Assembly: GCA_965649825.1 (NCBI GenBank)
Contig: OZ287706.1
Coordinates: 744,001 to 808,000 of the forward strand
From: Penicillus capitatus
Taxonomy: Eukaryota > Plantae > Chlorophyta
Length of the DNA: 64,000 nucleotides
Direction: 5' to 3'
Shown here: piece by piece, positions 1 through 64,000 of the stretch
Layout: every line of letters begins with the position of its first letter
Numbering within the stretch: the first letter of the stretch is position 1
Made by a program: the position numbers and the translations under genes
Notes under the pieces: model-generated
Databases searched by the model: none
What the model was told of the DNA's origin: nothing
Seen by the model: only the letters and a program-made list of their open reading frames with translations

Positions 1-1044
1 CTCTCCTCGATTGTCTCCCCTCAATGAATGCTCTGGCCGTTGTTAGGTATCCAACAGAATATCACGAACGGGACGAGAGAGAAAGGGCGGTAATGACGCG
101 GATGTATAACACACTGAGAGAACAAGATCGAACGAAGTTGAGCGTTATAGGAGTCCGTGTTCTGGATCTCCTCCAATGATCCCCCCAATATTTCATCAAT
201 ATTCCACGACGGGCTCTTCGTCTCTGACTGACAGGATGCAACAACTATGACATCGTTTTCATTCATAAGCTTAGTTTTGGAATTTGCTATCGCCGCAAGA
301 GATGTTAACACAGTGAAGGTGATTTGACGGAGGGGGGCTCGACGTATATCAGCTCAGTCAGCCCGTTGTTTGTTGAGCAATTTTGGCAAGACCATGTCAC
401 GCACAAGATCAACTGTTCATCAACTTTGTTTGCGAGAGGCTTTCCTCGTCGCTTCCTGGGAAAAGGATCTGCCAATTCTTAGGCTTTCCCCAATTTCCTC
501 GATTGAAATGGTATCGTTGCTTTTTTTCGGTGCTTTCGATTTCGAATATCCATCATTCCTACCCATGCCAGAGTACGATAATCATTTGCGTTGTGGTCAG
601 TACCAGAGAGAGGGTTTTGTATCTGAGAAACGTGAGACGTTGCAGAAAACGGTTCCCTTGGCGACAACGATCCGATATGGATGAACCGATTTGGTAACTT
701 CTCAAGACATGTTTTCTGTGTGAGCAGGTATGTGACATAAGTATACTGACCATTCTGTCTTCATAAGTCTCTGCCTATGTAGCACATCTTCATAACAGTC
801 ATATACTTGATGTAAAAAAAATCGACACTCGGTTAACGATCTCGCACGATCCAGACGTCAACGTCGTCGATCGTCTTCGGTTACGCGATGCTGACGCGGA
901 AGGCCTCTTTCAATCCGCGGCTGTTTTGAATTCGGCAAGAAATCTTGTCTCTCTCTCTCTGGTTTTTTGCTGTCCACGTTCCGCGTTTTTTGTAGAATCT
1001 AGCGGAAGAATTTTCGACAAGCACCGTCTTAGGGTTTCAGAACA

Positions 1045-2637
1045 ATGGCGCGTCGTTCGGCGAAGTTTTCGGGGAGTACTCTCGTCACTGTGTGGATGTT
1101 GGCTTATTTCAATGCCGTTTGTCTTGCGAGCAAAGGTCGTAGGCTCGACGTTCTCTTCGCTGCACTCCTAACGGTGTGTATTCCTGTAGAATTGAACACA
1201 TCTACAGAGAGCGGAAATTCGACGGCAGAGACGAATGCATCCGGACTGGCTCCTGAATTTCTTCGCCCTTTCGCTACGCCAGAGGCTTCTGAAGCGCCAT
1301 GTAGCGGAGAGAACTGTCGCAAAGTACGTCGAACGGGATAAGACATCGACGGGCGGCACGCTGCGATGGATGGCTTGTCGATGCCTTCATCGCAGGCGAC
1401 GTCAACAGGAGCAGACTTGATGCGCTTTTTTGCGCAGGGCAAAGGCAAAGGCCGCGTCGTACCAGCGACAAAGCATGATGATGACACGTCGTCGACGGGA
1501 CTTTCAGAATACCCGTTGGCTACGCCGTCGAGAGATGCCGAAGGCCCGACAGAAGAATGTTTCCTCAGTCTTTATCCGTATCTGAAACGCCTCCAACACT
1601 TGAAGAAAAAGGCTTTAGCCCACGTGCGTTTCAAACCCTGAAAAAATGAGTGCGTCATGTGTGAGATGTAGGAGATGGTTCAATCCATGAAAGAGAAGAA
1701 CATTGTCAAAGCCATTCTGCTTCCCCTCTACGGTTTGGGCGTGAATGCAGCACACAATGACGGGGACATCGAAGAGGATCCCATGGGCTTAAACTCAACC
1801 TTACTGCATTGGACAGCTTATCACGATGCCATTGAACATACAGAGGTGAGACATCGATCGATCACTGACAGCAGGAGATCGATGGCAGTGTGGACGCAGA
1901 TGTTGATTCTGAAGGGGGCGGATGTGAATTCAGAGAACAGTAGGTTGTTTTCCCCTCTTCATGTCGCAGCGTGGTATGGACGCACCGCTATCGCAGAGGT
2001 AAACAAGCGACCTCATCACACGATACGGCTCGATCGATCGATGCGGTAGACATGACTCTATCGAGTGGGTCATGGCCACAACGCCGTACGGTCTTGTTAA
2101 GGGGTCGGTTTTGATTGTCCATTTTTTGTGAGCGCACACAGTGGCGTGTCCATTTCCTTGAGCTCTATTCAGTTTTGTGCTTCTGCTTGGAATCTAGATC
2201 TTACTTCTCGCGGGAACAAATGCCAATTCAGCGGCTAAACATTCATGGACACCACTGTACGTTGCTGCACGCGAGGGTCATCTCGACGTCGTCAAAGTGA
2301 TCTCGGCGTTACGGATCTCATCCCATGCTGAATCGCATCCTTGTAGATATTGTTAATTTCTGGGAGCGATCCGAACAGTCGAAGCTTAGTTGGATGGACG
2401 CCACTGCATGTGGCAGCATGGAAGGGTTACATCGATATTTGTGAAGTGCGATGACCCATCCACTTACCCATCATCAATAGCCATCCTTGTACGCTCTAGG
2501 TACTTGTGGATGCCGGGGCGATGGTGAATATGAAGGCGTATAGTGGAGAACTCCCAGTCAATCATATCTGCAGAAGTTTTCAGTCCTCATGCTCAGACAG
2601 AACGCAAAACGCCCTCAAGGAGCTCCTTACCCCATAG
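1045..2637 (+). CDS. Signal-peptide-bearing ankyrin-repeat protein 1 (spliced)
   Basis: Hydrophobic N-terminus (LVTVWMLAYFNAVCLA). ANK repeats TLLHWTAYHD, SPLHVAAWYG, TPLYVAAREG, TPLHVAAWKG are joined by GT-AG introns. Ends HICRSFQSSC...LKELLTP-TAG at 2635-2637. Confidence 0.85.
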
Positions 2638-2960
2638 GAGATGAAATCTCACTATCATTATGACTCGAGTTTTTACTTCTTTTGTTTTGGGTCAGTGAAA
2701 TTAAGACGGTCCCGTCCGTCGAGGATCGATGACAACGCATTACGCCCATGGTGGCAGACATCGCAAATGAAGCTGCATTCCTCATTGTTTGTATGTACGC
2801 ACGTACTTACGTATTCTGTCAGAATTCTTGTGATGACACTGACTTTATTTCAAAACGTCTCTTTATTGGTTAAGGCCCTTTACTTACCATACGGCATAAC
2901 GGTCGAGTCTTTCGGACGCGCTCTTCTCTTTTCTACCTGTTTGTCTCTTCAGCTGTTCCT

Positions 2961-4475
2961 ATGGTTCTGCACGTCGTCGTTGTTCTTATTGCCAGTCATG
3001 CGACGTTGTCCCTTGGAGAGGGGTTTGGTGTCTCTCACAGCACGGTGAAGTTACGCGGTACGCAACGGACGAACGGTTCTCACTCGTGTAACGAATGCTA
3101 TTGTCTTAACAGAGAGCGCGCACAGTTTGTCCTCCTGGCAGCTTGCCATGGAATCCGCCAGAGACATTGTCAAGGTGAGACGTCAGGCGATAGTCGTCGA
3201 AATATCTGCCTGTCCATTGCTCGATGGTACCCTTCACGGATTCTGGCATGTCGCAGAGCATCCCGTGCCATGATAAGAAGAATTCAGAAATTGCAGATCG
3301 CGACGCATATCTTGTTCGTATCTATGGCATTGTATGACAGCATCCATCCAGCATCGATTGCTGGTAGAAAATGGTCTATGCCCTCCGAGCGGACGATGTC
3401 GCGACGGTCACGGAGATTCTCGCTGAAGGAATGGACGCCAATGGGACTTATGTGAACTCAACGATTCACGGGAGACCATTGACTGAGGGATCGACGCTGT
3501 TGCACTGGGCAGCCGTCTATGGCGCTGCTGAGTGCATTCCGGTACGATCACAATCTGCCGAAGCCATCCTCCATCGCCGAAACGCACGATCGCTGCTAGG
3601 TGCTTCTGGATCATGGTGCTGAGATCGACACCTTAACCGACACGCATTTCACACCACTGCACGCGGCGTCACAGAGTGGGCATCTAACAGCCGTGAAAGT
3701 GCGAATCATCTCCTATGGCTCTTTTATTGGTATCGTACGCCGTGGCAGATTCTTGTGCTCAATGACGCCGTTGTCGATGCCTTGAGTACGACAGGGAATA
3801 CGCCTCTTCACGAAGCAGCGAACCGTGGCTACGCATCGATTGTGGAGGTATCGAAAGGACACACGCCTTCCCCTATATCCAATACCCGTTTGGCAGTTTC
3901 TCCTAGAAGCAGGAGCGAAAGTGAACAGGACGAATGACCATGGGAACTCGGCTCTCGAACTTGCAGCGCAATCGGGGCATCTCATCGTCGTCGAAGTGCG
4001 TTTCTTCCAAAACCGCCCAATTCCTGTCTCACTCTTTACAGCAGATGCTCATCGCCAATGAGGCCGATGTAGATCATCAGGACGTTTTCGGATTCACTCC
4101 CCTGCACATGGCAGCCATCAAAGGATTTACGACCATCGTGGAAGTGAGCTTCTCTTGAATACCGTCTTCCGGTATAAACGAGCTGCGCAGGTGCTTGTGT
4201 CGGCCGGAGCGGATCTCGAAATCAAGAATGATGATAGACAAACGCCACTGCACTGTGCGTCGTCTTACGGTCACTTGGATGCTGTTAAGGTGTGCGGCTG
4301 CTTGATTCTGCGGAGATTGGATGAGGTTTTGTTAAAGGTACTCGTAAAGGCTGGTGCTAACAGATCTGCAGACACGGAGGCAGGAATGACGCCTTTTGAT
4401 ATCATATGTGAAGATGCGGCGCCCGAATGCAATTGGAAAACCGAGAAGGCTCTCGGGAAACTGTTGGCTGTTTAA
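2961..4475 (+). CDS. Signal-peptide-bearing ankyrin-repeat protein 2 (spliced, about 6 repeats)
   Basis: MVLHVVVVLIASHATLSLG signal-like start. Five internal 99-nt exons each encode one 33-aa ANK unit (TPLHAAS, TPLHEAA, SALELAA, TPLHMAA, TPLHCAS). C-cap DIICEDAAPEC...LGKLLAV-TAA. Confidence 0.88.
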
Positions 4476-5024
4476 GAACCGTTCGCGATTTTGAATGATC
4501 TTCTCTCGGTATCGGGTGGTCGAATGTTTCCTAACCTATAACACCCGACCGAAAAATGCTTATTCTTAGATCAAGACCAAACCATTTAGTTTCTTTGCAT
4601 GGGCAATGAACTGATGACCCATTCAGATTTCAAGTCTGTAAGAATAGATCTTGTGTTGTTGCCTTTGCTAGAAAGGAATCGGCAAACGATCGAGACTTCG
4701 ATGTCGGATCGCAAGGTGTATGCGGCAACATGGCTATCGGCTGATGAAGGCGCCGAGGCAATCGACGAACATCGATCGGGAGATTCGGCCACGATCGACG
4801 AGACCGAAAAATTCATTCCCTTACTCCGTCGTAGCTTGCACTTTACAAATGCGTGCAAAATCGATACACTGACGCCAATCTGACCGCGATGAAAGATATA
4901 AGAAAGCGGAAGACGTGGGGTGGATGCATGGAAAGAGGTGGTCTGAATCGGTTTGTGTGACGTCGATGAATGGATCTTAGCGCATTCGATCTGTACGATC
5001 GCGGTTCTGCGAAAGGACGACGCC

Positions 5025-5782
5025 ATGATGCTCACGTATTGTTGTGCGATAAGGCATGGACTTCATCGTAGTTGGCCCGTTTCGCATGGCCGGCGATCGA
5101 TCGACCTTTCCGCTTTATCGTGGCATATCGAGAGAGGAACGATCGAGGACGAGACGGAGCTATCGAAGTCTCTTCAAACGGAGAGGTAGCGCTCGAGGGA
5201 CTCACTCCCTCGCCACGAGGAGCTCTTGGTTACTCACCTTTCTAATCGGCGTTATAATTAGAATGAACCCCTTGGGCATCGCCGCCGAACGGTTCTCTGT
5301 TGCAAAGACGGCCGAGGGAGAGATCTTGGGATTCGGTCAAATCGAGGTCTTCGCTGCCCCGCCCTACAGCGAAGTGCGGTCTATGCTTGTCAAAAAAGAA
5401 TTTCGGTGAGAATGTGCCTTTACATGGTGTTACATTTCATCGCCAACGCGTCTGCTAGAGGACAAGGTATTGGCAAGTCGATCTTGGAAAATCTGCTCGA
5501 TAGACCGCAAGTTCAGTCGCCTGTGATCTTGACGACAGTGACAGAGTCGAAAGGATTCTACTTGAAATACGGATTCGAAGAGATCAGATCATTCGACGGC
5601 ATTCCACTGTGCGTATCGAGGACAGACTCTGCGAGGGTGCCGGTGACTATGTTTTACATATTAGGAGAATGATAGTGGAGTGGCTTCTTGGGGTGGTTGT
5701 TGCTCGATTGGTCATAAACCAAGGATGTCTACTGATGCGAAAAGACGATATCGGAACGAAAAGCATTGCCGATGAACAATAG
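5025..5782 (+). CDS. GNAT-family N-acetyltransferase (probably organellar)
   Basis: Spliced ERMNPLG...FGQI, acetyl-CoA motif A (EFR|GQGIGKSIL), FYLKYGF, C-terminal VEWLLGVVVARL. Three GT-AG introns. Confidence 0.8.
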
Positions 5783-6463
5783 CTCGTGTTTTGTTACCAT
5801 CGATGGACAGAATGCACGACAGACCTTGCCGTTTTTGTCGCGTAGAAATCGCAAATAAGCCCATCCGTGATGTCGATCGTTCTCAAAAGAGTATAGAGAA
5901 ATCGATCGCGTCGGAGACGACGATGATTCGGACAGTCGACAACGAATTGTGTCAAATCGTCGATAGATCCGTCATCGCGTCACGTGACTTATACTAATCA
6001 ATTCTCTCGTATCACCTTACTCGCATGACCGCTCCATCTGAAACTCTCTCTATAGTGCTTGTAAAGAGTGAGTCAGCGAGAGACGCATGCTCCTTTCTCT
6101 GATTTCTACACTATGCGATCGATCATACACGATCGATCACATCGCTAGCAGTCATGTAACGCGACCGATCGATGATCGATTCGTTTTTGCACACTGTTTT
6201 AGTGTTCCATCCGTCCCAGGGACGATTGGAAATGGCAGACATGAAATGATCGTCGTTGTCGTTAACGAATGGCACTGTCTTTACACTTTCTTTCTCTTGA
6301 GTCAAATCGTTCTCTGCACCGCACCCTCGAAGTTTCGGAAAGTACACTCCTATGGCGACTATCTCTTCATTAAGAAGCAGATAATGATCGCACGGATCGC
6401 CTTGTGTTATGATACACCTGATGGAGACATCATCGATTCGACACATGCATCTCGATGTCGATG

Positions 6464-7882
6464 CTATGCCAAACCGACTGCTCCGTAACGACTATTTTCG
6501 TAATCCCCATTGAAAGACCCGATGTTCATACTCTGCGTCTGTCGTCGCATCACAGGAATCCGCGGAATGTTCCTCGTATCTGTCGCTTCGCCTTTAATAT
6601 CAATAGACGCACGAAAAGTCGTATCGGGCAGATCGACGATGCGTTTGACGGGTCTGGGCGGCGGACGTGGTTCTTCGATCTCTTCACTATCGGGTATCAA
6701 CGGATGACTTGCCTCGGAGTTACTCGAGGTCAGATGTCGAGAGCGCCAAAAATGTCGGAAAAGGGGAGAGACACATTCCCAGAGCGAGGACGGTGATGGG
6801 ACGGTCGAAATGGTCGACTCGGCAAGATTGGCTTCTACGATGCCGTCTCGTGAGACGACAGTACGTCGCGCCTTCTTGATCTCGACCTCTGTCGGCTGCT
6901 TTCCATCCAGACTGACATCGTCCCTCCACTCCAGCAAACAGGCCAAGACATGCGGTCGATAACTGGCCGAGGCGCAGATGGGATTGCCGGCGAGAGAGAC
7001 GAGACGCAGCGATGAGAGCGTCTTCAATTTCACAATCTCGCGGAGAGACGACAGCACGTTCCATCGCAGATCCGCCTCTTCAAGGCGCTCCAAATTCTGT
7101 ATGCCTTCGAGACAGCGAATGCCGTTGCTTTGAAGAAAGAGACGCCGAACCCCTGTACACAGCGGAATCTCACCCAAACTCGCCAGTCGATTAAAACTGA
7201 GATCCAAAGCGACGAGATGCGTCAAGTGACGCAGATGCTCCGCCTGGAGAATGTCATTCCGACTGAAATCCAGCGACGTCACGTTGTTGGCCAAACTGAG
7301 TGAGGCATCGATTTCTTTGAGATTATTATAGATGCAGGAGAAGTGTCTCAGTTTTGGCCATCGACGTTGCGCCTCGCTGCCGTCCTCTTCGGTCACTTGA
7401 GTGGGCTCCAGTAAATGCCAGAGACGTTCGATGGAGTCTTGGCAGATAATGCACTCGACCGTCGGACGAATCGTCTCCACTCCAGAGGGACAGACAGATG
7501 ACAAATTGCATCCGCGAATCTCAACGGTCATGAGCGATTTGAAGGGTGAGAAGTTGATTGGGGTCGGGTCTCGAACGTCTTGAGCTGCGGAGTAGAGCTT
7601 GAGGTACTTAACGAGGGAGCAAAAGTTTTGCACTTTTTCCATGCGCAAAAAATCGGTCAGGTCCGCAACGGCGCCTGCAAGGAAACGTATCGGATTGGAT
7701 GTCTTGACACGCTGGAGTTGGCGGAGTCCTTCGAGACGTGAGGCGAGACACTCCAGAGCTCTTGGTTGCAGTTTGAAGGCGGAGGAGCTCGAGAGCAGCT
7801 CATCTCCGTGTGCATTAATGAATAGAATCAACTGACGCAGAAACTCTTCTGCCGATGGATGCACTGATGGACGGGAACTCAT
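6464..7882 (-). CDS. LRR protein, STK11IP/LIP1-like
   Basis: Intronless ORF with N-terminal FKLQPRALECLASRL...RDPTPINFSPFKSLMTVEIRGCNLS, matching the plant LIP1/STK11IP type from memory, plus LRRs (LDFSRNDI, LDLSFNRL, LFLQSNGI, LRWNVL, LAGNPI). The 3' end may continue by splicing. Confidence 0.8.
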   Translation of the reverse strand: MSSRPSVHPSAEEFLRQLILFINAHGDELLSSSSAFKLQPRALECLASRLEGLRQLQRVKTSNPIRFLAGAVADLTDFLRMEKVQNFCSLVKYLKLYSAAQDVRDPTPINFSPFKSLMTVEIRGCNLSSVCPSGVETIRPTVECIICQDSIERLWHLLEPTQVTEEDGSEAQRRWPKLRHFSCIYNNLKEIDASLSLANNVTSLDFSRNDILQAEHLRHLTHLVALDLSFNRLASLGEIPLCTGVRRLFLQSNGIRCLEGIQNLERLEEADLRWNVLSSLREIVKLKTLSSLRLVSLAGNPICASASYRPHVLACLLEWRDDVSLDGKQPTEVEIKKARRTVVSRDGIVEANLAESTISTVPSPSSLWECVSPLFRHFWRSRHLTSSNSEASHPLIPDSEEIEEPRPPPRPVKRIVDLPDTTFRASIDIKGEATDTRNIPRIPVMRRQTQSMNIGSFNGDYENSRYGAVGLA

Positions 7883-8025
7883 TTGCGCGCATAACGAGCA
7901 ACAGCGACAACGGACGAGATAAAGGGAACACAACACAGCCGTGATGACAACGACGTTTCTATCCGGCCGCGTCCTATGGACCGTCACATCATGCGTGCAT
8001 CGTGGCGTCACGAGTTATGTGAAAT

Positions 8026-8463
8026 CTATTCGCCGTTGTCGACTGGAATGACTTGGGTCTGGCCAGCGAACAGGAGAGGCGTGATAAGGAGGCGATGTCG
8101 TTGAGCAGAAAGCGCCTTGGCGTTTGAGTGAACCTGCGTGACGGCGGTCGCGTCGACGACAGGACGTAAAGGCGTACGGTTGATTAAGTGACCTCTGTCG
8201 TCGACAATGAACGCTGTTTGGCGTTTTCTACTGCGCAAAGGACAGATCTCTGCGTTGTGGACATAGAGATCGGTCTAGACATCGTTCCTGCTGAACGAAT
8301 CGCACATGCATGTGATACTTTGACTTCTTTCGGCGCTTCCCAGTTTCCGAGCCGCTTCGGGAGATAGGCCGATTCGTATTGGTTCGCTAAAAGTGTAACC
8401 AAGAGTGAGACATGCAATGGAGTGCGTTGTACTTTTGAACGCACCGTTGAAGCTGACCGCCAT
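8026..8463 (-). CDS. CFAP126: Flattop/CFAP126-like cilia protein
   Basis: Spliced MAVSFN|ANQYESAYLPKRLGNWEAP and TAFIVDDRGHL motifs typical of Flattop. Two introns. Confidence 0.75.
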
Positions 8464-8607
8464 CGAGATTCGATTCAACGATGCGCCTCGAAGTTCACGC
8501 ACGTGTCGGAAATGCATGTTGTCTCTCGTTGTGTCCTCGTGGAACGATTCTTAAGTACTGCTAGCTGCATTCGTTGTTCTTTCTTTCCTGTTGTTGCCGG
8601 TTGTCTC

Positions 8608-11600
8608 ATGAATTCTTTACGAGCGTTTCGAATGTTCTTCCTCTTTCTTCTATTCGTATCGGCCAGTACGTGTGTTCCTGTGCCTCCGTGTCTCTGTGCT
8701 GGACCCGAGGGCATTGTGTTGATAGTATTGGCTCGGCCTGTTGCATCCAAACACTGCGGTCATGCGCACGTTCTTGCGAATCTCACTTTGATCAACCGCC
8801 AACACAACGATCACAAGGGAGCGACACATTTTGATCGTCAACAGGTCAAGGAATACGAAAGCTGGGAAACGGAGAACGCTTTTAGCTGCGTTTCGACAGA
8901 GGAGTGGAGAGGGTGGCGATGTTGGATACGCGGCCGACGGAATGCGCATACGCGTCAATTACCAACTCGAAGAGCAGGATGTTGCAATCAGAGAGTTTCT
9001 GATGCGCAAACTCGTGCCCGCTGCGATTTCGATCGTCGAATCGACGATTCAGGTATCGATTCTCGATCAGGAATCGTCGAAAAGATCGAACTTCTTAGGT
9101 CAAACGTCCGATTGAAGGCAATCTGCAGCTGCCTCGATACTGCATTCTTTACTACAGGAGTTACCCAGAAGAGTGTTTAGAAATGCAGCCAAGTGGGAAT
9201 CGGGATAACGAAGAGTGGGCATTCTGTGGCCATGCCGTTCACAACGATGCCTTTTTCGAATCCTACAGAACCTGCACCACCGTGACACCCAACAACCCCA
9301 CACAAGGATTCACATGCGAGACACGCGCCACGCCGGGAGTCGAGGAGAGTGATTTCGTTCTCTACGTCACGGCAGTCGAAAGCTCTTACTGCGAATCCGC
9401 TGCCGCCTATGCGATGTATTGCTCTTTGGATCGCGAGACTAATCGTCCTCTCGCCGGATCCATAAACTTCTGCCCGTCCAGTTTGTCGTCCGCACTGAGC
9501 GATTTTGAACACCAAGTCGAAGTGGCAGTTCATGAGCTGCTGCACACACTGGTTATTCACTTGTTGCCCTTGAGCAAGGGTGACATGCGCCCTAGGTCTT
9601 TTCGGAATCGCTGTTCGACAAATTTATCGATCAAGATGGCGAAACGATTCCGATCGATCAAGTGCTTCGAACGGAAGTAGACGGACAGCGTATCGTAAAG
9701 AAGATCATTACTCCAAAAGTAAAAGAGCAAGCACGGGAGCATTACGGATGTCCGACGTTGGACGGCGCCGAGCTCGAAGATGAAGGTGGCCCAGGAACTG
9801 CCGGAAGTCACTGGGAGACCCGAACCCTAAAAGTGCGCCCCGCGTTCAACGTCGACTTGATCATCGATCATCGATCAGGGAGAATTGATGGACGGTATGT
9901 CTGGCGTGAACATCCCGTCAGATCGCCATGCCTTATCTCCCTTTACCCTTGCCTTGCTCGAAGACAGCGGGTGGTACTCAGTCAACTGGAATGCCACGGT
10001 GACCGATCGAACACGATGGTGCTGATGCACACGGTATGCGATTCTGGTCTAGGGCTCGTTGTCGTGGGGTAGAAACGCAGGCTGTTCGTTTGCTGAAGAT
10101 CCATGCGACGTTTACATCGACAAACACAGAGATCAACGGTGGTTCTGCTCGATACCTGGAAGCAGTGCCTGCACAGCAGATCTTCACGCTTATGGACGAT
10201 GTCGGTCGGACATTCTCCTCAATGGCTGCCATGTCGTAGCGCCCTATTCGAACGTCGACTGCAAACAGTCAACCCATGCACCCAGTACACACTAGTATGA
10301 TAAGACGCGAATCCGATCAATTACCGCGTAGGCATGTCTGTGGACTGGGGTTCGCGATTTGGACCTTCATCTTACTGTCTAGCTATAGAGACGCCGATGA
10401 CGCATAGCGTTGCCTACCCTGGCGGATCGATCCAGACGACACGATCTGCCAGAAGCGGCGATTGTTTCGCAGTGGAATGCGAGAATGGAGTATATCACAT
10501 TGACGTGCTTGGTCAATCTATTGCTTGCGATGACAGGGAGCTGACCGTATGGCTTCCCGACGTGTTTCCTAACTTCGTCTCGGGAGGCATTAAGTGTCCA
10601 CGACAAGAGCCCGTTTGTGTCTCGTCTGGATGTCCGGCCGATTGCTCTGGTCACGGATGGTGCAGAGAAGGCACATGCTTCTGTCACTTGGGATACACAG
10701 GTGAAATCGCTCGCTCTCGGTCATGCGTTGGCATCTGAGTTGTGTACTAGGGATCGACTGTTCGATACGGTTGTGTAATCGTCAATCGAGTTACTGCCTA
10801 TGTGCACTCGACGGCGATCGAGATTACGGAACGTGCATGCCTGGTACGGATGGTATGGAACAGATCATGAAATCCGGTGATCTCCTGTCCGAAACGACGA
10901 TGAAGTCGATCAAGGCACGCTTCGCATTCTGATCGACGACGTTTACTTAATCTTTCCGGATCAGGTCGAATTCAATATCGAATCGGCGGCGATCGAACAG
11001 ATCGAAACGTCTGTGCCGCAAGCACTGAGCAGCATCCTGGCAAACACAACTCTGGAAGATATTTACGTTCTCGGCATTCGTTGGGAGGCAGATACGTCGA
11101 CGGATCACAGTTCGAGCTTGTCGCAACAAACGGTCCCTCCAAGACAATATTGCCATCGACAACAGAACAGTCGGTACCTCTAGGTGACTGTCAGCATTTC
11201 AACAGCGAACAGTGTCGATCTGAAAGCGAAACTGACCGACGCAGCTATCTCTGGCGATCTGGCCGACGCTTTTAGCAGCAAAGGCATTCACTACATCGAA
11301 GGATCGATCGAAGTTTTCGACGCCGAAGAGGCACCGGGTAAGATCGCTTATGTATTGCTCGTTCTCTTACTTTCTAGAACAGATTCTGAAGAACTGCCGA
11401 AGGAAGACAGTGATGGTGTCGCTCTTGAAGTGATGCTTGGTGTCGGCGGCTTCGGCACAGTGATTTTTGTGATCATCGTCCTTTGCCGAATCCATCGAGT
11501 GCGGCAAAGACTCAGAAGAGTCCCAACAACTTATGACCGTACCGATCAGGCTGAAGTAATTCACAGAAGTCACACCTTTTCGATTGATTTCTCGCCTCGT

Positions 11601-11636
11601 TCTTCGAGTCCCTTAAACCGAAATGTACGTCTTTGA
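8608..11636 (+). CDS. Leishmanolysin-like (M8) metallopeptidase with EGF-like domain and C-terminal TM helix
   Basis: Signal peptide plus KHCGH propeptide; zinc motif VAVHELLHTL (~9530); ELEDEGGPGTAGSHWE; EGF-like CPADCSGHGWCREGTCFCHLGYTG; TM VMLGVGGFGTVIFVIIVLC. Confidence 0.9.
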
Positions 11637-11936
11637 AACGCCTTTTTTCTGTTCTGAACGACTGCGATCTGTGCCGCAATGTTAATCATGATCATCATCA
11701 CACTTGACTCCGATCGATCGTTCGCGCGAAACGACTCAAATGATCGCTGTCTCTCTTTCGCCGATCTCTCTCGTAGCAGCGGTGGACAATTGCACGCGCC
11801 GAATGATCGTTGAGATTCCGTCCGAATCGATAGTTGTTGGCCAACCGCGATCAACGTGGCGTCAATGAGTGGATCTCGATCAGTTCGTATATCGCCTGCC
11901 CGTCATGTCCTCACAGAACTGTCCACATTTCCCAGT

Positions 11937-14215
11937 CTAGACATCGAGTGCGAGGACATCTATAAGAATCATATCTGTGAGCGACACGTCTTCTCCAATG
12001 CCCGACGACGGTAAGCATATCCACGGATTGCCTTGGCAGTTGATCTCCGCAAAGATATTCTGCACGAATGGCTTCTTTAGCTTGTCGTCTCGATACCAGA
12101 CAGTGGCAGAGGTGATGCTGCTCATCTCTCGGCGGCACAGATACATACAGGCATTCAGCAGGTCCATACATGCCTCTCGAAATGAACCTGCGGTCGGTAT
12201 CCGTTCAGACTGCTCCAAAATTGGAAAGTGGATCTGCAAGATGACGCAATACGCGTCTTGAAAGAGTAGACGGGCATACGGCTTTGCATCAGCGCCAGAT
12301 GTCATCTCCACCCGCATGCGCCGAACAGTCTCTACCAGCTGTGATCCATTCCACTCATGCACGTGCCCGATGCTGCAGCCCTTAATGTCAGGCAGATCCT
12401 TTAGGCCTCTGAATGATGCGTGTCGTTCGGCCGTTTCTCTGTTGTTCATCATAATCGGTTGAATTTCGATGTTTGCATTCTTCGGCAATGTCGGGACGAC
12501 GACATACGATACGATGGGATCGATGCGGAAATCGAAGACAGGTGGTTTAAGATAGGAGTCCACATTTGGATCCGTTGGCGTCTCATTCATGACGTCCACA
12601 TCTGAATGCGCATCTGGATGCTCCGACGACCAGCATCTGTTGATGAGAGTCCGCAGCGCTTCTCTCTCATGTTCTGGCAGACCCGAAAGAAAACTCGCGG
12701 CTAGGTAGATGGTAGCCTTGATGGTCGAGCGCATGGCATCTGCCCCGACTGCGATCGCGACAGCCTGGCAATGTTGCAAAGCGAGCTGCACTTCCTGTTG
12801 CCATCCGAGATTGCCAAAAGTCATCGACGAAGGGACCAAACCCAGCTGGCCGGCAACGAAGGACAGGTGTCGCAGTGAGGTCGCTTGACTGTATGGACCG
12901 ATGCAGCATGGCGCCCAATGAGAGATGCTCTGCACATGAAGCACTCTTCTAGAAACACTGGCGGCTCTTGACTTATGAAGAGCTAGAATGCTAAGGGTAC
13001 AGGGGGATGTCTGAGACAGCTGAATGCATGCTCGTGAGGGAGGATCTCTATGCGGAAAGAATGCACAGTAGACTCGATTGGCAACCGCAAAGAGTTTCAT
13101 ATCGTTGAGATAGAGCTGCACGAACACGGCATCTTCCAGCGCCATCTGTTCATCCGCAAGTGCCGACTGTAACTTCTTTAACAACCAGAGCAAACAGAGC
13201 TCTGTTCCCTCTGCGCCGCCTGGCGTCTCTGCTCCGTCGATCATCGACGCGGATAGATGCAAGAAGCATTTGGTCTTCTGGACCGAAAGCATAACAGCCT
13301 CCTTTGGGTGAAGTGCAGCGGACAGTGGTATCCGTGGATGTGCATTGCCGAGTTCGAAATCGAATGGCACCAGATGCAGGCTGCCTGGATGCACGATATC
13401 AGCTGGCGTTTTGATTTCTACGTGAAAGGATTGAATGTCGAGGATACCGACGGGCGAGATATCTCCTCCTTCTTTGTCTTTGAGGACATTGCTCTCGTCG
13501 ATCACAATTCGACCGAATTTGAAGAGAGGGCAGTCCAGTACCAGTGTCTCATATTCGCCCCCTTCGCCGCAAATGTGGCATCCGTATTGTTCGTAGAGCG
13601 CCACGAGATGCGGCTTCATGGAATGCAGATCTTTGCCCAAGTGCTTTTCCGGAATCAATCCCAGTCCTGCGACCTTGATGATGATGGCGTCGATGCCCGA
13701 TCCGATCATATCGTCCATAAGCATCAACTGAGATCGTTTCCACAAGGGAGCCAATGAGATCAATTCCAGTCGCTCACAGATGCTCTCCACTCGGAGTCGT
13801 TGATAGTCCGAAGCGATGGCACCGGAGCAGACCGCTTCCAAGTCTGGATGTCGCGATTTGACGTAACTGACGAGTCGATAGAGGTCCTCCACTTCATCGT
13901 TAGGGGAGGAGGTATAGGACAGTTCATGAGAAACGGACTCTCCACGTGTCGTCACACGGTACATTGGCATTCCTAATGTCTTCCATGGAATCGAGAGGAG
14001 TGAAAGCGATGGATTGAGTTACCCGTGCACTGGGCGAAGCTTTCGACAACGTTGTGGCCGACGGTTTGAAACATCCAGCTATCGAGGTCGTCTTTCTGTA
14101 GTGTCGGGTCGGGGGCGAGGTTGCCAAGAGCGATAACATCGTGTCCCTGCCGCTCGCAGAGCATCATGCAGAAGCAGGAGTCTTTTCCGCCGCTTATCAA
14201 CGCCAAGACCTTCAT
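11937..14215 (-). CDS. DPH6: Diphthine--ammonia ligase with RidA/YjgF domains
   Basis: MKVLALISGGKDS, DSWMFQTVGH, GAIASDYQRLRVE, CGEGGEYETLVLDCPLF, then RidA-like HVQSISHWAPCCIGPYSQA. One intron near the 5' end. Confidence 0.95.
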
Positions 14216-15078
14216 TTCCTATGTCGCGATCTTCAGTCGGCTGCACGCGTCGCGAATGCTGTCGATCATCATTCCGATGTGAGATGCAATTCGAAGGGCG
14301 CCACCGTCAATCGAACGATCGATCGGTGAGCAATGATGATGATCATTCGGGAACACGGGGATGTAAGGAGCACGTCGATTGCCAGCAAGCGACAATGTCT
14401 CGAAATCTGATCGATGCACAACATAGATGGTACGTGTGATGTGATCGATAGCCGTTTCGTCTGCAACGAATGCAAGTTTACACTGATTTGCGACAAGTAA
14501 TCTTCATTGATGTCAACAGAAGGCTAAACGTTCCCGAACACCGATAATCCCTGTAAATGCATTGCGTTCATTTCGTGCACTGGCGATGCAGCTCCGGAGT
14601 TCGATTCTCTTCCATCCATGCGTCGCAATTCCGCTATTCTATCGAGAAAGCGATCGGCATAGGTGATTGACTGACTTCGAAATGCGCACGTGTTCCTGTT
14701 GTTCTCGCCTCTTTCTTTGTTCATTGTACCGCATTCGAGAGACCGTGCGAGATAGACACCCCTTCAGATGTCTCTCCAGCGATGAAAATCTCAAAAGCGT
14801 CGTCTTTTCTCTACGCGTCGTACGTTTCAGACCTAGATAACGCGACACATCGCGTCATTGTTGCGCTGACACGACAAGATGACGGTCCTGCTCAGCGGAT
14901 ATCCTAACAGCAGTCTGTCGGAAACGATAGATGCCTAGTGATGTGACGAGCATGAGAGGTTATATAACAAATGTAAAGACCCAAACGTCAGAACAAACAT
15001 TAAATAACGCCATCGAAATCAGTTTTCGAACATAAGTGACCTGCACAGCACCAGCAGCATCAGAACAGCTCGTGCAGT

Positions 15079-16422
15079 ATGTCTTCTGACTCGCCACAGA
15101 ACACACCCACCCTCAAACGCGCAAAGCCGCTACGACTTGACGAACACACCCTGTCTGGTGTTGGACGGCACGACGCAGGTCTGTGCCATTCTCCCGCAGT
15201 AGCGTTATCTCCTGATATCGAAGGCAGACCGTCCCTGCGTGTCGGATGACAAATCTAAAGAGAGAGGCGAGAATGAGAGGAGGTTATCGACAGGCGTTGA
15301 CTATCGCGTTCATCCTTCTATCACTCAGTTGCGCGTTCACCTGAGCTGCGTGCCGTAAGCGAAGTATCCCAATGATCAATCTGAGACGCATGCTGTAGAG
15401 GTGTCGTACCGCATCTCACTGGAGCACTGCTCCGACAGGATGGCACCGTGGTGGAGACAGTGCTGAACGAAAACTGCAAAAGCATGTGTGGCAGTGTGCG
15501 CCATTCGGGAGTCGACACATCCGACGATGAGGGGCGAGAGGGAGAAAGCATCACGGTCGACATCGAGACCATGAGTCTGCCCGTGTTCTACATCCTCTTG
15601 GCAGTCACCATCTCAGATGAAGCGTGCTGCTCCCTCGACGATGTATCCACGCTCTCGTACGATCGATCGCTATTGTTGGGCGTTTAGGTCAAGGAAGCTG
15701 TCGTGCAGCTAATGGAGCGTCATGGACATTCGCAGCCGGAGAAGAGCCCATGGAGTTTTCCTCTTGGAGATCTGACAGGGAATGCTGTCTTGACGGCATT
15801 GATGACTCGGAAGGGCGCCTACTGGCACTTTCAACTCCTCCGTACGCCAGTGACTGGCCACAACCTCGAAACCGTTTTACAGGTCGTGCGGTCCTGTCGT
15901 CTGGACTGAGCCTCAACCATCTGTGCACTTCAGAATCCGTCGAATCTCTTGTGCGTGCGGGACAATCCATCATGGCCTCCTCTTGTCCGACATGCCCAAG
16001 TCCGCGTGATCCAAGGCATGGACTTGGCGGCGAAAGACCGCTCACGACTCATGAGACGGCCGTCCTCCGATCCTTACTTTGTCATTCAGTTCAAGAACAG
16101 GAAGTTCACGTCGTCACACCAAAGAAAGACGCTGGCGCCGCGATGGGACGTCGAATCGTTTTTCGATCTGGGCAATCTGCTCGAGACCGAAACTGAAGGA
16201 CTGAAGATCGAACTGTTCGATCACGATACGCTCAAACATCACGACTTCATGGGATCTGTCTGGATTCCCGGAAGCGAGATCTATCATTACGGACCTGGGG
16301 AACGTTCTCTTTGGTATTACTTAGGTCCTTCTCGGAAAGAAGAGTTTAGGGACAAAAAGGTATCCGGCAAGATCGAACTACAGTTCAAGATTGTCGACGT
16401 CTGCCCTTGTCATCAAAACTAA
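15079..16422 (+). CDS. TerD-like domain + C2 domain protein
   Basis: TerD-like KSMCGSVRHSGVDTSDDEGREGESITVDIE...LMTRKGAYWHF followed by C2 (VRVIQGMDLAAKD...SDPY...KTLAPRWD...ELFDHDTLKHHDFMG). 5' exons and exact 3' end are less certain. Confidence 0.7.
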
Positions 16423-16998
16423 TCGTTCATTCACTGTTTCGTTGTTATGCCGAATGGGAGTTTATGCATCATCTGTGGGATCTTTATTGAGTCGTTTTCG
16501 ATCTCGCATCGCTTGTTTTTCTAATCGGAGATTGTATGCAGCGATGAGCGTCGAAATGGAGATAACAGTAAGGAGAACCATCGACGTGCGATCTCCAATA
16601 CGATACATTTTTCTTCAATGTCGAATCGTTCCGATCGTGCACCTATATGCCAAACTCTGAGATGGGCGAGATAACAAAACGCACTGAGAGCAAGCCGTTT
16701 TGTGTGGGACACAACCCTCGCTGGATCGATCGACACTTATCGACGTCTGGCTCGGTAGTCTTTGTCGCAAATCGATAAACGCTTTAGATGATTGCATGCG
16801 AACGATCGGTCGGTCGTCCGCGATCACATCTCGAAACGCGCGCGCCGGTATTTTTCGTCGATGGGGCACGGCCTGGTTGCACGTCACATCAAAGACGGCT
16901 CGTCGCGTGACGTTCATCGGCGGCGTTCGATAGACGCGCTAAGTCGCAAATAGATTACAAGGGGCGCTATTATTCATTTCGGCACAATGGCTCACGAA

Positions 16999-18058
16999 TC
17001 ATCGATCGTCTTTGCTATTGGCAGCATCCATTCCATGTCTCTTGAGCGCCGCACGACGCGCCGCCGCCGCAGGATCCGTGACGATCTTCTTCCCACCGAG
17101 GAGTCGTCCGTCCTCCGGTGTCCGATCGAGAAACGGATCGTCCTTGTCGACCTCAGCTGACGTCCCATCCATTAGAACGCGTCCCGCCGTCAATGGCAGG
17201 AGATACGCTTTGCATTCACGCAGCAGTTGTGCATTGAGCTTCTTGAAATTCTCGTCGTGATCAGACCAGACCATATGCGTCAGCTCATGGATCAGCGTCT
17301 CCCGAATCGTCAGATATTTCCGGAAGCCTCGTCCATCGTCCGTCCGCAGACGCAGCGCAATTTCTTGTCCTTTATTGACATTGTAACCCAGCACACAGCG
17401 CTCACTGATCCCGACCTTGCCTTCCGGCGGCATCTCACTCAAGAGATCGACTTTCCATCGATGTTTCCGCATGATGCCCTGAATACCGACATCGTGAGCC
17501 AGACGATACAGTAACTGTCGTGCTTCCTCAGGCGATGGCCACAAAGCACTGTCTTCTAACACTTGGTAACGATCGAAGCCGTATTCCACTGGAACAACAG
17601 AACAGGATCATCACTCCTTAACGTCATGCATACCGTACCGTCAGGCGGCCGCACGGAGGAATCGCCATATCTCCGTCGCTGGGCTTCGCGTTCAGCCTCC
17701 TCTGCAAATCCACGCACTCGCGGGATGTCTGTTTCCGACTGCACGTTACAGACAGCCTCTCGAGTACTCCCGACCAATATATATCTCTTTCCAGGAAGAA
17801 CGCCTGCGCACGCCATACGCTGTTGGATACGATTCCCAATACTGGACGCGGAATTGGCATACCTGCGTTGTGGAGGGTTTGCGTTGGCTGCTCGTAGAGT
17901 TTCAGCGCCCCGCGAATATTTGGCCCGATTAATTTTTGCGTCAGAAAATGCACGGACGTTGTTTGTTCGATACGTTTTCCAATGTCGGCGAGCGTGCTGT
18001 CTTCGAAAGAGAGCGTCCAGTGATGCTCGTGTCCTCTGTATTTGAAAACGAACTCCAT
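16999..18058 (-). CDS. UBL + WLM (Wss1-like) metalloprotease
   Basis: N-terminal ubiquitin-like domain; WKVDLLSEMPP, LGYNVNKGQEIALRLRTDD, zinc motif LIHELTHMVWSDHD. Confidence 0.9.
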
Positions 18059-18146
18059 CTTTTACAGACAGATGGCATCTTTGGCGTTTTTATAGGCGAA
18101 GCTGTGATGAGGGTAACGTTTCGATTACGTCATCCAATCGTCGTGA

Positions 18147-19195
18147 TTAGACAGCAGCTACCGTCGAGGTAGCGCCGTTCGTCATCACCGTTGGTTTGGA
18201 GATAACCGCATCGATCAGTCCATACTCGACGGCCTCTTCGGGACTCAGGAAGAAATCGCGATCGGTATCGGCAGTGATAATGTCCAAATCCTTGCCAGTA
18301 AATTCCGCCTAGACAAGCATGCGCCTCTTAGGATACTACGAGCAGGCTGCGTTCATTAGGCAGGTACCAAGTAGCCATTAAGCGTGAGCTTGTGGTGCAG
18401 GATCTCGTTGGCCTGGATTTCGATATCTGCTGCCTGTCCCTGTGCTCCGCCCAATGGCTGATGAATCATGATTCTCGAATTCAGTAGACTGTAACGTTTG
18501 CCCTGTGGGTATGCCGCATCCAGTCTTGTTTCGTGATGTGACGTCGAAGGCTTACCTGATGTCCGGAAGCTAAGAGGAAGGCGCCCATGCTGGCCGCCAG
18601 ACCAATGCACACCGTGCTCACATCTGGGCGAATGTGACGCATCGTATCGAAGACGGCCATTCCTGCTGTCACCGATCCGCCAGGCGAGTTGATGTACATC
18701 GTGATGTCCTTGTCTGGATCCACGGCGTCCAAATACAACAACTGGGCCACGATCAGATTCGCCATCTCATCATCCACTGCCCCACCCAGACGTATAATTC
18801 TCTGCATTCCACACAGGACTCCAATACAAGAGCAGAAAAGCGATGTGACCTGCTGGAAGAGTTGAGAAATGACACCCTGGAAACGCTCGACGACGAGGGG
18901 ACTTGGCGGCTCAGGCCCCTGTCCACAGTAGATCGGCGCATGAGATGATTTCGACGCAATCCCAGCTCTGTCGATCATAAAGATCAGTAGGGACAGAGAG
19001 ACAGGTGGCAGGAATCTGCCGACGTGACCTGCGAATGGAGTCCGGTCTGTATGGCGATCCCTGTGCGTCTTCGAGGCGCTGAGCCGCCACACGTGGCGTC
19101 TGCCTTTTCGTGACGAGACGTGGCGATTCAAGCTTCGGTCGTGTTGGTGGTGCTGACGTCGAGAGTGGCTTCGAGCTGAGTCGCATGGCGTGCAT
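18147..19195 (-). CDS. CLPP5: Plastid ATP-dependent Clp protease proteolytic subunit (ClpP5-type)
   Basis: [12 protein letters not shown]|[56 protein letters not shown]. Transit-peptide-like N-terminus. Confidence 0.92.
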
Positions 19196-19421
19196 GATGT
19201 CTGTTCATCAATGTCGTTTCCATTGGCGTCATGGGTTCGTACGTTCGGCGCCCGCGTCAATGACGCACAAGACCCCGTCGGTTCATCTGCGCACAAGCCT
19301 TCCGCACGCACACGGCTCGATACCCGAACGCAGTATCGTCTTCCAGATGCATCGCAGTCGGTCTTTGACGCAACGGAGAAAGATTGAGAGAGGGGGTCGG
19401 CGGAGTCATGGACAGGCCAAG

Positions 19422-20886
19422 ATGCATGCGTCCAATGAGGCACCTCGGATTTCGACGCGAAGGCGCACGCGGCAGCAGCGTCGTGAGAGAGAAGTTTCTG
19501 AAAACAAGAGCGACGAAACGGCCTCCAGCGCCTCGCCCAATACCATCGGCAAACATCACCAACGTCGACGCTACGTCAGAAGCAAGCCGCCAAAAGCCAT
19601 GCCAGGTGGACGCATTATCAATGCGGGACAAGGAACATTGACAGAGGTATCGAAGTCATTCTACGTGGCTTACGGATCAGCGGAGCTCAGCGAAGCCACG
19701 AAGGACCTCCATCTCGTCGTCCCTGTCAAGGACGAACTGCAGGAAGTCACGGACGAAGAGACTCCAGCACCGAATCCCATGTCTCTGCCCATTATTACAT
19801 CGAGTGAAAAGAAAGATGTCCGTTTTCAAGGTATCTATCTCTCTTGCTGTCTATGGCTCGTGTCCAACGCCATCTGTCTTTTCGATCTGTCGCAGATATG
19901 CATCATGGTGCGCCGCCACCGCCGCCACCGCCGCCGCCATTGTGGTTGGAATCACCACGTCTGTCTTCATTGTGTTCGCCAGAATCGAACAACATCCCGT
20001 TCACTCCTGTAGAGGAGGCATCGTTGATGAGTGCCCTGCATTCAGGCTTGCCTCCGAAGCCATCCAATGGGCAATTGCCGTTGAGCTGGTACAATGCGCC
20101 GCCTTGGGTACATGTGAAACCGAGTATGGCGCCTTTCGCCACCAAGTACGATACCCACGTAAGAATCGAGATATCTATCTCTTTTTGGCAGTGTATGGAT
20201 GGATGGACATGTGTGCGGTTCAGGTATCGAGCACAAACGATTTCGAGGGTCGGTTGTTTGCGGACGTCTTTTCGTCGGCAGATCGAGATGGGCATCTCAT
20301 CGAATCGAATCTAGCGCGTTCGATGGCCGCACATCACCGAGCGCCATCCACATCACCGTGTGATGGTGACATCCGAGAACGCGAAGGTGCATCGGCCGCC
20401 TACAGCCCGAAAGGCGGCGTCTCGGATGTCGCATTGTGCCACGCAGGCGAAGATTGCAGTTACTTTCATCTGGCCGATGAGTTGATGCCCGAGACCAAGC
20501 CACATGTCCGTTTTCATCATCATCAACAACAGCAACAACAACAACAACAACCTTATCGTCCGTCACGTTATTTGGATCCTGTCGCCGTACCGCAGCTACC
20601 GCGGAATGGAAATGAATTGCCGTCTTTTCTTCGCCAAACAACACCTCAGGCACCACAGCCCCCATCGAATTCCCTTTCCTTTCCCGTCGCTTTTCAGCAC
20701 GTCCCGCAGTGGGATGCAGCGGATCCTATGACGCTGCAGCCCATGGGCATGACGCCGCCACTTTCAAGTTTTCCTGCCCATCTGAGGCGCCTTTCGGAAA
20801 TAAACGCTCGATCCCTGCATCCGCAGAAATCTTTCTTGGCAGAGTGCCATCCCCTGATCCAGTCCCACTCCAATCTCCTCATTTAA
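19422..20886 (+). CDS. Hypothetical low-complexity protein (poly-Pro and poly-Gln tracts)
   Basis: Long overlapping open frames linked by GT-AG introns at ~19830 and ~20145; no recognised domain. The frame after intron 2 depends on acceptor choice. Confidence 0.4.
20521..20551 (+). repeat. (CAA/CAG)n microsatellite encoding poly-Q
   Basis: catcaacaacagcaacaacaacaacaacaac. Confidence 0.9.
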
Positions 20887-21228
20887 TTTTTGTCATCCGA
20901 CACTGCGACCGACCTGTTCTATCAATAACGAATCATGATCCGAATTTTTCAACAAATAAGGACTTGACGTGTTGATTGTAGTCAGGGACATGCATGATCG
21001 TGTGCGTTTGTGAGCAGATATGCACTGTTACTCACCTGTACGAGTAGTTGGAATATACAACAATGAGAACCACATAAGTGATTCGACTTAGAACACCTGT
21101 AGAGCAGATGTTGACAGCATGGACGAATAAAATGATCGAGATGTTAGAAAACACGATATTGCCATCAACTCAACAACGTCACTTCTTATTGATGCGGAAG
21201 ATGATTATGATTAGAAGATTCTCTCTCT

Positions 21229-23823
21229 ATGACAGAAGAGTTCGATGGCGCGTCGTTTCTCGCGGAGGAGTGGATCAATACCGCATGTCGTCATCGACCG
21301 CGAGACACGCCGCTCGAAACGTCACATCATCGTACACGGATAGGGCAGAGAGATGCCTGTGCCGTTGTAGATATCTGACGCAGTTGGAGATGCAGCTGCA
21401 GCTGCGATGTGAAGACGTCGAGGCCGATATCGAATCGACGGCGCATCATTTGGCACAGCAGATGCCGTCCATGCTGCAGGCGGCGGACCAGATTCAAGTA
21501 CTATCCATCCGAGATGTGGCACGATGTGACGTTTGTTAAGTATAGAGTGAGATGACGGCTCTGTATGAGACCCTCACGACGACGGTCGCGGCAGTGGACG
21601 AACGATCATCTCGTGCGCGAGATGTCGTTCGGGGGATCGATGAATTGCATCGCATCAAATCGAATATGCAAACGGCATGCAGTTCTCTGAAAGTGTGATC
21701 GTACGTTGGAGAGATGTGTGACAAATGGGAGCTGCCAGGAAGCTACGGAGCTTTCAGAATTGTTTGTACGTGTGGATGCTGTGTTCAACAGTGGAGATAT
21801 CTTTGCCATGGCCAAAATCATGTCCACCATGCACCGAAGCCTGAAACTCGTCGGCAACGTTCCGGAATTCCAATCGGGGAAGCAAAAACTCAAAGTGTGA
21901 CATCATCGTAAGGACTCTACCATCTCGCACTTTTTAGGCATTAGAAGAGAGTTTGATTTCATCTGTCGAGGCAAAGCTCTCCACTGCCATCCTCGAAAAG
22001 CAAAGTCAAGAGAGACCACCTGTTCCGAAAGCGTGCGAATGGAGGGGTTTGTCGCAGATGAGCAGATCCAGAAGCTGAGCGAGATCTTGTCGTCGCTGGA
22101 TGCACACATTGTTGTCGAGAACACATTTGTGGCTGCCAAGCGGCAAGAGATGAAGGCTCTTTTGCGGACCACGATGGAGACGTTGTCTGTCCCGTCGAAA
22201 TCGGATCATCACATAAGAGTGATGGAATGTGTGAGAGAGTGGCAAAATGCCATCATTCAAAAAATGAGTGATGAGCTTGAATGGTGCTGCACCCTGTTTC
22301 CGGATCGAGGCCCATCTCTCCTCATCTCTACCACCAAAGCCCTCCTGCACGATTGGAACCCGTACTCTACGATACAGCTGATGTCATGTCTCTTATATGT
22401 GCATCTTCGCAGAGGCATAGCTCGCGTCTTGGAGGAGCAAGGATCGGTTGAGTGGACGCGCGATGTCCAGGAGGCGACTGTGGAGTTCTGTCTGACGCTC
22501 CAACATCTGCTCGGGAGTATCGTAGGGGAGGAAGAGATGGAAGGCATCGTGATCTGTGCTCTGGAGCCGACGGAGAGAATCATCGACCGGTCTGCTCAGT
22601 TAGAGAAGGGAGTATGGATGGATGCTTTGGATCAGATCTCTGCCGCCTTTGTATCTCCGTCCCAAATGGACGCCGCCGTTCAGTCACTCTATCAATTGAC
22701 ACAGAACGCCATTCAGTCCTGTCTGCTGCTGTCTGGAGGCACAGAGATGGCGGAACTGGCTGTTGAGATGGAGCAATGCTGGATGGCGTTCTTGGCCCAA
22801 CGTATCACGGCATTGAAGGCTATGCGATCGTCGTCGCTGCCAGAGACGTCAGAAGATCCTGAAAATCTCGCTGCCGTTTTGCATCTGCTGAAAGTGTCGG
22901 CGACGTTTGAGCGCCGACTCTCGGACATCGATGCCAAATTCCGACAGTCGGTTGTGGAGATCCAGACCCACCTTGACAAACCTCTTGCCCCGTTGGATCT
23001 CGTTCGTCTCCGGTGCGCCACGCGGCAGTTGTCTCTTGCTATGTCATCATGAGAGACCCCTTAGGCTGAAGAGATTGCCAGAGAAAGAGCGAAGACTTGG
23101 CGCTTTTCTGGAAGGGGGTGGCTGGAAAGGACGTGCGGCACTGCAACGTTCAGTCGATGGCTTCTCTGCAGCTTCCGAGGCATTGGTCTACGATGCCTTG
23201 ATGCACAAACCTCGATTTCTCTTTAAAGGTGCATTGCACGTCACATCGCTTTTCTCTTCCATGGACCTATGTCCAGGATTTGTGCGTATGGGAGAATGGA
23301 CCAAAGTGGATTCAGCTGAAGGAACGGCATCGCTGCCCCAGTTCAGTGCCTACCCATTGCACTACGTTTCTGCCCTAGGCGAATATCTCATGATGGTCCC
23401 GCAGCTTCTCGAGGCGCTTGTGACCACACAGCCCGAGACCGATGAACAGGTCTTCGAACAAGAGCAAGAAATGGCCAGTACTCTGCTGTCCAAGGTCACA
23501 CTTTGTCACACCACGATCTTCATCGAGTGTGATGTATGCTCCAGGTCATTGTCGGCAGCGCCGAGCTGTACGGGGATGAAATCCTGGGCCTGACACAACT
23601 GACAAGCCCGGGAGTGGTGCAGATGACCTGTGATCTGCAGTACTTTTCGAATGTTCTTTCGGCCATGGGAACGAGTTTCCCGCCGTCTCTTGCCTCTGTC
23701 TACGAAGCCATTCAATCGCCAGCGGATCAGATTCGGCAACAGTTGCAGAACACATCTGCCCCAATCGACGGAAATCGACGGACGGTCTTCGAGACCGTTC
23801 TAAGAATGAAGCATTCGGACTAA
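21229..23823 (+). CDS. COG7: Conserved oligomeric Golgi complex subunit 7
   Basis: EEWINTAC...YLTQLEMQLQL N-terminus; LPQFSAYPLHYVSALGEYLMMVPQLLEAL; QMTCDLQYFSNVLSAMG. Multi-exon. Confidence 0.85.
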
Positions 23824-23913
23824 GGGGATGTATGTTTGTTCGCGCGCGTGTGTACGTTCGTCCGCCGACATTTCTGAAAAGTTGTGCGTCGTGAACTCTG
23901 ACGCTCAAGCGTA

Positions 23914-24513
23914 ATGGCGCCGAAGTTTGATCCTGATGCGATCACAGAGGTATATCTGAAGACAACAGGCGGCGAAGTCGGTGCGGCTTCGGCACTGGCA
24001 CCAAAGATTGGTCCTCTGGGTCTGTCTCCCAAGAAGATCGGTGAAGATATCGCCAAAGCGACGGCGAAAGATTGGAAAGGCCTTCGCGTCACGGTCAAAC
24101 TGACCGTACAGAACCGCCAGGCCAAGGTCTCGGTCGTGCCTTCTGCCTCAGCACTGGTCATCAAAGCGCTCAAAGAGCCACCACGCGATCGAAAAAAGGT
24201 GAGCGATGGAGATCATAAACGCAGAGGGTGACTCGGAGGGCGATACAGGAGAAGAACGTTCAGCACAACGGAAATCTAACGATGGACGATATTATCGAAA
24301 TCGCACGGACGATGCGTGATCGCAGCTGTGCCCGGACACTCGCCGGAACGTGCAAAGAGATTCTGGGCACGTGTCGATCCGTCGGCTGCACGGTCGATCA
24401 CGAAGATCCGGAAGAGGTCACGCGAAAAGTAACATACGATGTGTGCACACCGATGGTGTGTCACGGGGACGGCGTAGATTTCGGAGGGAGAGATTACGAT
24501 ACCGGAGGAGTGA
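23914..24513 (+). CDS. RPL12: 60S ribosomal protein L12 (uL11)
   Basis: MAPKFDP...[32 protein letters not shown]; two introns; stop TGA 24511-24513. Confidence 0.98.
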
Positions 24514-24533
24514 GGCGTGATGGATGTCATCGA

Positions 24534-24538
24534 TGTAA
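24534..24538 (+). terminator. TGTAA chlorophyte polyadenylation signal (RPL12)
   Basis: TGTAA 20 nt after the RPL12 stop. Similar signals follow H2A.Z (29531) and PSMB1 (34302). Confidence 0.5.
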
Positions 24539-24585
24539 AAAAGACGATCGTTGACGCAATGTACATTCATCACACGTCGTTGACG

Positions 24586-27500
24586 ATGCGCGCCGTTTCG
24601 TCCGCCATGTCTGCCGATTGCGACGACGGGAAATCGCCGAGCGAAGAGAGTATTCGCGTGTGCGTGCGCGTTCGGCCACTCAATGAGCAGGAATCGGCCA
24701 TCGCCGTAGCTAATGTGTGGGACACGACGTCGGCGCCCAATACATTACGACTAAAGACGAGCCGTCGCGTTCATGGAGCGACGAGCGATTACACCTTCGA
24801 CAGTGTTTTTGGCGTTGATGCGACATCCGATGCTGTGTACGAAGACATCGGCCGCCCACTCGTCGATTCGGCCATGGGCGGAATGAACGCAACGGTCTTT
24901 GCCTATGGGCAGACGGGATCGGGAAAGACCTTTACGATGAGATATGTGACGTCGGCGGCAGGGAATCAGATTTTTCGCTACATTGCAACCGCGACGTCCG
25001 ATCGACAGTACCTCATCAAGTAGCGAACGTCTTCGATCAGGAAGCCGTGGATGGGATGGATATGCAGAATGTCGGCGATTGAGATATACAATGAAGTGGT
25101 GCGAGATATGCTGGTGGACGATAGCGAGGTATTGCGCGTTTTGGACGATCCAGATCGCGGTCCTGTGGTCGAGGGTCTGACCGAAATTGTGATCACCTCG
25201 CTACAGCACTTTGAAGATTTGATGCGGGACGTCGAAACGCGCCGCCAAGTGGCGGCGACTCGATTGAATGAGCTGAGCTCGAGATCGCATACCATCGTGC
25301 GCCTCTACGTCGAAAGCAGCGCCACCCGTCGATCGAAGACGGATGGGGAGGACGAGACGCTGACGTCTCCGATCGTAGTCGTATCGACGTTGAACTTTGT
25401 CGATCTGGCGGGATCGGAAAGAAGCTCCATCTCCGGTCTGCAAGACAGCGATGAACGTCAGCGATTGAAAGAGGTGATTGCTGTCGATGTCTGGCAGATG
25501 AGATGCGGTCGGCATAATGTACATAGGGATGTCACATCAACCGAAGCCTTTTGACGTTAGGCACCGTTATCCGACACCTCAGCGAACACTGCGTCAGATG
25601 TTTGTTTCAGACGGTGCGGCATAGACACGACTGCTGTAGGTCAAGAAACACATTCCTTACCGAGACAGTCGCCTGACACGAATCTTGCAGCCGTCGTTGA
25701 GTGGCAATGCTCGAATGGCGATCATCTGTACTGTCAGTCCTGCTGCAAGTACTGCACGAGGGAGCGTGCGAACATATGAGGTGTTTGGCTTTTCTGGCGT
25801 ACAGGTGCGATTGAGACCACACGTGCGTCATTGCATTTTGCGACCTGCGCTAAGAGTGTTCAAATGCGACCCCGCGTTAACAAGATCGTCGACAGCAAGG
25901 CGCAGATCAAACAGCTGATGGAAGAGACAGCTTGGCTGAAGAAACAGCTGGTATGCGGAGATGCGTTCGTCTTCGAACGCGCTGCGAATGTGTGAGGTCA
26001 TCGCGTGCGTTCGGACAGGCGGCTGTCAAATCATCGGGATCGTCGTTGGAGGCGTTGAATCTCGAGTTGCAACGAAAAGATGCTGCGATTGTTAGCAGCG
26101 GTGCGACACATGTCACATATGTCGCGCACACAAACGCTCGGCTGTTATCACAGAACAATCGAGAGACACCTTGCAACGTCGATTGAAAAACATGGAGAAG
26201 CTCTTGCTGACATCGGGTGCGCCTTCGCCTCGAAAGGTGATCGCTTAGAATTACGCAGGGTCCGTCATTCTATACCATGTGTCTTCGTTTCGTAGCGAAG
26301 AGCGTCGCACTGCGATTTCACGAAAAGCCGTTCGTTTGCGACGGCGGCGGCGACGATTGCCGATGAACATGTGTCGGATGAGGAAGATGACGAGACGATG
26401 CGTACAATTATTCTCGACAGCGATGCTTTGGGATCAAGTATGGCCTCTTTCGATGGCAAAAGAAACGTATGTCGCTTCGTCGTAGGGTCGATGTTGAGGA
26501 TGCGGCGTTTTTCGAGCGGTCGGTTAGGATGTCGCGAGGGCGAAGCGAAGCAGAACCGTACGCACGATTGTGCTTTGATGCACTGCTGTCTATCACCAGC
26601 AGTGCGCAAAAAACTCAGCCGACTGGGCAACGGGATCGAAGAGAACGAAAAGACAAGCGATGATGAACAATCGTTCGACCGTCCGTCCGACGACAGAAAC
26701 GAAAAAACACAGGCACAGTCTTTTCCTGAATCTCCGCGATTACCCACCTTCGACATATACAGCACGTGAAAAACGTATCCACTCATGATGTTCTTCTCGA
26801 TCTGCCAATCGACGAGCCATGCTTCGAATTCGATGCCGTTGACGTGCAAGAAAAGACTCCCGAGAGAATCGAACCGATCCCCGACGCTGAGACAGTCAGA
26901 TTTGATAACGGCGGCGCCTGTGTTTGATACATTGTGGCGGCTGTCACATCATAGGAGAAAGATGAGGCTCCCGTGACGAAAGATGACATTGTGGAAGCGC
27001 TAAAGAATGAGATTGAAAAGTGTGATCGCAGTCAAATCGCAACCGTCGCAGCAAACAGTGCTCTGGATGCGCTGGAAGATTCATTAAAGGCGTTTATCCG
27101 CTCACGGAGTAAGCCCTCGCGCCTAACACATTCAATTGTGCTCATGCCGTAGGCACGGCAGTCGATACAGCTGAGCCGCCAGTGCACCTAACGCGTCTTA
27201 AGAATTCGAAGACGGGTAGCGACAGAGCGCCGTGTAAAGAGCTGTTAGTCGGCAGTGCGGTTAGTGGCAATGGCGTGAATGCGATGGGGAGTTCGGGCAG
27301 GAAGCAGACGCGTTCACGTCGTGCGTTCTTTTTCGAGTTTTCGATCGACAACGGCTCAAAGAGCTCATCAAAAACCTGGCAAGAGCACGGACGGTATCAT
27401 GCAATGTGACGCGTTAAGGTGGTCGTGCTTCTGTAGGAGTGGAGAGAATATGTTAAAACTGCGCGCTTCGGCAACGTTGGGTCGGAGACGCAGAAGAACG

Positions 27501-28869
27501 GCAGATGCCGATCGCCATCACGCCATCGTCGTTCCCGATCCGCCCGACACACCGTCGGGATCTCTCACGCCTCATCGAAGTCCAGAGACAAATGCGCGTT
27601 GCTGCAGAGGACGTAACGTGGCCGAGGAAGCGCAGTCCGAGCTCAGGAACATCGCCGAGAGAGATATCCTCCGTCTGCGAGAATGTCTAAAGGAGTACAA
27701 GACCGAAGTCGATCGTCTTCAGTGTCAAAAGAAGCTTCTGCTGAATCAGGTGTTGTCGTCGAGTGTCGAATCTAAAGGCGCCTCGACGGTCGCGTCTTTA
27801 GGTACTGCACTTGGAGTCTCGCCTTGATGCGTCCTATGAGAAACACAAGCGTTTACAGCAGCAACAGGCTTCACTGAATGCAGATCTCACCAAAGCGCTC
27901 GAGAACAATCGGCATCTTCGCAGTCGATTGGACGCCGTCAGTCGAACGTCACATCACTACAGCGAAACGACGTCACTGAGTCGAGAGGCAAGGTTTGGCG
28001 TGGACAGCTGGGCAGACATACCGACAGCAGAGGTTGGTATCGAAGTGCCACGAAGATGTCGCCCAACAGGAGGCGGATTTTCAGACGCTGCTGCCGAAGA
28101 TTGTGGAACTGTGGGAAGATCTCCACGTGTCTCTTCGACGACGATCGCGTTTCTTTCTCGCCTTTCGCGGCAGCGAACTCTTTTACTTCGAGGTATCGTC
28201 ATCGCACGTCCTCGATCTCGATATCCTGACGCGTTGATAGGCGGAACATCGACGTCTTCTATGGGAAAGGAATCTCGTGATGGACACGGGCGATAACGAG
28301 AGCATCAGCTCCGATGGTATCACGCCACGGAAATCGGTGAAACGCGCATGGAAGCGTCTCGAAGTCCGATCTCGCTCCACTTGTCAATCGTCACAATATT
28401 TGTCTTGTGCGCAGAACGAACGCAAGTGGCTGGCGACGCAGTTGAAATTCGAGTTTACAGAGGAGGAACGTCGTTCGCTTTTTGAACAGTGGAACGTTGC
28501 GACGGATGCCAAGGAACGAAAGATAAGGCTCATTCGAAAACTGTGGTCCGCCGAAACCGTCAGGCACGGGATGCCATGCCATTATGAGGCCTTCCTTCAT
28601 GGATGGGCACTGCAGGGTGCCGCAGGGAATGGAAAAGAGCGCGCATCTCGTGCTGAAGCTGCTGGGAAGCGAAGACGTCGAGGGCGGAGCACTGGATCTC
28701 ATTTTTCGTCCACCGTCTCGTGGTGCGTCATACTGCGTCGTCTGCACGTCACATCGTCCTCCTTCTAGGCGACGATCAACACATTCCCGTTCCTTATCTC
28801 ATTTCGCAGCTCTCCCGACGCTTTTCCGGTCGAAGCTCACGTTCAGACGTCACATCATCGGATTTGTAG
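24586..28869 (+). CDS. Kinesin-7 (CENP-E/NACK-like) with C-terminal DUF3490-like domain
   Basis: [12 protein letters not shown]-loop [32 protein letters not shown], coiled coils, C-terminal [24 protein letters not shown] and ERKWLATQL. The start could instead be 24607. Confidence 0.9.
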
Positions 28870-28997
28870 ATATTCATGTATGGCCGGATCGGCCTTAAGT
28901 TGGAAATCGCGCTGTTGATGATGCGACGTGACGTGTGTCCATCGTCGCGTTAATCTTGACGATATTCGTTTCGATTTCTGCGCTTCCTCGTTGAATC

Positions 28998-29475
28998 ATG
29001 TCCGGTAAGGGAGGCAAAGGACTCGGCGGCAAAGGAGGCAAAGGCACACTTGCCGATAAAACTGGCGACAAGAAGCGTCCAATATCGCGTTCGGCGCGTG
29101 CAGGGCTTCAGTTTCCTGTCGGTCGTATCCATCGTCTCCTCAAAGAACGCGTTCCGGCAAACGGACGCGTCGGTGCCACTGCCGCCGTCTACACCGCCGC
29201 CATTTGCGAGTGCGTCGTCGCGGAGCGCATGAATGCATCCATTGCTCAATATCTGCTGCTCTAGATACCTAACGGCCGAGGTCCTCGAATTGGCCGGCAA
29301 TGCATCCAAGGATCTGAAAGTGAAGCGCATTTCGCCACGTCATTTGCAACTGGCGATTCGCGGAGACGAAGAACTGGATACGCTGATCAAAGCGACGATC
29401 GCTGGAGGAGGCGTCATTCCGCATATCCATAAATCTCTGGTGCAGATCAAGCCGCCGATGCCGAAGAAGGAATGA
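28998..29475 (+). CDS. H2A.Z: Histone H2A.Z
   Basis: [19 protein letters not shown]; [25 protein letters not shown]; one 55-nt intron. Confidence 0.97.
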
Positions 29476-29548
29476 AAGAGATTCATGCATGATATAGACA
29501 TGCCAACGCTTACATGTGAAGTTTTGCCAATGTAAGACAGGGTCGGCT

Positions 29549-30910
29549 CTATGTGCTTTTATCATGATCGGCGCCTTCATCAAATCGCTCACCTGGTTGC
29601 ATGGCTCCAGTGCCAAGTTTTTTGTCGTACTGCTGCTGACGACGTCTCTCATAAGCGTCAAATCCCTCTGTCTCACGAAACTGATGCATGAAGATGGGGT
29701 TGTCATGCAGCGAGAGCATCACAAGGCTTGAGCAGTCCTTCAGCAGAGCAGAAGGCACGGCACGGATTCTGACAAGGAAAAAGGGGTTTATGTCGGATAG
29801 GCAATGGCACGGAGGCCTACCGATTACGATCGGCGTTCAAGATCTTGAGATGGATTAGTGAAGAGAGGCTCTCAGGCAAGCAGTCGATGACGTTGTTTTG
29901 CACATCGAGAAATTTGAGCTGCGCACAATGGCCTGCAGAAAAGCCGTTTGGTCGATGCATAGGATTCTTGTCTGTGCGTACCAATCGATTCTGGCAGCTT
30001 CGCGATACGGTTGGCAGACAGATTGAGTTGCGTCAGGCTCTGTAAGGAGTGCATTGTATCTGGCACGATCTCGATAGCATTATTGGACAGCGTGAGTTTC
30101 TCGAGTTGGTTTAGATGACAGATCTCTTGAGGAAGGCCGTCGAGAAGGTTGTGATCCAGATGAAGCGATTTGAGTTGCCGCAATCGAAACAGTCCTTCGA
30201 AAAACGCACGGTTAATGAGAGGCATATCGAAGGCGATTGACCCAGGCCGAGTCCTTTGACGGTGAGACGGTTGTGCACCGCATCGAGCGTTTTGAGATTG
30301 GCGAGTCGCTGGATGTCGTCAGGAAAGGACGGAATCGTATTGTGACGGAAATCTGCTGTCTCGGTGGCGGTGTCGACATCTAGAGCGTGCAATGGAAAGG
30401 TCGCCCATCCTTGATCTCGACCAGCAATGAGCTTCATCGTCGACCAGCTTCGCACTTGCTCCTACAGTATCTCCCTCAAAAACGAGGCATAACGAAAGGG
30501 CCCCTACTTCTGTCGTTCTCGGAACAGCGGCGGTCTGTTGCTGCTGCAATCGATATTGCACTTTGGCTTTGGCAATGGCAAGCTTCTCTTGTGCCGTTTG
30601 CTTCTTGGCTAATGCCTCTTGTCCCTAAGGACAATGCATTCGGTCGCCGATTTCTTGAGGAGGCTCGAGTCAACACCGTCGTTCGTTTTCCTTCGGTGGC
30701 GAGGAGCATAAGACGCGCTCCATTGCCGATTCCGTTGGCTTCAAGAGGTGTTTCGTTCGACAGCACCTTCCCCTTGAACAAGAGCTTCTGCTTGGGTGGA
30801 GGGACGCCAGTGCGCTCTTCGATGACGCTCTCGAGATCGGCTACCCTCGCAGCGGGATTCGATTCAATCTCATAGGTATCTTTGCCAAACTTTACGAACA
30901 GTCTTAACAT
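29549..30910 (-). CDS. Ubiquitin-like + LRR protein (At2g30105-like)
   Basis: N-terminal UBL (TGVPPPKQKLLFKGK), LRRs (LHLDHNLL, LTLSNNAI, LNLSANRI), C-terminal FDAYERRR...FDEGAD. Confidence 0.85.
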
Positions 30911-31912
30911 GATGATGTTTACACCTCGACGCGCCTTAACGTCCCATCTTCGACGCAAAGACACAATAATGGAGAACGCATACGGAGCGAATGATGACGT
31001 CCACGATACGGAGGTCGTTCTAGTCGAATCAATGAAAAGATGATCCTCATTTGACGATGGTCGACTGTCTGGACTTGCCTTGTTCGCGTGTTTGGGTCAT
31101 CTAGATGGTGACTTCATCTCGGGCGCAATTTGCACCAACGACCCACGACTTGGAAAACACGAAACCGCCAATTGTCAGACGTGAGACTCGATTGGGGGCA
31201 TCGACAAAGACGACACTCTGGATGTACCTCCTCTGACGAGGAAATCGCGAAGTGAAGGCACGATTCTCGAGTTTGTTCACCGACTGGAGATTGAAACACA
31301 AAGAAAGATTAAGGCTATCATTTCTAGTGCCATGATCTTCGCTCGGCCTTCCATGCACGGTTTCTTCTTCGTGATCAGACTCCGACAGAAAGCGGATGCT
31401 GCCCATACAGATGCGATACTTGTCGGTTTACTTTTAGAAGGTCCGTGAAGGAAGAAGACGGCCAGAAGTGGTGCACCACGAAGATCTTAACGTTAGAAAG
31501 AATTGACAAGCGATCGAACGCAAAGAGCGATGGCACCCACGCACCCACATTTGTTGTGATCGTGAGCTTACTTATCGTCAATTCCGAATAAAGGAAACAC
31601 GCAGATTGCCAAACCTGTCGACCTGATCAGAAACGCGTTGGAATAGGTGATTTGCGATCTAGAGCCGATCCGGCTCAAAAACAACACTCAAACACGTCAT
31701 CGCGATCGACGAGATCGTGCGTGAGAACCTTCAATGACGCGTCTATTGCTTCGACCGTGTCATCGTTCCGATCGATCGACGTCCACAGAAGAAAATTATT
31801 AGCGTTGCGATTGATGTCATTGCGTGACTCAGCGATGTAACATTTCGAGTACTGGAACATCGAATCGCGTGTTCTTTCACCGGCATCCACGTACAGATCT
31901 CTCCATGCCATT

Positions 31913-32517
31913 TCATTTCTTTCCCAGAACTGCACGGAAATTCCAACATCATCAACTGCAAAATGCAGCAGCATAACGCACTTTCGCGTTTCTTGATGCC
32001 GCGGACACGCTTTGCACGATTCTTTCGTTCCTTGATCTGCTTTCGAGAAGACTCCACCTTCGTCGCCAGTCCATTCTACAACGATCGCACGTCCGGTATG
32101 ACCGCACGCAGCGTGTCGCTCGATCTACCCGAATAAGTCTGTACTTTGGTTCTGTATTCTTAGCTGCATCGAGACTGTCATAGATCAGTCCGAACCCTCT
32201 CGACTTCCCACCGCCAAACTGCAGTCACCATTCCTGATGTGACCTCGCATGGACATATGGTGCCCAAGCACCTGTGTGCGGAATCCGTAGAGAAACACGC
32301 ATTTCGGATCTTTGACGTCATATTTGTCGGCAATGATCTCAGCAAGTTCAGTCTTGGGCACTGTCCCGCGTCCTGGATGAGTCACATCCACTACCTGGCC
32401 ACGGCCTCTCCTGAGTCTGTCTCCTTAAACGGGCGACGATCCTACGAACTGTTTTCGCGACAGAAGACGATTCTTCATAAACTTCTGCGTTCGAACGCGA
32501 ATCGACTTCCCACTCAT
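31913..32517 (-). CDS. RPS24: 40S ribosomal protein S24 (eS24)
   Basis: [48 protein letters not shown]. Four introns; last exon inferred. Confidence 0.95.
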
Positions 32518-32622
32518 CGTCGTCGCTTTCTTCGATGCAGGGCGCTCCGGCGGCTGATGATCAATGCTCGATTAACGCGGCGTCATTAGCGTCCGTTGCG
32601 GAAATCGCTCGATCTTGTCCAG

Positions 32623-33041
32623 ATGGCTGAAGAAGCGCCGTTGCCTGTTTCAGCTGTGCTGATGTCTGTTGCAAAGCACGTGGCTGTTCGCTGCCGGGCC
32701 GAGAACAAGGCTTTTATGGATTGCAAAAACAAAGATCGCAATCCCGAAAAGTGCCTAGAACAGGGAAAGGTCGTTACGAAATGCGTCATTGCACTGTAAC
32801 GCCTTTGCTCAGTCGGACACCTCTTAACTGTGTGTCTATGTTCAGCATGCAGGAAGTCAACGACAAATGTCCCAACCAGTTGAAAGCCTTTCATGAATGC
32901 ATGGACTATTACAGGTGACCTGTCATCTCAGTCTTGCGATGTGAAATGTGTATGCACCCTATGGCTAGTCACGATTTTCAAAGATGCAGAAAGGAACAGA
33001 AAGCGTTTGAAGATGTGTGCCCCATTAATCTAGGCTCTTAG
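32623..33041 (+). CDS. NDUFA8: NADH:ubiquinone oxidoreductase NDUFA8 (CX9C) subunit
   Basis: CRAENKAFMDCK..RNPEKCLEQGKVVTKC; second CX9C pair KCPNQLKAFHECMDYY..RCRKEQKAFE. Confidence 0.88.
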
Positions 33042-33233
33042 TTGCGGTCCCTGCTTCCAGGGGTGATGTTGCCAGACGATGATTGTTACGCATCTTTATC
33101 TGCTGACTTTTGCACGTTGATCGAACTCGATCGAGCTTGATCGATTAGTAGTCGAACGATCGCACGCATGCGTCGTCTATCGATCGATTCGCATCATTGA
33201 TGCTATTGAATCGATTGTATTCGATTTCGAAGG

Positions 33234-34234
33234 ATGGCCGATATTTACAGAGCCCGACCGACGGCGTATGAGCACGATGTTCGCCAACAAGCCGACTGGA
33301 ATCCGTGAGATCGTATCAGTTCATCTCTCTTCGATCTCATCGTGCTTTGCAGATACGAGAACAACGGCGGGTACGTCTTCGTCCATTGAGACGTCGACGC
33401 TCGTCGAGGTCTTTGTTTCAGGACGTGTGTCGCCGTCGCAGGCAGCGACTACTGTATCGTAGCAGTAGCGACGAGACTATCGACGGGCTACTCCATTCTC
33501 TGTCGCGATGCACCGAGCTACACCAAGATGTAAATCGCACATCTCTCGATTCCTGCGCCTATCTGTTGCATAGATCGGATCACTGCGTCATTGCATCTTC
33601 TGGATTCCAGGCTGACATCAAGGCAGTTCACAAACGCCTCCAAGCGCGGAATATCATGTATCAGCATCAGCACAACAAAGTCATGTCGTGTCCAGCAATG
33701 GCACAGCTCGTCGCCAACACGCTATACTACCGTCGTTTCTTTCCATACTACACTTCAACCATCTGTGCTGGTCTAAATCCAGAAGGTTGCACTCTATGAC
33801 AGAGCGATCCCACTCATGTCGATGTCGAACAGGGAAAGGATGTGTGTACAGCTACGATGTCATCGGATCGATGAGCAAGACGGACCAGGCGTGCTCAGGA
33901 ACAGGCGAGAGTCTCATTCAGCCTGTTCTCGATGCGCAACTCAAAAGCTATAACGCCTTGATCCACCCTCCTGCCGTATGGTACCAATCTGATCGCAATC
34001 TGTCTTATTCTTGTCCTTAACAGACAGCCATTGCACATCTGAGTCTGGAAGACGCCGTCGATTTGATCAAAGACGCTTTCGTTACCGCAGGGGAACGCGA
34101 CATCTTCACCGTAAGCATTGGATCTGGACACCGCGATGTAACATGTCGTATATCGTCAGGGCGATACGGTGGAGATCTGCATCATGACACGCGATGGAAT
34201 GAAGACCGAACGTGTCGAACTCAAGAAAGATTGA
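33234..34234 (+). CDS. PBF1: 20S proteasome beta-6 subunit (PSMB1/PBF1)
   Basis: WNPYENNGG|TCVAVAG, LYYRRFFPYY, VYSYDVIGS, KDAFVTAGERDIFT|GD, ELKKD stop. Confidence 0.95.
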
Positions 34235-34439
34235 TAGACATCACAGTCCATCGTATAAGGGTATATCTGTCGCATCATGTCTTGCTGTCATGTGTCGAGG
34301 ATGTAAACAACGTTAAAAAAGTTGGAGTTGAATCGCTTGCGTCGACGTCGATGAAAACACTCAGAACGCGAACACCAGGAACACGAGGTTATTTACAGGA
34401 AACCGTTGGCACTAAACACTTCGGATGGTTAGGACACTA

Positions 34440-35590
34440 CGAACATCCACGTCTAACAGCTGCGAACTTCGACCCTCATGCAGTGTCCATCTGTCGCCAA
34501 GTTTTTCCTGGCGATGTAACTACTGTCTTGTTGGACACGGGTTAGGTGTTTTCAGGGGTGTTTGCTGTCTTGTCATACGGGCTCCTTCGTGGCCAAAGGG
34601 TCATTCTCTGTGGTCCGTCGATCCCATGTGCAGTCGTGCGCTAGCCGTGGGACGTCGCCGATCGAAGGATTTGTCATCGAGTATGTTGGGAGAACTAAGA
34701 CTCTCTGCTGGCCCTTGGAATCAACGACGGAATTAACGATTGGACAGAGTATCACGGTCTGGACGGCTTCGGAGGCTGCTTGTGATCGCATCAACCGGAT
34801 GCCTACGACTCGCGCGATGTCTGACGTGAGAGTCGTGCGGTTATTAGACTGGTTGATTGCGAATTTCGGGGCCAGATTGACTGTGAGATATCGTCCATCG
34901 AGTGAAAATGAATTCGCCGACGTGCTGAGTGGAGGTATGAACATAGCATCGACGACTATAAGAGCAAAGAGATCGAGGAAAATCAAAACAAAAGCCATGC
35001 ACTTCTACACATCGCGGAAACCTCTACAAAAGAAAAATGTAGCCGTGATCGATGATCCTATTCGACTGGAGTGGTTTAAGCAAGCGCACTACGGTCATTG
35101 GAATGCTTAGAAAACTCTCGTTCATATGAGAAGAGATGGAAGATCATAGCCGAAAGTGTTGCCGGTCGGCCGCACAGCGAAAACAAATTCAGTGGAAGTC
35201 TTTATAAGTCTTCGAAGCAAGGGGTCCTGAATGATGCAGATAGCCCGTTAAATACTCGCATGGTGACATGACGTCCATAGGCAGATGAATCACCACGCTG
35301 CCAGAACCAGAGAAAAGGGCCCTCTGGAAGCCAATGTGCTCATGTGGCGTGACAACAAGCACCCTTTCCAACAGATGACACGTTGATAACAAGGCAGTCC
35401 CATCGCCAGGGAAATCTTGGCGACAGGAAGATCGCATCGATGTGCAAAATCTTGTAAAAGCTTGTCCGGTTTGTCAAAGATTTGCTTCGAAGGAGTTTAG
35501 AGATCCGTGGCATCGGTGCCCATCCAAAAAGATCAATGAATTACTTCATTTGGACTATTTCGGTCCCGTAACATGGAACCTATGGCGCGC
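34440..35590 (+). mobile_element. Decayed Ty3/gypsy LTR-retrotransposon pol fragment (RNase H + integrase zinc finger/start of core)
   Basis: RNase H-like ITVWT...RVVRLLDWL..F..RLTVRYRPSSENEFADVLS; integrase HHCC AHYGH ... DVQNLVKACPVCQ followed by LHLDYFGP; in-frame stops and a frameshift. No LTRs recognised. Confidence 0.75.
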
Positions 35591-35811
35591 CCCGCCCATC
35601 TCCGGCCGCTGGCGACCATAGGTGGCAGGCCGCTTACTCTGAGTGATGCAGGTGATGTGACGTTCACGCAGCGGAAGTCGTGTTGTTCGCGTTTCTGGCC
35701 TCCTCTACGGTCGAGGCCGTCGTATGCGTTGCCCATATACGGCGTCCTCGGCCGTATCGGCCGCATCTGCCGTCCGTCCCAGCCGTCCCTGCCGCATCTG
35801 CCGTCCGTCTC

Positions 35812-38107
35812 ATGTCGTCTCGATCGAAGCGAAAGCGCGATGGCGTCGACACCGCCTCTGTCTTGGTTGACGGAGATGTCTTCACTTTTACGACCTGGCT
35901 TCGCGGGGCACGCTTTTGCAAAGTCGGTGGGGTCGCCATTGGCGAGTTTTTGGAATGCGACCGTCAACCTGACAAACCGTTTGACAAAAACGCCGTAGGG
36001 CTTCATCGGCGTAATAATGCGTTTGATCGCGTTGGCTATCTATGCCACGATATCTGTTTGCTTCTGGCGCCGTATCTCGATCGCAAATGCGTGACACTCT
36101 ACGTTCACGTCATCGACATCAAGAGAAAGAGCCCGTCGTCTATGGAAATCCGCATCGACGTCCACGGCACGATACACGAACAATTCGACGCCGACACGCG
36201 ACACGAATTCGAGAAGGCCTTGAGGGAAGGGCTGCGTCCATTAAACGGAATGTCCTCGAGTCGGGTTCTTGCACAAAATGCGAAGATGATGCTGAACGAC
36301 GTTATGCGAGACCATTCGCATCTGTTCGGGGACGAAGAAAGGAAGATCTACACGGAGATGCTGCATCTGGATGTAACGGCCACAGCACTGCTCCTGCGTT
36401 TGTACGTTCGAAAGGGAACGTGGTTTCGCCTGGACGATCCAAACCACTTCGATCGGGAAACATTCGAGGCATCTGTCGACGAACTCATTCGACTGGAATT
36501 CCTGCAATGCTTAGCAAGGGCACCGCATGCAGAACGCATTAACATTATGAGCTCGATGCTGACAGTGATTGAGATCAAAAAGCTGCTAAGGTGCTACCGA
36601 TCACAGAACGCGGTCTGTCGCATCCAGGGATGCAAAGACACCTTCATGAGGGAGCTCGAACGACTGCTGCACCAGGTTGAGCGATTCACTGCCTGATGTG
36701 ACAGTCGATGGTATGGATGCTGTAGGATGCTGATCGTATTGAAGCTTTGGAATGTGTGACTGGGAAATGTGTTGGTGTGACCGGCAGAGCTCGCCAGGCA
36801 TTAAACATCGCCGAACGGCTCTACTTTCTGAACACGGAACGAGATTGCGTGTCCTTCTTGCTGCACGAATCGAATCTCGTCAGATGGCCAAAATGCACGT
36901 CCTCGCCTATCTGTCGTAGAATTTTTGCAGATCGAAGGGGCATTCGATGACTACTTTGCTGCTCTTCAAGTGGCATCTGTGCTCGAAAACGCAGCGGCGG
37001 ATAGTGGATTCGTCTCATCATTGATCTGAAGCATCTAAAGAAACACGATGCTGCCTTGGAAGCATCCAACCAACTGCTGGAAGACAGCGAATACAAAGAT
37101 GAATTTGCTGGCGGGATCTTCACGCATAGTTTACTGAAGGAACACAACTATCATCGTTTTCACGCGCCCACTGCTGGAAAGGTGCTGGAGAAAAAGCATT
37201 GCTTTGGAAGACTCTTGGGTGCGCTTCGGCGACAGAGTTTCTGTCCAGAGGCATATGTTGAAGCCGAGTAAGCCTCGCTCTCTCCTTCCCTCCTTGGGCG
37301 CTAAGATTCAACAATGAGCCTCCCATGATCCGTGATCCGTGCCTCGCCCACACAGAGGGTTCGAGGAATCAAATCCAAATACATAGGAAAGACAGGCGAG
37401 GCTGTTAGCGTCGAACAACTCGCTCTGGAATTCTACCAAGAAACGGATCACGGATCGTGGAGAGGGACACATACAGAAGGCTCTATTTGGCACACCATCT
37501 TCGGTATTCTTTTCCGGGACATCATCTTCTCAGGTTCATTTCTCGGCAGAGTCTACAGATCCGTTAAGATGTATGTGCAGATGTCGAAGACGTGTTTAGG
37601 CATCCCTTTCAAACCGCCCCTTTGAATTTTGCCACGGATGCCTTCTACCCCGTCGCGACAAGAAGCTATCCGCCAACGTATATGGAACATCTGGGATGAT
37701 AACGGTTGCTCGATCTTTAAGGAACAGTGGAGTGCACATCAAAAAAAAGTGTGTCGTCGGGTGCGCTGGAATCGACACGAATGCGATGTGCACTTGGAGA
37801 TGATAAAATGCATAGGCGGTTACCGTATAGCTTCTATCTGCCGGGTCCTGGCAGAAGACTACAAGACCGTATCAAGTAAGCATCCTCCGGCTTCTCTGCA
37901 TAGCGCATCCTTCTATTGCCTAAGGAAGATTACCCGATCTGTTCTTGTGATATGTAGAACGGGGAAACTATAAACTGGTAGAAGTGAAGGGACCCAGAGA
38001 TCGAAAGGGCATGGATCACGACGCTGTACGATCTGCGTTTTGTTTTTGAAGTTTTTGAGTTGAACGGTGTCGCTCAGATAGAAGAACGTTTGTGTACAAT
38101 TCTGTAG
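35812..38107 (+). pseudogene. FAN1: Fanconi-associated nuclease 1 (HIRAN-WH/SAP-TPR-VRR_NUC) pseudogene
   Basis: HIRAN (DKPFDKNAV..VGYL), LLLRLYVRKGTWFR, SWVRFGDR, VEQLALEFY..GTHTEGSIW, LPDLFL, LVEVKGPRD. At least six lesions, including TGA at 37948-37950 and a 7-bp duplication at 37326-37339. Confidence 0.85.
37071..37196 (+). pseudogene. Phosphatidylserine-decarboxylase-like fragment embedded in FAN1
   Basis: QLLEDSEYKDEFAGGIFTHSLLKEHNYHRFHAPTAGKVLEK carries the PSD-family YHRFHAP motif. Confidence 0.7.
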
Positions 38108-39388
38108 CAAAAGGAAACCCGAATAACAACGCGTGCAGAACGACCAGACATTTCTGCATGAAGCATTGTTCCCCATGGATAAAGATGTTAGTGCCGATCA
38201 GGCCTAACTATCTTGATGGTTAAGGTATAGAGGGCTTCAGGCAGCTAGCTACTGTGTAGCAAAGCTATCATCATCTTCGATGTTTACTGGCACATTCAGG
38301 TCGCCTGCAATTTCATGGACAACTTCTGACCACTGACGCGCGATAGAGCACAGACTTTTTTCGATCCGCCTGACTACATTTGTCGCTAACCCAAACCCGA
38401 AAACGAAACTTAAGAAAGTGTCAGTCGCACGTCCTCAGATTACCGGATCCTCCTCACAGAATGATGTGACTTTCCGCTTTCCATCAATCCGTTGCGCGAT
38501 GCCGTGCGTCGGACGATACCGTTTTGTTTCCATTTATCCACCTTTAGTGTATATCCAGCAGGTCGAAGGTGCAAAAGAACGCACACTTAAGAAATTGAAC
38601 CTATCGCTTTGCTCAAGATGTATACAGACCTCAGTTCTCCACCCTCTCGCCCGTTCCTTAGCGAAGAGACAGGATTCGACATAGTAAGTGCTTCTTACCT
38701 ACCTATGTCTTAATGAAGAGACCAATCGTCCTCTGACAAGTATCCCCGCCAGATCTCGCTCTGAATTGCACATGCCGTAAAATTTGTTTTGCAGATGCTC
38801 AACCGTCATGCCTTCCTCTCGTTATAATCAGGAAATGAAGACGATAGAATCCCTCTCTCTCTCAGCGACCGGTAGGTTCACCAATGGTTATATAACAGAG
38901 CAATTCACAGCATCTCTACAGCCACATCTAGACCATCCGATATCGATCTAATGTGCAATACCACTAACAGGTTGCTTTGCCACTGCACCCGATTGGCACT
39001 GGCAAGGAGGACAAGGACACTCAGTAGTGGTCGCCCGTCGCCGTTTCCATACATCATGAACGCTGTCTGTGTCAATCGCATTTCTGGTTCTCTTTGCCCA
39101 GCGCGCCCTTCAGATCTCTGATTGAAGGATAGGTTTGATTGAGGGGCATCTGTTGCCAATTAGGAGATATCGTCACGAATTCCACTAGAAACAACGCCAG
39201 GATAAAAAGCGGCATGTGTACGAGAGAAATCTCCAGTGCACCACCAATCTCTTCAGAGCGGTCAGTGTCAAGTTAGCAGATCGTTGATCCGCGTGATGCG
39301 ACGTGGAGCAAGCGAGCGGCTCTTAAGCGCCGTCTCGTATCTTTTCGCCGCTCTTCCCTTTTTCCTCCCTACCCTCTCGGTTCTGTCC

Positions 39389-40661
39389 ATGGCGTCAATG
39401 CGTCTTCCTCGTCTTTCCCCGTTTCTTTGCGGTCTCATACTGACAACGATCGCTCTGCATACCCTCGCAGAGCCAACGTGTACTGTCGACCGATATCTCA
39501 ACGAATGCGGTAGACCACGTCTCGCTGTTGCCCGAGACTTAACAGCGATGCCATACCAGGATACCTTGGCATTCAACAAGCCGAATGCGAGAGTAGAGGT
39601 TGCTGCTGGAATCCGAATGTTCCACAGGGACAACCTTGGTGCTTTAACAAGAATGGAGGCTACACGTACTTCGCGCCAGAGTTGCCCCGTATCGACTGCG
39701 GTAAGCACGCTGAACATCTTTTCTTGATGTGAGGAATACCGTATGCAGGTCACTTTGGCATTTTCCGCTCGGAATGCGAGACTCGTGGATGTATGTATTC
39801 GCCCGCCTTTGGACAATCCTGGTGCTTCTTCCCCAACACCAACACCGATCCAGACTCGTGTCCTTACCGTCGCGTCGAGTGCGGTAAGCGGGCGGCAAAA
39901 CAGCGCCGCCTTTCTAACCGTCCCCTCCTTCCTGCCCCGCAGGTTTTGTTGGAATCGGTCAGGACGAGTGTGAAAGCCGTGGGTGTTGTTGGTATCCTTT
40001 GGGACAGGGATCTGCAGAGCCCTGGTGTTTCCACAGCATCCACTCCGAACCTGCCACTGTCGCTGAGGCATCACCCGAGGAACCAACAGAGACGACAACA
40101 CCCCCCGAGGAACCAACAGTAGAGACGACAACACCCCCCGAGGAACCAACAGCAGAGACGACACCACCACCAGAGGAATCAGAAGAAGAGATGCCCGTCG
40201 TGGAGTTGCCAGCCGAGCTCGCAGGAATGATGGTTCCAGTAGAGGAGGGAGAAGGCTTGGCTATTCAAACCCAACCGGAAGAAAGCCCCACAGCAGTAGC
40301 GGGAGAACAGACAGGAGAGCCGGCAACGGAGGCATCAGCTGAAGCGCCTGCCATGGCCGAGAGCATGACTGTGCTGCCGAATGAGCATCTGCAGGACGAG
40401 ACCTCTCAAGCCATGGAACTCAATTTCGACATCGATACGTTCGAGAAGAACATTCCGAAGTCGGCTTACTACCAAAACCATCAGGATGGTTTTCGCGTAC
40501 CCTGTGATACGGAAGCACTAACAGAACACGAGTGTCTGGCGATTGTGGAATGCCATTGGGTTCCGGAAGTGACGCCTGGATTCGGTGCTTGTATGAAGCG
40601 CCTTTCCGATCCAGGACGTCGCAGCATGGGAAAATTCTTCAAACCCAGAACCATTTACTAG
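39389..40661 (+). CDS. Secreted protein with three trefoil (P-type) domains, mucin-like PEEPT repeats and a C-terminal Cys-rich domain
   Basis: Signal peptide. After splicing: ECG|YLGIQQAECESRGCCW..PWCF, DCG|HFGIFRSECETRGCMY..SWCF, ECG|FVGIGQDECESRGCCW..PWCF. Confidence 0.85.
40073..40177 (+). repeat. Coding tandem repeat, 30-33 bp units (PEEPT[VA]ETTT)
   Basis: cccgaggaaccaacag(ta/ca)gagacgaca repeated 3 times plus a partial copy. Confidence 0.9.
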
Positions 40662-41829
40662 ACCTCCAGCGATTGCAGAACATGAAGATTGTGCCCTAAG
40701 GCAACAGAATCCAAATCTTCCACGCAATATTTGCCACCAATGTTCAATTCATCTTTTTTTCTTGCTCAGCGGTAGGTCCCTGGCCCGTGGGTCGATAAAC
40801 CGCCGCGATGAATCGATCTTAATATTCATGGCAATAGACACCCAGAATCTATGTAACTGACAACCCGATATTTGCCCGATTTCGCGTCTCATACGTTTTT
40901 TCCTGCCATGCAGGTCACCCCTCGGTCGACGTGTGGGGTTTTCACTGCGGACGACAACAAATCGAGATTCGTCGATCGAGCCGTTTTCTTCACACGTGTG
41001 TAACAGCGCGTCGTCAGATGGCAACGATGAGAACCGTTTGCATCTGTCGCATCCTTGCATTCAGAAAAGGAGCGTGTGATATCCGAACAGACGCCGAATG
41101 CACGGTCTTCATCAATCCCCCTTCACCACGATTACATCCGAATAACTCCACAGAAAAGACGGTACAGCTCCTATCTGCCGTGCTTGCGATCTAGACAGTC
41201 ATCAAAAGTAACATCTGTGTCGTTCGTGACGCATGGACGAAGGAAGGGCTTTCCTTATCTGCCCTCCATCTCCGATATCAGCTGTCGTGAGACCGAATGT
41301 GCCCTGCGGTCTCTTTTTCAGATTAAGCTGAATACTGACGTCCCGTCGACGGGCCACATGGTCGCAGAAGGAGGAGGCGCCATTCAACCTGTCGCCATCG
41401 AAGACCACAGATCGTCCTGTCTATTCCCTTTCGAGGAACTTGCACTCCCTTCCCGAACGCCACAACGGCTGCACGACTTCTGCCAAGTGATGTTGGTAAA
41501 CGACCGCCTCAGAATTGCGTCAGCGGCTTCCCTGATACCTCTGCACTGCTGCAGTACAGAAAGATCATGCGGAAGGAAGAGATCGGGAGACTTAAGGACA
41601 TTAAGTCAGGTAACGTGAACATGCCTTGTTGAGTCGTCACCGGCACGCATCACAAACCGCTGTCGAGTCGAGCACGGACGGTTCACGCACCGCATTATCT
41701 CGCATTCAATAGAAAGCGAACGCGTTTCAACCAGTGCGCAGATCTTCGTCGGAGTTGTCCCTTTAATGAACTGCTTGGGGACTGGCAGGCACAACGAGCA
41801 CACTTTCTCACTCGCCGTTTTGTCGCGCT

Positions 41830-43185
41830 ATGTACCGAGTGGGAGACGTCATAGAGGGCGGATATTTCGTCCGAGAAGTCTTCCGAATTCGAGCAAACGG
41901 CGCCATTTGCCGAGTACGCCTGCTAAAGACATCAAAAAGCCCTCCCTGTTAGCTACAGGAGTTGTCTCCAGTGCACAAGATATGGAGATGGCAGCGATGT
42001 GACAATTGAATGTATATTCCTCAGAGCAATGGATCTTCCTGAAACTGCAGACTACTACGAGCAACGCAAAATGGCAGGCAACGGCTCATCCCTCCCTTTG
42101 CTCATGCATGCACACTGCAGGATATTCTCACGGGCAGTTCGCAGAATCGAGAACAGCGACCGGAATGGTTTGAGATCGAAGTCGACGGGAATAGAATCCT
42201 ACACATCATTCAAGTGTGACCGATGCGCTCATTCCTTTCTTCAGTGAACGGCGGCAGTCTACAGGACTGTTATCCGCAGATCGTTTGCCGGATTCTGCAC
42301 CTTACACCTCCTGAGAGGATCTGGTGCGTCCGTCACATCATGCGCGCATCGATCGACTGACCACGCTGTGCTCTCACGCAGCACGGACGTCGAAGTAAGG
42401 CCCGGGCCAGAGGATGCCCGACCGACCGTAAGGAGAGGTCAACGCTGTCTGGAGATCGACGTCCCTCCACCGTTTCGATATCGAAGTGCGTGCATCGCGT
42501 CTCGTCATTCCTGTAGATTGGCCTGTTCATGGTGGGTGTGTTGCTCGCCAGCCTTGCCCTTTCTCGTCATGCTCGTTCTTTGCATTTCCATCTTTCTGCT
42601 GGCGACAGGCCTCCTCGCTTTCTCTTCATACACTGCAATGCATAAAGTCATGGATGGAAGTACGGGATTCCCTGGCCGTCCGTGCAATGCGATGCGTTTC
42701 GTGTTTGGCAGGACACTACGTACTTAACTCTCTTCTTATTCTCATGTGGCTGTTTGTACTGCCTCTGCCTGCTCTGTTCGTCGCGATGCTGTCCGGCCGG
42801 CAGTTGTTGATCATCGCACCATGCACGTTCGAAGTCAGAAGGACGATCGGACGACCTCTGCGCTCATCCGCCGATGCACCTCCCACCTGCCATCTCTGGA
42901 AGCCATCCCGCATCGACAGAATGCTGCGCCGACAAGTCACAGGCAAAACGCGAGATCTGACGAAGGCAGAAGTAAGAACAATGCCGCTTCCCACGATCGA
43001 GACAGACATGTCCTGTGGTGCAGGTGAAGGCATCGACCTGTTGTGCCTCCACGGTTTCAATGTTAGTCTTAGCTGAAGTCCGCAGAGAATATCAACTGTT
43101 TCCACTTCTTTCGCTATCCGAGCAAGTGTGGCTCGCGAGGGAGATTTGTTCTTTCCTCGAGAGCATACCAAGAGGAGAACCGTGA
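41830..43185 (+). CDS. Degenerate kinase-N-lobe + TM + C-terminal PH-like domain protein, paralog A
   Basis: Exon-by-exon alignment to paralog B (YRVGDV..., same 34-aa exon 2, RPEWFE, CLEIDVPP, GRQLLI...FEVRRTIG, GKTRDL, EQVWLAREI). One exon junction near 42200-42260 is uncertain. Confidence 0.65.
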
Positions 43186-43699
43186 TTTCTCGAATCAAAT
43201 GCCCACATATGTCATGCTGTGTATGATAGATAGTCTTCTTTCATATGACGCTCAAGTGCAATGTGCTGTCGGAAAAAGGACGAGTGCTCCCTGCCAATGG
43301 CAGATCCACATCCATCAGCCGCGCGGATCGTCTCGATCGACAGATCGGGAAACGCATTCAAAAGCCAGAATGGTTGATTACAATGAATGGGAAGAATCTC
43401 GAATAACAACACGGGAATTCAAGATAGATCTTCTAGAGAGTGTCGCGTTATTGTGCACGTACACACTAAGTCTTCTTCAAAGCCTCTGTGCCGCGAACAG
43501 TGACGAAGCCCATGAAACGGACGGCATTTCTATCTGTACAGCTCTCGCGGATACTATCCCCCATCCCCCACTGGTCGCTTCGACAAAACAACTTGAACTG
43601 ATGCGTCATCTTCGTTAGTGACGGAAAGAGAATTGAGGCATCCATGTCGCACAGTGCGTTTGGTGTTGCGCCTGGTGCTTACTCTAAATTGGATTCGCC

Positions 43700-45155
43700 T
43701 CACAGATTCACTGGAGCATTCAGATTGATGCACTCCAGGATTAGGTTGACCTCATCGGCAATCCATTCTTGTTCTTCTATGGAAAGGAAAGGAAACACGC
43801 GCTGTCGCGTGATGCTTCCGCTCAAAACAATCGTGCTTATATTCATGCAGCGGTCCTGTCCTTGTTCCACCTGCGCCGCCCGTCGTGACCTATCTGTGGG
43901 ATAACGAGATTTATGCATCACCTCCGCCTTCTTTAGATCTTTCGTCTTGCTTGTTACTTGTGCCCTGAACCATCTATCGAAACAGGAAGTGTGCCATCCG
44001 TCGATGCGGTCGCAGAAACGGGATTTATGCCAAAAAGGCAGTCCCAGTGTCCTTCTCACTTCGAAGTCGCTGTAGCTGATCCTCAGATGCTGGCGACCGA
44101 AGAACATCGCACAGAAGACAAACGGCGAGAGAGTGACGACTGCCCAGAAGGGCGCCAAGAAGACAACGTGCCAACGCCCTCCTAAAAGAAGAGACATTCG
44201 ACGGCAGACAGGCGAGACGCAGAGGTGTCGACCGCGATCGGCGATGTGGTCGACGAGGAGACATGTTATGAACGAAAGGACACCGACAAACGCCAAGAAG
44301 ACGAGCGTCAAGAGACAGAGCGCAAGCAACCATGGACGACCTGACGGACACAGGTCAGACAAACCGACACCGAAACGCGTGATAGGACGGACTTAAGCGC
44401 GTCCACAGTGGCGGAACGTCGACTTCCAGAAAGCACTCGCCGTATCTTCGCACCGAAGACCATGCGTTCTGCGGTCCATGTCGTACTTCCTCGGCGATTC
44501 CGCACCTGCGAGAGCATGTAGAGGGAGGGGCATGTGGAGGCGTCGGGTGCACCTGGAAGGATGAACGATGGCGTGGCAGCAGGTGGAGCGCAGTTCAGAA
44601 ACGGAACGTCCCTGTTACGTACACCGTTTCTGTTTTTGTGGCCTCAGGGGTGAAGTGCAGTTACTGCGACGACTAGAAAGCGCTTGTTGTTTCCTTCCTG
44701 TGTCTCCAGCCATGGAGGCCTCTGCAGCCGACGATCGCTGTGCTCGGTCAACAGCTCCTTCAGAAACAGAATCCAGAGAATGAATGGCCTCGGCGAAGGC
44801 TGTACGTGCTTCGCCTTCTCGTAGACGCCCGGTGAGAACGGAGGCTGCGTCGAGCACAGAGACAGGCAGTCAAAGATCACTTCACATCCGTCGCGCAGAT
44901 TTGCACACTGCAACATAGCATGCGTGATAGTGTCGTCCCAGAAGATCGGTACGAAGACGCACGCGGCATACGGTCGTGCCTCGTGGAGTCAGTTGGACTT
45001 CCTCGATGAGGTACCGCTCAAAAACAACGTCGCCAACGCGGTACGCCGACGAGCAATTGTCTGCAACAGAGATGCGTCCGAGTATTGTAAGAGGTCACAC
45101 GGCAAGAGCCAGTTCGGCGCGGCCGTGGAGGAGGGACCTTACCAGCAGAGACCAT
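43700..45155 (-). CDS. Degenerate kinase-N-lobe + TM + C-terminal PH-like domain protein, paralog B
   Basis: YRVGDVVFERYLI, CLSL, FLVVA|GRSVSEL, FLEVDVPP, TM segments, APFW, FFGRQHLRI, SKTKDL, EQEWIADEV. All introns are GT-AG. Confidence 0.7.
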
Positions 45156-45971
45156 CCGGTTAGAAAAGGTCGTTTCACGAGTTCTTGGATTTCGTCGTCT
45201 ACAATGATCTACACGGTTTAAGTTAAGCGCCCAGGATTTCAGGTGTCTTTTCTGACACGCGGAAGGCCGCACCGCGACTCGCAATTATGCACAGTGTTCT
45301 CAGCTATTTGTGGCCGTTCGCTAAACGAGGCATGATATTACATCCAGGCATTCAGCTATCGATGGAACCCCGCAGAAATTGTCTTGTTGTGCCCACGCAA
45401 TTGTGGTCAGATACATGGCATGTATTCAAACGGCAAGGCCGCGCCTTTGCGCTTTGTCTCATCAGCGCACCATTATGATACCACAAACGTCAGAGCACAT
45501 GCCAAGCGGCTGTATCACTCGAACGACGGACGTTCCATGATGTCGTTCGCTGCTTAGAGCCAAAGGCTCGAGGCAAGTGGAGATTCACAAGACACCTCGA
45601 GACGGACAAGGCAATCCGAAATCAACTTCGAATGGAAAAAAAGCATTTGCAGGTTCTGCGTCATCGCGGATCGACGCTGCCGTAAGACAGATGCCGCGAC
45701 GAGTATTTAGAACGCGACGCCGAGTGCCGTCACCTCGGCCATCGTCTGTCGCGATGCGTCCAGACCGAACGATGCCATGCAAACCTGCAAGAAAAGTCAC
45801 GGGCGCACCTCTGTCTCTGCCATTCGGCTGCGCGAGCGCATCTCTCTAGGTAAGGTATCCTCCCATGGACGGATTGGGGATGGATCGTGTCCCATGGTGG
45901 GTCCGAGGGAGATGACTCATGTTGAATCATCGACGGCTCCTCTGCAAGTAGCTCCCTCTGTACCTCTTCGA

Positions 45972-47264
45972 ATGTTGTATGCGCGTTTGAGTCGTTCCGC
46001 TTTCATCGGTTCGCCTCTACCAACTCGACATCTCTTAACACGTCGAGTCGCCAGTCGTTGCGTCGCAGCAGTGGCGGAAATGGTCTCCACAGACGATCTC
46101 AAACAGTGCCACAAGGAGCTGATACCGCTCATACAGTCGAAGAACTGCAATCCGATTCTCGTGCGACTGGCCTGGCACGACTCCGGAACATACAACAAGG
46201 TACAGACGCCATATCATGAAGTGCAAGCGACGATGGCGTCGCAGGACATGGCGGACAGGTGGCCCGTTTGCGGCGGCGCGAATGGGAGCATTCGTTTCAA
46301 ACCCGAGATCGATCACGGTGCCAACGCCGGTGCGCTGTCCATCTCGTCGCCACCGTTGTCGAGCGATGTTGTTGGCATGAAGGTTTGGCGAATGCCTTGG
46401 CGTTGGTAGAGCCCATCAAACAGAAGTACCCAAATGTGTCTTACGCGGACATCTACCAGATGGCCTCCGCTGTGGCCATCGAGGTGAACGCTTTCCATCA
46501 GCACGAGATCTCTTCACCGTGTAACAGGTCGCTGGAGGACCGAAGATTCCGATGCGCTACGGTCGCACAGACGCCACGGGACCAGACGACTGCCCAGTCG
46601 AAGGAAACCTCCCAGGTGTGATAGGGAGACGTTAGCCTACATGTGGGATCGTTGTTCTGCAGCGGGTGGCGCGCCGTATCCTAAAGAGGCGAAGGGCCCG
46701 GCGGCGCATCTGCGCGATATCTTCTATCGCATGGGACTGACGGACCAGGACATCGTGGCTCTGTCAGGGGCACACACCATCGGACGCGCCTATCCAACAC
46801 GATCTGGATTCGGTACGGTGGGATCGTCGGCGGAGGACGGCGTTATCGGATGCGACTGGCAGGGAAAGAAAGGACGAAGTACACGGAGAAAGGCCCGGGT
46901 ACGGTCGGCGGCAGCTCGTGGACACCGGAGTGGCTCAAGTTCGACAACTCTTACTTTGTGGTGGGACACATCCGCCAGCTGTCTTTTCGCAGCTGTGCCC
47001 TCTCGCTGTAGGAAGTGAAGGAGAAACGCGATGCCGATTTGCTGGTGCTCGAGACTGATGCATGCCTCTTCGAAGACGACGCATTCAAGTCCGCACATCA
47101 CGGATTATGCATGACCCGAGTGCGATCTTTCTGTGCACAGGCCCTATGCTGAGAAGTACGCCGCCGATCAGGCTGCGTTCTTCGCGGACTACGCCGCCTC
47201 GCATGCGAAGCTCTCGGAGCTCGGCGTCAAGTGGGTCGAAGGCGGTCCTGTGACACTGGAGTGA
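45972..47264 (+). CDS. APX: Plastid ascorbate peroxidase
   Basis: [56 protein letters not shown]; transit peptide. Confidence 0.96.
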
Positions 47265-47319
47265 GATTCGAAGACAGTCGTCACCAACACTGAACGTCTC
47301 TTTCGTTGCCAACGATTTT

Positions 47320-48104
47320 TCATCCGATCTGCTGTTTACTCGGCATCGGCAGTTCTCTTAACGAATTTCTCACACAGTCACACGAAAATTCGCGAAGAAA
47401 TCCGGCATGCGACTGACGACGCTCTTGAAATCCGTGAACGTCAGACCGGCGTCCATAGGATCGACCTCGGCAAACACCCGTTCGAGTACCTAACCGACAC
47501 CTCATGCACACCGTCCGTCTAATTCGCCGATCCATACTCGGTCAAGCTCGTTTCGTTTGAGTCTGGATTCGCTCTTCGACGTGCGGGCGGAGTTTCCGTC
47601 GGCGGCTTTGATCGGCGGCGAGGAGGAGATCAATCGCAATCCGGTCTTGATATCGTGCGCGCCGATCAAGTCATCTCCTATACGTCGTTATGCATCCCCT
47701 GCCTTCGTTGTGTGATACCAAACCGTCGAAATCCCACATGGCAAACGCCCAGACGAGTTTGATCTCCGGGTTCGTGCGTTCGGAGAAGATTCCGGTCAGA
47801 TTGACGAACTGCCGGAAGGTCAGCGATTCGCTGCCGTCTTCGCTGAAGAGGCGACACAGTCGACGGGCAAAGGGATTCGAGCGCATCTCCATCAGACGAC
47901 AGAGCTCCTGCATCGAGTGGCGACGTCGATGGGAGTCGCGTATTGACGATGACGGACATGGAATTCGAGGCGGCCACTGTCGTCTTCATCGAGCGATCGA
48001 AACTTCGCCGACAGCCGCAGAATCTCATCGAAAGTGAACGGCGTCGTTTTTGCATAGGTCTTGAGTGTACGCGCCTCTGGAGACAGAAACCAATCGCAGA
48101 ACAT
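47320..48104 (-). CDS. Calcineurin-B/CIB-like EF-hand protein
   Basis: FTFDEILRLSAKFRSLDEDDSG, NPFARRLCRLF, KLVWAFAMWDFDG|DDLIG. 5' end ambiguous (see findings). Confidence 0.8.
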
Positions 48105-48119
48105 GATGACGTCATGCAA

Positions 48120-49553
48120 TCACGACGCCTCGGACGGTGGAGTGTCGTCTATACGCTTCTTCTGCATGGTCCAGAAAACAGCGCGGTAGACGGTCTGGAA
48201 CATGGCTCGTGGGTTTGCTAGAAAACCGACGTCACATCACGTCATTGCGGGAGGCAAGGGCGATAGAGTGACCTAGATAGGGTGCAGAGACGAAGGTCTT
48301 GTCAAGGGTCTTGAATCCCATGCTCTCAGCTATGCGTTGAATCTCTTGCAGCGGGATTTCGATCGAGAGATCTTCGGAATCGAGCGAATCGGCCCAGTGA
48401 TAGAGCAAAGGCCCGAGATTAATCCAATATCCACCTGTCACATCACTTCAACCCAGGGCGCCACCCGGCTGTGCGTCCTACCGGGTTTCAGCACGGCCTC
48501 GATCACCTCGAGATACTCCAGAATGTTATGGGCGGTATCGATGAAGAAAGATGTGACCACGGCATCGAATGTACCACGATATTCCTCGCGACTGTAAACA
48601 TCCTACGACACAAGACTGTCGACGGTGGACAGCACAAGGACATCCAGCACCACAAAATCACCGGCAACGACAGACATACACCCCTTCGTTTCACGCATGA
48701 CCTCCTGGACGTCGATGTCCGGTAACGGCACCTCTCTCAGCTGATCCTCGTCTGACACCTGATCCAAATGATCATCACACACGACCGCGATGTGACCCCA
48801 CTTGGTTACAGGTAGAGAGAGCCCAGGGATGGATCGTCCAGAAATCGACGCCCAGTGTGTGATTCAGCATGAACGAGGAGGGTATCAACATGAAGTAAGA
48901 AAACTCATTTCCTTCGGCCTCAAAACCTGCCGATGCAATCTCGGCCACCAATCGTCCCAGACCACATCCCGGAATCAACACCTTCGGCGGCTTCGTCCAG
49001 TCCTCCCTGTCTCGCACACGTTAGACATCTCCTTCCCCGTCCTCCAGGTCACACCATTTACAGAACTGAGCCTTCAGCTCCTTCACGATCGGCGTGTACG
49101 TCGCACGACGTTCTTCCATTCCTTCGCGCGTCCAATCGCGGACGAGATTCTTCAACACATATCGCACTTTCTCGACATCTTGTGGCGGCGAACGCATGTC
49201 CTCTGTGATGTCACCCACAACGAGGCCGCTTGCTTCGAGCTCTGGCTGGAGGGACGTCAGCATCGCATTCAGAAAGAACTGATTCGTCTCGACCACTGCC
49301 GTCGCCCGTCTGCATTTCTCCGAGAAGCTCGGCAGCAGTTTGCGATGTCGGTCGTCGAGACGTCCAAACTGTCGACGCCACCTTCCGACTTCGCACCGTC
49401 CCTGTTCGGCATAGCTCCGGAACGCGAGGACGATCCTGGTGCAGCACAGGTGCCCGGCACCGTGGCGGGCATTCGATGGCGTTACCGCTCGAGGGCCTTG
49501 ATTTCCTCGTCGTCTGCAGAGGGGTGGCCATCCTCCGTCGGTGGTGGATGCAT
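48120..49553 (-). CDS. CARNMT1: Carnosine N-methyltransferase-like (N2227 family) SAM methyltransferase
   Basis: KVRYVLKNLVRDW, VLIPGCGLGRL, EGNEFSYFML, AGDF, FFIDTAHNI, GGYWINLGPLLYHW. Confidence 0.92.
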
Positions 49554-49605
49554 GCCGTCGTCGCGTCGTCACGTGTGTTTGTGCATTTCGGTCGACATTA
49601 CCACC

Positions 49606-50805
49606 ATGGCTGTCGTGTTAACGGTGCGTTGGAATGGCAACGAGTACCATGTCAGCGTGGAGCCCAACGAGACGATGACCGCCGTCAAGACGCACATGAA
49701 AGAGAGAGCGAACGTCGAAGTCGGCAAGCAGAAGTACATTGGACTCAAGACCACTTCGGGTAAACCTACGAATGACGCCACACTGGTTTCGGAGCTTCTG
49801 CTGAAACCTGGGCAAAAAATCATGATGCTTGGGTACCGTCCACTGCTCTCTCACACGATAGAAAGCCCAGAGAGATGACGCGACAGGACGCCGGATGCTG
49901 TGATTGACCAGACAGTGAAGCTCGCCGAAGCGGCACCCGAGGTGAAGGACGACTTCGACATCGACGCCAACGACGAGCTCTCGATCAGCGTCCACGAGCG
50001 ACCCGAAGGTCGATTCCCCTTTCCTCCCGGACATCTCTCGCGGAGCGCCTCGTAGTGCAAGAGAAGCTCCAGAAGCGACTGGATACGGTGCAGGTTCGGA
50101 TTCTCAATCCGCCGAGACCTGGGAAAAAGCTGCTCGTCATCGACATCGACTACACGATCTTCGATTTGGGCTCCACGGCCGAGAGGGTTGAGGAGCTCGC
50201 GCGACCCTATCTCCACTTCTTCCTCGCCGCCTGCTACGAACACTTCGATCTGATGGTTTGGAGCGCCACGTCGATGAAGTGGGTGGAGATGAAGATGCGA
50301 GTACACCGTCTCCCTGTACACGGACACTCCAGAGGGCCGGCGGTGCTGTAGGAGTTGGGCGTCCTGAACCACACGAACTATCACCTGGTCTGCATGCTGG
50401 ATCACGCGGCGATGGTGACGGTCCAGACGGAGAAGTACGGCGTGTTCGACTGCAAGCCGCTCGAGTTCATCTGGAGGAAGTTCCCGGAGCACTACGATCC
50501 GAGCAACACCGTCATGCTTGACGACCTAAAGTACGTGCATCTGTCCGCCTGTGGAATGGGATCGCGTTCACGGCGGCTCTGTTGGACGCAGACGCAATTT
50601 CGTGATGAACCGCCAGAATGGTCTGACGATTCGTCCCTACCGTCGAGCGCATCGAAACCGCGCAACAGACAAGGAGCTCCTGTACTTGGCGGACTACTTC
50701 AGATTGATCGGTCCGTTGGAATCGCTGGCGCACATTAAGCACCGGAAGTGGGAGAAGTATCTCAGGAGAGCCCACGAAGGCAATCAGAATCCAACAGCGG
50801 AATAA
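49606..50805 (+). CDS. UBLCP1: Ubiquitin-like domain-containing CTD phosphatase 1
   Basis: N-terminal UBL; KKLLVIDIDYT (DxDxT), WSAT, DCKPL, MLDDL|RRNFVMN. Confidence 0.94.
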
Positions 50806-50827
50806 GGGGATCCCGGCGGCCTCTCTG

Positions 50828-51375
50828 TCACGGCGAGTTTTCTGAGCTGCGATCGCCGTCGGAGTGGCCGCCTTCCGAATCGGCAATGCCCCCGTCCTCT
50901 TCAAGCCTCCTCCGTTCTTCTTCTTGTTGTAGCTGTATGAGTGCACGCTGTGTCCGTTTTTCCAATAAATGCAGCTGCTGTTCGACGTCACGCTTTAAAT
51001 CGAAGTTGAGCTTCTTGGGAGCCACGTCCAGCACGTCTTCCTGCCATCCATTGCATGCTCTGTATGAGGGAGACGTCACATCGCCCATGCTCACCGCTAA
51101 TGGGCCTGCTGCTGTGTGAGGGGAATCGACGGTCGGTTCGTCGAGGGGAGTCGGCCGCGCCTGGGGAAGCTGCGGGAAAGCTTGTCAACGATGGAGGGGA
51201 GAGGAGACGTCAGGTGGTCTGTTACTTTGACGTGTTCGATCGTCTCGTCGCGCAGCTCGTAGTTGCGAAAGCGCAGGACGGGCTTGTCGCCGTCTTCCCT
51301 TCGCTCGTCCTCAAGGAGCCGCTTCGCCTGTTTCAGCGCCTCGAGTCGTGCGGCGCGCGATGCCGTCTCGTCCAT
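50828..51375 (-). CDS. CCDC12: Spliceosomal Cwf18/CCDC12-like protein
   Basis: RAARLEAL, LRFRNYELRDE, APKKLNFDLKRDV..LEKRTQRAL. Confidence 0.9.
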
Positions 51376-51705
51376 CTTTCGTCGTCGCCTTCACGACCGC
51401 ACTGTCGTACGCTCCCATCCGAACGCACCAACACCGGACTTCCGCCAAGCCCACCCATCTCCATGGCTTTGCGATCCCCCCGAGTGAGAGAGTGTGAGAA
51501 ACATCGTTCGCGGCACGGTAGGCAGATGCAGGGAGAGCCCGAGCATCCATCGCTTCATCGTCAAGCCCTTGTTAAATCGGTTAGTTCCATACAAAGGTCG
51601 TTCACTCGAAAACCCCGTTGCTGTTTGTTGAGTCAAAACGCGTTCCTCGCAGAGAGGTAAATAGAAGGTACAGCAGACCGAACCCGTTCGCTGCAGCATC
51701 GAGGC

Positions 51706-52404
<699 letters not shown>

Positions 52405-52815
52405 ATGGTGCGCACAAAGCAGACGGCTCGCAAGTCGACTGGCGGCAAGGCGCCGCGCAAGCAGCTGGCGATGAAGGCCGCTCGCAAGTCTGCCCCCGTG
52501 AAAGGTGGCGTCAAGAAGCCGCACCGCTTCCGCCCAGGAACGGTGGCGCTGAGAGAGATTCGCCGATACCAGAAGTCCACAGAACTGCTCATCCGGAGAG
52601 CGCCGTTCCAGAGGATTGTCCGTGAGATCGCGCAAGACTTCAAGTCCGACCTTCGTTATCAAGCCAGTGCCGTTATGGCTTTGCAAGAAGCGGCAGAAGC
52701 TTTCCTCGTCGGCCTGTTCGAGGATTCGAATTTGTGTGCCATCCATGCGAAACGCGTCACCGTGATGCCAAAGGACCTGAAACTCGCAAGACGCATCCGC
52801 GGAGATGCGAGCTAA
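52405..52815 (+). CDS. H3: Divergent histone H3 variant (intronless)
   Basis: 136-aa H3 with about 18 substitutions relative to the canonical plant H3.1 sequence. Confidence 0.97.
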
Positions 52816-53709
52816 GTATAGCCGTAGTGATGGGGGTATCTTATGCAGTCAGTCGCCTGTGTCCGCAGAGCAACGCCCAAGATGGAGACACTGAAACCGC
52901 ACTCTTGTTGTTGTTGTACTAAAGCGATGCCCAAAGGCAGGAGCCCCTTTTTGTGAAGAAACGCTGCTGTGAGACTCTCTGTGTTTAAGAAAGATCGTTC
53001 ATTGGTAACAGTGGTTTGACGCCTTCGACGAGGAACGCGACCTGGCTCTTTTCAGCTGTTCGCGCGACACTCGCTGTCTGTGTCAGTGCGCCGCCAGACA
53101 GTCGATTTCAGCGGAGGACCCGACAGAGGAGTCACCCGGCAATGCAAGCTGTCAATGAAGCGATGTCGAACTGACGGATCTCTTACCAAGGGATGGAGAG
53201 AAGTAGATAGAGTACTATTCCTCGAGCAGTGAACGTGCGCCGAGGAACGGTGGTAAGGCAGTGAGTGCTCCGGTGCGCCCCTCCATCCCATCAGAATTGT
53301 CAACGCTGATTGTTAAATGCCTGTGGTGGGTGATACCTCTGCTGTTCATGATACTCGACCCTAGAGCTAGAAGGGGCGCTGTCCCGGAGGGAAGGGATTA
53401 AAAGATCCGCGCCTGGAGGAGGATCTGTACTTACAGGGAAACGTTGAGATCGCAAAGAAGTAAGTCATTTAGCGAGAAGACGATCCGCAACATGTCAACA
53501 GAATGTGTTCGTTCTTGCACCAAAAGAATCCAACGACCGTAGACTGCAGAAGATACACCAACTCGCGTCTTTCGTTCATCGTCTGCCGTTCTCGATGGCC
53601 CAGAAGAGACGTTCGTCGTCCTCTTTCCCAAAGTTATTTCTGCGCCCATCCGTGCACTCGCGATAGCTCTGCATTTCCAGCAGAATTGACCGATCCGCTC
53701 AAACGACCG

Positions 53710-55166
53710 TCAGTTCGACTCCGGAATGTAACATCCGAGGCACGACGAGGTCGATGGATGCACCTGGATCGATCGTCCGTGATCGTAGATCGCATCAAAC
53801 CTACTCCGTGTACGCGAGCGCCGTGCAGGCAGGGTAATAGCAGAGGCGTCACACCCGCCGCACGTCACAGGTAGGCGTCCCTGAAATCTGTTCTCCATAT
53901 CCACGAGCGTCAACGCGTCGTGCACCATGTTCAACTTCAGCTTGAAGTCATCGACGGAGTCCGTCTGCAGGCTCGGCGACGCATTCACCTCGATCAGCCA
54001 CGGCTTCAGCCGCCGATCGAGCAGGACGTCGTAGCCGTAGATCTCGAAACAGTGCTTGTCCTGTGTGACCACACTCTGCACGGCCAAGAGCGACTGAATG
54101 ACAATCTGCTGTATCTCCTCAAAGACGGCATCCGTGCGCTCCTGCCCGACCTGCGTCATCAGGTAGAGGCGCAGGTGGCGGAGCGGCCATTTGAGTTCCT
54201 CCGACACACTGCACCCTCCTTGGCGCTTCTGCACGGCCACATTGGTCAGATGCATCGACGTCTCCTTGAGGCAGTCCTGTCAACAGGCAACGATTCCTCG
54301 CGACCCGATCGAGATCCTCGCCGACCTTCGACCGGCTGTACTGCGCCAGACTGAATCGGCAGAATCCGCCGCGGTGGAGATAGACACGCAGAGGGGTGAA
54401 GGAGAGCACGAGGACGTAGAGACGTATATCGAACTTGCGTCCGTCGACGAGATAGGGATCTTCGATGTACTTCGACACCACGTACACGTCGCGATACGTC
54501 TCGAGATGCTCCTTCTCCGACACCTCTTTGCGCCATCTCACGACCTAGACGCCCCGTCTCGATCGCACGCGACCGGCCGGCGACAGGCTTTGCCTGACTG
54601 AGCTTGTCCAGCAGAAAGATCCCTTTGCCTTGGGCCCGTCCGCACGGCTTCATGATCCACACCCCGCCCGTCTTGCGAAACTCGTCCGTGAAAGGACCGT
54701 AGTCTTGCGGCAGCGTGAAGGTCTTGGGGAAGAACCCCAGTTCGTCGCCCCGTCCGTCCTTCTCGAGCAATCGCTTCGCGCGCTTCAAGTTCTTCACGAT
54801 CAGATCTCTGTCCTCGACATCGCGCGTGCGTTCGGCTGTGTCTGCGCAGCGCACTTGCGTGTCAGTTCGACGTGACGCGGGAAGTGGTTGACGCGTTGGC
54901 CTTCGCGCAGGCGACCGAACTCGAATCCCGCCTCCTGCGTCAAGGAATGCACGTCTGCCCTGGACAGCCACGTGCCATCGATGGAACGTCCTCGGGGCGT
55001 CTCGCCGGACGTCGAACCAGTAGATGCTCCAGTCGCCATGTTCGTCCACTTCCTTCCATCCGCGCTTCTTCATGGCGCGCTGAATGACGGTCGATGTCAG
55101 GGTCGTGCAGAAACGGATCCTCTGCGAATCGCGCGCTGCGTCGCTGCTTCGGCGATTCGACGTCAT
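53710..55166 (-). CDS. Tubulin polyglutamylase (TTLL9/TTLL1-like)
   Basis: VNHFP, WIMKPCGRAQGKGIFL, KFDIRLYVLV, HLTNVAVQK, CFEIYGYDVLLD..PWLIEVNASPS. Confidence 0.92.
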
Positions 55167-55270
55167 GATCGCGATGCAGATGACGTGGATGGCTGGCTGG
55201 GTGATGTCATTCCAACTTTTCGCGAACGTTACGTTTTTGCACCCTCGAATTTTGAAAAGCGCGCTCAAGT

Positions 55271-56358
55271 ATGAAAAACCTCACGCGTCGTTTGACCAGG
55301 GATAACGGCACCTACGGATGTAGCTGTCGACCGCATGCCGTCGTCCAACGTGTTCGCCCTCTGCGCATAAAAGTCGGTCCGCCGCGTCGCTCGACGGGTC
55401 CCTTCCGTCACGGCGTGTCGCGTCTAGGCAAGGACGAGGTGCGTTGTCAAAGTCCAAGCCTCAATGAAAGACAACCGCCACGACGCCGCGTCCGAAACTC
55501 TTGCCGGCGCCGCTCTGCGACGCATCGGACGTACGTTATATCTGCGACGTCAGACGGAAGGACGTCCATGTGCGCTGGGCTTCCAGGGTACTGCGAGAGA
55601 TTCCCTCAGGGGAGTGACGAAGCGATAGACTGCTGGACTGCTCACAACTATCTGACCAGCGAAGCGTTGACCGCCGAGCAGCAGTGCGATTTGGAATCGC
55701 CAGACGGAAGCACGACGGGCAAGGCGTGTGCAGATTTCCAGCGTTGGGAGAACTTCGTCCAACAAGTCGTCGCGGACCGCTTGCGACGGTGGATCTTATG
55801 GTCGTGCTGTGAAGGTCGAGTCCGCCGGCGGCGCCGAAGAGATGGTTCAGACGATCCTGGCCGAGAAGAACGCAAAGGCCAAGAAGAGTACTTCGCCCGG
55901 AACCACATCGCGCAGAAAGTCATCCATCGTTCCGGCACGTGAATTCTCGGATGAAACCAAAACGCGTCGGGTGCGTCATGCGTCAGAGATGCGCACGTGC
56001 GATGCGTTGTCGTTGCAGTTCTGCAAGAAGCTGTTCGCCATGAAAGACGCGAACGGAGACGGGCGGATCAACGTGGAGGAATTCCGCTCTCTGATGAAGG
56101 CGATCGGAGACGAGGTGAGCGGCGACACCGTTGCGATGATGTTCGATTCGATGGACATCCACAACTCCCTCGACTTCGACGAGTTCATCGCCATCCTCGA
56201 GGTCGGCGTCCGTTCTCTCCCGCGCATTCCGTCCGCATCATGGCTGTGGTGTCCAGGCCGAGTCCATTCGTTCCCGTTCGCAGACGGCCGGAATGCTCCG
56301 ATCTGTTCAGAGACACGGACACTATGGGGATCGGCCGAAGTGGCTGGATAACATCTGA
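55271..56358 (+). CDS. Putative plastid-targeted EF-hand protein with Cys-containing N-terminal domain
   Basis: Transit-peptide-like start; YCERFP..DCW..QC..AC; EF loop DANGDGRINVEE and a second degenerate EF hand. Five GT-AG introns give a continuous frame. Confidence 0.7.
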
Positions 56359-56487
56359 GAGATTGTATCTGTCTTTTCTTGTAGCTGTTCAGCGTCCCCT
56401 TTTTGCAAAACGCATGAGAAGATTGACAGAAAGAAGATCCAGTTTCCTCCTGTCTGCACAGCCCACCAGGTTGGCGCTATTTGATGT

Positions 56488-58054
56488 CTATGTATCCGCG
56501 CACTCGTTCCGTCCCGAGTGCGCGTCCTTCACCATTTTTGAGATCTTCGGCTCGTATTCCGAAACAATTGATCTGACGTATTTGGGAACGTGTTGCTCCA
56601 CTCTTTCTTCTTTCCAGTGACGGTGGATGTAGAGGAAGTTTCGGAGATAGTGGTAATCGATGGAGTAACGCGCGAATTCCATTCCTTTCGGTCCGAGCCA
56701 CGACAGGATCCGCGACAGCAGCGTCCCGATCCACGACGGCAGGGGATCACGGAACTCCCCGCGCACGCTTTTCTCTCCTGACTCGAGCGTCTGCATCACC
56801 GAGGCGGAGCGATTGCCGGAAGTCGTCGTCTCCGTTATCTCCAGACGACGACGGACGAGATCCAGCATCTCCTGGCCGCGATCGTTGCGCACCGTGACGT
56901 ACTGCGGATGCTCTGTCATGTTGCAGTCCTGCGAGGGGGTCGTGCGTCGGCGGAGAGGCGGAGAGGCGGCGCACTTGATAGGGAACGGCCATGTAGCCGA
57001 CGACGAGATCGGCCAGCCCGTTGGTGTAGTCGAAGCAGCTGTAGCACGACGGGGCGATGACGTCGGTGAGCTCGTTCGCTGGCAGCGAGAAGAAGGGGAC
57101 GTATTCGAAGTGCCCGTCGGTGTGCTTGATGTGGACGCGGTAATCCTGTTCGCTCGCTGCAGGGGAGAGAAGGCGAGGGGAGTCGAGGCGCACCTGCATG
57201 AACTCGTAGTGCAGCGCGGTATCTGGCGACGCCGACGCCGTGTCCAGGAACTTCTGAAGACCTTTGCGCTTTCCGTTGTCGACGCAATTGGTCCCAATCA
57301 CGTACAGCTTCTCCAAACCCAGCTCGCGCTCCACCGAACGCAGCGCCTGCACCTATAGGACGGCATCGAGTCGCGCGCGATGCGTCTCGCGAGAGAGACG
57401 CACTTGGCATCCGACGCCGACGAAGAGAAGGCGCTTGACATTGAGCGCCTCCACCGTCGCCAGGACGTTCAGATTCGGCGAGAGCGTCGGTTTGACGCCT
57501 CTGGCCTTGAGGATGTCGTCTTTCGTGAAGGCGACGACGGGCCGAGGTGTGAAGCGGTCGTTTTCGTCGCTCTGGACGCAGACCACGGCCTCGACCGTCT
57601 TGCTGCGCAGCATTTCGAGCGCCACCTGCGTCACAATCCCTGTCCACTGGGCTCCGTCCACCGGCGGTCGGTTCTTCGCGTAGAAAATCTGTCGGTGCAC
57701 TCCGAAGCGCAGCTCATCTTCGTCCTGGACGTCGCTGTACGTCACACAAACGTCCCATCAGATCACACAACTCGGAACACCGACCGCTGCCGGCCGTGCA
57801 CGACGACTTCGAGATCGTCCACGCGAGACATCCCTACAGCAGTCTCGCCTAGACGAGGCGTCGTCGATTCGGCACGTGCCTCTGCCGAGGAAGGCGCAGG
57901 CGTCCTTCACTTTCGCGACGTAGTACGTGTCGCACAGTCCGCATTGGCTGCAGTAGTCTTTGGCAGGGTACGGCGCTCCCGGCCTTATGGGACGAGCCTT
58001 CTGTCGCCAGTTCGAGATCTGCGACTCGGCGCGACACGCGAACGATCGACGCAT
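56488..58054 (-). CDS. HCAR: 7-hydroxymethyl chlorophyll a reductase
   Basis: YPAKDYCSQCGLCDTYY, GAQWTGIVT, FVGVGCQ, GTNCVDNG, CYSCFDYTN.LADLVVGYM. True start uncertain. Confidence 0.93.
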
Positions 58055-58133
58055 CCGATCGTCAGGCGGCGGACGGAAGGGCACTCACTAAATGGCATCC
58101 GATGCGACAGGTGCGCGTACATCGATTAACGTT

Positions 58134-58857
<724 letters not shown>

Positions 58858-59021
58858 GGCGCTTGACGCGAGTCGGCGTTCGCTGAGTCGAGCTCCGGAG
58901 ACAAGCCGCCGCAGAAATCTATCGTACGACACGTCGCCCTCGCGAGACCGTTCTCCTAACGCTTGTCATTTAAACACGTTCTCGACGGACGGAGAAAGTA
59001 CTGCATACATGCGTAGCGGGT

Positions 59022-60697
<1,676 letters not shown>

Positions 60698-60744
60698 TCA
60701 AAAGCGGGCAGTGAGCAAAAAGCTACAGGGAGTCAAACGTCACA

Positions 60745-61746
60745 TCACGAATTGCTGTCCTCGGCCGGAATGAACTTCAAGGCGGCGGCGTTCATGCAGT
60801 AACGCTTGCCTGTCGGGGCCGGTCCGTCGTCGAAGACGTGTCCCAGATGGGCACCGCCCCGAGCGTCGACGATCTCGACGCGAGACATGAAGGGGATGCT
60901 CGAGTCTGTCACTTCGATCACGTGCTCCGGATCGATGGGCGCGGTGAAACTCGGCCATCCGGTTCCCGAGTCGAACTTGGCCTCGGACGAGAAGACAGGC
61001 AGCTCGCCAATGGCGCTGACGTAGGTGCCTGCTGCTTTGTTGTCGTGCGGGTAGCCGTTGACGGTCGTCCCCGTGAAGCTGCGTTCTGTGCCCTGATCCA
61101 CGGCGACGTATCTACCCACGCGATGCGTCGCGGTGATGCAGTGTCGGGCAGGAGAGTACCGTTGGAAATCGGTGAGTTTGGCGATCCATTCGGCGCGTTC
61201 TTCTTCGGTCAGTGGAGTGATGTCATATCCTGACTTCGAAAAACGACGCGGATCGCCCTCTGTTGACGTCATCATCAGAGAGCAAGGATGGTCAGATCGG
61301 GCTGACCTTGCGAGACAGACCATCCCTTGCGCGAGGTCGTCTTGTCCGAGGCGCCGCCTTCCCTGCCGAAGAAACCACCGAGGTTTGCCATCGTCCGCGG
61401 CAGCGTGCGAGATAGCTTTGTTGTCTGCCTCTGCCAACAGAACCCAGCGTCGAGTCTCCTTCAGTCGTCGGGAGAAAGGAGCACTGGAGTGGGTGGAAAG
61501 GTCGGAGGCAGTTCCGCAGAATGGACACCTCTTGTCAGTAGAAGAAGAGCGGCGCAGCCAGTGAAGGCCGTAAGAGAACCGGCGTAAGAAGGACCTTCCC
61601 AGCGACGTCCTTCCGCTCTTGCCTGCGGAATTTGGGAGTTGAAACGATAGCGAGTGTCTTCTAACTTGGCTGAACGTCGGTCGGCCGCTCTGGCTTTGGA
61701 TGCCCGTCGGGAGACGGGAGGACAGCCTTGCTAGGCAAGAAGGCAT
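60745..61746 (-). CDS. MSRB: Peptide methionine sulfoxide reductase B (organellar, zinc-less type)
   Basis: GTERSF, KFDSGTGWPSF, HLGHVFDDGP.PTGKRYCMN. N-terminal exons less certain. Confidence 0.88.
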   Translation of the reverse strand: MPSCLARLSSRLPTGIQSQSGRPTFSQVRRHSLSFQLPNSAGKSGRTSLGRSFLRRFSYGLHWLRRSSSTDKRCPFCGTASDLSTHSSAPFSRRLKETRRWVLLAEADNKAISHAAADDGKPRWFLRQGRRRLGQDDLAQGMVCLARSARSDHPCSLMMTSTEGDPRRFSKSGYDITPLTEEERAEWIAKLTDFQRYSPARHCITATHRVGRYVAVDQGTERSFTGTTVNGYPHDNKAAGTYVSAIGELPVFSSEAKFDSGTGWPSFTAPIDPEHVIEVTDSSIPFMSRVEIVDARGGAHLGHVFDDGPAPTGKRYCMNAAALKFIPAEDSNS

Positions 61747-63403
61747 TGGCGATCGTGAAGCGACTCTGTCCTGTCGGCGATGCGTTTCGACGTTTGTCGA
61801 ATTCACGGCATCGGATCATCGAAGAAGAAATGAGTTACGTCATCGTCGATCGCACGTCGGCGCAGATGGAGTCGAGGTTCAAAGTACCCCATCTGTCATG
61901 TAGACCTACTCGTCTTAGGTGGAATCTTCGACAACGATGGATCTGTCCGTTGCATTTTCCATGCCTCGTTTGGAGCCTTGTTTCTCGATCTGCCGCATCC
62001 GAAGGGCGATTCACATTTCGTGCTCTCGTGCATTATTCAGTATCATCGACCGCCGATCGGTCGATGGACACGTCAAATAGCTCGATAGATAACCACACTG
62101 ACGTGAAACATCGACAACGCGTGTAAGATTGTCGTCGATCGGTCAAAACCGATCGATCGATTGATTTCGATTTATCGCACATTCTGTTTCCATGAATGCA
62201 CCGTCGCCGATCGTCGTACCATCGATGGCGAGAAACATCAAAGATCGATTCGCCAGTGAAAGCCAATCGATCACACACCAGCTGGACTAATCGATGCGAT
62301 GCGATCGGCCTATCAGTATGACCGATGCAGTACGATCGGATCTTACAATAAGACTCAAATTCTTTCAAAAGTTGCGGTGTTTACCTGGATTGTGCCGTTC
62401 TACGGCAATCTTATGTCCCGAAATAGACTTTGCCGATCGCGAAACGAAACTGCGATCGATCAGACTACTTTCTTGTGCACTGGATCGCCGCCGATCCAGC
62501 ATGCATCTCGATCGATCTAGTTAACACCTCATTTGAGGAAACGATTGCTTATCTTGAAATCTCACACCGAAAGTCTCTCCCAGTAAAATGCCTATCGCCG
62601 GAATTGATCGAATGGTTGTCGATCGCACAAATGTTTAATTTTTGCAGCTTTCTTCTTTTAAAACGTTCCGACTTCTTTGACATGACTTTTCGAAGCTTCG
62701 TCTTCGATATGCCGAAGGAGAATACCAAGGAAACGAGAGAGATCTTTTCGAGGTCTCTTCTGTTGAAGAAACATGCTCTCGCTAAGTATCTGTAGAACAA
62801 ATTTGTTGCATCGATCGTTTTCCATCGGAGACAGCTGCCAAACTCGTTGATGTCGACCTTCAATTTGACTACTTGTATCGATCGATCGATTGCGACGTTA
62901 GAAGAGATGGATTTTCGTATCTGGCGCGAACTTTCGCTTGTTCCATTCTGTAATGCATACGAACGTGAAGTGCTTGACAACACTCAATAAATGCAATAAT
63001 GCTATGTGACGATCGACACCATCGATCGAGAGTCGATTTGGTTCGCGACAATTGGTCTGTTCATCATGTCAATAGAAGACAAGATGTCCTCCGACAATTG
63101 GTACAGCCTTTATTTGCATCCGTCGACGTTTGAACTTCCAAAAAAGCGCTCTCGAAAAACGCGTATCGTGTAAAAGCGACCTTGGGCCAAAAGAGTCACA
63201 ACATCGACAGACTTCCACGTTAAATCTGCACAGGGAAACGCATGTATCCCAACCTTCCCACTTTGAGCCATGAACTGCGCATTCTCGTTGAATTCCTGAC
63301 GATATACCGAAAACCTACGACCATGAACCATTAACACACAGAATCTGATTCGCAAAAGTTAAAAAAAAGCTATGCTGCGCGGATCATCAAACAGGCATGA
63401 CGT

Positions 63404-64000
63404 TCAGGGATCGAGACGATGAGATTTTGTCCCTTCGACGACCTCTCTGATCTCCGGAACGAGCCACTCCAGTTCCTCTTCGGAGAAAACGGAGGAAAGC
63501 TGGTGTTCGATGTCATTTTCGCGCAACACGAGGATCCTGTGTACATTTCCCTGCAAGTCTGTGTGCGGCAGAATCTTAAAACACACGCCCACGGTCAACA
63601 TGTGCAACAGGAATGAGGCAAACTTACTCCGACGCCGACGAGATCCGCCGTTTTCCCCTTCGTTTGTTTGACAAACAGTTTGTCCAGACGCGTCGCGGTG
63701 GACATTGCTTTGCTGGCACCATCTCCTTTTCTGCTCCTCGTCCTCGTCGTCCGCGTAATGCTGTATTCGTCGGGAGTGATGGAGAGGTTCTCGTGGAGGA
63801 ATGCAGTGCGCACGGTGGTCTTCACCAACAAGAAGCCAACAAACCAGGGAAGCGTCGAGAACAGCAGCATCAAAAAAGAAACTGCAAAACAGGACGTTCT
63901 TGCACATGAAACAGGACGCAGATTGAGAGATTACTTGCGCTTGGCGTCAAGATGGCAGCGACAAGCGCTCCGCTGCACCACAAGATCAAGAAACTGAACC
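63404..64000 (-). CDS. 3' part of a third paralog of the TM + PH-like family (5' end outside window)
   Basis: FSTLPWFVGF..AFLHENLSITPDEYSITR, GKTADL followed by an intron at the same position as in paralogs A/B, EEELEWLVPEI. Confidence 0.7.

Follow-up and report, generated by a model that had tools for sequence, protein, structure and literature searches.

A gene of the green alga Penicillus capitatus encodes a predicted secreted protein that has three P-type trefoil domains, an acidic stalk and a C-terminal module with four cysteines. The gene lies in the window, by which we mean the whole 64-kb stretch of DNA that was analysed. It is an intact, nuclear, green-algal gene, whose four exons are separated by three very short introns, all in phase 1. 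Taken as a whole, the product is best explained as a secreted, multivalent glycan-binding protein that carries its trefoils on an acidic stalk, and we give this reading a probability of about 0.55.

Structure of the gene and its copies

The spliced open reading frame runs on the + strand from the ATG at 39389 to the TAG at 40659-40661, in four exons, and comprises 1116 nt, or 371 amino acids. Without splicing, stop codons interrupt every frame of 39389-40661. Each of the three introns starts with GT and ends with AG, is in phase 1, and interrupts, after its first base, a Gly codon that is preceded by TGC (Cys). The coordinates given to the gene and to its three introns in the first-pass annotation are all correct, and the splicing proposed there is borne out, as removal of the GT-AG introns restores a single reading frame and the intron sites are kept in four related copies of the gene. 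The components of the locus are as follows.

38567-41031, + strand: duplicated unit of about 2.4 kb, made of the gene with flanks of about 800 nt on the upstream and about 370 nt on the downstream side, block-duplicated in related genomes
39301-39306, + strand: ACGTGG, which resembles a G-box/ABRE core and precedes the start codon by about 85-90 nt
39389-39509, + strand: exon 1, with the start codon, a signal-peptide-like segment (39389-39469, residues 1-27), CysI to CysII of domain 1 and the first base of the Gly codon
39510-39559, + strand: intron 1, 50 nt, GTAGAC...CCAG, phase 1, at CysII/Gly of domain 1; 50, 51, 50 and 52 nt in the four copies
39560-39700, + strand: exon 2, 141 nt, class 1-1, with the rest of domain 1, a linker and domain 2 through CysII
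39701-39748, + strand: intron 2, 48 nt, GTAAGC...GCAG, phase 1, at CysII/Gly of domain 2; 48, 47, 48 and 47 nt in the four copies
39749-39883, + strand: exon 3, 135 nt, class 1-1, with the rest of domain 2, a linker and domain 3 through CysII
39884-39942, + strand: intron 3, 59 nt, GTAAGC...GCAG, phase 1, at CysII/Gly of domain 3, with a CTAAC branch-point-like motif
39943-40661, + strand: exon 4, with the rest of domain 3 (to 40031), the stalk (40041-40415), the C-terminal module (40416-40658) and the TAG

The three introns occupy the identical Cys|Gly site in all four copies, and in the compared columns insertions and deletions are confined to the introns, with 12 gaps in 160 intron columns versus none in 495 exon columns. 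Intron 3, which has 59 nt in the window gene, has 54, 54 and 53 nt in the three relatives, a difference of 5-6 nt, and its 54-nt versions were read through in frame by a bacterial-type gene caller (P0001 and P0002). When the copies are compared, the dN/dS of the trefoil region is 0.12-0.49, below 1 throughout. Introns of 47-51 nt are also found in other genes of the window, for example those of a kinesin and of RuvBL2.

An upstream in-frame ATG at 39296 was rejected as the start, as it is not conserved and the relatives carry stops in that frame. Translation from this ATG would add 31 residues before the signal sequence and bury it. An antisense reading frame at 39268-40170 (300 amino acids) was likewise discarded as a true gene; it has no Pfam match, and the conserved spliced frame is on the sense strand. 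Upstream of the gene, a gcgACGTGGc/a block is kept in all four copies amid diverging surroundings, and from its sequence the ACGTGG within it is a possible promoter element.

The related contigs that carry gene copies come from metagenome assemblies. When compared with the window by blastn, two of them, L001 and L002, match just 38567/38599-41029/41031, while L003 matches the flanks as well and is therefore the positional orthologue. The gene family is small, each genome having at least two copies, and copies inside one genome resemble each other more than positional orthologues do. A word-indexed search with the full protein returned three proteins only, all of them bacterial-caller read-through frames from two metagenome contigs; a profile search and an exhaustive search were required to reach other taxa. 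A more divergent relative, L004, has at least four domains that are interrupted at Cys|Gly by introns of 44-54 nt. The recurrence of the intron inside each domain, L004 included, indicates that a phase 1-1 exon unit was duplicated to form the array, as the first-pass annotation had proposed, and judging from the sequences this duplication predates the split of these lineages.

Trefoil domains, stalk and C-terminal module

The spliced protein matched Pfam PF00088 with 121.7 bits (E 1.1e-35). Domains 1, 2 and 3, scored singly, reached 49.5, 44.3 and 46.2 bits, respectively, each so far above the gathering cutoff of 21 that a chance match is excluded. The trefoil signature is CysI-x(6-10)-CysII-x9-CysIII-x4-CysIV-CysV-x(9-12)-CysVI, in which Arg, Gly and Trp serve as landmarks. 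The six cysteines are complete in domains 1 and 3, where they are separated by gaps of 8/9/4/0/11 and 6/9/4/0/12 residues, respectively. Domain 2 is a four-Cys variant without CysI and CysV, a joint loss that is expected from the disulfide pattern of the trefoil fold (1-5, 2-4, 3-6), in which these two are partners; domain 2 of the orthologue from Caulerpa retains both residues. Arg, CG, G, C, C, P and WCF are invariant in 12 of 12 domain copies. The mature protein has 20 cysteines (6+4+6+4), all conserved in the four copies, and as their number is even there is no odd cysteine for covalent dimerisation.

A phmmer search of the PDB matched pSP/TFF2, TFF1, TFF3, GAA and MGAM. The AlphaFold2 (AF2) model is of moderate confidence, with a pLDDT of 68.2 overall and of 74-82 in the domain cores. 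When this model was compared with the PDB using Foldseek, all 31 matches were trefoil structures. TFF1 (6v1d) aligned to it with a root mean square deviation of 1.5 Å over 42 columns and a target-normalised TM-score of 0.70, TFF3 (6v1c) aligned with 1.0 Å over 34 columns, and pSP (1pos) matched with an E value of 1.2e-4. A full-length AF2 model built from an alignment of four sequences had a pLDDT of 35.5; it was unusable and did not enter the structure matching. The three P-type trefoil domains described earlier are thus confirmed by scores of 44-50 bits each and by a predicted fold that matches only trefoil structures. Further trefoil genes in the 64-kb window were not detected by tblastn, in which the lone extra match (41814-41882, E 0.29) is at chance level.

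The N-terminus of the protein has Arg5 and Arg8, followed by hydrophobic residues 9-23 (KD15 2.06, and 2.06-2.19 across the four copies) and then by TLA|EP, where small residues occupy positions -3 and -1 of the putative cleavage site (T-L-A|E). Segment 9-23 is the sole strongly hydrophobic one of the protein; the C-terminus is hydrophilic and no membrane anchor is seen in it. This signal-peptide-like N-terminus is kept in four of four copies, and the Caulerpa orthologue has a hydrophobic N-terminal segment too. The assignment is heuristic, being made from the n-region, the hydrophobicity and the -3/-1 residues, and at that level it agrees with the signal peptide and secreted character proposed at first reading: the N-terminus is conserved and looks cleavable, and there is no second hydrophobic segment.

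Three further elements lie downstream of the trefoils.

40074-40191, + strand: 33-nt tandem repeat, 3.7 copies, TRF score 159, 87% matches, encoding the PEEPT-x-ETTTP units of the stalk
40503-40592, + strand: four-Cys core of the C-terminal module, with C320, C330, C336 and C349
40593-40658, + strand: basic tail MKRLSDPGRRSMGKFFKP(R/K)TIY, net charge +6, with a dibasic RR; identical in the four copies save for one R/K exchange

The stalk consists of residues 166-290 (125 amino acids), of which 24% are Glu, 16% Pro, 14% Thr, 13% Ala and 6% Ser, and has a net charge of -31. Its repeat unit and copy number vary among the relatives, the proteins of which are 349-396 residues long. The first-pass annotation had called the stalk mucin-like. 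A repeat-bearing Pro/Glu/Thr stalk is indeed present, but its likeness to mucins is weak: the Pfam Mucin-like match scored 13.2 bits versus a cutoff of 28.7, and Thr, Ser and Pro together reach 56% in a 43-residue core alone. The dominance of Glu, along with a Ser and Thr content of 20%, makes the stalk atypical for mucin PTS regions. N-glycosylation sequons are absent from the protein sequence.

Conservation along the protein peaks in the C-terminal module and the tail, where the mean column identity is 91%. The module matched PF00088 with 16.7 bits (E 0.0067), which is below the cutoff. When aligned by hhalign to a profile of the algal trefoils, it gave an E value of 0.002 and a probability of 14%, with its cysteines in the register of CysII, CysIII, CysIV and CysVI. 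Whether compared with the PDB by its own sequence or by a profile, the module yielded chance-level matches only. From this sequence similarity, the module may be a degenerate fourth trefoil. The four cysteines of the final module reported earlier are therefore present, but they probably do not define a separate kind of module.

Host lineage and known trefoil proteins

The reading frame of a diphthine-ammonia ligase at 11937-13970 (- strand) places the window in a green alga, which agrees with the host named in the first-pass annotation. The named matches of this reading frame are all from Viridiplantae, and the top three are from Ostreobium quekettii, a Bryopsis species and Caulerpa lentillifera. 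It has no close named relative, and its best named matches, from Bryopsidales, have identities of 37-43%. On these grounds a low-GC outlier chromosome of Ostreococcus, which a step in GC content and the tiny introns had suggested, was rejected. Scans of the 64-kb window for Rfam families and tRNA genes detected nothing.

The orthologue from Caulerpa lentillifera, g6199.t1 (EukProt EP00210 P006489), has a signal peptide followed by three trefoils in the same order as in the Penicillus gene. It is 57% identical to the Penicillus protein over 96% of the trefoil region (E 7e-44), with identities of 78%, 51% and 51% for domains D1, D2 and D3, respectively, and it shares the inter-domain linkers CFNKNGGY.Y and CFFPNTN.D. 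It has only 190 amino acids, however, lacks both the acidic stalk and the C-terminal four-Cys module, and keeps six cysteines in its domain 2.

The best-scoring proteins of the exhaustive search were animal multi-trefoil proteins, from Clytia, snakes, a newt, the coral Oculina and Styela, and snake proteins described as 'integumentary mucin C.1-like' rank among the top matches. The frog skin mucin FIM-A.1 has about 400 residues, with TFF domains and an O-glycosylated repeat region, and it has been suggested to form networks in the manner of a lectin (PMC7177656). Like the algal protein, it is secreted and combines several trefoils with a repetitive Pro/Thr-rich region. However, the repeats differ: those of FIM are PTS regions rich in Thr, and in the Penicillus stalk Glu predominates. 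We regard the likeness of the FIM-type and the algal architectures, taken as wholes, as a resemblance that need not reflect common ancestry.

The vertebrate peptides TFF1, TFF2/pSP and TFF3 have the domain family and the predicted fold in common with the algal protein. They are 60-106 residues long and bind GlcNAc-alpha-1,4-Gal on MUC6-type glycans, and besides the cysteines of their one or two domains they have further ones through which they dimerise or close a ring. The algal protein differs from them in its three domains, its stalk and extra module, its lack of an odd cysteine, the Glu in two of its clefts and the four-Cys domain 2. With 371 residues, three domains plus stalk and module, and no unpaired cysteine, it is not an orthologue of the TFF peptides. 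The exon structures differ as well. In animals, each TFF domain is encoded by one class 1-1 exon (PMC7350206), whereas in the algal gene the introns are inside each domain, at CysII/Gly, and exons 2 and 3, although of class 1-1, are offset from the domain borders.

The TFF literature consulted describes trefoils in vertebrate proteins only, such as glycosidases, proteins of the zona pellucida and of frog skin, and mucosal peptides (PMC7350206). Trefoil domains outside animals have already been reported, in a prasinophyte, red algae, fungi and dinoflagellates. Those of fungi and of the prasinophyte green alga are tied to carbohydrate handling (PMC5741210). In vertebrate GAA, MGAM and SI, in a Piromyces GH31 enzyme and in the glucoamylases of Cymbomonas and of a choanoflagellate, the trefoil is accessory to a catalytic domain, and the algal protein, unlike these, has no catalytic domain. 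The secreted Kelch+Trefoil proteins of Cyanidiales red algae are subtelomeric, form multi-copy families and have a signal peptide and, between the trefoil and their other module, a Thr/Pro/Ala-rich linker (PMC9812998). They come from another algal phylum and combine one trefoil with a kelch (galactose-oxidase-like) domain, and we liken them to the algal protein by description only. The novelty implied by the first-pass annotation was accordingly too high; the Caulerpa orthologue, too, is present, unannotated, in a public protein set. A search of the literature on trefoil domains in Bryopsidales found none, the matches being beta-trefoil (ricin-type) lectins, which have a different fold.

Lectins of another kind are known from these algae. 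The secreted or sap lectins of Bryopsis, BPL-1 (Bryohealin, F-type), BPL-2 and BPL-3/4 (H-type), have animal-like domains and aggregate extruded cytoplasm (bioRxiv 10.1101/2023.11.22.568388). Their folds are unrelated to the trefoil, and the trefoil proteins are outside that lectin survey, but a functional analogy is possible.

Proposed function

In TFF1 and TFF3, the sugar is contacted by an Asn or Asp before CysII and by a Trp before CysVI (PMC7221086). The Trp before CysVI is present in the three domains (W67, W112 and W160) in four of four copies. The residue before CysII is E39, D86 and E131 in the window gene and Asp in domain 1 of L001 and L003, and it is always Asp or Glu. The retention of these Trp and acidic positions, together with the attachment of trefoils to sugar-processing enzymes in animals, fungi and a prasinophyte (PMC5741210), would suit a lectin.

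The protein would enter the secretory pathway and act outside the plasma membrane, in the wall, the mucilage or the vacuolar sap. There it would be a multivalent, disulfide-stabilised glycan binder with one shallow sugar cleft per trefoil, each cleft being formed by the Trp before CysVI and the acidic residue before CysII. With three clefts, a single chain could link polysaccharides or glycoproteins to one another. Its stalk would serve as an extended, highly anionic spacer that probably carries O-glycans or hydroxyl groups on its Pro, Thr and Ser residues, and the whole would be a short 'mini-mucin' that resembles frog FIM-A.1. The vertebrate epitope GlcNAc-alpha-1,4-Gal is unlikely to be the ligand. 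Lectin activity and the roles that the first-pass annotation suggested, namely wound plugging, adhesion or microbe binding, are conjectural; a part of the algal trefoil protein in wound plugs is conceivable.

The substitution of Glu for Asn/Asp in domains 1 and 3 and the missing disulfide of domain 2 make the sugar-binding competence uncertain.

Instead of binding glycans, the trefoils might serve as protease-resistant, disulfide-locked knobs or as protein contacts in a structural glycoprotein of the wall or matrix, chimeric and HRGP-like, in which the Hyp/Thr-glycosylated stalk and the C-terminal module would be the functional parts. The high conservation of module and tail, the Glu residues in the clefts of domains 1 and 3, and a Pro-rich, repetitive stalk whose length changes fast, as in wall glycoproteins, would all suit such a protein. 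We hold it unlikely, however, because the trefoil region is under purifying selection, with the Trp and the acidic character of the cleft residue invariant, and because the Caulerpa orthologue, which has neither stalk nor module, marks the trefoils as the conserved core of the family. It is also conceivable, but decidedly doubtful, that the trefoils bind glycans of bacteria or grazers, and not polymers of the alga itself, in agglutination, endophyte management or anti-fouling. Bryopsidales do use animal-like F-type and H-type lectins (bioRxiv 10.1101/2023.11.22.568388), fast stalk change and the similarity of copies within a genome fit surface or defence families, and next to the paralogous copy in L001 and L002 lie genes coding for a beta-propeller lectin domain of PLL type. 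In a eukaryote, however, the adjacency of genes carries little weight, and diversifying selection is not seen in the trefoils, the dN/dS of which stays below 1.

That the sequence is foreign, through contamination or a recent horizontal transfer from an animal such as a cnidarian or another host, is very improbable. Although animal multi-trefoil proteins gave the top scores of the exhaustive search and the related contigs come from metagenome assemblies, the gene lies amid ordinary eukaryotic genes of the window, of which the one compared with named proteins, that of the diphthine-ammonia ligase, has green-plant and green-algal relatives only, and it shares its tiny intron type with neighbouring genes. 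It is also syntenic in one related genome and has a colinear orthologue in Caulerpa at 57% identity, and its introns lie within the domains, against the animal rule of one exon per domain (PMC7350206). An ancient horizontal transfer of the gene is possible. A non-functional locus, be it a pseudogene or one spliced other than we propose, is scarcely credible. Domain 2 has lost two cysteines, but these are disulfide partners, and the reading frame, the splice sites and the 20 mature cysteines are kept in four copies, in which indels are found in introns only and dN/dS is below 1.

On the preferred reading, that of a secreted glycan-binding trefoil protein, one may speculate further that siphonous green algae run a trefoil and 'mini-mucin' system of their own, in which a multivalent trefoil glycoprotein would cross-link, and so gel, sulfated polysaccharides of the wall or sap at an injury or at the cell surface. 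This is a long shot. If true, the system would be functionally parallel to the TFF-mucin repair of animals, the combination of trefoils with a glycosylated repeat would be older than animals or would have arisen twice, and in the invariant module and tail at the C-terminus one would have a new element for anchoring or processing.

The gene is a well-supported green-algal example of a secreted, stand-alone protein with several trefoils; Caulerpa has an orthologue of it, and relatives occur in other eukaryotes. Small, disulfide-locked glycan binders from seaweeds are of interest as reagents, although the practical value of the finding is modest for now. For siphonous green algae, whose wound and aggregation lectins already carry animal-like folds, the protein adds what its sequence suggests to be a candidate lectin family. 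The intron that recurs in every domain provides a marker for the building of the array and for the question of the ancestry of algal and animal trefoils.

Gene model and copies

Read without splicing, the window gene soon reaches stop codons in every frame, while removal of three introns leaves one open reading frame (ORF) of 1116 nt (371 amino acids). All three introns lie directly 3' of TGC-G: a Cys codon precedes them, and they split the next codon, for Gly, after its first base. The coordinates in the first-pass annotation were exact, and the three phase-1 introns that it had placed at an identical Cys-Gly position are those whose removal restores the ORF.

Features of the window gene
39389, + strand, start codon ATG, start of the spliced ORF
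39510-39559 (50 nt), + strand, intron 1, GT...AG, phase 1
39701-39748 (48 nt), + strand, intron 2, GT...AG, phase 1
39884-39942 (59 nt), + strand, intron 3, GT...AG, phase 1
40659-40661, + strand, stop codon TAG, end of the spliced ORF

A protein search with the window protein found only three relatives, all in two ENA metagenome assemblies (contigs of ~1 Mb). Full-length gene copies are present in the DNA of each of three metagenome loci, L001, L002 and L003, and splicing was judged by comparing these copies with the window. The Cys|Gly sites of all three GT-AG introns are identical in the four copies, which when spliced give intact ORFs of 349-396 amino acids with every cysteine kept. The introns measure 50/51/50/52, 48/47/48/47 and 59/54/54/53 nt, and gaps occupy 12 of 160 alignment columns in introns versus 0 of 495 in exons. 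In the trefoil region, dN/dS ranges over 0.12-0.49. The database proteins P0001 and P0002 are read-throughs of intron 3, because the intron there has 54 nt and no in-frame stop; at 59 nt in the window, read-through would break the frame. Tiny introns occur in other window genes too (kinesin, ~47 nt; RuvBL2, ~51 nt). In L004, a much more divergent trefoil-rich locus of a Logan assembly (33-41% identity), at least four trefoil domains are each interrupted at the Cys|Gly site by an intron of 44-54 nt. From these sequence comparisons, the gene model can be regarded as established short of cDNA. An in-frame ATG at 39296 was rejected as the start, as relatives have stops in that frame; it is not conserved, and the start is therefore placed at 39389. 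An antisense ORF overlapping the gene (39268-40170, - strand, 300 amino acids) matches no family and probably exists only because of the sense-strand composition.

Intron 3 is conserved like the exons, with a mean pairwise identity of 89.7% versus 76-81% in introns 1 and 2; within it are a G+C-rich inverted repeat, GGCGGC...GCCGCC, and the motif CTAAC. Upstream, an ACGTGG core (G-box/ABRE-like; window 39301-39306) lies in a conserved gcgACGTGGc/a block, which each of the four copies has ~85-90 nt before its start codon; the core may be a promoter element of the bZIP type.

The flanks of L003 also match those of the window, which makes it the window gene's positional orthologue. L001 and L002 match the window only over a unit of ~2.4 kb.

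The ~2.4-kb block holding the gene, duplicated within genomes
Window, 38567-41031
L001, 4762-7194
L002, 4736-7168
L003, 5190-6992

One contig carries both L003 and L001, which resemble each other more closely than either resembles the window gene or L002. The copy nearest to the window gene is L002, whose contig carries a diphthine-ammonia ligase 98% identical to that of the window. These relationships suggest gene conversion or an independent duplication in each lineage. In L001 and L002, the trefoil gene is adjoined, a few kb downstream, by genes with a PLL-type beta-propeller lectin domain (PF26607); none was seen within the 64-kb window.

Genes with the PF26607 lectin domain
L001, 8785-9816, - strand
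L001, 12006-12831, - strand
L002, 12716-12798, - strand

L002 1-599, ~5 kb upstream of its trefoil gene, holds the end of another gene, incomplete at the locus end. Its product, a second and different trefoil-plus-repeat protein, has a weak Trefoil match and KIEEKPEPSPYE repeats.

Domain structure and origin of the trefoil array

The spliced protein matches Pfam Trefoil with 121.7 bits (E 1.1e-35), and its single domains score 44-50 bits each against a cutoff of 21. By sequence, the protein matches PDB entries for porcine spasmolytic polypeptide (TFF2), TFF1 and TFF3 and for the trefoil portions of GAA and MGAM. An AF2 model of the whole protein, from the four-sequence alignment, has a pLDDT of 35.5; that of residues 28-169, from a 15-sequence alignment, reaches 68.2, with 74-82 in the domain cores. 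With the latter model, all 31 Foldseek matches in the PDB are trefoil domains, including TFF1 (RMSD 1.5 Å over 42 columns, target-normalised TM-score 0.70) and TFF3 (RMSD 1.0 Å). The three trefoil domains proposed after splicing are thus borne out by the Pfam scores and the predicted fold. Domains 1 and 3 have the full six-cysteine pattern. Domain 2 keeps only four of these cysteines; the two missing are precisely CysI and CysV, the first and fifth of the pattern, which are disulfide partners in the trefoil fold.

A search with a trefoil-region profile found Caulerpa lentillifera g6199.t1, a protein of 190 amino acids (57% identity, E 7e-44) with a signal peptide and three trefoils. In contrast to the window protein, this orthologue retains both CysI and CysV in domain 2. 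Its domains are colinear with those of the window protein and the linkers are conserved; therefore, the triple array is older than the split of these lineages. The same internal intron position recurs in every domain, and exons 2 and 3 (141 and 135 nt) are of class 1-1, which shows that the array was built by duplication of an exon-plus-intron unit, as had been proposed. In animal genes, each TFF domain is a single class 1-1 exon (PMC7350206), whereas the window gene has an intron inside every domain. L004 (1-3430; Logan SRR20820735) is a 3.4-kb contig of 49% G+C, nearly filled by trefoil domains (four called ORFs). In six of the domains an intron of 44-54 nt can be identified, again at the Cys|Gly site, and the contig represents either a single long gene with many trefoils or a tandem array.

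Outside the trefoils, the first-pass annotation had named a signal peptide, a stalk and a four-cysteine module, with one overstatement. Residues 1-27 resemble the signal peptide it had claimed, being the sole strongly hydrophobic segment, which is conserved and ends TLA|EP. The Pro/Glu/Thr-rich repeat stalk (residues 166-290) is evident in a composition of 24% Glu, 16% Pro, 14% Thr and 13% Ala, with a net charge of -31, and in a 33-nt tandem repeat of 3.7 copies, the unit and number of which vary between gene copies; its mucin character was overstated, as this sequence appears only weakly mucin-like. The final four-cysteine module is present in residues 291-371, the best-conserved part of the protein. 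Its core matches Pfam Trefoil below the cutoff (16.7 bits, E 0.0067) and has a weak profile-profile match to the algal trefoils with its cysteines in the CysII/III/IV/VI register (E 0.002, probability 14%), and it may be a degenerate fourth trefoil; the module had no match in the PDB by sequence. The C-terminal tail, MKRLSDPGRRSMGKFFKP(R/K)TIY, is basic and invariant except for one R/K exchange.

Genomic setting and distribution

The window is ordinary eukaryotic nuclear DNA. It contains genes for a kinesin, COG7, a WLM protein, a ubiquitin-like protein, a proteasome subunit, a FAN1-like protein, a peroxidase, histone H3, a tubulin-tyrosine ligase, an FrhB-type protein, RuvBL and MsrB. Named relatives of its diphthine-ammonia ligase ORF (677 amino acids) are Viridiplantae only. 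The best three named matches, from Ostreobium quekettii, Bryopsis sp. KO-2023 and Caulerpa lentillifera, score 395-401 bits at only 37-43% identity, and the next named match at most 334 bits. The host is therefore a green alga that probably belongs to the siphonous Bryopsidales or stands close to them, with no near relative among annotated genomes, and the green-algal assignment of the trefoil gene is upheld. An outlier chromosome of Ostreococcus, considered as the source, was rejected on these matches. G+C content is ~49-54% to ~44 kb and 55-60% from there to 62 kb, and falls to 47% over the final 2 kb, with ordinary nuclear genes on both sides of the step near 44000-46000. The histone H3 gene (52408-52815, + strand) begins MVRTKQ, where canonical H3 begins MARTKQ, ends RGDAS and departs further near residues 20-34; it may encode a variant H3.

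In an exhaustive search with HMMER, 704 of 1.84 billion representative proteins matched at E <= 0.001. The top named ones include animal multi-trefoil proteins from the hydrozoan Clytia, snakes (annotated 'integumentary mucin C.1-like'), a newt, the coral Oculina and the tunicate Styela, as well as a GH31 glycosidase with trefoil and CBM26 modules from the fungus Piromyces. Such animal matches could reflect contamination or a recent transfer from an animal, but the genomic context of the gene, its intron type, synteny and the Caulerpa orthologue all oppose this explanation. A pseudogene or a wrong gene model is likewise opposed by the conservation pattern. We put the probability that the gene, its domains and its secretion are as described at about 0.9.

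The profile search also found a protein of the dinoflagellate Amphidinium carterae with Thr-rich linkers (P0142) and many short secreted proteins of two or three trefoils (e.g. P0129, P0132-P0139), the latter from ENA contigs of 600-950 nt, some on more than 100 contigs. It appears that many protists have stand-alone trefoil proteins, which are barely described.

Possible function and significance

Trefoil domains are small lectin modules, and the window protein is secreted-looking, disulfide-rich and under purifying selection. In TFF1 and TFF3, sugar contacts are made by Asn or Asp before CysII and by Trp before CysVI (PMC7221086). The Trp is invariant in the four gene copies (W67, W112, W160), and the residue before CysII is always acidic (E39, D86, E131). 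Three clefts on one chain would permit cross-links between polysaccharides or glycoproteins outside the cell, with the stalk as an extended anionic spacer, probably glycosylated. The nearest architectural analogue is frog FIM-A.1, a protein of ~400 amino acids with TFF domains and O-glycosylated repeats (PMC7177656). We give a generic role as a glycan-binding cross-linker roughly even odds. The protein could instead be a structural wall glycoprotein with the trefoils as inert knobs, or a binder directed at microbes. A part in wound plugs, which had been put forward, is plausible for a siphonous alga, but we hold it to be improbable for this protein. In an alga, GlcNAc-alpha-1,4-Gal, the ligand in vertebrates, is unlikely to be the target.

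The implied novelty of the finding was too high, since trefoil domains have already been published in other algae: Cyanidiales red algae have secreted Kelch+Trefoil families with Thr/Pro/Ala linkers (PMC9812998). A literature search found no paper linking trefoil domains to Bryopsidales, and a survey of lectins in the Bryopsis genome did not cover these domains (bioRxiv 10.1101/2023.11.22.568388). The window gene is a well-defined addition to a known domain family, in a lineage where that family is undescribed, with a protein architecture of its own and a diagnostic intron pattern.

What the first reader, a model, noticed from the sequence alone, without database searches (positions are those of the whole stretch)
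41830..45155. Tail-to-tail paralog pair of half-kinase membrane proteins
Seen: two convergent genes align exon by exon (YRVGDVIEGGYFV/YRVGDVVFERYLI; identical 34-aa exon 2; QRPEWFE/QRPPWLE; CLEIDVPP/FLEVDVPP; TM hairpin; GRQ.L.I...FEVRRT.G; KT.DL; EQ.W.A.E). Recalled: this matches cyanobacterial-type Ser/Thr kinases (G...RY.I, KxLSL, FylVqe..G.sL) that carry a C-terminal LEI.IPP-TM-FW-...LEWLA.E domain. Here the glycine loop is eroded, the VAIK Lys is D/E, and only ~35 aa separate subdomain V from the C-terminal domain, so the whole HRD/DFG C-lobe is missing in both copies, yet the frames and introns are kept. Inference: a new architecture (orphan kinase N-lobe + membrane/PH-like module) acting as scaffold or decoy, perhaps heteromeric.
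Basis: partly seen in the sequence, partly recalled or inferred. Interest (0 to 1): 0.75.

Follow-up and report, generated by a model that had tools for sequence, protein, structure and literature searches.

The report
Membrane proteins with half a kinase
Two neighbouring genes of an unnamed microbial eukaryote encode membrane proteins that keep only the dead front half of a protein kinase, joined to a membrane-inserted PH-like domain; they are conserved and under selection, so they are working non-enzymatic descendants of a cyanobacterial-type kinase.

Summary
Gene A (+, 41830-43185, 7 exons, 304 aa) and gene B (-, 45155-43700, 8 exons, 334 aa) are convergent paralogs, 39% identical, with the same intron positions. 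A third paralog, C, starts at the window's end.

Full-length Ser/Thr kinases carrying the same C-terminal module exist in cyanobacteria, green algae and the sister genome of this organism. Exons 1-3 of A and B align with the N-lobe of that family (hhalign probability 97%, E 9e-11). Exon 2 is 34 aa and exon 3 is 31 aa in the kinase as well. The whole C-lobe is missing, and the glycine loop, the beta3 lysine and the alphaC glutamate are lost.

The C-terminal module is homologous to the canonical one (E 2.5e-16). That module models confidently (pLDDT 90) as a PH-like domain split by a two-helix membrane hairpin. Its best structural match is EROS/CYBC1.

Orthologs at 78% and 96% nucleotide identity keep both reading frames open, and frame-breaking changes fall only in introns. 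dN/dS is 0.17-0.45, so these are not pseudogenes.

Function is inferred only: a non-catalytic membrane adaptor or regulator. Transcription and the organism's identity remain unknown.

The parts
41830..42215 (+). Gene A, exons 1-3 (41830-41913, 41972-42073, 42121-42215): remnant of a kinase N-lobe (beta1-beta5 plus alphaC). The glycine loop reads RIRANG, the beta3 lysine is E, the alphaC glutamate is R.
   Evidence: hhalign against the full-length family: probability 97%, E 9.1e-11. blastp against K of L003: E 1e-6. Exon 2 is 34 aa and exon 3 is 31 aa, as in K. dN/dS 0.12-0.19.
42382..42485 (+). Gene A, exon 4: linker plus the two beta strands that precede the membrane hairpin (..PTVRRGQRCLEIDVPP..).
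   Evidence: Aligns with KPAGSR..L.IDIPP of the canonical module. These residues form strands 8-11 and 16-20 of the model.
42552..42971 (+). Gene A, exons 5-6 (42552-42659, 42712-42971): membrane helix 1, loop, membrane helix 2, then the beta strands of the PH-like domain (GRQLLIIAPCTFEVRRTIG ... KTRDLTKAE).
   Evidence: Hydropathy. hhalign A7 vs A6, E 2.5e-16. The sister ortholog carries a frameshift that falls in the 42486-42551 intron.
43024..43185 (+). Gene A, exon 7: last strands and the C-terminal helix of the PH-like domain (..LSLSEQVWLAREICSFLE..), including the stop codon.
44665..45155 (-). Gene B, exons 1-4 (45155-45143, 45060-44963, 44907-44806, 44757-44665): a 13-nt first exon, then the N-lobe remnant. 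The beta3 lysine is D.
   Evidence: dN/dS 0.25-0.38.
43700..44552 (-). Gene B, exons 5-8 (44552-44393, 44340-44233, 44181-43922, 43870-43700): pre-hairpin strands (..FLEVDVPP..), membrane hairpin, PH-like strands and the C-terminal helix, including the stop codon.
   Evidence: The sister ortholog has in-frame stop codons only inside the 44232-44182 intron.
63404..64000 (-). Gene C, a third paralog cut by the window's end. Approximate exons are 64000-63935 (membrane helix 1), 63881-63628 (helix 2 plus ..HENLSITPDEYSITRT..KGKTADL) and 63550-63404 (..FSEEELEWLVPEIREVVEG, stop). Its sister-genome ortholog (L006) is also a half-kinase.
43350..43397 (+). Short stretch between the two genes, KRIQKPEWLITMNGKN, that resembles the exon-3 motif. 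It may be a relic or a chance match.
   Evidence: tblastx E 0.008. Not followed up.

Best explanation
A and B, together with C and at least two further paralogs elsewhere in this lineage, descend from a membrane-anchored cyanobacterial-type Ser/Thr kinase, here called K.

Shown:
- K is a complete Hanks-type kinase followed by a PH-like domain split by a two-helix membrane hairpin. Because the hairpin returns to the same side, kinase and PH-like domain sit on one face of the membrane.
- The half-kinases form one group separated from all full-length kinases, consistent with a single loss. The region from the hinge to the end of the C-lobe was lost in their ancestor, which then multiplied.
- What remains is a catalytically dead N-lobe (five strands plus alphaC, with no glycine loop, no beta3 lysine and no alphaC glutamate) tethered to the split PH-like membrane module.
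- The proteins cannot bind ATP in the canonical way or phosphorylate anything.
- All parts, including the N-lobe remnant, are under purifying selection.

Inferred:
- They work as non-catalytic membrane adaptors or regulators.
- The PH-like/hairpin module holds them in the membrane and binds a membrane-protein partner, much as EROS clamps NOX2.
- The N-lobe remnant, whose alphaC/beta4 region is its best-conserved part, serves as a docking surface, plausibly for the N-lobe of full-length K or of another paralog.
- The membrane motifs that never vary in full-length kinases (WNxF..W, FSxPFW) are lost in A and only partly kept in B. This suggests that the in-membrane partner has changed.
For: Paralogy and gene models.

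Full-length relatives with the same module:
- L003 K, Pkinase E 8.7e-40.
- Its syntenic ortholog L008, in the same assembly as the orthologs of A and B, with VAVK, HRD, DFG and APE intact.
- Green-algal and cyanobacterial members.

Homology:
- N-lobe: (probability 97%, E 9.1e-11).
- Module: (E 2.5e-16).
- Shared exon sizes and intron positions with K.

Architecture shared by other paralogs, with exon 3 followed directly by the pre-hairpin exon: C ortholog, D, L011. The half-kinases fall on one side of a branch with 97/96 support.

Fold of the module: AF2 pLDDT 89.9, pTM 0.80. Foldseek's top hit is EROS, 8kei_D, E 2.2e-5, TM 0.54/0.55 over the full length, followed by PH-like domains. EROS is described as a PH domain separated by two helices (PMC11161758).

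Selection:
- Open frames in a 78%-identical genome and a 96%-identical genome.
- All frame-breaking differences lie in introns; the sister assembly keeps a GT-AG at all 13 introns.
- dN/dS: A 0.17-0.22, B 0.29-0.45 against the sister genome; 0.22 and 0.23 against the close relative.
Against: - There is no expression data of any kind. Splicing is inferred from frames, splice signals and ortholog comparison.
- Neither Pfam nor PDB sequence searches detect a kinase in A or B directly. The N-lobe assignment rests on one family-level profile comparison plus gene structure.
- Whether an N-lobe folds without its C-lobe is unknown.
- The only model made from window sequence, B's membrane and C-terminal part, was poor (pLDDT 63).
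- The fold evidence therefore comes from a cyanobacterial member, not from A or B.
- Exon and intron nucleotide identity to the sister genome are close (about 0.83 against about 0.79), so constraint is moderate.
- B's membrane hairpin is nearly unconstrained (dN/dS 0.56-0.90).
- No partner, location or phenotype is known, even for the full-length family.
Confidence: 0.55

Rival explanations
1. Decoy or dominant-negative. The half-kinases occupy the same membrane site or client as full-length K through the shared PH-like/hairpin module. Having no catalytic half, they damp K signalling.
For: They carry the same module as K. K is present in the same genome. Several paralogs exist, which would allow graded titration.
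Against: The membrane-helix motifs that never vary in full-length kinases (WNxF..W, FSxPFW) are lost in A and only partly kept in B, so the same in-membrane contacts are unlikely. Long branches separate the half-kinases from K. A pure decoy would not need the N-lobe remnant, yet that part is the most constrained in A.
Confidence: 0.2
2. Stand-alone assembly factor or chaperone of a membrane complex, working like EROS or Ycf4. The former N-lobe is only a structural cap packed on the PH-like domain, and there is no link to kinase signalling any more.
For: The best structural match of the module is the chaperone EROS. EROS has been called a homolog of the photosystem I assembly factor Ycf4 (PMC5379978). 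The lineage carries plastid-type genes nearby: a peroxidase, an FrhB-like gene and ClpP.
Against: There is only fold-level similarity (TM about 0.54, 10% identity). No Pfam Ycf4 or DUF4564 match appears in any of 22 members. In all full-length relatives the module is fused to an active kinase, which points to signalling rather than chaperoning.
Confidence: 0.2
3. Decaying gene copies: pseudogenes left from duplications of K that happen still to be open.
For: Catalytic residues and a whole lobe are lost. Exon identity to the sister genome is only slightly above intron identity.
Against: In three genomes both frames are open. The sister assembly keeps a GT-AG at all 13 introns. Indels in exons are absent (A) or in multiples of three (B), while frameshifts and stop codons fall only in introns. 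dN/dS is 0.17-0.45 at dS 0.3-0.6. The architecture has persisted through at least four duplications.
Confidence: 0.03
4. Gene-model artefact: the C-lobe exists but was missed, either in an intron, through alternative splicing, or because of misassembly.
For: Models were built without RNA data.
Against: The gaps between exon 3 and the next exon are 166 nt (A) and 112 nt (B), against about 190 aa missing. tblastn with full-length K finds no C-lobe anywhere in the window. The same compact structure is seen in three independent assemblies and in paralogs C, D and L011.
Confidence: 0.02

Closest known systems
Cyanobacterial and green-algal membrane Ser/Thr kinases with this C-terminal module. These are unnamed entries: 'serine/threonine protein kinase' of Phormidium sp. 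CCY1219 (P0055), an Elainellaceae MAG (P0054), Edaphochlamys debaryana HYH03_007852, Pleodorina starrii PLESTB_001559000, and Nannochloris, Micractinium, Parachlorella and Picochlorum proteins.
   Same: Homologous N-lobe and homologous C-terminal module, in the same order. The lineage's own full-length member shares exon sizes and intron positions with A and B.
   Different: A and B lack everything from the hinge to the end of the kinase domain (about 190 aa). They have lost the glycine loop, the beta3 lysine, the alphaC glutamate and most of the invariant membrane-helix motifs. They lie on long branches.
EROS / CYBC1 (PDB 8kei chain D), chaperone of NADPH oxidase 2.
   Same: The canonical module shares its topology: beta strands, two membrane helices inserted in a PH-like domain, more strands, then a C-terminal helix. 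Foldseek gives E 2.2e-5 and TM 0.54/0.55 over the whole length.
   Different: Sequence identity is 10% and there is no profile match to DUF4564 or Ycf4. EROS has no kinase part. The comparison used a cyanobacterial member, not A or B.
Classical pseudokinases (for example HER3, STRAD, KSR, IRAK3 and the bacterial pseudokinase families).
   Same: They derive from active kinases, have lost catalytic residues, are kept by selection, and are expected to act by binding rather than catalysis.
   Different: Classical pseudokinases keep the complete two-lobed fold. A and B keep only the N-lobe.
KIND domain (kinase non-catalytic C-lobe domain; from my own knowledge, not tested here).
   Same: It sets a precedent for a single kinase lobe surviving as a protein-interaction module.
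   Different: KIND is the C-lobe; here the N-lobe is kept. The lineage and context are unrelated.

Membership tests
Active Hanks-type protein kinase (Pfam PF00069) | Significant match to the Pkinase profile | tested here: not met
   No Pkinase hit for spliced A, B or their N-terminal parts, even at E <= 10. No kinase appears among PDB hits at E <= 10.
Active Hanks-type protein kinase (Pfam PF00069) | Glycine-rich loop GxGxxG, beta3 lysine (VAIK) and alphaC glutamate | tested here: not met
   In the alignment to the family, the loop reads RIRANG (A) and LTPRGT (B), the lysine is E (A) and D (B), and the glutamate is R (A) and A (B).
Active Hanks-type protein kinase (Pfam PF00069) | C-lobe with HRD, DFG and APE motifs | tested here: not met
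   Absent. Exon 3 is followed after 166 nt (A) or 112 nt (B) by the pre-hairpin exon, and tblastn with K finds no C-lobe in the window.
Membrane Ser/Thr kinases with C-terminal split PH-like module (cyanobacteria, green algae, K of this lineage) | Homologous C-terminal module (..L.IDIPP - hairpin - strands - EQEWL helix) | tested here: met
   hhalign probability 98.7%, E 2.5e-16 over 174 columns. blastp E 6e-11 (A) and 5e-9 (B).
Membrane Ser/Thr kinases with C-terminal split PH-like module (cyanobacteria, green algae, K of this lineage) | N-terminal region homologous to the family's kinase domain | tested here: met
   Met for the N-lobe only: hhalign probability 97%, E 9.1e-11 over 90 columns. 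Exon lengths of 34 and 31 aa and intron positions are the same.
Membrane Ser/Thr kinases with C-terminal split PH-like module (cyanobacteria, green algae, K of this lineage) | Complete kinase domain | tested here: not met
   35 of the 36 database hits carry PF00069; A and B do not. The one exception, P0044, starts inside the kinase domain and is nearly identical to the matching part of P0046.
Pseudokinases in the usual sense | Complete two-lobed kinase fold with degraded catalytic motifs | tested here: not met
   Only the N-lobe-equivalent sequence is present.
EROS/CYBC1 - Ycf4 family (DUF4564, Ycf4) | PH-like domain split by a two-helix membrane hairpin | tested here: met
   Shown for the canonical module of P0055. 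It is transferred to A and B by homology, not modelled on them directly.
EROS/CYBC1 - Ycf4 family (DUF4564, Ycf4) | Sequence-profile membership | tested here: not met
   No Ycf4 or DUF4564 hit in any of 22 members at E <= 10.
Bacterial PH domains (bPH families) / DUF2244 | Profile match | tested here: inconclusive
   No bPH hit. DUF2244 matches one member only, at E 0.05-0.085, below its cut-off.

The most novel reading that the evidence does not exclude
A selected, multi-copy family of N-lobe-only kinase relics would be the N-lobe counterpart of the C-lobe-only KIND domain. These relics would act as membrane-tethered allosteric partners of the full-length kinase K through N-lobe-to-N-lobe (alphaC) contacts. 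The family's C-terminal module would be an EROS/Ycf4-like clamp on a membrane complex. Together this would describe a previously unrecognised kinase-plus-chaperone-like system, inherited from cyanobacteria, that couples phosphorylation to a membrane client.
Probability: 0.2. Interest if true: 0.8.

Novelty: new variant of a known kind. Interest (0 to 1): 0.6.

Why it matters
- Pseudokinases are defined as complete but dead kinase folds. A family that keeps only the N-lobe, under selection and through several duplications, would show that this lobe alone can serve as a functional module.
- The C-terminal domain of a widespread but unstudied cyanobacterial and green-algal kinase family is not in Pfam. 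It appears here to be a membrane-split PH-like domain of the EROS type, which gives the whole family a testable structural hypothesis.
- The full-length relatives occur in organisms that can be cultured. The idea can therefore be tested even though the owner of this window is known only from metagenome assemblies.

Tried and rejected
- Pfam on spliced A, B and their halves found nothing real; the GSPE_N1E and BST2 hits are sub-threshold chance matches.
- A PDB sequence search with the A/B profile and with the module profile found no relatives.
- A word-indexed protein search with spliced A gave no hits.
- A histone H3 look-up intended to name the organism was not on record.
- AF2 on B's membrane and C-terminal piece with 5 sequences was too weak to use (pLDDT 63).
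- My first gene models had no intron after ..DVPP.. in A and none in B's hairpin loop. They were rejected because the sister ortholog has a 4-nt deletion and stop codons exactly there.
- P0044, a green-algal hit without a kinase domain, was considered as another half-kinase and rejected. It starts at MAPEQFRG and is nearly identical (a handful of substitutions and one indel) to the matching part of P0046, so it is a truncated gene model.
- Whether Synechocystis SpkF, reported as an integral plasma-membrane kinase (PMC11863333), belongs to this family could not be tested, because no sequence was in hand. It is not claimed.
Full report
**Setting**

The window looks eukaryotic. GC content is 0.47-0.60 and genes are split by introns of about 50-60 nt. 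Neighbouring genes include a histone H3, a tubulin-tyrosine ligase, a kinesin, a RuvB-like ATPase, MsrB, a peroxidase, an FrhB-like gene and ClpP. I could not name the organism. Its closest relatives in the collections are long contigs of ENA metagenome assemblies.

**Observation**

Translated comparison of the two strands gives seven colinear blocks at 33-62% identity between a + strand gene (A) and a - strand gene (B). There is almost no nucleotide similarity between them. The spliced proteins are 39% identical over 304 residues, z = 23.

'Identical 34-aa exon 2' means equal length only; 10 of 34 residues match. A third paralog, C, lies on the - strand at 63404-64000 and runs off the window.

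**Gene models and selection**

A homolog search with a profile of window-exact pieces of the C-terminal part found 21 short ORF fragments.

- One fragment led to two near-identical Mb-size contigs of assembly ERZ26696514 (L001, L002). They align with window 41172-46495 end to end at 78% nucleotide identity, with the same neighbouring peroxidase gene.
- Projecting my first models onto that sister genome exposed a 4-nt deletion in A and two in-frame stop codons in B.
- Both fall where the other paralog has an intron. Canonical phase-1 GT-AG introns fit there.
- With those introns, A has 7 exons (304 aa) and B has 8 (334 aa). Every intron position is shared by the two genes.
- Both sister orthologs are open. 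A has no indel in its exons and B has two 3-nt indels.
- The sister assembly keeps a GT-AG at all 13 introns. Intron 2 of A is GC-AG in the window but GT-AG in the sister.

dN/dS against the sister genome is 0.17-0.22 for A and 0.29-0.45 for B, at dS 0.3-0.6. The N-terminal exons give 0.12-0.19 (A) and 0.25-0.38 (B). The membrane hairpin is the least constrained part. A closer relative, L009 at 96.1% identity, also keeps both frames open, with dN/dS 0.22 and 0.23. These are maintained genes. Transcription itself is not shown.

**The kinase link**

Direct searches see no kinase. Pfam gives nothing at E <= 10 and PDB sequences give nothing. The link comes through relatives.

- The most distant fragment, P0021, sits on a 28-kb contig (L003) where upstream exons encode a complete kinase.
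- My spliced model of it, K, hits Pkinase at E 8.7e-40. It continues into ..NIEIDIP.., a hairpin carrying WNAFVLFW and FSIPFWYAG..HQNLRITPRKFYMTKE....KTSDLSRAQ.. and ..LTRIEQNWLVDEIN...
- A aligns with K in two pieces: residues 100-299 with the module (E 6e-11), and residues 4-93 with K's N-lobe, ungapped (E 1e-6).
- K's exon 2 is 34 aa and its exon 3 is 31 aa, as in A and B. The intron after ..YK|CTR.. and the last intron lie at the same places.
- The sister assembly holds the syntenic ortholog of K (L008), with VAVK, HRD, DFG and APE intact. The same genome therefore has one full-length kinase and several half-kinases.
- A profile of six half-kinase N-termini against six full-length kinases gives hhalign probability 97%, E 9.1e-11, over 90 columns from beta1 to the LVQ hinge.

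In that alignment the glycine loop is gone. The beta3 lysine is E (A), D (B and D) or H (C), and the alphaC glutamate is replaced.

**How far the family reaches**

Searches restricted to the module found 640-740-aa kinases of green algae: Edaphochlamys, Pleodorina, Nannochloris, Micractinium, Parachlorella and Picochlorum. They also found 453-477-aa kinases of cyanobacteria: Phormidium sp. CCY1219 and an Elainellaceae MAG. All carry PF00069, apart from one truncated gene model.

**Other half-kinases**

- The sister ortholog of C (L006) has N-lobe exons. Its exon 2 is again 34 aa and its beta3 lysine is H. The ..LEIDIPP.. exon follows directly.
- A fourth paralog, D, lies on another contig (L007) and mirrors B exon for exon.
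- A fragment from another metagenome (L011) shows the same junction.
- In a tree of the module, all half-kinases fall on one side of a branch with 97/96 support. A and B group together, with D next.

One loss of the C-lobe followed by duplications is therefore the simplest history.

**The C-terminal module**

No Pfam family covers it. The half-kinase modules align with the canonical one at hhalign probability 98.7%, E 2.5e-16.

An AlphaFold2 model of the canonical module (P0055 residues 282-450, 22-sequence alignment) is confident: pLDDT 89.9, pTM 0.80. It shows two strands, two long helices, six strands and a C-terminal helix.

Foldseek against the PDB puts EROS/CYBC1 from the NOX2-p22phox-EROS complex first (8kei_D, E 2.2e-5, TM 0.54/0.55 over the full length). 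PH-like domains follow: Lam6, GRK2, Sin1, Sac2, PTB and SSRP1. The structure paper describes EROS as a PH domain separated by two helices (PMC11161758). EROS has been called a homolog of the photosystem I assembly factor Ycf4 (PMC5379978).

Membership in the EROS/Ycf4 sequence family is not.

**Mechanism**

Shown: the proteins have a dead N-lobe and no C-lobe, carry a membrane hairpin that places both soluble parts on the same side, and are under selection.

Inferred: they act by binding.

- The alphaC/beta4 stretch (YE.RK..LL, RP.WFE.E) is the best-conserved part of the remnant. In kinases generally this is a docking and dimerisation surface, which makes contact with K's N-lobe or with a paralog plausible.
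- The invariant membrane motifs of full-length kinases are lost in A and only partly kept in B. This argues against a simple decoy for the same in-membrane partner.

I put about 0.9 on the structural and evolutionary identity and about 0.3 on the adaptor/regulator mechanism. Pseudogene and artefact readings are contradicted by the data above.

**Novelty**

This is a kinase-derived, non-catalytic protein, so the kind is known. The variant is unusual in being N-lobe only, fused to a membrane-split PH-like domain, multi-copy and selected.

Noticed in passing
window 63404-64000 (-): A third family member, C, is cut by the window's end. Its sister-genome ortholog (L006) is also a half-kinase, and it retains more of the canonical membrane motifs than A or B (SWFSFLILW, LFST..WFVG).
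   Followed up: partly
window 43350-43397 (+), between the stop codons of A and B: KRIQKPEWLITMNGKN resembles the exon-3 motif RRLQRPPWLETQEGNN of B (tblastx E 0.008). It may be a relic of a further copy, or a chance match.
   Followed up: no
window 42074-42120: Intron 2 of gene A has a GC donor (GCAGGC...CAG). The sister species has GTGAGC at the same place.
   Followed up: partly
window 1-64000: GC content steps up from about 0.50 (1-44 kb) to 0.55-0.60 (44-62 kb), then drops to 0.47 in the last 2 kb.
   Followed up: no
window 52405-52812 (+): An intron-less histone H3 gene has unusual residues (MVRTKQ..., ...[15 protein letters not shown]...). The exact protein is not on record in the gene collection.
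   Followed up: partly
L006 vs L001 (contig ctg303784 of ERZ26696514): In the sister genome the ortholog of C lies about 100 kb from the A/B pair, against about 18 kb in the window. There has been a rearrangement or a large insertion between the species.
   Followed up: no
L009 1-1370: The first 1.4 kb of the 96%-identical relative does not align with the window upstream of gene A. This is a structural difference between close relatives.
   Followed up: no
L003 and L008: The full-length kinase K sits in conserved synteny (Zip transporter, PIN domain, K, BTB, RRM) in two quite different genomes. One is AT-richer with introns of 39-46 nt; the other is GC-richer.
   Followed up: partly
window 45777-46409 (+): A peroxidase-like gene ([12 protein letters not shown]...) lies head to head with gene B. 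The adjacency is conserved in the sister genome and in L009.
   Followed up: no
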